DNA from: an uncultured Campylobacter sp.
GTDB taxonomy: Bacteria > Campylobacterota > Campylobacteria > Campylobacterales > Campylobacteraceae
NCBI RefSeq assembly: GCF_938045595.1
Contig: NZ_CALIBB010000123.1
Coordinates: 1-52,971 of the forward strand
DNA: 52,971 nucleotides
Direction: 5' to 3'
The notes under the pieces are model-generated. The model did not search any database. It had not been told where the DNA came from and worked only from the letters and a program-made list of their open reading frames with translations. The first letter of the stretch is position 1, and each line of letters begins with the position of its first letter. The translations under genes were made by a program, and so were the position numbers. Shown piece after piece: positions 1-52,971 of this stretch.

Positions 1-212
1 TCTCTGCCTATAGTAGAGCTTTTTATTCTATCTTCCAAGCGATTTGTTATTAGCATCATCGCATTTTGCGTTCTAGCTTCCAGCTGATTTACTGCCCGCA
101 CATGCACGTAAGATTTATAGATCTTAGTGTATAGATCAGCGCCAAACATCGAGATGATACCTAGCACTACGATAACAAACACAAGCTCTATAAGGGTAAA
201 GCCTCTTTTCAT
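1..212 (-). CDS. Prepilin-type N-terminal cleavage/methylation domain protein (pseudopilin); runs off the window edge
   Basis: Not in the ORF track. Manual translation from the ATG at 212 gives MKRGFTLIELVFVIVVLGIISMFGADLYTKIYKSY..., a class III signal (G|FTLIE). AGGAG RBS upstream. Confidence 0.85.
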   Translation of the reverse strand, partial: MKRGFTLIELVFVIVVLGIISMFGADLYTKIYKSYVHVRAVNQLEARTQNAMMLITNRLEDRIKSSTIGR

Positions 213-224
213 CTCGCGCTCCTA

Positions 225-980
225 TTAGTTATGTAGTCTAGTGACGGTTGTCTGAACGCCGACGCCGATATTAGATAAAAATGCTTTTAAAACAACTGAT
301 TTGGCAGTACCATCTTTAGCTACGGCGTCGTTTAGATCCGTAGCAGCAACCCTAACCATCTTTATATTAGTAGGGGCGGCGGACTCGTCGTTAGGTAGAT
401 CTCTAAGAACACCTCTTATATCAGTACCAGTAGCATACTCCGCCGCACTAAAAGGCTCTGTTACATAATCCACATCGACATTAATCCTAGTATTAAGGAT
501 AAAATCACCCTTGCTACTAGAACCCACCAAATTACCGACTGTTATATCCGTCGTGAACCGGTCGAAATCGTCGATATCATTATATCGACCACCTCCAAAA
601 GAAATTGCATTGTTACCCCTGCCAAATTGCCTTTTTGTAGCCGGAGCTTGAGCACTGACCTCGCGCTTACTAGCCTCATTTAAAATTCCTGGCCTAGCTT
701 CCAAAGTGCTATTATCCGATTTCATCGACGGATTTACCGTTAGAATTCTCTTCATGCAGCTTGCATCACCTCCGCAGCTAGCATCTGCTGCGTATGCGCT
801 ATCCCACTGCGCTTTAGATATACGAGACATAAAAGCTTTAGCGTTATATACAAGCTCCTCTTTGATCGCAAGGGCATTTAGCTCGGTGGTTTGCGCGACG
901 ATACGAGGGATTGCCATCGTCGTAATCGCCAAAATCACGATAGTAAAGATCAGCTCGATTAGAGTAAAACCTTTTTTCAT
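225..980 (-). CDS. Prepilin-type N-terminal cleavage/methylation domain protein (type II secretion/competence pseudopilin-like)
   Basis: MKKGFTLIELIFTIVILAI motif. Start moved to the ATG at 980, which follows an AAGGA RBS. Confidence 0.85.
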   Translation of the reverse strand: MKKGFTLIELIFTIVILAITTMAIPRIVAQTTELNALAIKEELVYNAKAFMSRISKAQWDSAYAADASCGGDASCMKRILTVNPSMKSDNSTLEARPGILNEASKREVSAQAPATKRQFGRGNNAISFGGGRYNDIDDFDRFTTDITVGNLVGSSSKGDFILNTRINVDVDYVTEPFSAAEYATGTDIRGVLRDLPNDESAAPTNIKMVRVAATDLNDAVAKDGTAKSVVLKAFLSNIGVGVQTTVTRLHN

Positions 981-1232
981 CTTACATCCTTTCTTTAAAA
1001 TTTTGAAATTACGGAAACGCAAACTTACTCTGCGTTATCGGCGCTAATTATACTATTGTTAAACTTAAATTTAGAATTTATCGCGTAAATTTTTTTGGTT
1101 TACAAAGATTTTTAAGCCCGAACGTACAAAAATTTTAAAGAAATTCCATTTTTAAATTTGAACGCAGAATTTAAGCTTGCATTTACTCAAAGACTATAAA
1201 ATTACGAGCTAAATAAATTCCAAGGATTTTTT

Positions 1233-1880
1233 ATGACAAATCTAAGTAAAATTCTATCCGCTCTCCTATTTATCGCGTTTATCGGCGGCTGCAGCGGCAA
1301 GGGCGACGGCGAGCTTTTTAATCTAAGCCCTGAGGCATGGTATTCTAAAATTTTAGAAGATATCAATAACGCCAGCATGGAGGATGCCGAGAAGCACTAC
1401 ACTAGCTTTTCTAGCGAACACATCGCCTCTCCGCTGCTTGAGGAGATGACACTCATTATGGCGTGGGCTTTTGTGGAGGATGAAAACTACGAGAAAGCAA
1501 ACAAATACCTAGACGAATATATCCGCCTCTACGGCACGACGCAAAAGATCGAATACGCAAGATTTCTAAAAATTAGAGCAAATTTCGATTCCTTTAGTCG
1601 CCCAAATCGCAACCAAAAGCTAATGCTAAACAGCATCGACGAAATTCGAAAATTTATAGCTGAATATCCACAGAGCGAGTATCGTCCGCTACTTGAGACG
1701 ATGCTAACAAAGCTTAGGCTTGCCGAGCATCAGCTAAATATCGACATCAAAGACCTTTACCAGCGCACCGACCGCGAAAGTTCTGCTAAAATTTACGAGC
1801 AACGCATCGAAGAGTCCCCGTTAAACGGCACCGACATCATCAAACCGCGCTCGCCTTGGTACCGCGCGATTTTTGAGTAG
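1233..1880 (+). CDS. bamD: Outer membrane protein assembly lipoprotein BamD (ComL)
   Basis: Lipobox IGGC, TPR-like helical repeats, EHIASPL and YPQSEY motifs; adjacent to lon as in other Campylobacterota. Confidence 0.88.
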
Positions 1881-1888
1881 GAGGAGCG

Positions 1889-4396
1889 ATGCAACTGATG
1901 CAAAATACAACCTTCCCTAGCGATCTGCCTATCATCGTCGAGGACGAGCTATTTTTATATCCATTTATGATAGCGCCCCTTTTCATCGGCGACGAGCATA
2001 ACAAAAAAGCCCTCGATCTAGCCGCCAAAAATGAATCTATGATAATGGTCGTAAGCTCAAAGTCGGAATTTAGCGGCGATAGAAGCTTTGGCGGTATCTA
2101 TAACGCAGGTGTCGTGGGCTCCGTGATGAGAACCGTGCCGCTTCCCGACGGTCGGGTTAAAATTTTATTCCAAGGCGCGCTAAAAGGCAAAATCGTAAAA
2201 GAAATTTCGCAAGATCCGCTGGTCGCTACCGTCGATATCATCCACGACGAGCGCGGCAACGATCAGAAATTAGACGCGCTGGTAAGCGTGCTAAAGGAAA
2301 AAACCAAGACGCTTAGCACTCTTACGCATTTTTTCCCGAACGATCTGCTAAAGACCATCGACGACGGCACTGACGCCGCGCGCGTTTGCGATCTGATTTT
2401 AAGCGCACTGCGTCTAAAAAAGCAGGTAGCCTACTCGTTTTTTACCGAGAGCAATTTGCAAAAGCGCCTTTTCAACCTCATCAACTACATCTCCGACGAG
2501 ATCGAAGCGCAGAGGCTCGAAAAGGAGATCAAAAGCAAGGTTCATTCCAAGATCGACAAGACGAACAAGGAGTATTTTTTAAAAGAGCAGCTCAAACAGA
2601 TCCAAAAGGAGCTCGGCGGCGACGCCGATCGCGACGTCGAGATCGAGGAATACCGCAAAAAGCTGGAAGCCAAAAAGCCCTATTTGGGCGAGGATGCCTA
2701 CAAAGAGATCAAAAAGCAGATCGATAAATTTGCCCGCCTCCATCCGGACAGCGCCGATGCGGGGCTAGTGCAGAGCTATCTGGACTGGGTTTTGGAGGTG
2801 CCTTTTGAAAAGACTGCTAAGCACAAGATGTCTATCGAGGGCGTCACCGCGCAGCTAAACAAAGACCACCACTCCCTGAAAAAGCCCAAGGCGCGCATCG
2901 AGGAGTATTTCGCGCTAAAGCAGCTTTTGGAGCTTCGCGGCACAAGCGGCAAAAAGAGCAAAGAGGACGGCAAAAACGGCGGCGCAATCCTGTGCTTTTA
3001 CGGCCCTCCCGGCGTAGGCAAGACGAGTCTTGCAAACTCTATCGCGACCGCGCTTAAGCGCAAACTTATCCGTATCGCTTTGGGCGGGCTTGAGGACGTA
3101 AACGAGCTGCGCGGACACCGCCGCACCTACATCGGCGCGATGCCTGGGCGTATCGTGCAAGGCCTCATCGAGGCAAATCAGATGAACCCCGTCATCGTGC
3201 TTGATGAGATCGATAAAATTTCAAGCTCATACAAGGGCGATCCGACGGCGGTTCTGCTTGAAATTTTAGACCCCGAGCAAAACTCGAGCTTTAGGGATTA
3301 CTATCTAAATTTTAACATCGATCTTAGTAAGATCATCTTTATCGCTACGGCGAACGACGTATCTCTCATACCTGCGCCGCTGCGCGATAGGATGGAGTTT
3401 ATCGAGCTTAGCTCATACACGCCGCAGGAGAAATTTCAGATCGCTAAGGACTATCTGATCCCTCAGGAGCTGCAGCGCCACGGGCTCAAATCCGCCGACG
3501 TAGCGATCAACCCCGCCGCCCTTTCCGAGATCATCGAAGAGTACACGCGCGAAAGCGGCGTGCGAAACCTGCGCCGCCAGATCGCAGCGATCTTCCGTAA
3601 GGTCGCGGTTAAAATTTTAAAGGACAAAGAGTTTAAAAAAATCGTCGTAACGACGAAAAATTTAAGCGAATTTCTAAATAAAAAGGTTTTCGAGATCGAC
3701 GAAGTCGAAAAGTGCGATCAAATCGGCATCGTAAACGGGCTTGCGTGGACTGCGGTAGGCGGCGACGTGCTCAAGATCGAAGCGGTCAAGATCAAAGGCA
3801 AGGGTGCGATGACGATCACGGGCCAGCTTGGCGACGTGATGAAAGAATCCGCGCAGATCGCCTTTAGCGTCGTAAAGGTGCTTATCGACGAGGGCAAGCT
3901 CAAAGCGGCTCAAGACGCGAAGGCGGGCGCGGCAAAAGCCCCGCGCGGCGGTAAAAGCTCCGCATTGCGCGCAAATGGCGGCGCGTCTAAAAGCTCGGCG
4001 GCGCGAAATTTAGGCGCAGAGGAGAATTCCGAAAGCTCAGAGCAGATTTATAACAAATTCGACCTTCACATACACGTGCCCGAGGGCGCGACGCCGAAGG
4101 ACGGACCGAGTGCGGGTATCACGATGAGCACGGCGATCGCGTCGATTTTAAGCGAGCGCAAGGTGCGCGCAGATCTTGCGATGACGGGCGAGATCACGCT
4201 AAGCGGCAAGGTGCTGCCGATCGGCGGGCTTAAGGAGAAGCTCATCGCCGCGCACAAAGCCAAAATCGCCGAGGTTTTGATCCCGCGCAAAAACTACGAG
4301 CGCGACCTAGCAGAGATCCCTGACGAGGTCAAAAACGATCTGAAAATAACGCCGGTAGATCGGATCGAAGAGGTGCTGAAGCTGGCGCTCGTTTAA
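1889..4396 (+). CDS. lon: ATP-dependent Lon protease
   Basis: Walker [10 protein letters not shown], Walker [22 protein letters not shown], catalytic PKDGPSAG and PIGGLKEK. Confidence 0.98.
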
Positions 4397-4759
4397 ATTT
4401 AAAGCGCCGTTTTAAATTTAGCCGCGCGCTTCGGCGGAATTTTAAAATATTTATAGCGGCGTGAAATTTCGCCCGTGTGAAATTTTGCCTGCATAAAATC
4501 TATCTGCATGTATTAAAATTTTTCAAATACTTGCAGTAAATTTCATATCCTGTTTGAGGGTGGCGTGAAATTTTATTGCGTAGCGACGCATTGACGCGCT
4601 TGCGGCAAAATTTCTCGCAGTAGTTACGATGAACGTAAAATTTCGTAGAATTTCGCATACGCGCGATCACGTAATGCTGTAAAATTTTACAACCATTTAA
4701 AATTTCAGCTTCGCTTCTAGCGCAAAATTTTATGAAATTTACCTCACAAAAGGAATAAA

Positions 4760-5395
4760 ATGTTTGATTTTAAAAAAGAGTTTAGACAGCTTTACGCGCC
4801 AAAACAGGTCCCGCAAATTTTAACCGTCTCGCCTGCAAATTTCGTCTGCATCCGCGGCGAAGGCGACCCGAACGAATCAGGCGGCGCGTATCAGTGCGCG
4901 ATAGAGGTGCTTTACGCCGTGAGCTACGCGCTAAAAATGAGTTACAAAACCGATTATAAGATCGATGGCTTTTTTGAGTACGTCGTACCACCCCTAGAGG
5001 GGTTTTGGCGACAGAGCGGCTCGGCTTGCGGCGCTGCAGACTACGCTAGAAAGAGCGATTTTAGCTGGATTAGCGCGATTAGACTGCCTGATTTTATCAC
5101 GCGAGAAAATTTCGACTGGGCAGTGCAGCAGGCTGCTTGGAAAAAAAAGCTAGACTGCGGCGCAGCGGAGTTTTTGAGGATAGATGAGGGGCTTTGCGCG
5201 CAAATTTTACACATAGGTAGCTTTGACGACGAGCCCAGAAGCGTTGCTAAAATAGACGAGTTTATCGCCGCAAACGGCTATGCAAAGGACTTTGGCGAGC
5301 AAAGGACGCATCACGAAATCTACCTAAGCGACCCCAGAAAAACCGCGCCGCAAAAATGCAAAACGATAATTAGACTGCCAATTAGAAAAATTTAG
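4760..5395 (+). CDS. GyrI-like small-molecule-binding domain protein
   Basis: GEGDPN, VVPPLEGFW, HIGSFDDE and HHEIYLSDPRK motifs; AAGGA RBS. Confidence 0.85.
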   Translation: MFDFKKEFRQLYAPKQVPQILTVSPANFVCIRGEGDPNESGGAYQCAIEVLYAVSYALKMSYKTDYKIDGFFEYVVPPLEGFWRQSGSACGAADYARKSDFSWISAIRLPDFITRENFDWAVQQAAWKKKLDCGAAEFLRIDEGLCAQILHIGSFDDEPRSVAKIDEFIAANGYAKDFGEQRTHHEIYLSDPRKTAPQKCKTIIRLPIRKI

Positions 5396-5683
5396 CCGTT
5401 TTTTAGCCAAATTCGACTTATATAAAAGCAATACACTATAAGCTTTAGCATATCGTAAATGTCAAAATTTATTCCATAAATCAAGAACGTTAAGCTAAAT
5501 TTAGAATTTATTTCATTTTTACGTAGCCTCATAAATTTTATCATCTCTTTATTTGTTTCAAATTTTAAAATTTACAAAATTCTACTAGTTGCAAACATTG
5601 CCCAACAAACTCCGCAGAACCCCAAATTTAACCCCAGCTTAAGCATAAGATTATATACTTTGGCTTTAAATTTAAGGCGGCAA

Positions 5684-6583
5684 ATGAGATCTCAGAGCGA
5701 ATTTTTCGGCGTTTTCATCACGCTTCTTGGCGGCGTATTATGGGGCTTTAGCGGGGTTTGCGGGCAGTATCTGTTCACGCAAAAGGGCGTCAGCGCCGAC
5801 TGGCTCGTGCCCTACCGCCTAGGCCTCGCCGGGCTTGCGATGGTAGCGTATTATGTCATTCGCTCGCCGCGCCTAGCCTTTGCACCGTTAAAAGATCGCG
5901 CGCTGTTGCCACAGCTGCTCATCTACGCATTTTTTGGGCTTATGATGACGCAGTATTCGTACTTTTGCGGCATCGAGCTCTCAAACGCCGCCGTCGCGAC
6001 CGTGATCCAGTACTCCGCCCCCGCGCTCATCCTCGCCGTCGTTTGCTTTTTACAGCGGCGCGCGCCTAAAAAGGTCGAGCTCATCGCGCTTATTTTAGCG
6101 GTGCTCGGCGTCGTGTTACTCGCCACTCACGGCGATCTGGGCTCGCTTGTTATCAGCGCAGAGGCGCTGGTTTGGTGCCTGATTAGCGCGCTTGGCGTCG
6201 TGGTTTACAGCCTCATCCCAACGAAACTAAATCAAAAATACCCCATTGCGCTAAATTTAGGCTGGGGCATGGTCATCGGCGGCGGCGCGCTCGCGCTTTA
6301 CACGCGGGTTTGGCAGCTAGGCGGCGTGAGCGACGCGCAGGGCTTTGCGGCGCTTGCCGCGGTGGTGATTTTAGGCACGATATGCGCGTTTAGCTTTTAC
6401 ATGACGGGGCTAAAGATAATAGGCGCAAGCAGGGCGAGCATGATCGCGTGCATCGAGCCGGTAAGTGCGGCGGCGTTTGCCTATTTTTGGCTGGGTACGG
6501 AGTTCGTGTTTCTTGATTTTGCGGGCTTTACACTCATAATCTCGTGCATATTTTTGCTGGCTAAAGATAGGAAAAAGGCGTAA
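5684..6583 (+). CDS. EamA/DMT family transporter
   Basis: About 10 hydrophobic segments in two repeats; LWGFSG, ATVIQY and IEPVSA motifs. ATG at 5684 preferred to TTG at 5660. Confidence 0.88.
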   Translation: MRSQSEFFGVFITLLGGVLWGFSGVCGQYLFTQKGVSADWLVPYRLGLAGLAMVAYYVIRSPRLAFAPLKDRALLPQLLIYAFFGLMMTQYSYFCGIELSNAAVATVIQYSAPALILAVVCFLQRRAPKKVELIALILAVLGVVLLATHGDLGSLVISAEALVWCLISALGVVVYSLIPTKLNQKYPIALNLGWGMVIGGGALALYTRVWQLGGVSDAQGFAALAAVVILGTICAFSFYMTGLKIIGASRASMIACIEPVSAAAFAYFWLGTEFVFLDFAGFTLIISCIFLLAKDRKKA

Positions 6584-6596
6584 ATTTGGAGGAGAG

Positions 6597-7019
6597 ATGA
6601 TCTATTTGGCGCAGACCGATACGACGGCGGGATTTTTGAGCAAGGATTTTCGCGAGATAAACGCGCTAAAACGCCGAGCGGCGGACAAACCCTGCCTCAT
6701 AACGACGGCAAAGCTTAGCGAGCTAAAAAATCTCGCTCGCGTGCCCGCTAAATTTAAAAATTTAGTGCGTCGCGCGAGAAAGACAACGTTTTTATACCCA
6801 AACGCCAAGGCCGTGCGCGTCGTAAAAGGGTGCGCTCACGAGGAGTTTTTGAGGCAATTTGACTGGCTTTACTCCAGCAGCGCAAATTTAAACGGACAAA
6901 ACTTCGACGAAACCTGGGCGAAAGGGGCGGCGGATCAGGTCGTGGATCAAAATTTCAGCCAAAACGCAAGCTCGAAAATATATAAAATTTCAAAAACTAA
7001 AATTTTGCGGATTAGATAG
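6597..7019 (+). CDS. Short Sua5/YciO/YrdC family protein (TsaC-like)
   Basis: QTDTTAG (cf. PTDTVYG), KRRAADKP (KxR) and SSSANLNG motifs. Confidence 0.8.
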   Translation: MIYLAQTDTTAGFLSKDFREINALKRRAADKPCLITTAKLSELKNLARVPAKFKNLVRRARKTTFLYPNAKAVRVVKGCAHEEFLRQFDWLYSSSANLNGQNFDETWAKGAADQVVDQNFSQNASSKIYKISKTKILRIR

Positions 7020-7657
7020 AGCTGCCGATTAAAATTTACGCGCGCAAAGAGCGCTCAAAAAGAGATGCTAGTTTATAAATTTAAGCGACTGTGTAAATTT
7101 AAATGGCTCTTATAAATTTCACGAACCGTAAAATTTCGTCATATATAGACCGCGCAAATACCGTCTGGAATTTTAAACAATTGCGAAAAGATCACGGCAG
7201 ACTCGCAGAAAAATCGTATAAAAAGCTATAATCCCCCACATTGCTTTCAAATAGTAAAATTCCTGCCGTTTTCGGAGCCGTAAAATTTCGCTATTGCTAG
7301 CTTTTGAATGAAATTCTATCGTCAGATACTCAATCAAAATTTTATCGCGGCTGCTGCAAGCAGTTTGCGATCAAAATTCTATCATCGCTGATTGTATATC
7401 AAAAGTCCCGCCACCGCTGCCTCACCGCCACTTCCGCCACTACTGCCCTATCTCCACCGCTACCGCAGCAAGCGCCGCAAAGTCGCCCACGTAGCTCACG
7501 CCCTTTAGCTGCTAAACCTATGTGCAAAGTACAAGCGCACGCCCTCCCATTACTGCGCCACGACGGCAGATCCGCGATAAAATTTCCGCCGCCGCGCAAC
7601 GTGTGTCAAGCCAAACGCTGCAAATTTTAAAATTTAAACCGCCTCTCGCCGCGCGGC

Positions 7658-7726
7658 ACCGATAAATTCCAACCGATAAATTCCAACCGATAAATTCCAA
7701 CCGATAAATTCCAACCGATAAACTCC
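7658..7726. repeat. 14-bp tandem repeat ACCGATAAATTCCA, four perfect copies plus one degenerate partial copy
   Basis: Read directly: copies start at 7658, 7672, 7686 and 7700, then ACCGATAAACTCC at 7714. Confidence 0.95.
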
Positions 7727-7892
7727 GCCGACTAGTCCATCATTCCCGTATAAAACATAAATTTTCATGAATTTAACGCCGCCTTTCTTGCTTTATATTA
7801 AAATTTCGCTAAAATTACCGCATTAAATTTGAAGCGCAAACGGCTTAGCTTAAACCGCTTGCGAGCAAATTAAATCCATTCAAGGAGCTTTT

Positions 7893-9269
7893 ATGAGCGG
7901 TGTTGCGTTAATCATCTGCTTCGCCATAGCGGTCGTCGTGATGATTTTTTTGATCTCCAAAGCAGGCGTTCACCCATTTTTGGCGCTAATGCTTATCTCC
8001 CTGGCGCTCGCGATCGTCGCGGGCATACCGCTAGCCAAGATCCCCGCGATTATCGGCGACGGATTCAGCGGCACGTTTAAGAGTATCGGTATCGTCATAA
8101 TCTTCGGCGCGCTCATCGGCACCGTGCTCGAAAAGACGGGCGCGGCGCTCAAACTCGCCGATATGGTCGTAAACGTAGTCGGGCAAAAGCGCCCCGAGCT
8201 TGCGATGCTCATAATGGGCTGGATCGTAGGTATCCCCGTATTTTGCGACAGCGGCTTCGTCGTTTTAAACCCGATCCGAGAAGCGATCAGCAAAAAAATC
8301 GGCGAAAATCCGGTCGCTCTTGCAGTAGCGCTCTCGGGCGGACTTTATGCCTCGCACGTATTCATCCCGCCGACTCCCGGACCGATCGCCGCAGCAGGCG
8401 CCGTGGGTCTAGGCGGCAATCTACTGCTCGTAATCGCAATGGGCGCGGTAGTGTCCTTGCCGGTGCTGATCGCTACATACTTTTTTTCAAAAAAAGTCGC
8501 TAAAAATGTCCATATAAGCGAGGCTGAAGCGAATGAAGTCATCGCAAAAAGCTACGACGATCTGCTTAAACAATACGGCAAATTGCCAGGCGGATTTTTA
8601 AGCTTAGCCCCTATTTTGGTGCCGATCCTATTTATGGCGCTGGGCTCCGTCGCCAAGATCCTAAAAGTAGGCGGATTTGCAGGCGAAATTTCGCAATTTT
8701 TAGGAAATCCTATCATTGCGCTAGCCTTGGGCGTAGTTTTTGCGGTATTTTTGCTCGTACAAACCGGCAAATTAGGCGAATTTAACGAGATCACAAACGA
8801 ATCCTTAAAGATCGTAGGTCCGATCCTCTTCATCACCGCAGCGGGCGGAGTGCTGGGCAAGGTCATCACCGAAGCGGGTTTCGTAACATATATCAAGGAC
8901 AATGCGACCGCGATTAAGGCCGCGGGGATTTTCTTTCCGTTTTTAATCTCGGCTATCCTAAAAAGCGCGCAAGGAAGCTCCACCGTGGCGATCATCACCA
9001 CCGCTTCGATCATGGGCGCATTTAACGCGGACGGCTCGCTGATGCAGGTACTGGGCTTCACCTCCGAAATGTCCGGCGCGCTCGTCGTAATGGCGATCGC
9101 AGCGGGCGCAATGACCGTTTCGCACGCTAACGATAGCTACTTCTGGGTCGTTACGAATTTCAGCAAGATGAACCCGCAGCAAGGCTACCGCACACAGACC
9201 ATGCTAACCCTAATTATGGGCATTACGGGTATGATCAGCGTGTGGATTTTGTCGCTGTTTTTGATCTAG
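7893..9269 (+). CDS. GntP family permease (glycerate/gluconate-type)
   Basis: HPFLAL, IPVFCDSGFVVL, PPTPGP, AQGSSTVA and SHANDSYFW signatures. Confidence 0.93.
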   Translation: MSGVALIICFAIAVVVMIFLISKAGVHPFLALMLISLALAIVAGIPLAKIPAIIGDGFSGTFKSIGIVIIFGALIGTVLEKTGAALKLADMVVNVVGQKRPELAMLIMGWIVGIPVFCDSGFVVLNPIREAISKKIGENPVALAVALSGGLYASHVFIPPTPGPIAAAGAVGLGGNLLLVIAMGAVVSLPVLIATYFFSKKVAKNVHISEAEANEVIAKSYDDLLKQYGKLPGGFLSLAPILVPILFMALGSVAKILKVGGFAGEISQFLGNPIIALALGVVFAVFLLVQTGKLGEFNEITNESLKIVGPILFITAAGGVLGKVITEAGFVTYIKDNATAIKAAGIFFPFLISAILKSAQGSSTVAIITTASIMGAFNADGSLMQVLGFTSEMSGALVVMAIAAGAMTVSHANDSYFWVVTNFSKMNPQQGYRTQTMLTLIMGITGMISVWILSLFLI

Positions 9270-9568
9270 CGGCTCTAAATTTAGGGCAATAAAAGCCCGC
9301 CGTCGCGCTTTAAATTTTACTGCGCGGGGCGGGTCGGCTTTTTTGCTCTAAATTTACACAGCCCCAAGCGCTCTGCCCTCGCCGCTTAAATTCTATCGCG
9401 CGAGCGCGCCTTGCCGTTTAAAACGGCGGCGGTTTAAAATTTTCCTCATTTCCCAATACAGCGACGCGTAAACTCTTCAAAGCTAAATTTAGGGCTAAAT
9501 TTATTAAAATACCAAATTAAAAAGCGGCTTTCGCAATATCCGCGCAAGCCCCGTCTGAAAGGAATTTT

Positions 9569-10705
9569 ATGAAAGTTTTGGTTGTGATCGATTCGTTTAA
9601 AGGCTCTCTTAGCTCGCTTGAGGCGGGCAACGCCGTAAAATCAGGCATCGAAAAGCTAGGCTGCGAGGTGCTCATCAAACCTATCGCAGATGGCGGCGAA
9701 GGAAGCGTTGAAGCCCTTGCCGACGCGCTAAAAGCTAAGTTCATGGACGTTATCGTAGCAAACCCTTTAGGCGAAAAAACGCCCGCGCGCTACGCCTTAA
9801 AAGGCGAGCTAGGCATCTTAGAAATGGCGTCCGCATCAGGTCTGCCACTCATCGAAAAATCGCGCCGTAACCCGCTAAAAACGAGCACTTATGGCTTTGG
9901 CGAGATGATAGCGCATGCGATCGCACACGGCGCGCGAAAGTTTATCATCGGTATCGGTGGAAGTGCTACGAATGATGCGGGCATGGGGATGCTACGCGCG
10001 CTCGGTTTTAAATTTAAAGATGCAAATGGCACAGAGCTTGCGGGAGCGGGCGAGGATCTGATTAAACTCGCCACGATAGATTGCACTTCGGTGCTGCCGC
10101 ATCTTAAAGAGTGTGAGTTTCTTATTGCCTGCGATGTGGATAATCCGCTCTTTGGCGAAAACGGCGCGGCATATATTTACGCTCCGCAAAAGGGCGCGGA
10201 TGCAGCGATGGTAAAGCAGCTCGATGCAGGACTTATAAATTTTGCAAGCGTCGTAAGCAAGCACCTCGGACGCGAGCTTTGGAATAGCCCCGGAGCAGGA
10301 GCTGCCGGCGGGCTAGGCTTTGGCTTTGTGAGCTTTCTAAACGCGACGCTTAAGCCGGGCATCGACATCATCACCGAAGAGATCGGACTGGATCGCGATA
10401 TGAAAGACGCCGAGCTCGTCATCACAGGCGAAGGAAGACTCGATTTTCAAAGCTCGATGGGCAAAACCCCCTGCGGTGTCGCAAAGATTGCCGCTTCCTA
10501 CGGCGTGCCCGTAATCGCGCTGGCAGGCGGCATCTCGCCCTGTGCCGGCGGCTGTAATGAGCGGGGTATAGGCGCATTTTTTTGCATCCTAAACGAACCG
10601 ATGAGCCTTGAGCGCGCGATGGAAAAAGAGACCGCGACACAAAATTTAGCCCGCGTCGCCGAACAAGCGGTGAGATTGTTTCTGCTAGGGCGCAGCGCCA
10701 AATAG
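9569..10705 (+). CDS. Glycerate kinase (class I, GlxK/GarK family)
   Basis: DSFKGSL, PIADGGEG, GIGGSATNDAG, GAGAAGGLG and TGEGRLDFQS motifs. Confidence 0.95.
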   Translation: MKVLVVIDSFKGSLSSLEAGNAVKSGIEKLGCEVLIKPIADGGEGSVEALADALKAKFMDVIVANPLGEKTPARYALKGELGILEMASASGLPLIEKSRRNPLKTSTYGFGEMIAHAIAHGARKFIIGIGGSATNDAGMGMLRALGFKFKDANGTELAGAGEDLIKLATIDCTSVLPHLKECEFLIACDVDNPLFGENGAAYIYAPQKGADAAMVKQLDAGLINFASVVSKHLGRELWNSPGAGAAGGLGFGFVSFLNATLKPGIDIITEEIGLDRDMKDAELVITGEGRLDFQSSMGKTPCGVAKIAASYGVPVIALAGGISPCAGGCNERGIGAFFCILNEPMSLERAMEKETATQNLARVAEQAVRLFLLGRSAK

Positions 10706-12571
10706 GGATTTTGGACTGAAATTTCAAGACACGGGCGCTAAAGCTTGCAGAGAGTGCAGTGTGTATGCGCGGCAGGTGCGGTCGCTAAATAAGGCGGCGA
10801 CTGCTCGCAACAGACAAGCACGACAAAGTGCGGCAGGAGGCGAGCATGGCGAAGAAGCGAAATTTTATACAGGATAGATTTGTGCGCTTTAAAGGCACGG
10901 CGCAATCTTGACGCAGATGCGGTGATGCGCAGCTTACAAGGCATAAAAATATACGCGAAGAAGCAGGCGAGAGCCACAACGATGGACGTTGGTAAAACGG
11001 CGGCTTGCGGCAAGGATACGGGCTATGACGCGCATGCGCGGCGAGCAAATACCGCGCGCAGTTTACGACGGGAAGCAGAATTTCATCCGCCGCAGACCGC
11101 GGTAAGTAGATAAATTTTGCATTAAAACGTAGCTTTGCTGAAATTCTAGCGCATTTGAAGATACGAAGTGATCGGATGAGAGTTAAGACAGCGGGCGGCT
11201 CGGCGGTGACGTAGCGGCGTGAAATTTTACGGCGCAAAAATTTATTTTGCCGCGCGTTATATACGCAAGGCGCGATCTAAAACTCATTTCCAATCAAGCG
11301 GCTCGCGTACCCTCGCAATACATACCTCAAGGCGTGATTAAAACAGACAGAATTTTAAAATTTATGCCGTATTCGTAGCCTATGGAATTTGCAACGTAAA
11401 TTTAAAAGCAGCGATCCGCCCTATGAAATTCCGTTTCGAATTTTAGCCCGCGATATGTCCATTTTGAGGCAAAAAAAGGCCGCTTAATCGCAAGATCGCG
11501 CTTCTTGCAAAGATGACGGCGACGCATTACTCCGCTCGCTCGCAAAGCTCCTCAGCTTTCCGATGACGCTTTGATGAGGAACGGGCCGTGTCTGCGTAAA
11601 TTCGTATTATTGGGATCGCGGATTTGCTTATCGCTAAATTTAGTGCGGATGCGGTCTCCGTACGCCGCTACGACAGAGCTGGGCTTGCGTTTAAATTTGC
11701 TCCGATCGCGCTGTGTTTTACGATAAAAATTTATGAAATTTCATTTTCGGTCGGCGCCGCAAAATTTTATAAAGCTCCATTTTAAAATTTTCAGCACGGG
11801 CACGTACCGATCAGGTCGTCAAGCTAAAATCAAATCTTAAAATTCTAAGCGGCGAATGCAGAAAACCTTCGCGCTTAGCGCATCTACGGCGACAGTGCGG
11901 GCGCGCTAAATTTATTGCTTTTAGAACGCAAAAGATGCGCAGGCGCGGGCAAAATTTATTGATTTTAGAGTTTAAAGCATCGAATTCGCGCGTCTAGGCT
12001 AAATTTTAAAATTTAAAGCGCGCGACGCTTCGGGCGCATCCACGCGACTGCAAGCGCTCATAAAATTCGCCCGAAGCAAGGTTGTAAAACCGCGGGCGGG
12101 CGCAAAATTTATCGCCGCAAAGATCAAAACCGCGAAAGCAAAAAGGCTCCACGAGCGCTCGCTGCCGCACCCGCCCGAGCAAATTAAAATCACGTGATCC
12201 CGCCTAGCCGGCATACGCGGAGTGCGCCGCTGCGGGCATTTGCACTTAAATCCGGTGCGATCGCAATGCGGTTTAAAACTGCGCCTGCTTAAATTCGCGC
12301 CGTTTCGGTTCGCTCGCAATCACATCTCGCCGCAGTAGCGCTTTAAATTTGCGCCGCCGCGATTTGTGCGCATTCAATCGCTACGACAAGGGTAAAATTT
12401 CAAAATCTAGGTCCATACGCGCCGATTTGCGCGCCCAAAATCGCTCGGATCGAATTTACGCTACCGCAATCCGCGCAGATTAAAGCGCCGCCGCTTAAAA
12501 GCGCAAAATTTACCTCTCAAACGGCGACGCGAAATTTCGCTAAAATTTCATCTCTTAATTCAGCGCGCGAT

Positions 12572-13378
12572 TTATAAAATTTCGCCCTCGCCGCGCCCCG
12601 AAATCTGCGGCTTAGGCAGCGCCAGGCTCTTTGCGGTCTTACTAAAAAGTATCAGGTCTTCGGTGCTTTGCACGCTCCACGGCAGGCGCGAGAGCGCGAA
12701 TTTGAAAATTTCAAAGCAGGAAACGGCGTCGCTAAATGCGCGGTGGTGGACGTTTTGTACGCCTAAAAGCTCTTTTAACGAGCCGAGCCCGTATCTTTGC
12801 GCCTCGATCGTGCGGCGCGCGAGCTCGACGGTGCAGAGCCTGCGATTTAAAAGCATTCCAAAGCCGCATTTTTGCAGGCTCGCGTCGATGAAGCCGTAGT
12901 CAAATTTGACGTTGTGCGCCACAAAAACGCTATCGCCCAAAAATAACCTAAACCGCTCCAGCACGCTAGCTAGCGGCGGTGCGCCCACAAGATCGTCCGC
13001 GCGGATACCGGTAAGCTCCGTGATATTTTCGGGCACGACGGGCGCATAAACGAAGCTTTCAAAGCGATCCAGCTCCTGCGTGCCGCGCGTTTTTATCGCG
13101 CCGATTTCGATGATCTGGCCGTTTGAGAGCCCGCCGTTCGTCTCTATATCTACGAAGCAAAAAATTTCATCCGAAATATCCGTCTCGCGGGTTTTGAGCG
13201 TGATTTTGCCGTTGTCGAGTTTTATTATCTCTATGCCCAGCGCCCGCCACATCGAGAGGTCTTTTGGCTCGAAAAGCTCGGTAATTTCGGCAATATCGCT
13301 TGCTTTTGAGATAAAATCGTAATAATTTATGCTCTTTTGAGCCAGTAAATTTATGAGATTTTCGATTCTATGCGTCAA
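12572..13378 (-). CDS. DEDDh 3'-5' exonuclease (DNA polymerase III epsilon-like)
   Basis: FVDIETNG, VAHNVKFDYGF and HHRAFSDA motifs; downstream of rpe. Confidence 0.9.
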   Translation of the reverse strand: MTHRIENLINLLAQKSINYYDFISKASDIAEITELFEPKDLSMWRALGIEIIKLDNGKITLKTRETDISDEIFCFVDIETNGGLSNGQIIEIGAIKTRGTQELDRFESFVYAPVVPENITELTGIRADDLVGAPPLASVLERFRLFLGDSVFVAHNVKFDYGFIDASLQKCGFGMLLNRRLCTVELARRTIEAQRYGLGSLKELLGVQNVHHRAFSDAVSCFEIFKFALSRLPWSVQSTEDLILFSKTAKSLALPKPQISGRGEGEIL

Positions 13379-13399
13379 AATTTTACCCCTGTGCCGCGC

Positions 13400-14041
13400 C
13401 TAAATTTTAAGCGCACGGATCGCCTCCGCGTAGTCGTTTGAAGAAAATATGTAATTGCCCGCTACCACGACGTCGGCGCCGGCTTCATCGATATCTGCGA
13501 TATTTAGCCCGTTTACGCCGCCGTCGACCTCAATGAGGCATTTTGCGCCTTTGCGATCGATCAGCTCGCGCAGCTGCTTAATTTTCTCAAGCGCCGAGGG
13601 GATAAATTTCTGCCCGCCAAAACCTGGATTGACGCTCATCAAAAGCACCATATCGACCTCGCCCAAGATAAACTCCAGCGCGCTAAGCGGAGTGTGCGGA
13701 TTTAGCACGACTGCGGGCGAGACGCCGCTGCGGCGGATATGATCTATGAGGCGCAGCGGATGGGTCTCCTCCTCGATGTGAAAGCTAAGAAATTTCGGCT
13801 TTAGCGGCAAAAAAAGATCGACGAAAAACGGCACGTTTTTAACCATCAGATGGATGTCTAAAGGCTTGCTGCTCGCCTTTGCCGCGGCGCTTGCTACAAG
13901 CGGTCCGATCGTGAGATTGGGTACGAAATGTCCGTCCATCACGTCTACATGAATGAGATCGGCGCCCGCTTCGCAGACTGCGCGAATTTCCTCCGCGAGC
14001 CTGCCGAAATCCGCCGATAAAATGCTGGGTGCGACATACAT
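13400..14041 (-). CDS. rpe: Ribulose-phosphate 3-epimerase
   Basis: APSILSADF, HVDVMDGHFVPN, MSVNPGFGGQ and EVDGG motifs. Confidence 0.97.
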   Translation of the reverse strand: MYVAPSILSADFGRLAEEIRAVCEAGADLIHVDVMDGHFVPNLTIGPLVASAAAKASSKPLDIHLMVKNVPFFVDLFLPLKPKFLSFHIEEETHPLRLIDHIRRSGVSPAVVLNPHTPLSALEFILGEVDMVLLMSVNPGFGGQKFIPSALEKIKQLRELIDRKGAKCLIEVDGGVNGLNIADIDEAGADVVVAGNYIFSSNDYAEAIRALKI

Positions 14042-14148
14042 TAAGATTCCTTTAAAATTTCAAGATGCGAAATTTTACTTAGTTTTGTCATAAATTTCGC
14101 TAAATTTAAACCGCAGCGGATTTTAAGCATAATTTGAAATTTTTTCGC

Positions 14149-14154
14149 TATAAT
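14149..14154 (+). promoter_or_regulatory. Sigma70 -10 box for rpmB
   Basis: TATAAT with periodic T-rich upstream sequence, about 30 nt before the ATG. Confidence 0.6.
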
Positions 14155-14185
14155 CACCATTTATTTTAATCATCAAGGATTTATT

Positions 14186-14377
14186 ATGGCAAGAAGATGC
14201 GCAATCACCGGCAAAGGTGCGATGGTAGGCAATAACGTTAGCCACGCAAATAACAGAACCAAAAAGAAATTCCAGGTCAATCTACGCACCATCCGCGTTC
14301 AGCTAGAAGACGGCTCAACCAGACGAATCAAAGTCGCCGCCTCAACTCTACGAACTATGAAAAAACAATCAAAATAA
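14186..14377 (+). CDS. rpmB: 50S ribosomal protein L28
   Basis: [10 protein letters not shown]...[19 protein letters not shown]. Confidence 0.97.
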
Positions 14378-14395
14378 CCTCTTAAAGAGGAATTT

Positions 14396-15526
14396 ATGTC
14401 TGTTTTGGACAAGATCAAGCGATTCCTCGACTGGTCCGGCTCGACTAAGCCGGACATCAACCTCTACACAGAAATTTACGACCAGCTACGTCCTTTTCGC
14501 TTACCGCTTATAACCATTGTGCTGATGATGCTAATCGGCACATTAGGCTATGTCTTTATAGCGGGCTTTTCGCTCGTGGATGCCTTTTATCAGGCGGGTA
14601 TGACCTTCACGACGGTAGGCTTTACCGAAGTAGCGCCGATATCGCCCGCAGGTAGAATTTTTACCGTCTTATTCATCCTCATGGGCTTTGGAACCTTTTC
14701 GTTTTGCCTGGGCGTCGTCGTCGAGGTCATAAAAAACGGCAAACTTCAAAATTTACTTAGGGAACAACGAATGATCAATAACATCGCAAGGCTCAAAAAC
14801 CACTACATTATCTGTTACAACAACATCTACTGCGCTGAGCTTGCCAAGCAGTTTCGCGAAAACCACCTACCCTTCGTGGTGATCGATCCAGATCCGAATT
14901 TAGCCAAAATCGCCGAGGAAAACCGCTACCCCTACTTCATCGTAGGCGAGCCGCACGTGGAAACCACGATGCTAAAAGCCCACCTCTCATCGGCCAAATG
15001 CGTCATCACCTTGGCTTCAAATTTAGCCGATAATATCGCAATAATCTCGCTGGTGCGCCTATACGAAAAGGAGCTTGGTCGCATCACTCCCTACTTCATC
15101 ATGGCAAATAGCAATGATGACAGCGACACGCAGAGGCTAAAAAAACTCGGCGCAAATTCTATCGTCTCGCCGTCCAAACTCGCGGCACAAAGGCTCTCTG
15201 CGATCAGCGTGCGCCCCGATATGGAAAACATTTTGGAGCGATTTTTGTATAAAAAGGACTCTCTCATTGATATCGAAGAGATCACGGTGCCCGATTTTTC
15301 GTGGATCCGCTTCAAGCGCCTAAAAGAAACTCGCTTGCGCGATTTTACAAACGCCGACGTCGTGGGAATCAAAGAGCCCAACAGCCGCTTTATCCCGATG
15401 CCAGATGGCGACTACCTCATCGGTACTGGGGTGAAATTTTTAGTCATCGGCACGGCAGAGGGCATCCGCAACACTAAAAAACTCATCCGCAGCAAATACA
15501 AGCCACAGGAGATGAGATATGTTTAA
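14396..15526 (+). CDS. Potassium channel protein with RCK (TrkA-N/C) domains
   Basis: Two TM helices around a TTVGF selectivity filter, followed by an RCK domain (NHYIIC). Confidence 0.9.
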   Translation: MSVLDKIKRFLDWSGSTKPDINLYTEIYDQLRPFRLPLITIVLMMLIGTLGYVFIAGFSLVDAFYQAGMTFTTVGFTEVAPISPAGRIFTVLFILMGFGTFSFCLGVVVEVIKNGKLQNLLREQRMINNIARLKNHYIICYNNIYCAELAKQFRENHLPFVVIDPDPNLAKIAEENRYPYFIVGEPHVETTMLKAHLSSAKCVITLASNLADNIAIISLVRLYEKELGRITPYFIMANSNDDSDTQRLKKLGANSIVSPSKLAAQRLSAISVRPDMENILERFLYKKDSLIDIEEITVPDFSWIRFKRLKETRLRDFTNADVVGIKEPNSRFIPMPDGDYLIGTGVKFLVIGTAEGIRNTKKLIRSKYKPQEMRYV

Positions 15527-16712
15527 AATAACTAAGCTTGAGGGCGGTTTGCAAAACGTCGAAGGCTTTTATTTCGACGGCATGAATTCGGGCTTTAAAA
15601 AAGAGGGGAACGATCTGGGATTTATCCGCGCGGACGAGCCCTTTGCCGTAAGCGCGATCTTTACGAGCAATAAATTTCAAGCCGCGCCGATTAGGCATTT
15701 CAAAAGGGCGCAAGAGCGCGCGGGCGGGGAGCTTAAAACAAATTTTATCCTCGTAAATTCTAAAAACGCAAACTCGATGACCGGGGAGCAAGGAATCGCC
15801 GATATCGATGAAATTTTTAGCGAGCTTGGCAAAAAGACCGCTCTGATAAACCCCGTCATGAGCTCCACCGGCGTCATCGGATACCGCCTTAAAAAGGAAA
15901 AAATTATCGCCGCCGCGCAAAATTTTAACCTCTCGGCACGAAACTCGGACGCCCTAGCCACCGCCATTATGACGACAGATACGATAAAAAAGGAGCTTGC
16001 ATATGAAATTTCTTTAGAAAACGGCGAGAAATTTCACATCGCGGCCGTTTGCAAGGGCGCAGGTATGATCAATCCCGCGCTTGCGACCATGCTCTGCTTC
16101 GTCCTAACTGACGCAAAAATACCGCGCGCGGATATGGACGAGCTACTACAAAAGGCGGCGGAGCAGAGCTTCAACACCGTAAGCGTCGACGGTGACACCT
16201 CCACCAACGATACGATTATGCTCTGCAGTAGCGCCAAATGCGCCTACGAAAAGAATGCTTTCGCCTCCGCGCTAAACGCCCTGACGCGCGAGCTTGCGCT
16301 AATGCTTGTAAAAGACGGCGAAGGCGCAACCAAGCTGGTGCGATTTAGGGTAAGCGGTGCCGCAAACGCCCAGGATGCCCGCAGGGCGGCAAAGGCGCTA
16401 AGCAATTCGCCGCTTGTTAAAACGGCGATCTTCGGCGAAGATCCGAATTGGGGTCGCATAGCCTCCACCATAGGCGCCTGCGGTATCGAATGCGACGAAG
16501 AAAAGCTGCGTATCAAATACGACAACGTGCTGCTTTATGATGCGCAAAATCGCGAGCTGGACGCCGCGCGCGAGGCTGCGGCTCACGCCGTAATGCAGCA
16601 AAAAAGCTTTACGATCTGGTGCGATTTAGGGCTCGGAGAGGGCGAGTTTAGCGCGTACGGCTGCGATCTTAGCTACGACTACGTAAAAATCAACGCCGAT
16701 TATAGATCATAA
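15519..16712 (+). CDS. argJ: Bifunctional glutamate N-acetyltransferase/ornithine acetyltransferase ArgJ
   Basis: IMTTDT, KGAGMINPALATML, VDGDTSTND, DGEGATK and DPNWGRI motifs. Confidence 0.97.
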   Translation: MFKITKLEGGLQNVEGFYFDGMNSGFKKEGNDLGFIRADEPFAVSAIFTSNKFQAAPIRHFKRAQERAGGELKTNFILVNSKNANSMTGEQGIADIDEIFSELGKKTALINPVMSSTGVIGYRLKKEKIIAAAQNFNLSARNSDALATAIMTTDTIKKELAYEISLENGEKFHIAAVCKGAGMINPALATMLCFVLTDAKIPRADMDELLQKAAEQSFNTVSVDGDTSTNDTIMLCSSAKCAYEKNAFASALNALTRELALMLVKDGEGATKLVRFRVSGAANAQDARRAAKALSNSPLVKTAIFGEDPNWGRIASTIGACGIECDEEKLRIKYDNVLLYDAQNRELDAAREAAAHAVMQQKSFTIWCDLGLGEGEFSAYGCDLSYDYVKINADYRS

Positions 16713-16768
16713 AGATTCACAGCTTACTCTTTCATAATAAAAATCTCGTCTCGAAAATAGCGAATAGC

Positions 16769-16790
16769 AGCAGGGCTTTAAAGCTCTGCT
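16769..16790 (+). terminator. Hairpin after argJ, probable terminator
   Basis: AGCAGGGCTTT/AAAGCTCTGCT inverted repeat. Confidence 0.5.
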
Positions 16791-16960
16791 CTTAAAATTT
16801 TATCATTTAAATTTGCCTGTTTTAAATTTTTAAAGGCTAAAAATTTTACCTCTTAAAATCTGGAATCTCATGCGTGAAATTCAGTCTAAATTCGATAGCT
16901 GAAATTAGGTTTTAAGCGCTTTATTGATATACTTAAATAAATTTTTCAAAGGAGTAAAGC

Positions 16961-17191
16961 ATGTTTCATGAATACAGAGATTTAATCACTGAGTTAAAAG
17001 GCAAAAACGCGCGATTTGATTCGCTTTTTGAGAAGCACGATGAGCTGGATCACAAGATCGCCGACGCACAAGCCGGCAGAGTGCATATGAGCGATCTGGA
17101 GATCGATGCGATGAAGAAGGAAAAGCTTCGCATAAAAGATGAGCTAGGCACCCTGCTAGCGCAATATAAAGCCGAAAAGGCAGATAAATAA
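16961..17191 (+). CDS. YdcH/DUF465 family small coiled-coil protein
   Basis: MFHEYRDLITELK...FEKHDELDHKI...KKEKLRIKDEL; GGAG RBS. Confidence 0.88.
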   Translation: MFHEYRDLITELKGKNARFDSLFEKHDELDHKIADAQAGRVHMSDLEIDAMKKEKLRIKDELGTLLAQYKAEKADK

Positions 17192-17195
17192 AGTT

Positions 17196-17253
17196 GCTTG
17201 CGGCGAAATTAAGATTCAGCAGAGTGCTAGCAAGGCTTATTTCGCCGCCAAGC
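17196..17253 (+). terminator. Long imperfect hairpin after the YdcH-like gene
   Basis: GCTTGCGGCGAAATTAAG pairs with CTTATTTCGCCGCCAAGC, followed by TTT. Confidence 0.5.
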
Positions 17254-18032
17254 TTTAATCCGCGTTTAGAATTTTTTAATCGTAATAAGTTTAGCCGCTT
17301 AAATTTGCCGCGCGCGATAGAGATATTAAAACAGCGCGCCAAAATGAGTTAAAATTTATATCGCACGCTTCACCATATTGACACCACTAAATAATTTTTA
17401 CGTATCGGCTACATCACTGCATATACCAACAATGCGGTATTAGCGCAATCAAATATAATTCGTTACGGCTCTCTATCGCCCTTTCCGCTTCCAAAAATAT
17501 CTCTTGCTGAATGCGTTTTGCGCTGTAGCGCCTTGCAGCCTGGCTCTTAAATTTTACTTTGCAGCGAGCATTTTCTAGTAAATTTCAAATCTTGCGTTTT
17601 GCTTGTTGCAGGCGCAATACCTATTTTTAAAATTCCGCATTTCGAAGGAATCTAAAGTAGCGCTAGAATTTTAAATTCCCGTTCGCGCTAACCGCTAAAT
17701 TTCAAATTCGCAGACTCCGACCAAGCGCTAGTTTATGCTAGAGCCTGCTTTAATCTCTTCAAAGAATTTAGCCAAGCTTGCTTATTTTAACCCGCTTCGT
17801 TGAGCTTTAAAAATTTAGATTATTTCTTTGATCGTATCGGATAATGCCTGCCGCCACGGAATTGCTCAAGCCACCCTATTTGCTATATGCGCAATTAAAA
17901 GCGGCGCTAACGCGGAATTAAATAGTATAAGTGAAATCTGTAAAAGGTGTGAAATTTAATCATAGAATTTTAAGCGCCAAGAATTTGCGATAGAATTTCG
18001 CCGCGCAAATCAAATCCCAAAGCTAGCCTAGC

Positions 18033-18473
18033 CTACTCGAAAACCTTCGCTTCTAAGCCATGTAGCCTTTGCAAGCCGATATCGATATATTCGTTAAGCT
18101 TCTCATTATTTTCCAGCAATTTGTCGTAATAACTCTTGGCTCTTTCTCTCGCGGTCGCATCAGGCTCGATATACTTTAGCCCGCTTTTGAAAAATCCTTT
18201 GGATTCCACAAAATAGATCGAGTGGATCTTCTCGCAGTGCGATAGCCCTGCTTCAGTGTAGTTTAAAATCGATTCGTACGCGATGTTGCCTAACAGCTCT
18301 TGCAGTCTATTTGCGGGATTTTTGAAAAACTCGGCGAACTCCTTATACGGCGTAAAAACCTGATCCAGGTTTTTCATCGCATCGCCGTAGATACCCTTTT
18401 TCAGGCGAAACATCGTCATTTCTTGAGAACTTACAAACTTCTCTATTGCTTTTATCGTATCGTTTTTATTCAC
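18033..18473 (-). CDS. Hypothetical helical protein, possibly a degenerate stand-alone CZB-fold protein
   Basis: GTG start with AAAAGGGA RBS and its own TATAAT (minus strand, 18507-18512). The fold assignment is from recalled similarity only. Confidence 0.7.
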   Translation of the reverse strand: MNKNDTIKAIEKFVSSQEMTMFRLKKGIYGDAMKNLDQVFTPYKEFAEFFKNPANRLQELLGNIAYESILNYTEAGLSHCEKIHSIYFVESKGFFKSGLKYIEPDATARERAKSYYDKLLENNEKLNEYIDIGLQRLHGLEAKVFE

Positions 18474-18607
18474 TGAATTTTCCCTTTTAAAATATGAAAC
18501 GCTCGGATTATATCGTTTGTTTTATAAAAATCCGTTAAAAATCGGTTAAATTTTGCCCTAGCGTTTTAGCTAAGTTTCTTTGAGCGCTTTTTATTAAATT
18601 TCCCGCC

Positions 18608-18961
18608 TCAGCCGCCGCACTTCTCGCACAATCCTCGCACAAGCACACTTTTGACATTTTTTTGTGGCAAAGCTGGCATCGAAATCTCCTCCATTTTATG
18701 GCAGTTTTCGCAGACAAAATACGCTTTTGCGCCGTCGGTGAGCTCATAAAAGCTTTTATGATTATTTTCGCTGGTAATTATCAAATTTTTCTCTTCCAAA
18801 AGCGCTATATTGCGATATATCGTGGTTTTATTAGCACCCGTTTGTTCTACTAGTTCATCGTAGCTTACCGGGCATTTTTTCTCGCTTAGGATCTGCACGA
18901 TCTGCACTCTAAGCGCTGTAGGAGCGATATCGTGACTCGCTAAAAAATCTTTGGGATCCAT
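18608..18961 (-). CDS. Fur-family transcriptional regulator (Zur-like by context)
   Basis: TALRVQI and KTTIYRNIALL winged-helix motifs; two CxxC (CENC, CEKC); divergent from znuA. Confidence 0.88.
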   Translation of the reverse strand: MDPKDFLASHDIAPTALRVQIVQILSEKKCPVSYDELVEQTGANKTTIYRNIALLEEKNLIITSENNHKSFYELTDGAKAYFVCENCHKMEEISMPALPQKNVKSVLVRGLCEKCGG

Positions 18962-19018
18962 TTTACGCCTTTTTTAAAATTTAAGCGATGATAGCGAAAT
19001 TTAGATAAATTTATATTA

Positions 19019-19047
19019 AGTTGCAACTAAGTTGCTTTTGATATACT
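19019..19047 (+). promoter_or_regulatory. Candidate operator (GCAACT-A-AGTTGC) next to the extended -10 TGATATACT of znuA
   Basis: Perfect 6-1-6 inverted repeat at 19023-19035, overlapping palindrome AGTTGCAACT at 19019-19028, and -10 box at 19042-19047. Confidence 0.65.
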
Positions 19048-19075
19048 TCCGCAATTTTTTTTGGAAAGGAATTTT

Positions 19076-20002
19076 ATGAAAAAGCTTATTTTCACGCTTT
19101 TATCAGCTAGTTGCGTAGTATTCGCCAAACCTACGGTCACCACGACCATACTTCCTACGAAGTATTTTGTTGAACAAATAGCAGGTGATACCCTGCAGGT
19201 AAATACGATGGTCGGCAAAGGCGCTGATCCACACACATACGAGCCTAAGCCTTCGGAGATGAAAATGCTAGAAAATAGTGATCTGTATTTTGCAGTCGGT
19301 ATAGAATTTGATGAAGTCTGGCTACCAAAGCTTGCCGCATCGTATCCGAAGATGAAGATAATCCGCACAGAAGATGGCATCACTAAAATGGCTATGGCAG
19401 AGCATCACCATCACGACGAACATGATCATAGCGCGCATCACGATGATCACGATCATGACGCGCATCATGAGCATGGTGACAAAGACCACGAGGCGCACGA
19501 GCACCATCATCATCACGACGGCCTAGACCCACATATCTGGCTCGATCCGCAGCTTGTAAAAATTCAAGCTAAAAATATTAAAGACGCGTTAACCAAACAG
19601 TATCCTAAGGATGCTAAAATTTATGAAGCAAATTTCGATAAATTTGCCAAAAAGCTTGACGAGCTGGACGCTTACGCAAAGCAGAAATTAGCGGGCGTCA
19701 AGGGAAAGAAATTTATGGTTTATCATCCGTCTTGGGGCTATTTCGCGCACCGATACGATTTGGAGCAGATCGCAGTCGAAGTGGAGGGCAAAGAGCCTAA
19801 GCCTGCGGATTTAGCCGAGCTGATCGAGGAAGCCAAAGAGGAAAAGATCAAGGTGATTTTCGTCGCACCGCAGTTTTCCAAAAAGGCAGCACAAACCATC
19901 GCTGCACAAACAGGCGCAAAGGTGATGGAGATTGATCAGCTGCCGCTAGATTGGTATGAGACAATGAAAAAGACGATCGACATTTTCGGAGAAAATTTGT
20001 AG
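19076..20002 (+). CDS. znuA: Zinc ABC-type solute-binding protein (ZnuA/AdcA family) with a His-rich loop
   Basis: Signal peptide; DPHTYEP, DPHIWLDP and YHPSWGYF motifs; His/Asp-rich loop. Confidence 0.9.
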   Translation: MKKLIFTLLSASCVVFAKPTVTTTILPTKYFVEQIAGDTLQVNTMVGKGADPHTYEPKPSEMKMLENSDLYFAVGIEFDEVWLPKLAASYPKMKIIRTEDGITKMAMAEHHHHDEHDHSAHHDDHDHDAHHEHGDKDHEAHEHHHHHDGLDPHIWLDPQLVKIQAKNIKDALTKQYPKDAKIYEANFDKFAKKLDELDAYAKQKLAGVKGKKFMVYHPSWGYFAHRYDLEQIAVEVEGKEPKPADLAELIEEAKEEKIKVIFVAPQFSKKAAQTIAAQTGAKVMEIDQLPLDWYETMKKTIDIFGENL

Positions 20003-20005
20003 TTG

Positions 20006-22132
20006 ATGAAATTTATTAAAATTTTACTTTTATCCGCGATCTTTAGCTCGCGGATATTTGCGTGCGCTCTGTGCGCCCTATACACGCCTACTGCGCACGT
20101 TAGCATTACCCCTGTCGCACAAGACGGCAAGATCGTGAGCCTGCATTTTTCGTGGCTTTTCTCTCAAAATTTTACCGACGTCATAATGCAGACCTACGAT
20201 ATAAATTCCAATGCCAAGCTTGAAAATAGCGAGCTTGCCGAGATAACCAAGGCGATGACCGATTATCTAACCCCCAAAAACTATCTTTGCGAGGCGGAAT
20301 TCTACGATCAAGCGCCAAAAAACGCAAAGCCCGCGCTTAGCAACCTCGTAGGCACGCAAATCAAGGGAAATTTTAAAAACGCAATAAGCCTCGTCAAAAA
20401 GGGCAGACTCGTGTTTGAGTTCGATCAAAAGGTCGGCTTCGAGCTGCGAAACGGCCGCGTTCTTAAAATTTCCATTAACGACGATCAGGGATTTTTCAAT
20501 TTCAAAATGCTTGACGACAAGCCCATTAATCTAGGCGAGGGCTTTGTAGCGAAGCCTAATTCAAATTTAGCCACCACTTTTATAGAATTTAGCGGCGAAA
20601 AGCCAAAGATCGCAGATAAAAAACCGCCAATTTCAGGCGCGCTGGACTCCGATTTAGCGCAGGATAGCCTTGCATCTAGCGAGCAAGGCCTTGCGGGCTC
20701 AGAGAGCAAACTTGCGCAAGGCGGTCAAGATAAACCGAATGCCAGCTCGGCGCGCAAATCAAACCAAAGATCCGTCGGCGACATCGTTTCGGAAGCTGCA
20801 GCAGAGGCGCAAAAAAATATAGCCGCTTCGGATACTATCGCGCAGATTAATAAAGCCGCCAAAAAGGACGCGCAGGTAAAAGGTGGTCCCGCAAATTCCG
20901 ACCGCCTTAGTAGCGAAAGCTTAAAGGTCGCTGCAAAAAACAGCGAAAATGCCGCAGCTTCTTTAGGCGATGATTCAAATTTAGCGCAAAATAACGCGAG
21001 CAAAAACGGCGCCACATCCGACAGCGACGAGATTTCAAGCGAGCAGCACAAAGAGGTCTCGCTGGGATTTGTCGCGCAAAAGACGATGGATTTTATGAAA
21101 AGCCTCAAAACGGCGTTTCGCGCAAGCAGCGAGCATGCAAGCGCAAGCACCATCCTATGGGTCTTGGCGCTTTCTTTCATATACGGCTTTTTCCACGCGG
21201 CGGGTCCTGGGCACGCGAAGCTGCTAACGGCGAGCTATTTCTTAGCCCATGGCGGCAGCTACGTCAAGGCCTTTGGATTTGCCCTTAAAATCGGGCTTCT
21301 ACACGTACTAGGAGCACTCGTTTTAGTAAGCGCGAGCATGTTCGTGCTGCAAAACGTTGCAGGGCTCGTCTCTGCAAACTCCGCCTCGATCACAACGAAA
21401 ATTTCGGCACTTCTGATCATCGTCATAACGGCGCTCATCATCTACGACAAAGCTCGCCGCGTAAGATCGGGCGCCCACCACGATGCGGGCTGCTCCTGCG
21501 CCGCTTGCGCTTCCGCCGCAAATACCTCAGAGACGGGCGCCCACTTAAAAAATACGGCATTTACAAACGCCGGGGATTCCGCTCACGCAGCGTCAAAGAG
21601 CTATAAATTTTCTAAATTTAATATTCAAAGTGACGAATCCGCGCAGCATTTAGATACTGAAAATTCGGGCGCCACAACGGCAGAGCTAAATTCAAATTTA
21701 AATTTAAACGCAAGCCTAGAGGAAAACTCGTCTAGCCAAAACGAGCAAAAACAGACTTTGAATTCTACAAATTCCAAAAACCAAACCTCGTCTCGCTCGC
21801 TACAAAATGGCGCGACTGGCGGTGGCGAGAAAGGGCGAGAGTGGCTTATCGCGCTTGCTGCGGCGCTCGTGCCATGCCCAGGCACGATCCTGATTTTCGT
21901 GCTTGCCTTCAGCCTCGGAAGCTTCGCGCTTAGCGTCGCAAGTGCGCTTTTCATCGGTTTTGGAATGAGCGTCGTGATATTTTTAGCCGCGCTTTTCGGC
22001 GCGAAAGCAAACGAACTAAGCTCAAAGCGGCTCGTAAGCTTGAAGCTATACGTCGAATTTTTGGGGCTTTTCGTGATGTTCGGGCTCGGGATTTTTATGT
22101 ATTTCATCTCAGACAGCCTCAGGATACTGTGA
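20006..22132 (+). CDS. Fusion of a DUF1007-like periplasmic domain and an RcnA/HoxN-family metal transporter
   Basis: Signal peptide then CALC and an EF-hand-like YDINSNAKLENSE. The C-terminal half has YGFFHAAGPGHAK and LVPCPG motifs with multiple TM helices. Confidence 0.8.
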   Translation: MKFIKILLLSAIFSSRIFACALCALYTPTAHVSITPVAQDGKIVSLHFSWLFSQNFTDVIMQTYDINSNAKLENSELAEITKAMTDYLTPKNYLCEAEFYDQAPKNAKPALSNLVGTQIKGNFKNAISLVKKGRLVFEFDQKVGFELRNGRVLKISINDDQGFFNFKMLDDKPINLGEGFVAKPNSNLATTFIEFSGEKPKIADKKPPISGALDSDLAQDSLASSEQGLAGSESKLAQGGQDKPNASSARKSNQRSVGDIVSEAAAEAQKNIAASDTIAQINKAAKKDAQVKGGPANSDRLSSESLKVAAKNSENAAASLGDDSNLAQNNASKNGATSDSDEISSEQHKEVSLGFVAQKTMDFMKSLKTAFRASSEHASASTILWVLALSFIYGFFHAAGPGHAKLLTASYFLAHGGSYVKAFGFALKIGLLHVLGALVLVSASMFVLQNVAGLVSANSASITTKISALLIIVITALIIYDKARRVRSGAHHDAGCSCAACASAANTSETGAHLKNTAFTNAGDSAHAASKSYKFSKFNIQSDESAQHLDTENSGATTAELNSNLNLNASLEENSSSQNEQKQTLNSTNSKNQTSSRSLQNGATGGGEKGREWLIALAAALVPCPGTILIFVLAFSLGSFALSVASALFIGFGMSVVIFLAALFGAKANELSSKRLVSLKLYVEFLGLFVMFGLGIFMYFISDSLRIL

Positions 22133-22372
22133 TCGCAAAATTTAAACGCAAATTTCAAAGGCGGCTCGCGTGAAATATAAGTTTACGCGATACGTTAAAT
22201 TTTAAATCCGGTGCGAATTGTTTTCAGAATATTAAGATTTTAAAATTTGCGCCGCACGGACTGCATAAATTAAGCTCCGATCTCGACCATTCAATTATGC
22301 GGCGGAATTCGCTCTTTATGAATTCCGCTAAATTTCGCTACAATACGGGCGAAATTTTTATCAAGGATAGAT

Positions 22373-23323
22373 ATGTCGCCTTCTTTGCAAGATGCTATTT
22401 CACAGACTTTAATCGAACAAAAAGCGTGCGCTAGAGTTTTTAATAGATATTACTACCTCAGTATAGCCGCCTTTTTTGCGGTCCTGTTCGTATTAGTGTT
22501 TCTAAACGGCGTTAAAGCAGACACTCCTCTAATAAAAATTGCCGAATTTTCGAGCGTCTTGATCCTTTTTCAGATCTTTTGGATATTTCTTATGCATTGC
22601 GCCAGTCAAGAAAGCGAAGCGGAAATTCGCTACTATAAATTTTACAAAGAGATATTCGTCCGCGCCGTAATAAACGATATAGATGCCAGTTTAAAATACG
22701 ATCCATATACCGGCATGCAAGAAGAGGAATTTCAAAAATTTAGAATTTATAGGAAATCTAGGATCAAAAGCGAGGATCGGATTGCGGGCGCGCACTGCGG
22801 GATTAAATTTAGCCTAAGCGAGGTACATAGTAATGGTAGGTTTTACATGAAAACGGATAATCCGCTCATAGCGGCGATTATGTTGATCAAAATATTCTAC
22901 GATAACTATATGGACTTTGACGGCAACGTACTGATCTGCGAGCTCGCGAAAAAAACCTCGGGTAAAACGATAGTGGTAAGCAGGGAGCTAAACGCCAAGA
23001 TCTTCGGCGAAAAAGAGATGATGGACGATGTGGATTTTATGCGCGATTTTCGCGTGTTTGCGGATGACAAAGTGGAAGCGCGCTATCTGCTAACGCCCGC
23101 GTTTATGGAGCGTCTGCGCGAAATAAATCGCGAAACGAGCGGCGAGTTTAGCTTGAGCGCGGTATTTATGGATGAGCACTTATATCTATTTTTAAAAGGT
23201 GCGCCCGATCTTTTTGAAACTACTCTTTTTGATAGGCCTGCTAGCATAGAGCTCGCGCGCGAATACCAAACGCAGATCCGCAAAATTTTAAGCCTAATCG
23301 AGACACTAAAACTCTCAAACTAG
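22373..23323 (+). CDS. DUF3137-like membrane-anchored protein
   Basis: Two N-terminal TM helices; EDRIAG and FRVFADDKVEARYLLTPAFMERL motifs. Confidence 0.78.
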   Translation: MSPSLQDAISQTLIEQKACARVFNRYYYLSIAAFFAVLFVLVFLNGVKADTPLIKIAEFSSVLILFQIFWIFLMHCASQESEAEIRYYKFYKEIFVRAVINDIDASLKYDPYTGMQEEEFQKFRIYRKSRIKSEDRIAGAHCGIKFSLSEVHSNGRFYMKTDNPLIAAIMLIKIFYDNYMDFDGNVLICELAKKTSGKTIVVSRELNAKIFGEKEMMDDVDFMRDFRVFADDKVEARYLLTPAFMERLREINRETSGEFSLSAVFMDEHLYLFLKGAPDLFETTLFDRPASIELAREYQTQIRKILSLIETLKLSN

Positions 23324-23945
23324 CAGGACGCATTACGGCTTAAATTTTGTATTGGCTGAATTTAGGCCAGGTGGAATTTTTAACGAAGCGTAGTTTCGAC
23401 AAAAACGTAAAATTTAATCAGCGGCGCAATCGCTCGGCGGCTGTTCAAAATTTAAACGAGTGATACGATTAGAGAGATGAAGCGCCTGCCGCAAATAAAT
23501 TTGAAGCAAAAGCGCCTTGCCGTGTCTAATAAAATAAATTTAACGCTCCGATGCTTCCTGGAAGCGACTCTTGCTTAGCTCTTCATGCCCAAAATAATTT
23601 TACCGCGTTTTGCATCGCAGCCTCTAGCTTTTAGTACCAAACCCGCATAGCGGCAAAATTTAATCGGCAGCGCTGAGATGATGAAATTTAAAAGTAGATC
23701 CGCAAAGACGAAATTTAAATTTAAAAACAAGTCCCCCGACGAGAGTTAAATTTCCCGCATAAACGGCGTTTGCAAAAGCCGCACGCTAAAAGGTATCTGC
23801 TCGGACGCATACCGCAACGCACCTCAAGCGCTAGCTCTGCACGTACGTCAAGTTCCGCTAAAATCCTCGCCACGCGTTCCTGCATCGTCTCATAAAACAC
23901 CATCGTAGGCTGGATTGTAAATTTAAATTATTAAAGAATTTGGAT

Positions 23946-23970
23946 GAGGCGAAATTTTAAATTCCGCCTC
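23946..23970 (-). terminator. Hairpin downstream of serA
   Basis: GAGGCGAAATTT-T-AAATTCCGCCTC inverted repeat 15 nt after the serA stop. Confidence 0.6.
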
Positions 23971-23985
23971 CTAAGCGGAAAGGGA

Positions 23986-25563
23986 TTAAAGTGCCGCGTA
24001 GCGCACCATTAGGCAGGTTTGAAGAGCCGCCAGCTTATCGAGCGTGCTTTTTTGCACTTCGGAATCGACCAAAATGACCGCCAAAGCGTCCCCCTCCTCG
24101 CCTCTGCCTAGGCGGAAGTCCGCAATATTGATGTTTTCGTCGGCTAGGATCGTGCTTACGGATTTGATAACGCCCGGCACGTCGGTGTTTTTAAAGATTA
24201 TCATCTTGCCCTTCGGCTTAAAATCGGTCTTAAATCCACCGATATTTACGATACGCTCCTCACTTCCGTCAAAGACCGTACCAGCGACATTTGAGATCGC
24301 CTCGTCGGTCATAATTTTTACCGCGATCTCGCTTTTATAGACGCTGTTTGCAAGCTCGCCAAAGCTCGTCTCAATCCCCTTTTCATCCGCAAGAAATTTA
24401 GCGTTGACGTAATTTAGCGAGTCGCCCAAAGAATCGTGCAGTGCGCCTACGATTGCAAAAACGAGCATCGATTTTAGATACTGCACCACCTCGCCGCTGC
24501 CCTCGATGCGAATCGATTTGATCGGGCCTTTGTTGATCTGCGCCGCAAGATAGGCCATTTTCGAGACCAAATTTATATACGGCTCAATACCGCGCGGCAG
24601 ATCCTCGAGCTTAAGCGGCAAATTTAAAGCGTTTGGATAGTTTAAGCCGCGCGCGGCGCTGATCGCCTGCTCTGCGGCTTCCCGGGCGATATTGCTTTGC
24701 GATTCGAGAGTATTTGCTCCAAGATGCGGAGTCGCGCTTAAATTTTCGATATCCAAAAGCTCGTGATCGGTCGCAGGCTCTTTGTCGAAAACGTCGATGC
24801 CGAGATACGCGATCTTGCCGCTGCGTAGATTGTTTGCAAGCGCTTTTTCATTATACAGCCCGCCTCTAGCGCAGTTTATTAGGCGCACACCGTCTTTCAT
24901 CTTCGCTATTTGCGGCTCGCCTACCATATTTATCGTCTCTTGATTTTTCGGCGTATGGATCGTGATGAAATCGCAAGATAAAATTTCGTCGAAATTTTTC
25001 GTATATTTTACTCCGAGCTTCGTGGCCTTCTCAGGCTCGATATAGGGATCATAGGCGATGACGTTCATCCCAAACGCAAGCGCGCGAACCCCCACGCGCG
25101 AACCGATGTTTCCAAAGCCGATGATGCCGAGGCTCTTTTTATAAAGCTCGGTGCCGTACCATTTCTCGCGCTTCCAAATTCTATTAATTTTTAGATCGTT
25201 GCAGGAATTTACATATTTGCGCGCCGCATTTAGCAGATGGCACATGGTCATTTCGACCGCGGCGATGGTGTTTGCCGTAGGTACGTTCATCAAAATAATG
25301 CCGCGCTTGGAACAGCCGTCAATATCGCAGTTATCGACGCCTACGCCTGCGCGCACGATCGCTTTTAGCTTGGTGCCGGCATTTAGAAATTTCTCATCCA
25401 CCGCTGTAGAGCTTCTGGTAATCGCGACGTCCGCATCGCCTAAAATTCCGTATAGCTCGCTCTTGGGCACGTTAGTAGCGTCGATTACTCTAACATCCGA
25501 TTCCTGCTTAAGCAGATCAAAACCGATTTTGTGGATTGCGTCGCAGACTATGATAGTTTTCAT
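23986..25563 (-). CDS. serA: D-3-phosphoglycerate dehydrogenase (long form with ACT domain)
   Basis: RAGVGVDN, GIIGFGNIG, INCARGG and TPHLGANTLE motifs; C-terminal ACT domain (DVPGVI). Confidence 0.96.
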   Translation of the reverse strand: MKTIIVCDAIHKIGFDLLKQESDVRVIDATNVPKSELYGILGDADVAITRSSTAVDEKFLNAGTKLKAIVRAGVGVDNCDIDGCSKRGIILMNVPTANTIAAVEMTMCHLLNAARKYVNSCNDLKINRIWKREKWYGTELYKKSLGIIGFGNIGSRVGVRALAFGMNVIAYDPYIEPEKATKLGVKYTKNFDEILSCDFITIHTPKNQETINMVGEPQIAKMKDGVRLINCARGGLYNEKALANNLRSGKIAYLGIDVFDKEPATDHELLDIENLSATPHLGANTLESQSNIAREAAEQAISAARGLNYPNALNLPLKLEDLPRGIEPYINLVSKMAYLAAQINKGPIKSIRIEGSGEVVQYLKSMLVFAIVGALHDSLGDSLNYVNAKFLADEKGIETSFGELANSVYKSEIAVKIMTDEAISNVAGTVFDGSEERIVNIGGFKTDFKPKGKMIIFKNTDVPGVIKSVSTILADENINIADFRLGRGEEGDALAVILVDSEVQKSTLDKLAALQTCLMVRYAAL

Positions 25564-25587
25564 TAAATTTAACCTTTAGAAGTAGGT

Positions 25588-25611
25588 CCGCAAGGCGGGG
25601 ATGCCTTGCGG
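25588..25611 (-). terminator. Hairpin between rpsA and serA
   Basis: CCGCAAGGC/GCCTTGCGG 9-bp GC-rich stem; weak U tail. Confidence 0.5.
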
Positions 25612-25617
25612 GAGGAA

Positions 25618-27285
25618 TTATTTATTTAGTTGATCTTTGATCAGATCCCCTAGGCTTTGCTTCTCGTCGTCGTTGCTATTGATCTCGTTTAGCGCCTCGC
25701 GCTCCTTCTGATGAGCCAGTCTGCGCACGCTTAGGCGGATTCTGTTTTTCTTCTCATCGATGAAAGCGATCGCAGCCTCGATCTCGTCGCCTACTTTTAG
25801 GCTATCTACGCTTACGTTGCCAAGATCTTCCTTGCGGATAAGCGCGTCGATACCGCCTCCAAGCTCGACAAAAATTCCGAACTCTTTAATATCGCGGATC
25901 TTGCCTTTTACGACATCGCCTTGATTGTGGCTCTTGGCATAATCGCTAATAGGGCTATCGCCGAGCTCTTTGTGATTTAGAGAAATTTTTTGAGTATCTT
26001 TGTCGATCTTAATGATCTTAACCTCGATCTCGTCGCCTACTTTGAATAAATTTTTGCACTTCTCGCCGCGATCCCACGAAGCGTCCTCGTTATGCAAGAG
26101 TCCCTCTACGCCATCGATCCTCACAAACGCGCCGAAGTTTGTAATCGTAGTGACGCTGCCTTTTAGCACGTCGCCCACTTTATGCTTAGCAACAAACTCG
26201 TCAAAAGGCTTGGTGAGTAAATTTTTAAGGCTCACGCGCAGCCTGCGCTCGCTAGGATTGATCTCTACGACTTCGACGTCAAGCTCCTCGCCCTCGCTGA
26301 TGAAATCTTTCGGATTTTTGATATTTTTATCCCACGAAATTTCGCTGATATGCAAAAAGCCCTCGATGTCGTTGCCAAGATCGACAAACGCGCCGTAAGG
26401 CTCGATATTACTTACTTTTACGCGGATAGTATCGCCCACTTCCAGGCTATCTTTGATCTCGTTCCAAGGATCTGGCATCGCTTCTTTAATCGAAAGGGAG
26501 AGATGCTTTTTATCGTTGTCGTATTTGATAACTTTAACCGGGACCTTATCGCCCTCTTTGTAGAGCGAGCTTGGATTTACAGGACCTTTGTATGAAATTT
26601 CGCTGTAGTGCACGAGCCCGTCCACGCCGCCTACGTCTACGAACATACCGTAGGTGGTGATCTTTTTGACGACGCCTTCGATGATGCCCTCGGTAGCGAT
26701 TACTTTCTCGATCGCCTCTTTGCTTGCTTTGCGATCCTCATCAAGTAGCTTCTTGCGCGATACTACGATGCTTTGTTCATCTCTATCGACCTTGATGATC
26801 TTTACTTTGAAATTTTTACCGACGGCGCCATTTGGGTTTTTAAGCGCACTTTGCGAGCGCGGCATAAAAAATTCCACATCATCTGCGTTAGCACAAACGA
26901 AACCGCCCTTATTAAACGATAGAATTTTAACGTCATAGACATTTTCTGCGTTTTCATTATAGGAGTCGATGAACGCCTTTACTTTTTCCTTCTTTAGGGC
27001 CTTTTTATACGATACGACCGGGCGACCGCCTCTGCTTCCGATAATAGCGACTTTGATGTCATCTCCTACGTTAACCTGCGGGTTTCCTTGATCGTCGCTC
27101 ACCTCGGCGGCGTCCAAAATGCCCTCCGACTTCCTGCCTACGTCTATGAAAACCTCACTGTCCTTAAGGGCGATAACCTTACCTGTGACGACCTCGTCGC
27201 GAGACTTCCCGGCGTCATACTCCTCTAACAATGTCGCAAAATCTTCCTCTGCGTGGTTTTGAACCTTCTCGTTCACCTCAGCCAT
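25618..27285 (-). CDS. rpsA: 30S ribosomal protein S1
   Basis: Six S1 repeats (YGMFVD, YGAFVD, FGAFV, FGIFVE; GLVHYSEIS, GFLHISEISW). Confidence 0.97.
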   Translation of the reverse strand: MAEVNEKVQNHAEEDFATLLEEYDAGKSRDEVVTGKVIALKDSEVFIDVGRKSEGILDAAEVSDDQGNPQVNVGDDIKVAIIGSRGGRPVVSYKKALKKEKVKAFIDSYNENAENVYDVKILSFNKGGFVCANADDVEFFMPRSQSALKNPNGAVGKNFKVKIIKVDRDEQSIVVSRKKLLDEDRKASKEAIEKVIATEGIIEGVVKKITTYGMFVDVGGVDGLVHYSEISYKGPVNPSSLYKEGDKVPVKVIKYDNDKKHLSLSIKEAMPDPWNEIKDSLEVGDTIRVKVSNIEPYGAFVDLGNDIEGFLHISEISWDKNIKNPKDFISEGEELDVEVVEINPSERRLRVSLKNLLTKPFDEFVAKHKVGDVLKGSVTTITNFGAFVRIDGVEGLLHNEDASWDRGEKCKNLFKVGDEIEVKIIKIDKDTQKISLNHKELGDSPISDYAKSHNQGDVVKGKIRDIKEFGIFVELGGGIDALIRKEDLGNVSVDSLKVGDEIEAAIAFIDEKKNRIRLSVRRLAHQKEREALNEINSNDDEKQSLGDLIKDQLNK

Positions 27286-27397
27286 ATGCTTCCTTTAAAT
27301 TTATTTGTGCTTTTTTGAAAAGAACTAAAATGCGCGATTCTAGCCAAAATTTGCTTTCGATTTGATAAATTTCTAAGAGTAAATTTGATAAGAGGGC

Positions 27398-28234
27398 TTA
27401 TAAATTCTGCGTTAGACTTTCGATTCTCGCTACTACTTTTTTGATGATCCAATCAGGCGTGCTAGCTCCTGCAGAGATGCCGCAGAGGCTTTTGTTTTCA
27501 AACCACGAGCGTTCAAGCTCGCTTTCGTTTTCTATAAGGTAGCTGTCTTTGCAAAAATTTTGCGAAATTAAAAAAAGTTGCTTGGTGTTGGAGGAATTTT
27601 TTCCGCCTACGATTATCATCACGTCAGCCTTTTGAGACAGGCTTTTTACCGCCTCTTGATTTTCCAGCGTCGCATTGCAAATCGTATTAAAAATTCTCAG
27701 CTCCCTAGCGCGCTGCATCAAAAAATCCGCAATTTTGGTAAAGCTTTCTATCTTTTTCGTAGTCTGCGAAACGAGCGCGACGCGCGAGCCGAGCTTGACG
27801 TCTTGCAGTTCCTTCGTATCCATGATCACGAATACGCGCGATTTTGCGTAGGATTTCACGCCCTTTACCTCGGGATGATTTTTATCGCCGAAGATCACAA
27901 TGTCGTAACCCTCCGCGCTCATCTTTTCTACGATCTGCTGCGGCTTAGTCACAAAGGGGCAGGTAGCGTCGATGAGCTGCTTGTTTTGCGCTTTTAGGTT
28001 TTGCAGATCGTCCTTTTGGATGCCGTGCGTGCGGATGATGAGCTTTTGCTCGTCCTTGATCTCGCTAACGCCCCCCAGGGTTTTGACGCCGAAATTTTGC
28101 CTTAGCCTATTAATCTCTTCGGCGTTATGTATGAGTTCGCCGATCGTAGCGGCCTCGCCGGCGCTTTCTGCGATCTTGATCGCGCGCTTGACGCCGAAGC
28201 AAAAGCCGTAGCTTTTGGCCATCTCAATCTTCAA
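27398..28234 (-). CDS. ispH: 4-hydroxy-3-methylbut-2-enyl diphosphate reductase
   Basis: GFCFGVKRA, DATCPFV, NTICNAT, SSNT and AGASTP motifs. Confidence 0.97.
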   Translation of the reverse strand: MKIEMAKSYGFCFGVKRAIKIAESAGEAATIGELIHNAEEINRLRQNFGVKTLGGVSEIKDEQKLIIRTHGIQKDDLQNLKAQNKQLIDATCPFVTKPQQIVEKMSAEGYDIVIFGDKNHPEVKGVKSYAKSRVFVIMDTKELQDVKLGSRVALVSQTTKKIESFTKIADFLMQRARELRIFNTICNATLENQEAVKSLSQKADVMIIVGGKNSSNTKQLFLISQNFCKDSYLIENESELERSWFENKSLCGISAGASTPDWIIKKVVARIESLTQNL

Positions 28235-29498
28235 CGCCGGCTCCGATCTGTCTTAAAATCGCGGTGAAGTTCGGAAACGACGTCGCGATACAATCGCTAT
28301 CCTCGATGATCATCCCCGATCTTAGGCCTAAAATCGCAAAACTCATTGCGATACGGTGATCGCCGCACGGCGTGATGATCGCCGCGTTCGCCTCGCCGCC
28401 TTCGATCTGCCAGCCGTCCTGCAGCTCGCGCGCCTTGATACCGCAGGCGCGAAGCCCTTCGCAGGTTACCTTTATGCGGTCGCACTCCTTTACGCGCAGC
28501 TCGGCGGCATTTTTAAGCACGCTACTTCCCTGCGCGCAGGCAAAGGCGATCGCAAGCGCAGGCGCCTCGTCTATCAGCCACGAGATATTTTCGCTCACCT
28601 CCACGGCGTGAAGCGGCGCGTAAGCGATCTCTATATCGCCGATCTGCTCGTAAATTTCGCTCGTTTTATGAAATTTTACCTCGGCGCCCATGCGTTTTAA
28701 AATTTCATACGCCTCTATGCGGGTTTTGTTTAGCAGCATATTTTTTAGCACGATGCGCGAGCCTGGGATTATCGCTGCGGCTACGGCGAAGAAAAACGCC
28801 GAGCTGGGGTCGTTTGGGATAAAAATTTCAAGCGGTCTAAGCGGCGAGCTAAGCGCTGCGACTTCAATCGCAAGACCGTTTTGCGAAATTTGCGCACCCA
28901 TCGCTTTTAGCATCCGCTCGCTATGATCGCGGCTAAGCTCTGGCTCGCTAAATTTACACCCGCTGCCGCGCAAGGCCGCTAAAATAAGAGCGGTCTTTAC
29001 CTGCGCGGACGCAATTTTACTCGCGTATTCAAAATACCCGAGCTTTTGCCCCAGCACCGCGATCGGCGCCTTTTCGCCGCCTGCTCGTCCGTAAATTTTA
29101 GCGCCCACCTTGCAAAGCGGATCCGCAACGCGCCTCATCGGACGCTCGCTTAGATACCGATCGCCACACAGCACGAAAAATCCCTCGCGTCCTGCTAAAA
29201 AGCCCATAAATAGCCGCATAGCGGTGCCAGAGTTGCCGCAATCAAGCGGAACGTTAGGCTCTTTGATAACCTCCGGCGGAGTGATTAAAATTTCGCTCGC
29301 ATCGCGCTGCACGCAAGCACCCAAAAGCTCCACGATCTTTAGCGTATTTAGCGTATCCTCGGCGGCTAGATAGTTTGAAATTTTACTCGTCCCCTCCGCT
29401 AGCAGCGAAAAAATCGCCGCACGGTGCGAGATCGATTTATCCGCGGCGATATTTGAGATCTCCGCCCGCAAAGGGCCCGCTTGCGCAAAAATTCTCAT
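28224..29498 (-). CDS. aroA: 3-phosphoshikimate 1-carboxyvinyltransferase
   Basis: DKSISHRA, DCGNSGTAMR, SAQVK, LRVKECDRI and DHRIAM motifs. Confidence 0.97.
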   Translation of the reverse strand: MRIFAQAGPLRAEISNIAADKSISHRAAIFSLLAEGTSKISNYLAAEDTLNTLKIVELLGACVQRDASEILITPPEVIKEPNVPLDCGNSGTAMRLFMGFLAGREGFFVLCGDRYLSERPMRRVADPLCKVGAKIYGRAGGEKAPIAVLGQKLGYFEYASKIASAQVKTALILAALRGSGCKFSEPELSRDHSERMLKAMGAQISQNGLAIEVAALSSPLRPLEIFIPNDPSSAFFFAVAAAIIPGSRIVLKNMLLNKTRIEAYEILKRMGAEVKFHKTSEIYEQIGDIEIAYAPLHAVEVSENISWLIDEAPALAIAFACAQGSSVLKNAAELRVKECDRIKVTCEGLRACGIKARELQDGWQIEGGEANAAIITPCGDHRIAMSFAILGLRSGMIIEDSDCIATSFPNFTAILRQIGAGVED

Positions 29499-31825
29499 CG
29501 CAGCCCAAGTCCCAGCTCGCTGCTAAGAGCGGCTAAAATTTTATCGGTAAAGCCCGCCACTTCCTCATCGCAGAGCGTTTTTTGAAGGTCTTGAAATACA
29601 AGTCTGATCGTCAGGCTCTTTGAATCGCCCAGGCTTTCGTCGCTATAAAGATCGCTCGGGATAAGCTCCTTTAGCGCCTCGATTTTAAGGGCGTCTATAC
29701 ACTGCTTAATCTGCTCGAAGCGCATTCCGCTCGGCACCAAAATGCTTAGATCGCGCGATACGCTAGGGAACTTCGAATAAGCGTCCGCTACGATATTTTC
29801 AAATTTAAGCTTGGAAAAATCGATCTCGCACAGATAGCTTTTATCCAGATCACGCCCTGCTTCTACGGCGTAATCCACGCGCCCGATAAAGCCCACTATC
29901 TGCCCGCCCTGCTCGATCTGCGCCTGCTCGAATTCGCTTAAAAATTTCAAATTTTTGCTCGGGAGTCTAACGTTAAATTTACCGATGACGCTTTGGATTA
30001 AATTTGCAAAATACAAAAAATCCACTGCAGCGGGTTTTGCGCCAGCCGCGATAGAGGGCTCGGCTTTTAGTCCGCTAGCGATGAAGCCCAGCCTTAGGCT
30101 CTGCGAGCCGTCCGCATCAAACACCTCTCCTAGCTCAAAAAGCTTAACGCTTCTGCGGGAATTCTTTAAATTTCGCTCAGCAGATTCCAGCAGATGATTA
30201 ATCAGCGTCGGTCTTAGCGCGTCCAGCTCGCCGTTGATCGGATTTAAAATTTTAACCTTGCACGGCTTAAAGCCTAAGCTTTGCAGCGCCTTGCCGTCGT
30301 CAAACACATAATGCACGCACTCGAAAAATCCCACTGCTGCCGCCTTGCTGCGAAGCTTGCGCCCATTACATAAGCTTACGTAGGTATCGTTTAGGCGGTT
30401 TTTCTCGTAGAAACTTAGCGGCGCAGCGGCGATATTATCGATGCCCACGATACGCACTATCTCCTCGCACACGTCGTGAGAATTTACGATATCGTGGCGG
30501 AAAGGCGGCACCTTGGCGGTGATTAGATCGGCTTCGAGCCCTATTTCAAAACCCAGCCTTTTTAAAATTTTTACGATCTTATCGCGCGGAATTTGCGCGC
30601 CGATCATTGAGTTTATCTCTTTTTCGCTAAAACCCACGATAAGCGGCTCCAAAGCATTTGAAATCTTTTGTGTGCCCGCATATAGGCTCACGGCTTTATT
30701 TTTAAGTAGCAATCTAAATAGCAGATCTAGCCCCAGCCTAAGCTTTGGCTCGCTACCTCTGCTTGAGCGATACACGTGCTCATCGCCCTTTAGGCTTTTG
30801 TTTTCGTTTACTGCTTTAGCAATGATCAGTGGAGCGGTGTAGTTTGCCTCTAATAGCACCACTTTGCTACTGCAACACGCCTTTAGCTCCGCGTCTTGGC
30901 AAATCCCTGCTACGCTAAGCAATCTCTTGCCCGCATAAACGCCGAACTCGCCGTTTGGCATAGGCTTTATGTCAAGCGCTACCTTGCCATCTGCGGAAGC
31001 GATCTTTTCAAAATCATAAGCTCGCAGCAACACTCCGGTAGAATGAGTAGCGTAGTTGATGAAATTTTGCACCGCGCAGCTTTGCAAAATACCAACGCTT
31101 GCAAGACGCAAGGTCTGCTTTAAATTTAACTTCAGCTCGCCTTTGATCTCGTAAGCTCGAAAAGCAAATTTAGCGCTTACCTCATCGCTTGCACGCACGC
31201 TTAAAATTCTACCGATACCAGGCGCTCCGTCGGCATCTTCAAACTCGTGCTTTTCCTTTAGCGGCAGATCAAGCGCTGCGCCTAGATCGCGCGCTATGCC
31301 TAAGATGCTAAGGCAGTCGCCGCGATTAGCGGTAAGTTCGATCTCGATAAGATCATCATTAAAAATTTCATACTCGCGCAGCTCCTTGCCGAGCACGAGC
31401 TCGCCGATGCTGCTATCAAGCACCATAATGCCGTCATTCGTCTTGGCAAGTCCAAGCTCGGTTGCCGAACAGATCATGCCAAAGCTCTCCACACCGCGAA
31501 GTTTGGCGGGCTTTATCTCAAGACCGCTCGGAAGCACGGCACCGATTAGGCTAACTGCGACGTATTGCCCTGCCTCGACGTTTTTCGCGCCGCAGACGAT
31601 CTGCAGGCTCTGCTTACCGACATCAACCTCGCAGACATTTAGATGATCGGAATTCTCGTGACGACGCTTGCTTTTTACGAGTCCTACGACGACGCCTTTA
31701 GGAAGTGAAATTTTATCGTGAGCGTCAACCTCAAGACCGATGGAATTTAGCGTAGAAAGCAGCCTTTCACTTGAAATTTCGCTTATGTCGATCCACTCTT
31801 GTAACCAATTTCTCGTTATTATCAT
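29495..31825 (-). CDS. pheT: Phenylalanine--tRNA ligase beta subunit
   Basis: [29 protein letters not shown] and [11 protein letters not shown] motifs. Confidence 0.97.
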
Positions 31826-32817
31826 TTAAACTGCTCCAATAATCTAATATCGCCTTCAAATAGCGAGCGCAGATCGGGGATACCGTGCAGCAGCATCGCG
31901 AAACGCTCCACGCCGAGCCCGAATGCGTATCCGCTGACGTTTTTCCAGCCCACTGCTTTAAAGACGTTAGGATCGACCACGCCGCTGCCTAGCACCTCGA
32001 GCCAGCCCGTCTGTTTACAAACGCGGCATCCCTCGCCGTGGCAGAAAATACAGCTGATATCGACTTCGGTGCTCGGCTCCGTAAACGGAAAGAAGCTAGG
32101 GCGGAAGCGCACCTTTACGTCTCCAAACATATAGCGCAAAAATTCCTCTAAAACGTATTTTAAATTTGCAAAGCTCACGCGGTCTCCCTGCTCGACTACG
32201 AGACCCTCCACTTGATGAAACATCGGCGTGTGGGTTAGATCCATATCGCGGCGAAAGACCGCGCCCGGGGCGATCATACGCACCGGCGGAGCTTTAAATT
32301 TCTCCATCGTGCGGATCTGAACGCCGCTGGTGTGCGTGCGTAGCAGCCGCCCGTCATTTAGATAAAACGTATCTTGCATATCGCGCGCAGGGTGGTATTT
32401 GGGTAAATTTAGCGCTTCGAAATTATGAAAGTCGTCCTCGATGAGCGGGCCGCTTTCGACGCTGAAATTCTGCGCGATGAAGTAATCTATGATCTTATCC
32501 ATCGTCTCCATCACCGGATGCAGCGCGCCGCAGCTTACGTTTTCGTTAAAAAGCGTGACGTCGATTGCTTCATTTTTCATCGCCTTTTTTTGCTTCGCCT
32601 CTTCCAGGCTCGCCTTTTTTGCGGCGATGAGCTCGCTAAAATAATCGCGCTTTTCATTCGCGCTTACGGCAAGCTCTTTTTTCTGCTCGGGTGCTGCGGA
32701 TTTAAGCTCGGCAAAAAGCTGCGTTACGATGCCTTTTTTGCCGAAAAGCTCCAAGCGCACGGCTTCCAGCTCACCTAGGCTTGCCGCAGCGTCGATTTTT
32801 GCTTTAATCTCTTGCAA
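31822..32817 (-). CDS. pheS: Phenylalanine--tRNA ligase alpha subunit
   Basis: [25 protein letters not shown] and [10 protein letters not shown] motifs. Confidence 0.98.
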
Positions 32818-32946
32818 ATTCTATCCTTGTGGTTAAATTTAATGGCGCGATTGTAGTTAAAATTTGATAAAAGCTAGGTAAATTTGCGTGTTTGGATTTT
32901 TTGGCTATAATCGCGGCTAAATTTCAACCTCATAAAAGGATCTAAA

Positions 32947-33303
32947 ATGAACGTCTTTGAAAAGATCGTAAACGGCGAAATCCCGTGCAACAAAGTGTTA
33001 GAGAACGATGAATTTTTGGCCTTCCACGACATCAACCCAAAAGCGCCGATCCATATCCTGGCGATCCCTAAGAAATGCTACGAAAACTTCCAAGTAACGC
33101 CTCCTGAAGTGATGAGCAAAATGAGCGCTTTTATCCAAGAAGTAACTCGCAAAATGGGGCTTGATAAGAGCGGATACCGCCTCGTTTGCAACTGCGGCGA
33201 AAACGGCGGGCAGGAGGTGATGCATCTGCACTTTCATATCCTAGGCGGAATAAAACTACCATGGGACCGCGTAAGTGACCGCAATACCGAAGAGAATTTT
33301 TAA
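32947..33303 (+). CDS. hinT: HIT family nucleotide-binding protein
   Basis: AFHDINPKAPIHIL and GQEVMHLHFHILGG (histidine triad); TATAAT at 32906-32911. Confidence 0.93.
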   Translation: MNVFEKIVNGEIPCNKVLENDEFLAFHDINPKAPIHILAIPKKCYENFQVTPPEVMSKMSAFIQEVTRKMGLDKSGYRLVCNCGENGGQEVMHLHFHILGGIKLPWDRVSDRNTEENF

Positions 33304-33780
33304 GGCTCGAACCAAATTCTATTAAAATCAAAATTCCGTGAAATTGCAAAATTTTGCGGAATTCTTTGAAATTTTTAAAATTCCGTTTCATTTATAGGCA
33401 CCGAGGTTTTAAAAATAATCAAAATAGTAAAACTACAAGCTAAAATTTATCATCAGACGCTAAAAAGAAATATAAATTTATCACAGACGATCTCTTAGTA
33501 AATGCCATTCTTTAGCTGTAAAGCTTTAGCTCTTAGAATTTCAAATTTGAAATCGGCAAGAAATTTTAACGACGCGGCAAAATTTTAAATGAAACCGAGC
33601 TTTATAAAAAGAGTTATGCTTTTACATGGCGAATGAGTTAAATTTCAATTATATGAAATTTAAAACCTACATGAATTTTGCTTTGAATGAGCGATTCGGC
33701 TTTAGTTTTCAAGCAGAATTTAAAATTTTAGTGTGAAATCATAATCTTAGAATTTTAAAAATTTAAATAGTAGATTTAAG

Positions 33781-33804
33781 TTTTAGGGGCATGCGCCCCT
33801 AAAA
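33781..33804. terminator. Intrinsic terminator after dps (potentially bidirectional)
   Basis: TTTTAGGGGC-ATGC-GCCCCTAAAA perfect 10-bp stem. Confidence 0.75.
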
Positions 33805-33826
33805 ATTTTGAAAGGATTTGCGGGGA

Positions 33827-34270
33827 TTATTTGCTTAGCATTGAGCTTAGCATCCATAGGCGTTTTTCATAATCGCCATAGTGATCCTGCGCAATATTTG
33901 AAGTCGTATCGTCGCCCTCTTCTTCGGCTACTTCTTGAAGCTTTTTAAATTCTTTTACCAAATACTCGTAGGCTTTTTTAACATCCTCAAGTACCTCAGA
34001 TACGCTATAGCTATCTTTTACACTAATCGGAGCGTCTTTTGAAAGCTCAATTAGATCCTTAGCCTTAGTTACGGCCTTGCCACCTATTTGAAGCGCGCGC
34101 TCAGCCATATCGTCGAAAAGCTCGCCCATCTCGTCGTATGCTTTCTCGGTGTAAGCGTGAACCTGCGCGAATTGTAAGCCCTTAACATTCCAGTGATAAT
34201 CGTGGAATGCAACAAAGAACGCATGAGCGTCCGCCTGAAGTTTGTTTAGTTGTTTTACTGTTTTTGACAT
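33827..34270 (-). CDS. dps: Dps family DNA protection/ferritin-like protein
   Basis: HDYHWNVKGLQF..VH and FDDMAERALQIGG motifs; extended -10 TGCTATAAT on the minus strand at 34299-34307. Confidence 0.95.
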   Translation of the reverse strand: MSKTVKQLNKLQADAHAFFVAFHDYHWNVKGLQFAQVHAYTEKAYDEMGELFDDMAERALQIGGKAVTKAKDLIELSKDAPISVKDSYSVSEVLEDVKKAYEYLVKEFKKLQEVAEEEGDDTTSNIAQDHYGDYEKRLWMLSSMLSK

Positions 34271-34438
34271 TGTGTCTCCTTTATTTAAAATTGCTGTAAT
34301 TATAGCAAGATTTACTTAAATTATAATTATACTAAATAATAAATTTTATCTTTTAGTGAAATTTTGAAATTAAATGGCTTTTAAATTTATCTACAATTTT
34401 TTTGAAATTTCAGCTATGCTGCATTATAATGTCGCATT

Positions 34439-35356
34439 ATGAAAAACAAATTTATGATAACCATAACCGACCTTAACGGTTCTAGGAATTTTTTGCTCTC
34501 GCAAATCATCAAAAAGATCGCGTTATATTTAGTACTATTTGTTTTTACCGTTTTCGTCACGGGTGCGCTATATATCAGGTATCTGGGCTCTAAAATCGAT
34601 AGCCTTTCGCGAACCAAAACCGAGCTTAACGAGCTAAATCAAAAACTTCGCGACGGTATCGCGGCAAGTCAGATGGAATTTGAAGCCATCGAGGGTAAAA
34701 TTTCGGATTTAGAGCATCAGTTTGGGCTCGATCCTGAGGAGGATGAGCGCGCGATCGACCGCCTATCTCACATCAAGCCTACTTCCGAACAAGAGATCAA
34801 AGAGCGCGCGCAAAAGATCATCAACGAAAAATTCTCCGACGCACTGATCAAAGAAATTTTTATGCAGATCCCAAACGGCAGGGTCATGCGCACTCATCAG
34901 CTCAGCGAGAAATTCGGCTGGCGCAACCATCCCATCTTAAAGCGCAAGCAGTTTCACCCGGGCGTTGATCTACGTACGCCGCCTAAAACGCCTATCTACG
35001 CGCCTGCAGATGGTATCATCCAATACAGCGGCGCTGGCGCTACTGGCTATGGTAATCTAGTCGAGATCCGCCATAACTACGGCTTTACGACACGATATGC
35101 GCATTTGGATTCAAATTTAACTCGCAAAGTAGGAGAGTTTGTAAACAAAGGTGATCTCATCGCTTTTAGCGGCAACACCGGGCTTAGCACCGGACCTCAT
35201 CTGCACTACGAGATTAGATTTTTGCAGCTGCCGTTAGATCCGCTAAATTTCATCAACTGGAACGAAAAAAATTACAAAGAAATTTTTACTAAGGAGGAAG
35301 ATGTCCCATGGCAATCTTTAATAAAGGCGATGCAAACACCGCTCAAACAACAATAA
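34439..35356 (+). CDS. M23 family peptidoglycan endopeptidase (Csd1/Csd2-like)
   Basis: N-terminal TM and coiled coil; HPGVD (HxxxD), YAHL and GPHLHYE (HxH) motifs. Confidence 0.92.
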   Translation: MKNKFMITITDLNGSRNFLLSQIIKKIALYLVLFVFTVFVTGALYIRYLGSKIDSLSRTKTELNELNQKLRDGIAASQMEFEAIEGKISDLEHQFGLDPEEDERAIDRLSHIKPTSEQEIKERAQKIINEKFSDALIKEIFMQIPNGRVMRTHQLSEKFGWRNHPILKRKQFHPGVDLRTPPKTPIYAPADGIIQYSGAGATGYGNLVEIRHNYGFTTRYAHLDSNLTRKVGEFVNKGDLIAFSGNTGLSTGPHLHYEIRFLQLPLDPLNFINWNEKNYKEIFTKEEDVPWQSLIKAMQTPLKQQ

Positions 35357-35724
35357 TCTCGTCAGGCACGCTCATCAAAGGAGAGCTGCACCTGTCGTGC
35401 ATTTTGCATATCGATGGCAATGTCGAAGGCGACGTGATCTCCGATAACACCGTCGTCATCGGTAAAAATGGTACCGCGCGCGGCTCGATTAGGGCCAAGC
35501 ATATCGTAATCAGCGGCAAATTTTTCGGCAATATCGAAGCCGAGCTCGTCGAGCTGCTAGGCGGCGGCGTACTCGTGGGCGACGTGCTATCGCAAAGCTT
35601 CGGCATCGAAGTGGGCGCGAAATTTAATGGAAAAAGCGCGGTAAGTGGCAGCGATCAAGCCCTAGTCATCGACGGCAGCGCAAGTGAAGACGTCAAGCTC
35701 ATCGACAAAGCTCTAGGCGAATAA
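35308..35724 (+). CDS. Bactofilin (polymer-forming cytoskeletal protein, CcmA-like)
   Basis: TIISSGTLIKGEL, IDGNVEG and IEVGAKFNG beta-helix motifs; GGAGG RBS inside the M23 gene. Confidence 0.92.
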   Translation: MAIFNKGDANTAQTTIISSGTLIKGELHLSCILHIDGNVEGDVISDNTVVIGKNGTARGSIRAKHIVISGKFFGNIEAELVELLGGGVLVGDVLSQSFGIEVGAKFNGKSAVSGSDQALVIDGSASEDVKLIDKALGE

Positions 35725-36348
35725 ATCGCGCACATTTGGAATTCTTGGGATTTTAAAGGCTTTAGCTAACGGGGTTTTAGAATCTGATTGATATTAAAAT
35801 TTTAAAATTTCTAGCCTTTGGAATTCTTAGAATTTTAAAGATTTTTATATTTGCGAGATCTTAGAGTGAATCTTAGAATTTGGAATTTTAAAAAATTCCA
35901 AATTTTAAAATCCTCACAACCAAAATTATTGAAATTTTTAAGCTTTGAAATTTTCAAAATTTTAAAGCTTAAATATGCTTAAAATTTCAGAATTATGCAG
36001 ATCGTAAAACCCTAAATCCTAAAATTTTGCGCTTACACGGGATTTTGAAATTTTGCTTGTAAGCCGGATTTTAAAATTCGCGCCCGACTGAATTTAAAAT
36101 TTTAAAATTTCGCCGCAAAATAACGCATGGACGCAAAATTTTTGCTCGCACATACTTTAAAAGCTCGCGTAAGTTTTAAGTTTCGCAGAAGCTATGTAAG
36201 CAAGTATAAATTATCTACGCCGAGTGTTTTGACTCATTATAGCTCTTTGTGCCGCCAGCTCAAATATCCGCGAGGTGATAAATTCCGCGGACTGAGCTAA
36301 TTTAAGCCCATTATTAGATTAGTTATGTATAATGCGATTTCTTTTTGT

Positions 36349-36439
36349 GGACAGATGGGTGAGTGGCCGAAACCACACCCCTGCTAAGGGTGCAGCTTCT
36401 AACCGGGGCTCGAGGGTTCAAATCCCTCTCTGTCCGCCA
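36349..36439 (+). tRNA. tRNA-Ser (anticodon GCT)
   Basis: Acceptor stem GGACAGA/TCTGTCC, discriminator G plus CCA, anticodon arm CACCC-CTGCTAA-GGGTG, long variable arm, T loop GGTTCAAATCC; TATAAT at 36328-36333. Confidence 0.97.
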
Positions 36440-36490
36440 CTATTTTAAAATTTAAATCAATAAAATTTCACTTCCGTGATTCAATCGATT

Positions 36491-37120
36491 CTAGCCGCCT
36501 AGAATACTGCCTAAAAGCAGCGCTGGCATCATTAGCGGCATTACGATGAGTCCTTGTATATCGGTATCCATTTTCGCATCGCGCTCGCTTTTGATCCCGC
36601 TATCGACCGCTATACGCGAGGGGTATTCGATCGGTACGCTTAGGCGGTGCGATCTGCGCAGCTCGTCGTGATCTTTTAGGCGCTTAAAATATTTGCCTTC
36701 GATCAGATAAGAGTAGCGAAACGTAGAACTATACGCGGGCTCCAGCTGCTCTGGGTCGTCCATCAGTTTAGCCTGCACGGATAGCGGTAGATCGTATTTT
36801 ACGAGCTCGATTTCGTGCTGGATATATGCGGCATCACTGCCTTCATTGTATCTGTCGATCGTAAGCATGCTTACGTTGCGCCTTATCGCGTCTTTATTTA
36901 GCGACGCCAGACTCGCAACCTTGGCGCGCACGGCGCTAAGATTCGCATCAAATACGTAATCATAAATCTCGCCACTCATTCGCAGCTGACCGCCGGACGT
37001 CGCGCTCATCGCGACGATATGCTCACGCCCTTGCATGTAGCCCGGCAAATTCTTACTCGCACATCCGCTAAAAGCTCCACAGTATAGCGCCAAAAGCGTG
37101 CCATAAATCCAAAATTTCAT
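36491..37120 (-). CDS. Hypothetical lipoprotein with a C-terminal hydrophobic segment
   Basis: Lipobox FSGC after a hydrophobic leader; AAGGAAG RBS. Confidence 0.75.
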   Translation of the reverse strand: MKFWIYGTLLALYCGAFSGCASKNLPGYMQGREHIVAMSATSGGQLRMSGEIYDYVFDANLSAVRAKVASLASLNKDAIRRNVSMLTIDRYNEGSDAAYIQHEIELVKYDLPLSVQAKLMDDPEQLEPAYSSTFRYSYLIEGKYFKRLKDHDELRRSHRLSVPIEYPSRIAVDSGIKSERDAKMDTDIQGLIVMPLMMPALLLGSILGG

Positions 37121-37448
37121 AAACTTCCTTTGTAAAATTTAAAGACGGATTGTATTAAATTTTGCCTTAACGAGAGTGGAATTTTACGGCGCGGCAGAAT
37201 AGAATTCTGCGGCGGAATTCTATGGCGGCGACGCGTAGAATTTCGCGCGGACTTCCATAAAATTCCGATGAAATTTCGCAAGAATTAAAGCCAGAACGCG
37301 AGGAAAAGGCAAAATAGGCGCAATGGCGCTGCCAAGATTTTAAAATTTTAAAATCTCGAGGAAATTTCGCGAAAGGAAGCGAGCTATTTGCGCGTCAAAA
37401 TTTAACCGTCATCGCGAGCTTGCTTTTAAATTTTAAAATTTTACGATA

Positions 37449-37475
37449 GGCTTTAGAATCTAAAATTCCAAAGCC
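37449..37475 (-). terminator. Hairpin downstream of the dehydratase-like gene
   Basis: Minus-strand GGCUUUGGAAU/AUUCUAAAGCC 11-bp stem. Confidence 0.5.
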
Positions 37476-37494
37476 ATTTTTGATATGTGGCGGG

Positions 37495-38712
37495 CTACTT
37501 TCGATTTGCGTTAGCAAGCATCAGCTTTATGCGGTTTTCTTGATTTACCGCGCTTGCGCCCGGGTCGTAGTCGATAGCGGCGATGTTTGCTTGCGGGTAG
37601 TTCTGTTTGATCTTTCGGATCATTCCGCGCGCGATGATGTGGTTTGGCAGGCAGCCGAAGGGCTGCGCGCACACGACGTTTTGTATGTCGTGGCGCATAA
37701 ACTCGACCATCTCCGCCGTCAGCAGCCAGCCCTCGCCCATCTTCACGCCGTGACCGATGTAGCCGTCGGCGGCGGCGCGAACCTCGCTAAATGGGCTCGG
37801 TGCGCGAAATCCGAAGCGCTTCATCTGCTTAATCATCATGCGCTGGAAAAATTCCACTACCTTAGCGACCGCAAGCGAGCCATAATACGCCGCGCCGCCC
37901 TTGCCGTAGAGCTGCTTGTCGTAGACCGCATCGTAGATGCAGGTAAGCACGAAGTCCATCAGCCCCGTATTTACGGGCTCGGCGTTTTCGCGGATGAGGT
38001 AGGCGTTTAGGCCGTTGTTGCCGATGGGCGAGTATTTGAGATAAATTTCGCCCACGATACCCACCTTCACTCGCGGCTTATCGTCGCGCTCGATTTTAGC
38101 GAACTGCGAGAGGATAAATTTAAAATTTTTCTTAAGATTGAAAAACGATCTTTGATCGGTCAAATTTTTGATTCGCTCGGCGCAGAGTTCGTAAATTTCA
38201 TTCGTTTGGTTTTTGATCTTTTCGTAGGGCTTACACTGATTATACAGCCCCATCATCAAATCGCCGTAAAATATCGCGGCAAAGAGCTTTAGAAGCGATT
38301 TTTTGCCGAGGCTAAATTCATTCTCATCTAGCGAGCCGAAATTTAACGAGATCGCGGGGACGTAGCTAAAGCCGCTGTCCTCAAGCGCTTTGCGAAGCAA
38401 ATTTATGTAGTTGCTCGCTCTGCAGCCGCCGCCCGTTTGGCTGATGAGAAGCGCTACTTTGTGCGTATCGAACTCGCCGCTTTTTAGCGCGTCGATAAAC
38501 TGCCCGATGACGAGCAGCGCGGGATAGCACATGTCGTTATGCACGCTGCGAAGCCCCTCCTCGACGATATTTTGACGATTTTCGCCGAGCAAGACGCTCT
38601 TGTAGCCCTCGTCGCGCAGCACGCCTTGCATAAAGCGAAAATGCGGATCGATCATCGTGGGGATCAATATCGTGTGGGTCGCTTTCATATCCTTCGTAAA
38701 TTTAGCAAACAT
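37495..38712 (-). CDS. 2-hydroxyacyl-CoA dehydratase-like Fe-S subunit
   Basis: HNDMCYPA, QTGGGCRASNY, VGIVGEIY, GEGWLL and QPFGCLPNHI motifs. Confidence 0.85.
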   Translation of the reverse strand: MFAKFTKDMKATHTILIPTMIDPHFRFMQGVLRDEGYKSVLLGENRQNIVEEGLRSVHNDMCYPALLVIGQFIDALKSGEFDTHKVALLISQTGGGCRASNYINLLRKALEDSGFSYVPAISLNFGSLDENEFSLGKKSLLKLFAAIFYGDLMMGLYNQCKPYEKIKNQTNEIYELCAERIKNLTDQRSFFNLKKNFKFILSQFAKIERDDKPRVKVGIVGEIYLKYSPIGNNGLNAYLIRENAEPVNTGLMDFVLTCIYDAVYDKQLYGKGGAAYYGSLAVAKVVEFFQRMMIKQMKRFGFRAPSPFSEVRAAADGYIGHGVKMGEGWLLTAEMVEFMRHDIQNVVCAQPFGCLPNHIIARGMIRKIKQNYPQANIAAIDYDPGASAVNQENRIKLMLANANRK

Positions 38713-41666
38713 TAGCGCGCATCCTTTCTTGCTTCTTGTTGCGCGCCTTGCCTTTCGCGCTCTATCATAGTCGCTTTTAGGCTACGCAGACGGATCTTAA
38801 CCGCACCTAGGTTCGTAACCTCGTCGATTTTAAGTTGAGTGTAAATTTTACCGTTTTGGCGCAGTATGTCGCGCACCTCGTCGCCCGTGATCGCGTCGAT
38901 CCCGCAGCCAAAGCTGACTAGCTGCACCAGCTGCATGCGCGGGTATTTACAAACAAACCGCGCCGCGCTATAAAGCCTGGCGTGGTAGGTCCATTGATTT
39001 AGCGATTTCGTGCGCACCTGCGTCAAAGGCAGCGAATCCTCGCTAAGCACTATAAAGCCCAAGGAATTTAGATAGCGATCGATGCCGTGGTTGATCGTCT
39101 TGTCGATATGATACGGACGACCCGCTAGCACAATGGCGCTGGCACCGCTACTTTGTATCTCTTTTAGGGTCTCCTCGCCTTTTATTAAAACAGTATTTTT
39201 ATAGTTTTGTAGCTCCTTAAGGCCTTGCAAGACGGCGTTTTTCACGGCGTCAGAATGAAATTTATACCCGGCGTTCGCGAGCTCAGCCTGCATCGTTTTG
39301 CAAAACGAATCTTGCATATTAAGATCCACGTGCGGGTAGAGGAATTTTTTCTCCTCCAGCGCGCCTACGTTCGCGCGTATCAGTTCGGGATAGTATGCGA
39401 CTACGGGGCAGTTGTAGCAGTTCTCGCTGATATTTTCATCCAGGCTATAGCTCATACACGGATAGAAGATAAAATCGACGCTCTTATTTAGCAGATCGTA
39501 GATGTGGCCGTGCACGCTTTTAGCCGGGTAGCAGACGGTATCGCTCGGGATGCTTTGGCTTGCTAAAAACAACGTCTCTTTTCGCGGCTTTTGCGACAGC
39601 ACGACGCTCATGCCTAAATTTTCAAAAAACGCGCTCCAAAACGGGATCATCTCAAACATATTCAAAACAAACGGAATTCCGACCCGCGGCGCATCCTGCT
39701 TCGGAGGCTTGCGATATTTTCGCAAAAGCTCGTTTTTAAATTCGAATAAATTCGTAATGTCGTGGCGAATCTCTTTGCCCGCGCCGCGCTCGCATTTATT
39801 GCCCGAGACAAATTTAGTATCGCCGAAGTAGCTGATCGTAAGCGGGCATTTGTTCGTGCAGAGCTTGCAGACGCTAAATTCGCTGCGATGAGTGAAATTT
39901 TCAAGCTCTGCACGACTGATCATATCGGTGCGCTCGTTTGCGTTATTTTTGGCAAAAAGCGCCGCGCCGTATGCACCCATAAGCTCGCTGATATCTAGAC
40001 GGATCACGTCCTTGCCAAGCTCTTTTTCAAAAGCGCGCAGCACAGCGTTGTTTAAAAAGGTACCGCCCTGCACTACGATGTTTTGACCCAAATCGTCGGC
40101 GTTTCGCACGCGGATAACCTTGTAAATCGCATTTTTTATGACGCTAATAGCAAGTCCAGCGCTGATATCCTCGATCGTAGCGCCGTCTTTTTGAGCCTGC
40201 TTGACCGAAGAGTTCATAAAAACCGTGCAGCGGCTACCAAGCTTGGCGGGATGGGTCGCAAAAAGGGCTAAATTCGCAAAATCTTTGATATCGTAGCCTA
40301 AAGAATTTGAAAAGGTCTGTAAAAACGAGCCGCAGCCCGAGCTACATGCCTCATTTAGCACGATAGAATCGATATTGCCATCTTTAATGGAGAAACACTT
40401 GATGTCCTGCCCGCCGATGTCGATGATAAAATCTACTTTCGGATTGAAGTGGCGCGCAGCGCTGTAATGCGCGATCGTCTCGACGATACCGTAATCGAAG
40501 CGAAAGGCGGTTTTAATGAGATCCTCGCCGTAGCCGGTAACGCCGCTGCCCTTGATCTTGATGCGACCCTCGCAAAGATCGTATAGTTCCTTAAGACGCG
40601 GCAGTAGGATATCGACCGGATCGCCTTTATTGGATGAGTAAAATTTATACAATAGTTCGTAGTTTTCGCCCATCAACACGACCTTGATCGTAGTACTGCC
40701 ACAATCCACGCCCAAATACGCGTCTCCGCTGTAGGTGTGGATATCCACCTTAGGCACGCTCGCGCGGGCGTGGCGAGCGGTGAACTCGTCAAATTCCGCT
40801 CTGTCTTTGAAAAGCGGCGGCTCGGCTTCCAGTGCGGTCCTGTCGGGTTCCTTTTTTAAAAGCGCGATCGTCTCCTCTAAATTTAACGTCTCGCCCGTAT
40901 CTTTTGCGTACAGCGCGCTGCCGTAAGCCACAAAATAAGGCGCAATGTCGGGAAACGTCGCGGTCTCGTCGGTGAGCTTTAGCACCTCTTTAAAGCGCGC
41001 CTGAAGACCTTTTAGGAAAAACAACGGGCCGCCCAAAAATAAAATATTGCCCTTGACCTCGCGACCCTGCGCGAGCCCAGAAATCGTCTGCTCGACGACC
41101 GCGGCGTAGATACTAGCGCAAATATCCTCTTTTCTAACGCCCTGATTTAGTAGCGGCTGAATGTCGCTTTTAGCAAACACACCACAGCGTGAAGCGATCG
41201 GATAAATTTTACTCGCCGCAAAGCTTAGGCGATCAAGCTCCGTGATATCCAGATGCAAAAGGTTGGTCATCTGATCGATAAATGCACCGGTGCCGCCCGC
41301 GCACGAGCCGTTCATCCGCTCCTCAAGTCCGCCCGTGAGAAATAAAATTTTAGCATCCTCGCCGCCCAGCTCGATGACGACGTCGGTCTTCGGAAACATC
41401 CGTTTGACGCCGAGCGAGGTAGCAAAAACCTCCTGGACGAACGGAATTTTACAATTTTTGGCGATACCCATACCAGCCGAACCCGCTATGGCGACACTGA
41501 ATTGCTCGCCTGCATAGGTTTTTTGGATTTGCAAAATTTTATCCAGCACCAGCTCTTTGGGCTTTGCCAAATGCCGCTCGTAGCTCTTGCTTAAAATTTC
41601 ATATTTTTCGTTTAAAACTACCGTTTTAACAGTGGTTGATCCTACGTCAATGCCTAAAAAAATCAC
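38712..41666 (-). CDS. CoA-substrate-specific enzyme activase: two BadF/BadG/BcrA/BcrD ATPase domains plus a DUF2229-like domain
   Basis: GIDVGSTTVK and GVDCGSTTIK, ELGGEDAK and DIGGQDIK, MNGSCAGGTG and LNEACSSGCG, RCGVF and RCTVF; C-terminal CYPAK and SFGCGID. Confidence 0.9.
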   Translation of the reverse strand: MIFLGIDVGSTTVKTVVLNEKYEILSKSYERHLAKPKELVLDKILQIQKTYAGEQFSVAIAGSAGMGIAKNCKIPFVQEVFATSLGVKRMFPKTDVVIELGGEDAKILFLTGGLEERMNGSCAGGTGAFIDQMTNLLHLDITELDRLSFAASKIYPIASRCGVFAKSDIQPLLNQGVRKEDICASIYAAVVEQTISGLAQGREVKGNILFLGGPLFFLKGLQARFKEVLKLTDETATFPDIAPYFVAYGSALYAKDTGETLNLEETIALLKKEPDRTALEAEPPLFKDRAEFDEFTARHARASVPKVDIHTYSGDAYLGVDCGSTTIKVVLMGENYELLYKFYSSNKGDPVDILLPRLKELYDLCEGRIKIKGSGVTGYGEDLIKTAFRFDYGIVETIAHYSAARHFNPKVDFIIDIGGQDIKCFSIKDGNIDSIVLNEACSSGCGSFLQTFSNSLGYDIKDFANLALFATHPAKLGSRCTVFMNSSVKQAQKDGATIEDISAGLAISVIKNAIYKVIRVRNADDLGQNIVVQGGTFLNNAVLRAFEKELGKDVIRLDISELMGAYGAALFAKNNANERTDMISRAELENFTHRSEFSVCKLCTNKCPLTISYFGDTKFVSGNKCERGAGKEIRHDITNLFEFKNELLRKYRKPPKQDAPRVGIPFVLNMFEMIPFWSAFFENLGMSVVLSQKPRKETLFLASQSIPSDTVCYPAKSVHGHIYDLLNKSVDFIFYPCMSYSLDENISENCYNCPVVAYYPELIRANVGALEEKKFLYPHVDLNMQDSFCKTMQAELANAGYKFHSDAVKNAVLQGLKELQNYKNTVLIKGEETLKEIQSSGASAIVLAGRPYHIDKTINHGIDRYLNSLGFIVLSEDSLPLTQVRTKSLNQWTYHARLYSAARFVCKYPRMQLVQLVSFGCGIDAITGDEVRDILRQNGKIYTQLKIDEVTNLGAVKIRLRSLKATMIERERQGAQQEARKDAR

Positions 41667-41885
41667 ATCTCGCTCTTTACTGAATAAATTTTACTCGGCC
41701 GAATTCTCAAATTTAGCGCGAGTTTTCTAAATTAAAATTTGCATTTTATAGTAATATTTTTAAACGCAAATAAAATCAGGATATATTTTATCTTTTTCTA
41801 TAGAAAAAGACGATTTTTAGGCAGTTTAAAATTAAAAATTTTAATGGAAAAGTTGTAAAATTTTAGATTTAATGCGAGTAGATTT

Positions 41886-41913
41886 TGCGCGAAATTTTTT
41901 AAAATCTCGCGCA
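41886..41913 (-). terminator. Hairpin downstream of rplS
   Basis: TGCGCGAAATTTT..AAAATCTCGCGCA inverted repeat. Confidence 0.55.
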
Positions 41914-41960
41914 TTATAAAAAGAGCTTCCTTTTGAATTAAGAAGCGTAAATTTAAAGGA

Positions 41961-42317
41961 TTATTTTCGAAGCTCTTTGATTTTAGCCGCTTTACCGCGT
42001 CTGTCGCGTAGGTAAAATAGCTTCGCGCGGCGAACGCGACCTTTTCTTAGAACTTCGATATTTTCGATACTCTCGCTGTAGATTGGGAAAATTCTCTCTA
42101 CGCCGACGCTATTTGCGCCAATCTTGCGGATGATAAAAGTCTCGCTGACGCCGTTTCCGCGGCGCGCAATGCAGGTGCCTTCAAAATTTTGAATCCTGCT
42201 CTTATCGCCCTCTTTGATCCTGATGGCTACCTTTAAGGTGTCGCCGGCACGGAAATCAGGCACACTTTTGCTTGTGATCTGAGCGTCCTCAAACGCTTGG
42301 ATATATTTGTTTTTCAT
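41961..42317 (-). CDS. rplS: 50S ribosomal protein L19
   Basis: [15 protein letters not shown] and [12 protein letters not shown] motifs. Confidence 0.98.
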
Positions 42318-43015
42318 AAATTTCCTTTATTTCTGGCGATCTTTCGGTACATATCCGGGCGGAAGAACCTCGTTTTGCATAGCGCCATTTGATTTTTTAA
42401 ACTGCGCATTTTAGCGTGATTACCCTTTAAAAACTCTGAAACTATAGGTAAATTTTCAAAAATATCAGGCTTTGTAAATGCAGGCGCCTCTAAAATTCCG
42501 CCTTCAAAGCTTTCTTCGACAAGCGAGCTTTCGTTGCCTAAAACGCCCTTTATGTTGCGGCTTATCGCATCGCACATACAAAGCGCGCCGAGCTCGCCGC
42601 CGGTAAGAACGAAATCGCCGATACAAAAAATTTCATCTACATATCTCTCGACTATGCGCTCATCGATCCCTTCGTAGCGCCCGCAGATAAAGCATAAGCT
42701 CTCTTCGCCGCTTAGGCGTTTGGCGTCGTTTTGATTAAATTTTTTACCGGCGGGCGAGAGGTAGATAAACTTGGCGTTTTTAAATTTAGCTCTTACGCGT
42801 TCGATCGTTCCGGCAAGCGGCTCCGTGCCGATCAAAAGCCCCGCACCGCCGCCGATCATATAATCATCTACCTTTTTATACCGATTTGTCGTGAAATTTC
42901 GCGGGTTAAAAAAATGCGTCGCAATTATTTTATTATCGACCGCGCGCTTTAAAATAGAGTCCTCAAAATACGGCGCGATGAGATTTTCAAATAGAGAGAT
43001 GAAGATAAAATTCAT
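42314..43015 (-). CDS. trmD: tRNA (guanine37-N1)-methyltransferase
   Basis: [18 protein letters not shown] and [10 protein letters not shown] motifs. Confidence 0.97.
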
Positions 43016-43542
43016 GAGTTTTCCAAAATCGCGCGCGCATTTTGTGTAAAAATTTTACGCTCGCTAAGCGAAATTTCTTTCACATAGGCGTCTACGTAGG
43101 GGATGAAAAATTCTTTCGGCAAAGCCTGCGAGATTAAGCTTTCATCCGTTTCTATCTCAAAAAGATAACCGCTTCCGATCTGCGATATGTCCTTTACGCG
43201 CCCTAAAATCGCGCCGTCTTCATAAATTTCAAGCCCGATAATATCGAAATAGAAAAACTCGCCCTTTTGCAATTTACAAAATTTTCGCGTGTCCTCTTTG
43301 CTTCGGTAAAGGATTTGGTTGGTTAAATTTGCCGCCGCTTCTACGCTTTCGTAATTTTTAAAAATAGCGCTAAAGTTTGCGCCGTTAAAAGATAGAATTT
43401 CTAAAATTTCGCCGTTTCGCAGATAAAATTTGGTGCCTTTTTTAAACTGAGAGGGGAAGTCGCTGCGATCGAAAATTTTAACCGCGCCCTTTAGACCGAT
43501 AGTCCGACCAAGCTTCGCGACCTCTAAAAGATCATCAGGCAT
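43012..43542 (-). CDS. rimM: Ribosome maturation factor RimM
   Basis: [21 protein letters not shown] and FFIPYV motifs; rpsP operon context. Confidence 0.95.
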
Positions 43543-43777
43543 CTTTGGCTTTGACGGTAATTTTATAATTGATCGGATCTTTTGCTTTATAGCCGATGAT
43601 GACGGTCTTTATGGCGTTTATCATTTTGCCGTCCTTGCCGATGAGTTTGCCGGTATCGGCTTTGTCGGCATAGACGATGATCTCGGTAAAGTTCTCACCG
43701 ACCCGCTTTTGCGTAGAGACGGACTGCGGATAGTCGGCGATCAACTTTGCGTATTCTTTTATAAAATTTTCTACCAT
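43535..43777 (-). CDS. khpA: KH domain RNA-binding protein
   Basis: DTGKLIGKDGKMINAIK; lies between rpsP and rimM. Confidence 0.9.
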   Translation of the reverse strand: MVENFIKEYAKLIADYPQSVSTQKRVGENFTEIIVYADKADTGKLIGKDGKMINAIKTVIIGYKAKDPINYKITVKAKDA

Positions 43778-43778
43778 T

Positions 43779-44009
43779 TTATTTGCTTGTGATTTGAGCG
43801 ACCCTATCGCTTAACTTCGCGCCTACGCTCTTCCAGTACGCCAAACGCTCCGCGTCGAATTTAATATTATCGCTCTCTTTTAACGGGTTATAAAAGCCGA
43901 TCGTCTCGATAAAGCCGCCGTCGCGTCTTTTTCTGCTATCCGTTACCACGATGCGGTAAAAAGGCTGCTTCTTTCTTCCGATTCTTGTAAGCCTAACAAC
44001 TGTTGCCAT
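43779..44009 (-). CDS. rpsP: 30S ribosomal protein S16
   Basis: [26 protein letters not shown]. Confidence 0.98.
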
Positions 44010-44087
44010 TTTTTCTCCTTAAATTTTTGTAAGTTTTAGAACTTGCAGATGGCTAAAACTTAAACATCTGCAAACTCTACCGAGAAA

Positions 44088-45428
44088 TTATCTCGGTAAA
44101 TTTTGCCTTTGAGCGATCGAGGCAAGCCCCTGCATGCCGCCCTTGCCTGAAAATTTCTTTGCAAGCTTCGAAGCGCCCGCGAACTGCTTCAAAAAGCGGT
44201 TCACCTCCACCTGCGAAAGCCCCGCGCCAGCAGCAAGTCTGCGCTTACGCGAATTATTTAGCAGATCGGGATTTTCGCGCTCTTTCGGCGTCATAGAGCT
44301 GATCATCGCTTTGATATGAAGTATCTCTTTTGAGTTTTCCAAATCGATATCTTTTATCTTATTCGCCATGCCGGAAAGCCCCGGGATCATACCGATTAAA
44401 TTTTTCATATTACCGAGTTTTTTCACGCTTTCGAGCTGATTTACGAAATCGTTGAAATTAAACTCGCCCTTTTTGATCTTTTTGTTTAGAGCCTTGGCTT
44501 CTCTTTCGTCAAAGACGGCGCTTGTTTTCTCGGCTAGCGTCGCCAAATCGCCCTCGCCCATAATGCGGCCGGTGATTCTATCGGGTATAAAGCCCTCCAG
44601 ATCGACCACCTTTTCGCCGGTTCCGATAAAGCGAAGCGGGATGCCCAGCTGCTGCGCGATACCAAGGGCTACGCCGCCTTTGGTATCGGCATCAAATTTA
44701 CTTAAGATCACGCCAGTAAGGCCTAAAATTTCATCAAATTTAGCGGCCGTTTTAATGCCGTCTTGACCGCTCATAGCGTCCGCTACGTAAAAAATTTCAT
44801 GCGGATTTAGAGCTTTTTTCATCTCCGCAAGCTGCGCCATCAGCGCCTCATCAATCGCAAGACGTCCCGCCGTATCTACGAGCAGTACGTCATAAAGCCC
44901 GCTCTTAGCCTTGCTTAGCGCTTTTTCCGCAACCCTTAACGGATCGCTCTCGCCCTCGATGAAAAACAGCTCGATCTCATTCGCCTCGCACAGCTGACGG
45001 AGCTGCTCGACTGCGGCTAGGCGCTGTAAGTCGCACGCTGCGACCAAGACCTTTTTTTTACGAAGTTTCAGATAGTTTGCGAGTTTTATCGTGCTTGTGG
45101 ATTTTCCGCTTCCTTGAAGTCCCGTCATCAAAGCTACCGTAGGAGGCGTGCCGGCAAATACAAATCCCTGGCTGCTGCCTCTAGGCGCCGTTAAAATTTT
45201 AGTCAAATTTGTCTTGATGGACTGCAAAAACGGCTTCTGTCCTATCGTACCGATGCGAAGATCGGCTTCGACGAGCGCCAAAAAATCCTTTACGACTTTG
45301 TGGTGCATGTCGGCCTTTAAAAGCGCCTTTTTTAGCGTCTCCAAGGCGTTTTTTAAAGCTTTTTCGTCATCGATTGTTTTTAATTTATTGACCGCGTTTT
45401 TAAACGACTCGCTTATGATCTCAAACAC
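44088..45428 (-). CDS. ffh: Signal recognition particle protein Ffh
   Basis: GLQGSGKST, DTAGR and SKFD motifs; M domain ISSMTPKER. Confidence 0.97.
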   Translation of the reverse strand: MFEIISESFKNAVNKLKTIDDEKALKNALETLKKALLKADMHHKVVKDFLALVEADLRIGTIGQKPFLQSIKTNLTKILTAPRGSSQGFVFAGTPPTVALMTGLQGSGKSTSTIKLANYLKLRKKKVLVAACDLQRLAAVEQLRQLCEANEIELFFIEGESDPLRVAEKALSKAKSGLYDVLLVDTAGRLAIDEALMAQLAEMKKALNPHEIFYVADAMSGQDGIKTAAKFDEILGLTGVILSKFDADTKGGVALGIAQQLGIPLRFIGTGEKVVDLEGFIPDRITGRIMGEGDLATLAEKTSAVFDEREAKALNKKIKKGEFNFNDFVNQLESVKKLGNMKNLIGMIPGLSGMANKIKDIDLENSKEILHIKAMISSMTPKERENPDLLNNSRKRRLAAGAGLSQVEVNRFLKQFAGASKLAKKFSGKGGMQGLASIAQRQNLPR

Positions 45429-45494
45429 TTTGATCCCTTATAAAATTTTTAAACTTGCGATGTTACCTAAAATTAACTTAAAAGCCATTGAATA

Positions 45495-46244
45495 TCAGAG
45501 ATCCTTAGGAATTTCGAAGCCGAATTCGTTGAAGCTTGTACCTAGCGGAGCTTTAAATTTCAGCCCCAAAATCTCGGTCTCGTACGAGTGCAGAAACATC
45601 CGCTTCGCGCGGCTTTTAGCGTATTTTTCATCGCCTATTACGCCAAATCCCGCATTTGCCAGATGCACGCGGATCTGATGCGTCCTGCCCGTCTCGATCC
45701 GCACCTTTACGAGCGATTTTTTGCCGCTTACCATAAGCGGATAAACCTCGCTAAATGCGCTCTTGCCGTTTGGCGAAATTTTAGAAAACGCACCGCTTCG
45801 GGTCTTTATCGTCAAAATCGGCTCGTCAAATTTCATCTCTTCGCTCACGATCCCCTTCACGATCGCGATGTAGCTTTTCTTCACGCGCAAATTTTTAAAT
45901 TCCGCAATCGCCGCTTCGCGAAATTCTTCGTTTTTATACAGCAGCACGACGCCGCTGGTTTCCTTATCCAGGCGGTTTAGAAGGCCGAGTTTATAGATTT
46001 TTTCCAAATTTTCGCTGCTCATAAAGGGCGGCTTATTGACCGCCAAAACGTTCTCGTCCTCGTAAATGATCGCGGGTTTTGCGGGCTTCATCACGCTAAA
46101 TTTAGTATTTTCGCCGAGCATCTCGCGCGCTAGAGCGATCTTTGCGCCGCGCGCGCTCACAAGCCCCGCGTCGATGAGGACCTTGGCTTCGTTGTGTGAG
46201 ATGTTTTCCTGCGCCGCTAGCAGTTTGTAGGCTTTTTCTTGCAT
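45495..46244 (-). CDS. RluA-family RNA pseudouridine synthase
   Basis: NKPP, RLDKETSG, TGRTHQIRVH and LHS motifs. Start at MQEKAY (46244) overlaps the waaA stop. Confidence 0.92.
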   Translation of the reverse strand: MQEKAYKLLAAQENISHNEAKVLIDAGLVSARGAKIALAREMLGENTKFSVMKPAKPAIIYEDENVLAVNKPPFMSSENLEKIYKLGLLNRLDKETSGVVLLYKNEEFREAAIAEFKNLRVKKSYIAIVKGIVSEEMKFDEPILTIKTRSGAFSKISPNGKSAFSEVYPLMVSGKKSLVKVRIETGRTHQIRVHLANAGFGVIGDEKYAKSRAKRMFLHSYETEILGLKFKAPLGTSFNEFGFEIPKDL

Positions 46245-47632
46245 TAAATTCTTTCCTTGATTAAATTTTCTATCTCTTGCAGATCGCAAATTTTATCTAT
46301 CCGCGTGCCCTTTAGCGGCTCTTTTAAAGCGCTTGAAATTTCGTTCGCGCCGCACAGAGCGATGTTTTGCACGAGCGCATACAGCGCCTTTTGATTATGA
46401 AAAAATCGCCCGCTGATGATCGGCACGCCAAAGCTCGCTGCCTCGATCGGGCTATGTCCGCCGATATTGCGCAAAAAACTGCCGCCTAAGATCACGACGT
46501 TTGAAATTTTATAAAAGTTCGCTAGCTCCCCGAAGGCATCGAGCAAGATAAAATCGCTCCCAAGCCCTGCGCCGTCGCTAAACCGCTCAAAGCTAAGCCC
46601 ATGCTCACGCGCCCAAATCTCACAAATTTCATGTACCTTTTCAAAGCGCTCCGGATGTCTCGGCGCCAGGATGATTTTTAGCTTTTGCGGCGCGGCAGTC
46701 GAAGACGTCGTATTCGGTGCGGTAGAATTTAAAGACGCGCCGTTTAAAGGCGCCGTATTCGGCACAGCAGACGAAGCGTCGCTTGGAATAGCCGCATCCA
46801 AAGAAGCTGCGTTTAAATTTACCGGCTCAGTCGAGCCCGTTTCGTCGCGAAGCTCAGCCCCAGGCAAGCTCTTATCACCATGAGAGCCCGTTGTGCGCGG
46901 GTATTTTTCGAGAGTATTCTGCGAGCTGCGAAATTTTATAAAATCGTTTAAATTCGATAAAACGAGCTCCTCTTCGCCCTCGTGAGTGTTTGAGATCGTG
47001 AGCACAAAGCTATTTGCGACCGCGGCGGAATAGTCCTTCGTCGCAACGGCGATATTTGCGCTTTTTACGTTGCCCGCGACCTTTATATTTTTTGCGCCGA
47101 TCTCCCGCAGCCGCGCCGCATCAAGTTCGCTTTGCGCAAGCACCAGATCGATATTTTCAAACGCTTTGCGATAATAAAGCTTAAAGCGCAGATAACTCGC
47201 GTACGAGCGGTCGCTAATGCGCGCGTTTAGCAGGACGACGTAGCTTCCGCGCGATTTAGCGGAACGGATCAAATTTAGCCACAGCTCCGCTTCAAAAATC
47301 ACCAGCACGCGGCTGCCCACAAGCCAAAACGGAAGCCAGTTTTCAAACGGCAGGTAGCGAGAGTTCGGCGTAAGCGCGCACGCCGCACCGAAGCCCGTCT
47401 GCGTGGTCGTGCTAAGCGCGACGCTCTCAAATTTAGAAATTAGCGGCGCAAGAGCGTTTACTTCGCCCAGGCTGCAGGCGTGAAAGTGCACCGCAGCGGG
47501 GCTAAATTTAGGGTTTTTGTATAGAAAAAATCGCGCCTTCAGGCTCGTGCGGTATTTTTTTTTAAAGCTTAGGATAAAAATAAAAGGCGCAGCGACGAGC
47601 CACGCCAAAAACGCCAAGGCGGTGTAGATCAC
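46244..47632 (-). CDS. waaA: 3-deoxy-D-manno-octulosonic acid (Kdo) transferase with an internal insertion
   Basis: HACSLGE, EAELW, NARISDRS, THEGEE, APRHPERF and GGHSPIE motifs. Confidence 0.94.
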   Translation of the reverse strand: MIYTALAFLAWLVAAPFIFILSFKKKYRTSLKARFFLYKNPKFSPAAVHFHACSLGEVNALAPLISKFESVALSTTTQTGFGAACALTPNSRYLPFENWLPFWLVGSRVLVIFEAELWLNLIRSAKSRGSYVVLLNARISDRSYASYLRFKLYYRKAFENIDLVLAQSELDAARLREIGAKNIKVAGNVKSANIAVATKDYSAAVANSFVLTISNTHEGEEELVLSNLNDFIKFRSSQNTLEKYPRTTGSHGDKSLPGAELRDETGSTEPVNLNAASLDAAIPSDASSAVPNTAPLNGASLNSTAPNTTSSTAAPQKLKIILAPRHPERFEKVHEICEIWAREHGLSFERFSDGAGLGSDFILLDAFGELANFYKISNVVILGGSFLRNIGGHSPIEAASFGVPIISGRFFHNQKALYALVQNIALCGANEISSALKEPLKGTRIDKICDLQEIENLIKERI

Positions 47633-48336
47633 TCGGCTTCTTTATATAAAATTCTGCCGCAATACGGGCAGGTTACGATGTCGTCGCTTTTGATGACCGC
47701 GGAATAGGTCTTGTCGCTTATGCGCATAAAGCAGCCATAGCAGGCCTGTTTACGCACCGGCGAGACCGCCGTATTGCCCGCCCACTTGCGGATCTTTTCG
47801 TAGAATGAGACGGTTTTTGGGTTCATCGCCTGCATTAGCTTATCGCGCTTGGCGTAGATCGCGCCGCGTGCGACCTCGACCTCGCCCATCTCGGCACTTA
47901 CCTGCTCCTGCAAGCTTTTTAGCTCAGCTTCAAACGCCTCTTGCTTTTCGCTCTGCTCTTTTACGAGCGCTTCCTTTGCGGCTACGATCTTTTCTAGCCT
48001 TTCGATCTCCTCGTTTGTGGCCTCGAGCTGCTCTTTTGCGATATCCTCTTCGACGCTAAGAGCTTTGATCTCCTTTTCGGTTTTTGCGGCGCCGCTTTTT
48101 TTGCCCGTGCTTTTTAACTTGGACGAAAAGGCGCTCAGCTGCGCGTTTGCTTGTAAAATTTGAGATTTTAGCTCTGCGATCTCCGCATTTAGAGTTTCGA
48201 TCTGTTCTTTTGCGCCGTTTATTTCAGTGCTTTTTTTACTCAGCTTCTCCTGTGCGGCCTCGATTTTAGGCTTAAACCCGTCCAGCTGCTTATCGAATTC
48301 GCAAAGCTCTACCAATTGGCTTAAATATTTGTTCAT
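47629..48336 (-). CDS. Coiled-coil protein with a C4-type zinc ribbon
   Basis: Long coiled coil; CYGC...CPYCGRILY. Confidence 0.9.
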   Translation of the reverse strand: MNKYLSQLVELCEFDKQLDGFKPKIEAAQEKLSKKSTEINGAKEQIETLNAEIAELKSQILQANAQLSAFSSKLKSTGKKSGAAKTEKEIKALSVEEDIAKEQLEATNEEIERLEKIVAAKEALVKEQSEKQEAFEAELKSLQEQVSAEMGEVEVARGAIYAKRDKLMQAMNPKTVSFYEKIRKWAGNTAVSPVRKQACYGCFMRISDKTYSAVIKSDDIVTCPYCGRILYKEAE

Positions 48337-48345
48337 CTTCTTCCT

Positions 48346-49068
48346 TTAATAATACGTAAATGGATTTTTTTGCTCGCTTATTATAACTTCAATTTCGCTT
48401 TTTTGCAAGAAAGGTGCGAGCGCGCGCCCAAAATAGCGCTCACTTTCAAAATGATTTATGTCGATCAAACTCACGCCGTTTTCTAAATTTTGAAGCGCCG
48501 CATGATATTTTATGTCGCCCGTAATGAAGCAGTCTACGCCCAAGCTTTGGTTCAGTTCGCTTCCGCTGCCGGTGCAAAGCGCGATATTTTGGATGAAATT
48601 TTTCGTCTTCACGGCGCGCAGATGCTCGATGCCAAGCTTGCGTTTTATATCCGCGCACAGAGCCTCAAAGCTCAAATCCGCGCGCATGAAAACCAAAAAT
48701 TCCCGCTCATCCGTAATTTCAAATTTTAAAATTTCGCGCGCTACGAACCCGTTTAAAACGTGCTTGTCAAAGTTCGTATGCATCGCGATGAGAGAGATAT
48801 TTTTGCGGATCATCTCATAGATCAAATTTGCAGGATAAAGCCGCGGATCGAGCGATTTTAGCGGGCTGAAAATCAGCGGGTGGTGTACCACCAAAAGCGA
48901 GCCCGCCTCAGCCTCGCGCACCAGCTCGCTAGTAACGTCGAGACTTAGATAGATTTTTGAAATTTCATCATCCAAGCTTCCGAGCATTAGCCCGCTATTA
49001 TCCCACGCCTCCGCATCGCAAAAAGGCGCGGCGGCGTTTAAAATTTCATAAATTTCGCCCGTTTTCAT
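48346..49068 (-). CDS. Nif3-like dinuclear metal centre protein
   Basis: WDNSGL, HHPLIF, HTNFD, TGDIKYH and HFESE motifs. Confidence 0.93.
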   Translation of the reverse strand: MKTGEIYEILNAAAPFCDAEAWDNSGLMLGSLDDEISKIYLSLDVTSELVREAEAGSLLVVHHPLIFSPLKSLDPRLYPANLIYEMIRKNISLIAMHTNFDKHVLNGFVAREILKFEITDEREFLVFMRADLSFEALCADIKRKLGIEHLRAVKTKNFIQNIALCTGSGSELNQSLGVDCFITGDIKYHAALQNLENGVSLIDINHFESERYFGRALAPFLQKSEIEVIISEQKNPFTYY

Positions 49069-49073
49069 AAATT

Positions 49074-50072
49074 TTACTTTGCGCTTTTATCTGTTTTATT
49101 TGCGGAATTTTGCTTGCCGTGGGCGTTTTTTAAATTTACGCTCGCAGAATTTGCGCCCGCCGCGCCGCCCTCTTTGCCGCCTTTTTTATCGCTGCACGCC
49201 GCAGCGTCCAGCTCGGCTACGTATTTTTGCGGATCTGCGTAGCAAAGCGCGCAGTTTTTGGCAAGATCGCGGATCTTTAAAATATAATCCTGCCTTTGCG
49301 TGACCGAAATCGCTCCGCGCGCGTCAAGGACGTTGAACGTGTGCGCCGCGAGCATGCAGTAATCATACGCGGGAAGCGCCAGGCCGTGCTTTAGGATACT
49401 TTTGCACTCGCAAAAGCAGTTTTCAAATTGATTAAAAAGCATCGCGGTGTCCGCAAGCTCGAAGTTGTATTTGCTAAACTCGAACTCGCCCCTTTTATGC
49501 ACGTCGCCGTAGGTCACGAGCCCCGCCTTGTCGTCCCAGACGATGTCGTAAACGTCGTCTTTGTTTTGCAGATACATCGCCAAGCGCTCAAGTCCGTAGG
49601 TGATCTCGCCGCTAATTAGCTCGCACGTGATGCCGCCTACCTGCTGAAAATAGGTAAACTGCGTCACCTCCATGCCATCCAGCCAAACCTCCCAGCCAAG
49701 CCCCCAGGCTCCGAGCGTCGGGCTCTCCCAGTTGTCTTCTACGAAGCGGATATCGTGGCTTTTAAGATCTAACCCCAGCTTTTCCAAGCTTTTTAGATAG
49801 AGCTCTTGGATATTATCGGGGCTCGGTTTTAAGATCACCTGAAACTGATAATACGCGCCCAAGCGGTTTGGGTTTTCGCCGTAGCGCCCGTCTGTGGGGC
49901 GACGCGAGGGTGCTACGTATGCCGCGCGCCATGGCTTACTTCCAAGGCTGCGCAAAAATGTAGCCTGATGATAGGTGCCTGCGCCCGCGGGCATATCGTA
50001 GGGCTGAACGAGCAAGCAACCCTGCTCGTGCCAGTAGTTTTGAAGCGTCAAAATAATCTGTGAAAACGTCAT
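49074..50072 (-). CDS. glyQ: Glycine--tRNA ligase alpha subunit with a C-terminal extension
   Basis: [36 protein letters not shown] and [10 protein letters not shown] motifs. Confidence 0.97.
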
Positions 50073-50074
50073 TT

Positions 50075-50575
50075 TTATCCTTTTATCGATATGTAAATTT
50101 CAATTTTATCTTCCGAGTGCTTTTCAAAGTCCGTTTTAAAGGCTCTTTGAAGCTTCGAGCTTTTAAAAAATTTCCAAATTCTGGTCCAGTATTCGCCAGC
50201 TCTCGTAAGCTCGTTCGCAAAATCAAAAACCGCGTAATCGCCCGCTTCGATATGTAATTTTTCGCAGGTTTCATCGCGCTCATTTTTGCAGCACTGCTTC
50301 GCGGATTTGCAAGCTTCGTCGTGGCTTTCTTTATGGTGCTGTTCTTTCGAGCAAGTGCCTATTAGCACGGAGTATTCGCCCTGTGCGCCGTTTTCGTAGT
50401 CGTAATACGCAGCATAAATTTCACTTTTCGCAGCGCTGCTTCTGCTAGCGTTAAATTTTAAAAACTCGCCCCACAAATTTGCGATCACCCCTCGCCCGCT
50501 CACCTCATCTGCGTTGTTTGTACGAGCCTTTAAGCCGCAAATTTCAAAGCCTTCGCGCAATTTTAAAATTTTCAA
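50075..50575 (-). CDS. GyrI-like/Cass2 effector-binding domain protein
   Basis: [25 protein letters not shown] and [15 protein letters not shown] motifs. Confidence 0.82.
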
Positions 50576-50578
50576 AGT

Positions 50579-51079
50579 TTAGCCCTCAAGTAGCACTTCA
50601 ATCTGCTCGGAGTCCTTTTTCAGCGCCTCCGCTTTTGCCGCGCGATCCGCCTTTAGCTTCGAGCTTAGCACCTCGTCGCTTAGAGCTAAAATTTGCACCG
50701 CCAGATACGCCGCGTTTTTCGCGCCCGCCTTGCCGATCGCAAGCGTCGCGACGGGGATACCCGCAGGCATCTGCACGGTCGAATACAGCGCATCTACGCC
50801 GCCAAGCGCGCTGCCGCCGAGCGGGACGCCTAGCACCGGCTTGGTCGTATTCGCAGCGACCGCTCCAGCAAGATGCGCCGCCATGCCCGCCGCACAGATA
50901 AAAACCTGCGCACCCTTTTTCTCGGCGTCCGCGACGTATTTAGCCGTGCGGACGGGGCTTCGGTGCGCCGAAGATACGATCATCTCGTACGGCGCGCCGA
51001 ATTCGTTTAAAATTTTAGCCGCCTCGTAAACGACCTCGTAATCGCTCTTTGAGCCCATTATTATAGAAACAAATTTCAT
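50579..51079 (-). CDS. purE: N5-carboxyaminoimidazole ribonucleotide mutase
   Basis: IMGSKSD, SAHRSP, AGMAAHL and STVQMPAGIPVAT motifs. Start at 51079 after GGAG. Confidence 0.97.
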   Translation of the reverse strand: MKFVSIIMGSKSDYEVVYEAAKILNEFGAPYEMIVSSAHRSPVRTAKYVADAEKKGAQVFICAAGMAAHLAGAVAANTTKPVLGVPLGGSALGGVDALYSTVQMPAGIPVATLAIGKAGAKNAAYLAVQILALSDEVLSSKLKADRAAKAEALKKDSEQIEVLLEG

Positions 51080-52338
51080 TCTATCTCCTTTCTTAAAAAG
51101 CAAAACTCCGCGAGTTTCGCGGGCAGCTTAATCTCCTTTAGATTGCCGCTGTGAATCTCGCTAAATTCCTTACCGCTGCGGCTTTGCAGCCTCTTAAATT
51201 TCAAATATGGCTTGCCGTCAAGCTCAAAAATTTCGCCGATCTCATTATCGCAAGCGCAAATTTTAAAGCCGCGCGGAGCGAAAATTTCATACGAAACGCC
51301 TGGCAAAATTTTATCTTTGACGCTTATAAACTCGCCATCCTGCGAGATCGCGCAGACCTGATGCGTGCCAAGCTCGATGCTGCGGTCTAAATTTTGCGTA
51401 TCCTCTCGCTCGTACGGGCGCTTTATCAAATATCCGTCGCTAAAGCCGCGGTTTTTAAGCGTCGCGATCTCGCGCTCGTAAACGCCGGCCTCAAATTTAT
51501 CGCCCGCGGCATCGTCGATCGCCACGCGGTAGGCGTTCGTGGCGCATGCGACGTAGTATTCGCTCTTGGTGCGCCCTTCGATTTTGAAGCTGTCGATCGC
51601 GCCCGTTTGCATGATCTTTTGCACGTGCGAAATGAGGCTAAGATCCTTCGCGTTCATTACGAAAGTGCCCTCCCCTTCGCGCTCTTGCAAGCGGAAAAGC
51701 GCGCTGGTTTCGGGATTTTTCGCGTAAAGCTCGTAGTTAAATCTACAGTCGTTCGCGCAGCTTCCGCGGTTGCTGAAGCGTCCGCTTTGCACCGCGCTAA
51801 CAAGACAGCGCCCGCTGTATGCGAAACACATCGAGCCGTGCACGAAAATTTCGATCTCGAGGCTCGGAATTTTATCTTTAATCTCCACGGCGTCTTTGAG
51901 CGTCATCTCCCGCGCCGCGACGATGCGCACGGCGCCCAGCTCCGCCCAAACCTGAGCGTCGAGATAGTTTAGCACGTTAGCCTGGGTAGAGACGTGAATC
52001 GGAATTTCTGGAGCTACGGCTCGCGCGAGGCTCGCAACGCCTGGGGTGGCGATTAAAATTCCATCTACGCGCAGATCGCGAAGAAATTCCAAATGCCTTT
52101 CGATATTTCCTAGCTGGCCGTTGGTCGCAAAGCCGTTTACGGTCGCATATAGCTTCTTGCCGCGCTCGTGCGCGTATGCGACGCCCTGCGCGAAGCTTTC
52201 CTTACTAAATTCCTTCGCGCTTCGCTGGCGCAGCGAAAATGAGCCGGTGCTTGCATACACGGCGTCCGCGCCGTAAGCCAGGGCGATTTTTAGTTTCGTT
52301 AAATTCCCAGCAGGAGCTAAGAGTTCGGGTTTTTTCAA
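51076..52338 (-). CDS. Peptidase U32 family protein (probable TrhP-type tRNA hydroxylation enzyme)
   Basis: PELLAPAG, HVSTQAN, HGSMCFAYSGRC, NRGSCANDCR and KIEGR motifs. Confidence 0.92.
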   Translation of the reverse strand: MKKPELLAPAGNLTKLKIALAYGADAVYASTGSFSLRQRSAKEFSKESFAQGVAYAHERGKKLYATVNGFATNGQLGNIERHLEFLRDLRVDGILIATPGVASLARAVAPEIPIHVSTQANVLNYLDAQVWAELGAVRIVAAREMTLKDAVEIKDKIPSLEIEIFVHGSMCFAYSGRCLVSAVQSGRFSNRGSCANDCRFNYELYAKNPETSALFRLQEREGEGTFVMNAKDLSLISHVQKIMQTGAIDSFKIEGRTKSEYYVACATNAYRVAIDDAAGDKFEAGVYEREIATLKNRGFSDGYLIKRPYEREDTQNLDRSIELGTHQVCAISQDGEFISVKDKILPGVSYEIFAPRGFKICACDNEIGEIFELDGKPYLKFKRLQSRSGKEFSEIHSGNLKEIKLPAKLAEFCFLRKEIE

Positions 52339-52409
52339 ATATATTCCTAGTGATTTTTTAAGCGCGATTTTACTACAATTTAGCCAAAAATTTATTTAAG
52401 GAGCAGTTG

Positions 52410-52971
52410 ATGCGAGCCGATCTGCACAACCACACCTATCTTTGCAACCACGCTAACGGCGAGCCACGGCAGTATTTGGAAGCCGCGATCGCACGAGGCA
52501 TAGAAATTTTCGGCTTTGCAGATCACGCGCCGATGAACTTCGATCAAAAATACCGAATGAGCTTCGAGCAGATGGAGCTTTACGAGGGGATGATTAGGGA
52601 TCTGCGAGATGAGTTTAGCGGGCGGATCGACGTGCGGCTGGGATATGAGGTCGATTTTATGACGAAAAAAGAGCTAATAGATGAGCGGATTTTCGCGCGC
52701 GAGGTTGATTACCTCATCGGTTCGGTGCATTTTTTAAACAACTGGGGCTTTGATAACGAGGAATTTTTAGATCAGTGGAGCGGGCGCGAAATAGACGATG
52801 TTTATCGCGAATACTTTGCGCTGATCTGCGCGCTGTGCAAAAGCGGCAAATTCGACATTTTAGGACACATGGATCTGATTAAAATTTTTAAATTTACTCC
52901 GAAAAAAGATATTAGAGTTTTAGCAGGCGGTGCGATAAATGCGATCAAAAAAAGCGGCATCGTCGTGGAGC
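52410..52971 (+). CDS. PHP-family histidinol-phosphatase (HisJ-like); runs off the window edge
   Basis: Not in the ORF track. Manual translation gives MRADLHNHTYLCNHA...GFADHAPM...LGYEVDF...DYLIGSVHF...DILGHMDLIK. AAGGAG RBS. Confidence 0.88.
   Translation, partial: MRADLHNHTYLCNHANGEPRQYLEAAIARGIEIFGFADHAPMNFDQKYRMSFEQMELYEGMIRDLRDEFSGRIDVRLGYEVDFMTKKELIDERIFAREVDYLIGSVHFLNNWGFDNEEFLDQWSGREIDDVYREYFALICALCKSGKFDILGHMDLIKIFKFTPKKDIRVLAGGAINAIKKSGIVVE

Follow-up and report, generated by a model that had tools for sequence, protein, structure and literature searches.

Gene content of the locus

We analysed a 52,971-nt stretch of DNA from an uncultured Campylobacter sp. (hereafter the window), in which the four ORFs described in the original prediction were all found in place. 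On the minus strand, the gene for a 117-aa mini Fur-family regulator (REG; 18608..18961), recognised by Pfam and by a family profile, is followed downstream by a lineage-specific 146-aa ORF (18033..18473). On the plus strand lie znuA, encoding a periplasmic zinc-binding protein (19076..20002; alternative TTG start at 19061), and the gene for a 709-aa DUF1007-NicO fusion protein (20003..22132). The TAG stop codon of znuA (20000-20002) is followed immediately by TTG 20003 and ATG 20006, and the predicted spacing of 3 nt between the two genes is correct when counted from this ATG, the probable start of the fusion. The 146-aa ORF matched no Pfam or NCBIfam family in profile searches and, from a comparison of congeneric neighbourhoods, is confined to the close lineage; where other congeners have the full operon, its position after REG is taken by a methyltransferase gene. 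It probably lies outside the zinc system.

The identification of a His-rich ZnuA was borne out by a strong Pfam match (PF01297, 252.6 bits, E 5.7e-75), a signal peptide, and a long His-rich loop. The protein belongs to the ABC type (cluster A-I), and the solved structure it matches best is that of Synechocystis ZnuA (1pq4, E 1.8e-66), with which the DPHTYEP, DPHIWL, and HPSW motifs align.

The proposed joining of a periplasmic domain to a secondary transporter was borne out: in a single frame, the fusion consists of a signal peptide, a periplasmic DUF1007 domain, a disordered linker, and a six-helix permease of the NicO/RcnA type, whose central loop is long. The NicO match is clear (PF03824 over aa 385-498, 57.9 bits, cut-off 27.7), and that to DUF1007 (PF06226) lies just under the cut-off of 27 at 26.1 bits, reaching 28 bits in a six-frame search. 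Across the genus, 57 of 60 further genomes encode the same architecture as one open frame. The DUF1007 domain (aa 28-200; 20084..20602, plus strand, as are all features of the fusion) was modelled as a beta-sandwich with an inserted helix-loop-helix (aa 1-206, mean pLDDT 88.8), and it contains an EF-hand-pattern loop, D66-x-N-x-N-x6-E77 (20198-20233), that was found in 28/28 aligned domains and in 141 of the 150 best representatives. After the signal peptide comes the motif C21-A-L-C24-...-P29-T-A-H32 (20063..20098), which can be read as a Cys/His metal site or, alternatively, as a lipobox Cys plus a free Cys; among the 28 aligned N-domains C21 never varies and C24 is kept in at least 90%. The linker (aa 201-354; 20603..21064), rich in Ser/Ala/Asn/Gln and of low confidence in the model (pLDDT <50 over 201-263 and 291-354), is specific to the present lineage and missing from the 454-521-aa forms of other congeners. 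In the permease (aa 355-709; 21065..22129), the full-length model places helices at 381-488 and 608-702, and H398, H404 (HAAGPGH), H434, and P624-C625 (PCPGT motif) are invariant in 26 orthologues. The central loop (aa 489-607; 21467-21823), disordered in the model, opens with H-x3-C497-x-C499-x2-C502 and continues with a lineage-specific low-complexity insert.

An ABC pump elsewhere in the genome

The original prediction had noted that no ABC partner is present, which holds for the locus but not for the genome. In a genome profile search, the window's own contig was without an ABC-3 permease, matches being restricted to contigs C174, C162, and C278. On C174, one strong ABC-3 permease has an ATPase gene directly upstream, forming a znuC-znuB pair (best NCBIfam names for znuB and znuC: zinc AztB and AztA, below cut-off) with no SBP gene beside it. 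The ZnuA of the locus is the sole PF01297 match in the genome, and no ZIP transporter was found in this 95.9% complete assembly. The ZnuCB pump is separated from the locus and located elsewhere in the genome.

Neighbourhood conservation had been suggested as a check, and of 74 related Campylobacter loci, 58 indeed carry the regulator<->znuA-fusion string (in the other 16, a contig end intervenes or a REG match is absent). In 14 of the 74, the order is MTase<-REG<->znuA-fusion-znuC-znuB<-EamA, which also occurs in 5/7 distant congeners, where stop and start codons overlap. In the 60 close-lineage loci znuC never follows the fusion, and a DUF3137 gene occupies this position in 46 of them. The znuCB pair on C174 is flanked by the MTase (41% identity, E 1e-47) and the EamA gene (49% identity, E 2e-73) of the relatives' full operon; REG, znuA, and the fusion gene therefore moved out as one block. 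In a Campylobacterales-wide sample, the same regulator<->znuA-fusion string was observed in 9/20 loci and a fusion linked to znuA in 11/20, and a fusion or split pair without nearby znuA occurred in 7 of the 20 loci and in 2 of the 7 distant congeners. The arrangement is not due to chance. All five genomes of other families that carry only REG<->znuA-fusion have an SBP-less znuC-znuB elsewhere, and three of them encode a single ZnuA-family protein, next to the fusion, together with one remote ZnuCB; the split seemingly arose independently in these families.

From the lack of an ABC partner, it had been suggested that ZnuA may hand metal to an ATP-independent permease. In such a model, ZnuA would dock on the fusion and pass zinc to its NicO-type part, making an ATP-free, binding-protein-dependent secondary transporter that acts instead of or alongside ZnuCB. 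The comparison did not support this step, and it is improbable, even though the linkage of znuA to the fusion is tighter than that to znuCB, the two genes stayed paired through the operon split both here and in other families, and the fusion start abuts the znuA stop. An SBP-less ZnuCB was present in every tested genome with the arrangement (the window's and 5/5 others), the only candidate partner of ZnuCB in three of those others is the ZnuA beside the fusion, and in relatives znuC-znuB comes directly after the fusion gene. Moreover, the fusion has a periplasmic domain of its own and is found also away from znuA. A direct hand-off is not needed to account for the evidence; ZnuA would rather act as a classical periplasmic zinc binder that supplies the genome's only ZnuB/ZnuC pair on C174.

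The regulator and its operator

REG matches the FUR family (PF01475, 32.6 bits, cut-off 23.1; HTH_11, E 3e-9), with an N-terminal winged helix and two C-terminal CxxC motifs (C84, C87, C112, C115) spaced by 24 residues, whose four Cys show no variation across 17 orthologues from several families. Its family profile matches Fur, PerR, and Zur structures (top 6dk4, E 6e-10), and its 202 homologues at E<=1e-3 are spread over many Campylobacter species, the named ones being called 'Fur family transcriptional regulator' or 'transcriptional repressor', apart from a few stray names. REG is missing the residues normally found at the regulatory site, as well as a large part of the dimerisation domain, and AKAYF stands at the position of HxHF in more distant orthologues. 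Unlike a typical Zur, REG is about 50 residues shorter (compared with the 171-residue chain 4mtd) and fails the Zur model, scoring 17.5 bits, far below the threshold of 167. By score, the genome's two other Fur-family genes correspond to Fur and PerR rather than Zur.

The candidate operator, read from the sequence at 19019..19036, has a core palindrome, GCAAC-TAA-GTTGC (19023-19035), overlapped by a second one, AGTTGCAACT (19019-19028). A probable extended -10, TGATATACT (19039..19047, plus strand), begins 4 nt past the core and probably marks the znuA promoter; the distance from box to -10 is maintained in congeners, where the -10 reads TATAAT in L093 and L100. The box TGCAAC-N3-GTTGCA was present in all 16 REG-znuA spacers (14 exact, 2 with one mismatch), the remainder of the spacer having diverged between genomes, and its core has a single exact occurrence in the whole 2.39-Mb genome. 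This conserved operator at the znuA promoter, together with the assignment of the other two Fur-family genes, upholds the proposal of a module for zinc acquisition with an atypical Fur-family repressor of its own, and makes REG a candidate zinc repressor and functional Zur. Among the observations that would, by its own account, count against the original prediction, a ZnuBC encoded elsewhere does exist, but separate transcription of the fusion gene is not expected: its co-transcription and shared control with znuA are very probable.

No box accompanies the znuCB pair of this genome, the 18-mer being unmatched there even at up to 3 mismatches; its co-regulation with ZnuA has therefore been lost, and the pump, deprived of its operator in this lineage, is probably expressed without zinc control. 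Campylobacter genomes contain only 1-3 box occurrences, and the extra site in G049, the one examined, is intragenic. What points to a wider 'Zur regulon' comes from other families of the order, not from Campylobacter: in their AT-rich genomes, 4-5 exact sites were counted against 0-2 for a reversed control. The box precedes the remote znuC in G152, G179, and G123 and a second znuACB in G166, and two boxes lie upstream of a TonB-dependent receptor gene in each of G152 and G179. In G166, one box adjoins a GTP-cyclohydrolase-II/PRA-CH fusion gene (RibA/HisI-type), and ribA is included in the Vibrio Zur regulon in a published table (PMC9817125).

As in E. coli-type ZnuABC/Zur systems, the ZnuA has a His-rich loop and three His motifs, a ZnuB/ZnuC pair exists, and a Fur-family repressor gene is divergently placed with a palindromic operator over the promoter. 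In contrast to those systems, the pump genes are unlinked and operator-less in the present lineage, the operon contains an additional transporter gene, and the operator is dissimilar to their Zur boxes, which are AT-rich.

Proposed role of the DUF1007-NicO fusion

The fusion would be an accessory zinc importer comparable to ZevAB (HI1249/HI1248), whose proteins we take to be members of the DUF1007 and NicO/COG2215 families. ZevAB pairs a periplasmic with a membrane component, as does the fusion, but here both parts are joined in one polypeptide, and the gene is attached to znuA and, ancestrally, also to znuCB. In contrast to the HPH N-terminus of classic split DUF1007 proteins, the fusion starts with a CxxC motif (within the first 60 aa in 85 of 88 fused representatives; HPH in 0/88). 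Published work reports that H. influenzae requires the system under severe zinc restriction and that zevAB is controlled by FNR rather than zinc (PMC3417392); the fusion gene would instead be under a Fur-family repressor.

A role chiefly as a zinc chaperone of the Znu system, tethered to the membrane in the manner of ZinT/AztD, is rather unlikely for the fusion; its DUF1007 domain would then collect periplasmic zinc and pass it to ZnuA or ZnuB, the membrane part being an anchor or regulator rather than a pathway. In many species its gene does sit between znuA and znuC, the reading frames overlapping, and it comes after znuB within one gene string in L117 and L118. However, it also occurs apart from any znu gene, and the permease half retains its invariant helix His/Cys across the order, which favours a working metal path. 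The domain model also resembles ZrgA and PA4063 (Z 5.4 and 5.7), a weak fold similarity no better than the tool's range for unrelated sandwiches. The literature on ZrgABCDE describes ZrgA/PA4063 as periplasmic zinc binders under Zur control that have a beta-sandwich fold and operate together with a transporter (PMC9820375), but these belong to DUF2796 and their partner is a MacB-like ABC pump. ZrgD and ZrgE were considered as DUF1007/NicO counterparts and rejected, being given as DUF2607 and DUF3299 (PMC9817125). The second-best fold match, HupE/UreJ-2 with an 'Ang-1' domain (9gce, Cu bound, as known from the entry title; Z 7.5, rmsd 5.3 over 133 residues, 5% identity, within the tool's background range), likewise carries a periplasmic beta-sandwich metal domain on a secondary metal transporter, but differs in metal and membrane family.

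The permease family takes its name from nickel/cobalt, and RcnA, the member that has been characterised, is an exporter, which pairs with the periplasmic protein RcnB in nickel-cobalt efflux in E. coli. Like RcnA/RcnB, the fusion combines a periplasmic part with a six-helix membrane protein of the NicO family whose central loop is rich in metal ligands. The Pfam NicO match, weak similarity to the NCBIfam 'nickel/cobalt efflux transporter' model, and naming as Ni/Co transporter or efflux system in public records would all suit an RcnA-like exporter or Ni/Co transporter sharing the znuA promoter, for example as a safety valve. We consider this very improbable: the RcnA model scored 20.5 bits against a cut-off of 195, and the zinc-uptake context suggests the opposite transport direction, co-transcription with an uptake binding protein fitting import under scarcity, not export. 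Moreover, the operator is common, in other genomes, to znuCB and TonB-dependent receptors, and the related ZevAB is linked to zinc limitation (PMC3417392).

The invariant C21, near-invariant C24, C625 (invariant in P-C-P-G), and loop C497/C499/C502 might alternatively suggest a thiol/redox device, where a CcdA/DsbD-like membrane domain would keep the periplasmic CxxC reduced, NicO and DsbD-type proteins being related. Such a function is very unlikely given the invariant H398, H404, and H434, the zinc genes in the context, the lack of a thioredoxin-like partner in the loci read, and the HAAGPGH motif, which is typical of the metal-transporter branch.

We favour, at a probability of roughly 0.6, a combination of REG as zinc repressor, ZnuA feeding the remote ZnuCB, and the fusion as an accessory ZevAB-like zinc importer. 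When zinc is plentiful, REG would bind the palindrome abutting the -10 and turn off znuA and the adjoining fusion gene. When expressed, the periplasmic beta-sandwich, with its Cys/His motif and EF-hand-like loop, may capture metal and deliver it to the fusion's own six-helix permease, whose conserved His/Cys would line an ATP-free path. Rather than a new transport principle, the locus embodies an unusual version of a zinc-uptake system already known; it would represent the regulated half of that system, from which the ABC pump has split away, and REG may serve as the zinc-responsive repressor here and, more broadly, in Campylobacterales.

Gene content of the locus and the separated ABC pump

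The four reading frames on which the original prediction was built are all present, and that observation stands. On the reverse strand lie a 146-aa ORF (18033-18473), for which no family was found in Pfam or NCBIfam and whose best Atlas score (0.76) was below the tool's lead level, and the gene of REG, a 117-aa protein with an HTH_11 domain (18608-18961). On the forward strand, znuA (19061/19076-20002) precedes a 709-aa fusion of a DUF1007 region to a NicO region (20003/20006-22132). The stop codon of znuA (TAG, 20000-20002) is immediately followed by a TTG and then an ATG of the fusion, and we infer from this gene spacing that the two genes are co-transcribed. The present neighbours of the module in the window are a DUF465 gene (16961-17191) and a DUF3137 gene (22373-23323), flanks that are conserved within the close lineage only.

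ZnuA clearly belongs to its family (PF01297, 252.6 bits, cut-off 29), and its top NCBIfam model is ZnuA, at 164.8 bits and thus under the equivalog cut-off of 268. Alignment with Synechocystis ZnuA (1pq4) matches the motifs DPHTYEP, DPHIWL and HPSW, which supply three putative His metal ligands in the window protein. H153 and H217 are invariant across 19 orthologues, and the first His lies outside the invariant or near-invariant columns. The protein also carries a long His-rich loop (EHHHHDEH...HHHHH).

The original prediction regarded this binding protein as an orphan devoid of an ABC partner. The absence of znuB and znuC holds at the locus itself, and a search of the genome's contigs bore out that the contig of the window encodes no ABC-3 permease. 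Across the whole assembly (2.39 Mb, 321 contigs, 95.9% complete), a genome-wide profile search recovered exactly one ZnuA-family gene, that of the window, and one strong ABC-3 permease (234.9 bits), located on another contig (C174), where an ABC ATPase gene lies upstream of the permease gene with overlapping reading frames and no binding-protein gene adjoins the pair. Permease and ATPase score best with the zinc ABC models AztB and AztA, below the equivalog cut-offs. By these profiles, the putative cognate permease and ATPase of ZnuA are present in the genome, on C174. As a pump without a binding protein and a binding protein without a pump are most simply one split system, ZnuA of the window and the znuCB pair of C174 would constitute such a system.

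The fused gene, a single frame as in the window, occurs in 57 of 60 further Campylobacter genomes, and we compared 74 related loci taken from named genome records. In 60 of them the fusion is at least 74% identical to that of the window (the sole species-level title among these is a C. gracilis MAG), and all 60 display the order argJ-DUF465-146aa-REG<->znuA-fusion-DUF3137-serA within the limits of their contigs, with the DUF3137 gene behind the fusion in 46 and znuC behind it in none. The other 14 loci, at about 35% fusion identity and from records including Campylobacter showae and C. portucalensis, all have znuC, plus znuB where the contig allows, immediately behind the fusion. Among seven distant congeners fetched, five carry a full operon, methyltransferase<-REG<->znuA-fusion-znuC-znuB<-EamA, with overlapping stops and starts, and two carry the fusion alone. 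The znuCB pair of C174 is bordered by the same two genes as the full operons, namely a methyltransferase gene (41% identity, E 1e-47) and an EamA transporter gene (49% identity, E 2e-73). These shared flanks indicate that, in the lineage of the window, the REG-znuA-fusion block left its place between the methyltransferase gene and znuC for another site in the genome.

In the full-operon congeners, the SAM-methyltransferase-like gene overlaps the end of REG (2935-3666 in locus L022, and orthologues), and the two are probably co-transcribed. In the lineage of the window, the methyltransferase gene (3146-3769 of L001, the locus read around the remote znuCB) remained beside znuC.

Sampling of 151 genomes across the order Campylobacterales identified the fusion, or a split pair, in 35, and 20 of these loci were fetched. 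Three present REG<->znuA-fusion-znuCB; six present znuA-fusion with no znuCB behind, five of them with REG; two present znuA-znuC-znuB-fusion; seven contain no znuA beside the fusion or split pair; and two are interrupted by contig ends. All five genomes with only REG<->znuA-fusion at the locus encode a strong ZnuB and ZnuC at a distance, with no binding protein there. Genomes G187, G152 and G179 each have a single ZnuA-family gene, adjoining the fusion, so that this ZnuA must serve the distant pump. Consequently, the evidence supports neither an orphan status of ZnuA nor the idea that a binding protein of the ABC type operates here with no ABC pump.

A cut-down Fur-family regulator and its candidate operator

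REG scores 32.6 bits with PF01475 (cut-off 23.1) and combines an N-terminal winged helix with two C-terminal CxxC motifs, as expected of a Fur-family protein; a profile built from seven REG orthologues matches solved Fur, PerR and Zur structures (best 6dk4, E 6e-10). Its 202 homologues at E<=1e-3 include proteins of C. fetus, C. hyointestinalis, C. concisus, C. lari, C. coli and others, and the named ones bear the label 'Fur family transcriptional regulator' or 'transcriptional repressor', apart from a few stray names. C84, C87, C112 and C115 are invariant, only 24 residues separate the two CxxC motifs, and the Campylobacter proteins have AKAYF where more distant orthologues carry HxHF before the first CxxC. 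The 117-aa protein lacks a full-length dimerisation domain with the His/Asp/Glu of the regulatory site, and it scores 17.5 bits with the NCBIfam Zur model (cut-off 167). In sequence, REG is a cut-down member of the Fur family. The two further Fur-family genes of the genome score as Fur and PerR.

The REG-znuA spacer has diverged among relatives except for a palindrome, whose core in the window is GCAAC-TAA-GTTGC (19023-19035). This core overlaps with AGTTGCAACT (19019-19028), and 3 nt further on comes a probable extended -10, TGATATACT. The core GCAAC-N3-GTTGC recurs in 16/16 REG-znuA spacers from several families (14 exact, two with one mismatch), and several of these carry two copies. The spacer box is the sole exact copy in the genome of the window, where composition would roughly predict about two; accordingly, the evidence lies in conservation and not in the count. 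Exact boxes are rare in Campylobacter genomes, at one to three each, the REG-znuA spacer always being among them. AT-rich genomes of other families have 4-5 exact boxes versus 0-2 for a reversed control. Since the second exact box of a complete close relative (G049) and the single boxes of loci L137, L139 and L141 are intragenic, we treated them as chance occurrences.

Besides the REG-znuA spacer, the exact boxes of those AT-rich genomes stand immediately ahead of the distant znuC in G152, G179 and G123. In G166 they also precede a second znuACB and adjoin a gene fusing GTP cyclohydrolase II to PRA-CH (RibA/HisI-type), and in G152 and G179 a pair precedes a TonB-dependent receptor gene. The receptor is a protein of about 700 aa with Plug and barrel domains and two boxes directly upstream of its gene (L136, 3445-5565; L138, 1415-3526), and is likely a zinc-regulated outer-membrane receptor. 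The RibA/HisI-type gene encodes 300 aa and has one box beside it (L140, 2089-3096). PRA-CH and GTP cyclohydrolase II are both zinc enzymes, and the gene may therefore be a zinc-sparing paralogue. In Vibrio, a table of the Zur regulon includes znuABC, a TonB-dependent receptor and ribA (PMC9817125). The genes near the boxes form the kind of set normally found in Zur regulons. From these comparisons we conclude that the role of zinc repressor in these bacteria very probably falls to REG, which would act through a non-canonical box. Its box is unlike the known Zur boxes.

At the remote znuCB of the genome under study, the 18-mer was not found in L001 with up to three mismatches, and a genome-wide search with the 15-mer (<=2 mismatches) returned only three further sites, on other contigs. 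With no box at znuCB, only znuA and the fusion would respond to zinc in this genome.

Architecture of the DUF1007-NicO fusion

The C-terminal part of the fusion is a NicO/COG2215-type permease (PF03824, 57.9 bits, cut-off 27.7). The DUF1007 region reaches 26.1 bits, where the cut-off is 27, and 28 bits in a six-frame search; most of the listed homologues carry a precomputed PF06226 annotation, and the N-terminal domain aligns with a classic HPH-type DUF1007 domain. Public names of the protein conflict, ranging over DUF1007 family protein, HoxN/HupN/NixA Ni/Co transporter, Ni/Co efflux system, metal ABC permease and TauE/SafE. A role in Ni/Co export, as one of these names would have it, is very improbable in our judgement, and the score with the RcnA model NF007454 is 20.5 bits where the cut-off is 195.

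An alignment of 26 orthologues, together with structure models, gave the layout of the protein. A signal peptide ending in [G/A/S]-C is followed by the motif C21-x-x-C24...P-T-A-H32, a beta-sandwich (aa 28-200) with an inserted helix-loop-helix (model of aa 1-206, mean pLDDT 88.8) and a disordered linker; then come three membrane helices with invariant H398, H404 (HAAGPGH) and H434, a long loop that begins H-x3-C-x-C-x2-C, and three last helices with an invariant P-C-P-G. The inserted helix-loop-helix holds an EF-hand-pattern loop, D66-x-N-x-N-x6-E77 (20198-20233, forward strand); the 12-residue pattern D-x-[DN]-x-[DN]-x6-E occurs in 28/28 aligned DUF1007 domains and in 141 of the best 150 representatives. 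Through this loop alone, the N-domain profile also draws in multi-repeat proteins.

In nearly all orthologues, the residues before the invariant C21 (20048-20074, aa 16-24) resemble a lipobox, with mostly L/I/V at -3 and G/A/S at -1. C21 may be a metal ligand, or else the lipid-bearing Cys of a lipoprotein. This lipobox-like signal stands in a protein that is also anchored by six membrane helices. The N-domain profile collected 2557 cluster representatives at E<=0.001. Among the best 150, 88 are fused (at least 389 aa), with CxxC near the N-terminus in 85 and HPH in none, and 62 are shorter, with CxxC in 47 and HPH in four. Fused proteins with CxxC therefore make up a sizeable subfamily and are no isolated case. 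Such cysteine pairs might also suggest a redox device; beside the invariant histidines of the membrane helices, we give that reading hardly any credence.

Searched against the PDB, the sequence profile of the fusion gave only an EF-hand-like match (E 0.046), and the DUF1007 model gave nothing at E<=0.001 with Foldseek; with VIA-align its best scores, to ligand-gated-channel ectodomains (Z 8.0) and to the 'Ang-1' domain of HupE/UreJ-2 (Z 7.5), were within the tool's stated background. The fusion has neither a sequence match nor a clear fold match among solved structures.

The Ser/Ala/Asn/Gln-rich stretches of the fusion (aa 201-354 and about 508-607; 20603-21064 and 21524-21823) are inserts of the lineage of the window, the protein measuring 454-521 aa in other congeners. 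Long low-complexity inserts of this composition are found in several unrelated proteins of the lineage; at L001, the EamA transporter beside znuCB has an N-terminal low-complexity extension of about 187 aa (55-615) and the methyltransferase adjoining znuC an insert of about 50 aa.

Possible function and significance of the fusion

The closest described system, ZevAB, consists of two separate genes, in contrast to the single 709-aa frame here; both fused and split DUF1007/NicO forms occur within the order. The split relative is reported to be required under severe zinc restriction in H. influenzae (PMC3417392). We also considered Vibrio ZrgD/ZrgE as a DUF1007/NicO pair, an assignment that proved wrong on checking against the literature (PMC9820375, PMC9817125). 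In another family, two loci with no znuA nearby (L115, 5950-8676; L121, 5411-8252) combine a NicO-only gene, a fused CxxC-type gene and a short third ORF, which in L115 is a classic split DUF1007 protein with HPH at its mature N-terminus.

Most likely, the fusion is an accessory zinc importer with its own capture domain and permease, a reading that we base on its gene string with znuA and, ancestrally, znuCB, the zinc-type operator, the metal-ligand residues in the membrane, the ZevAB precedent and the lack of a ZIP transporter, none having been found in the 95.9% complete genome. Its own periplasmic domain would capture the metal and its own permease would move it across, in parallel to ZnuA-ZnuCB. 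Weighed against the same evidence, a fusion serving as a tethered chaperone for the Znu system, next to whose genes it lies in the full operons, seems unlikely. The original prediction had ZnuA handing its metal to the permease of the fusion, and this we consider decidedly doubtful, ZnuA having a pump to serve. Prediction of a complex between ZnuA (aa 18-308) and the DUF1007 domain (aa 21-200), run with an own alignment for each and no control pairs, scored 0.00, a value that counts neither way.

ZnuA might also have two outlets, feeding the remote ZnuCB and docking on the DUF1007 domain to form with the fusion a binding-protein-dependent, ATP-independent metal importer; a minimal, Cys4-only Zur, acting on an operator of its own, would switch the whole module. 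This arrangement, which we hold to be quite improbable, would if true be a metal counterpart of the TRAP/TTT systems and would explain why znuA stayed with the fusion, and not with the pump, in several independent operon splits.

ZnuABC, zinc repressors of the Fur family and ZevAB have each been described before. To our knowledge, campylobacters are usually described with Fur and PerR and without Zur; our literature search turned up no study of a zinc regulator for them, and the A. butzleri genome paper mentions neither Zur, zinc, Fur nor PerR. Three elements appear undescribed in the literature searched: a truncated Fur-family candidate zinc regulator of Campylobacterales with its TGCAAC-N3-GTTGCA box, a fused, CxxC-bearing putative homologue of ZevAB within znu operons, and the repeated separation of znuA and the fusion from znuCB.

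Campylobacters thereby gain a candidate zinc regulator, a 117-aa Fur-family protein found in many Campylobacter species, together with a precisely located operator and a predicted regulon of small size, all directly testable. A ZevAB-type carrier that databases name inconsistently is placed inside zinc-uptake operons across the order, which sets the poorly understood DUF1007/NicO pair firmly in a physiological context, and its fused form suits structural work. Zinc scavenging by host-associated campylobacters bears on their survival when the host withholds zinc.
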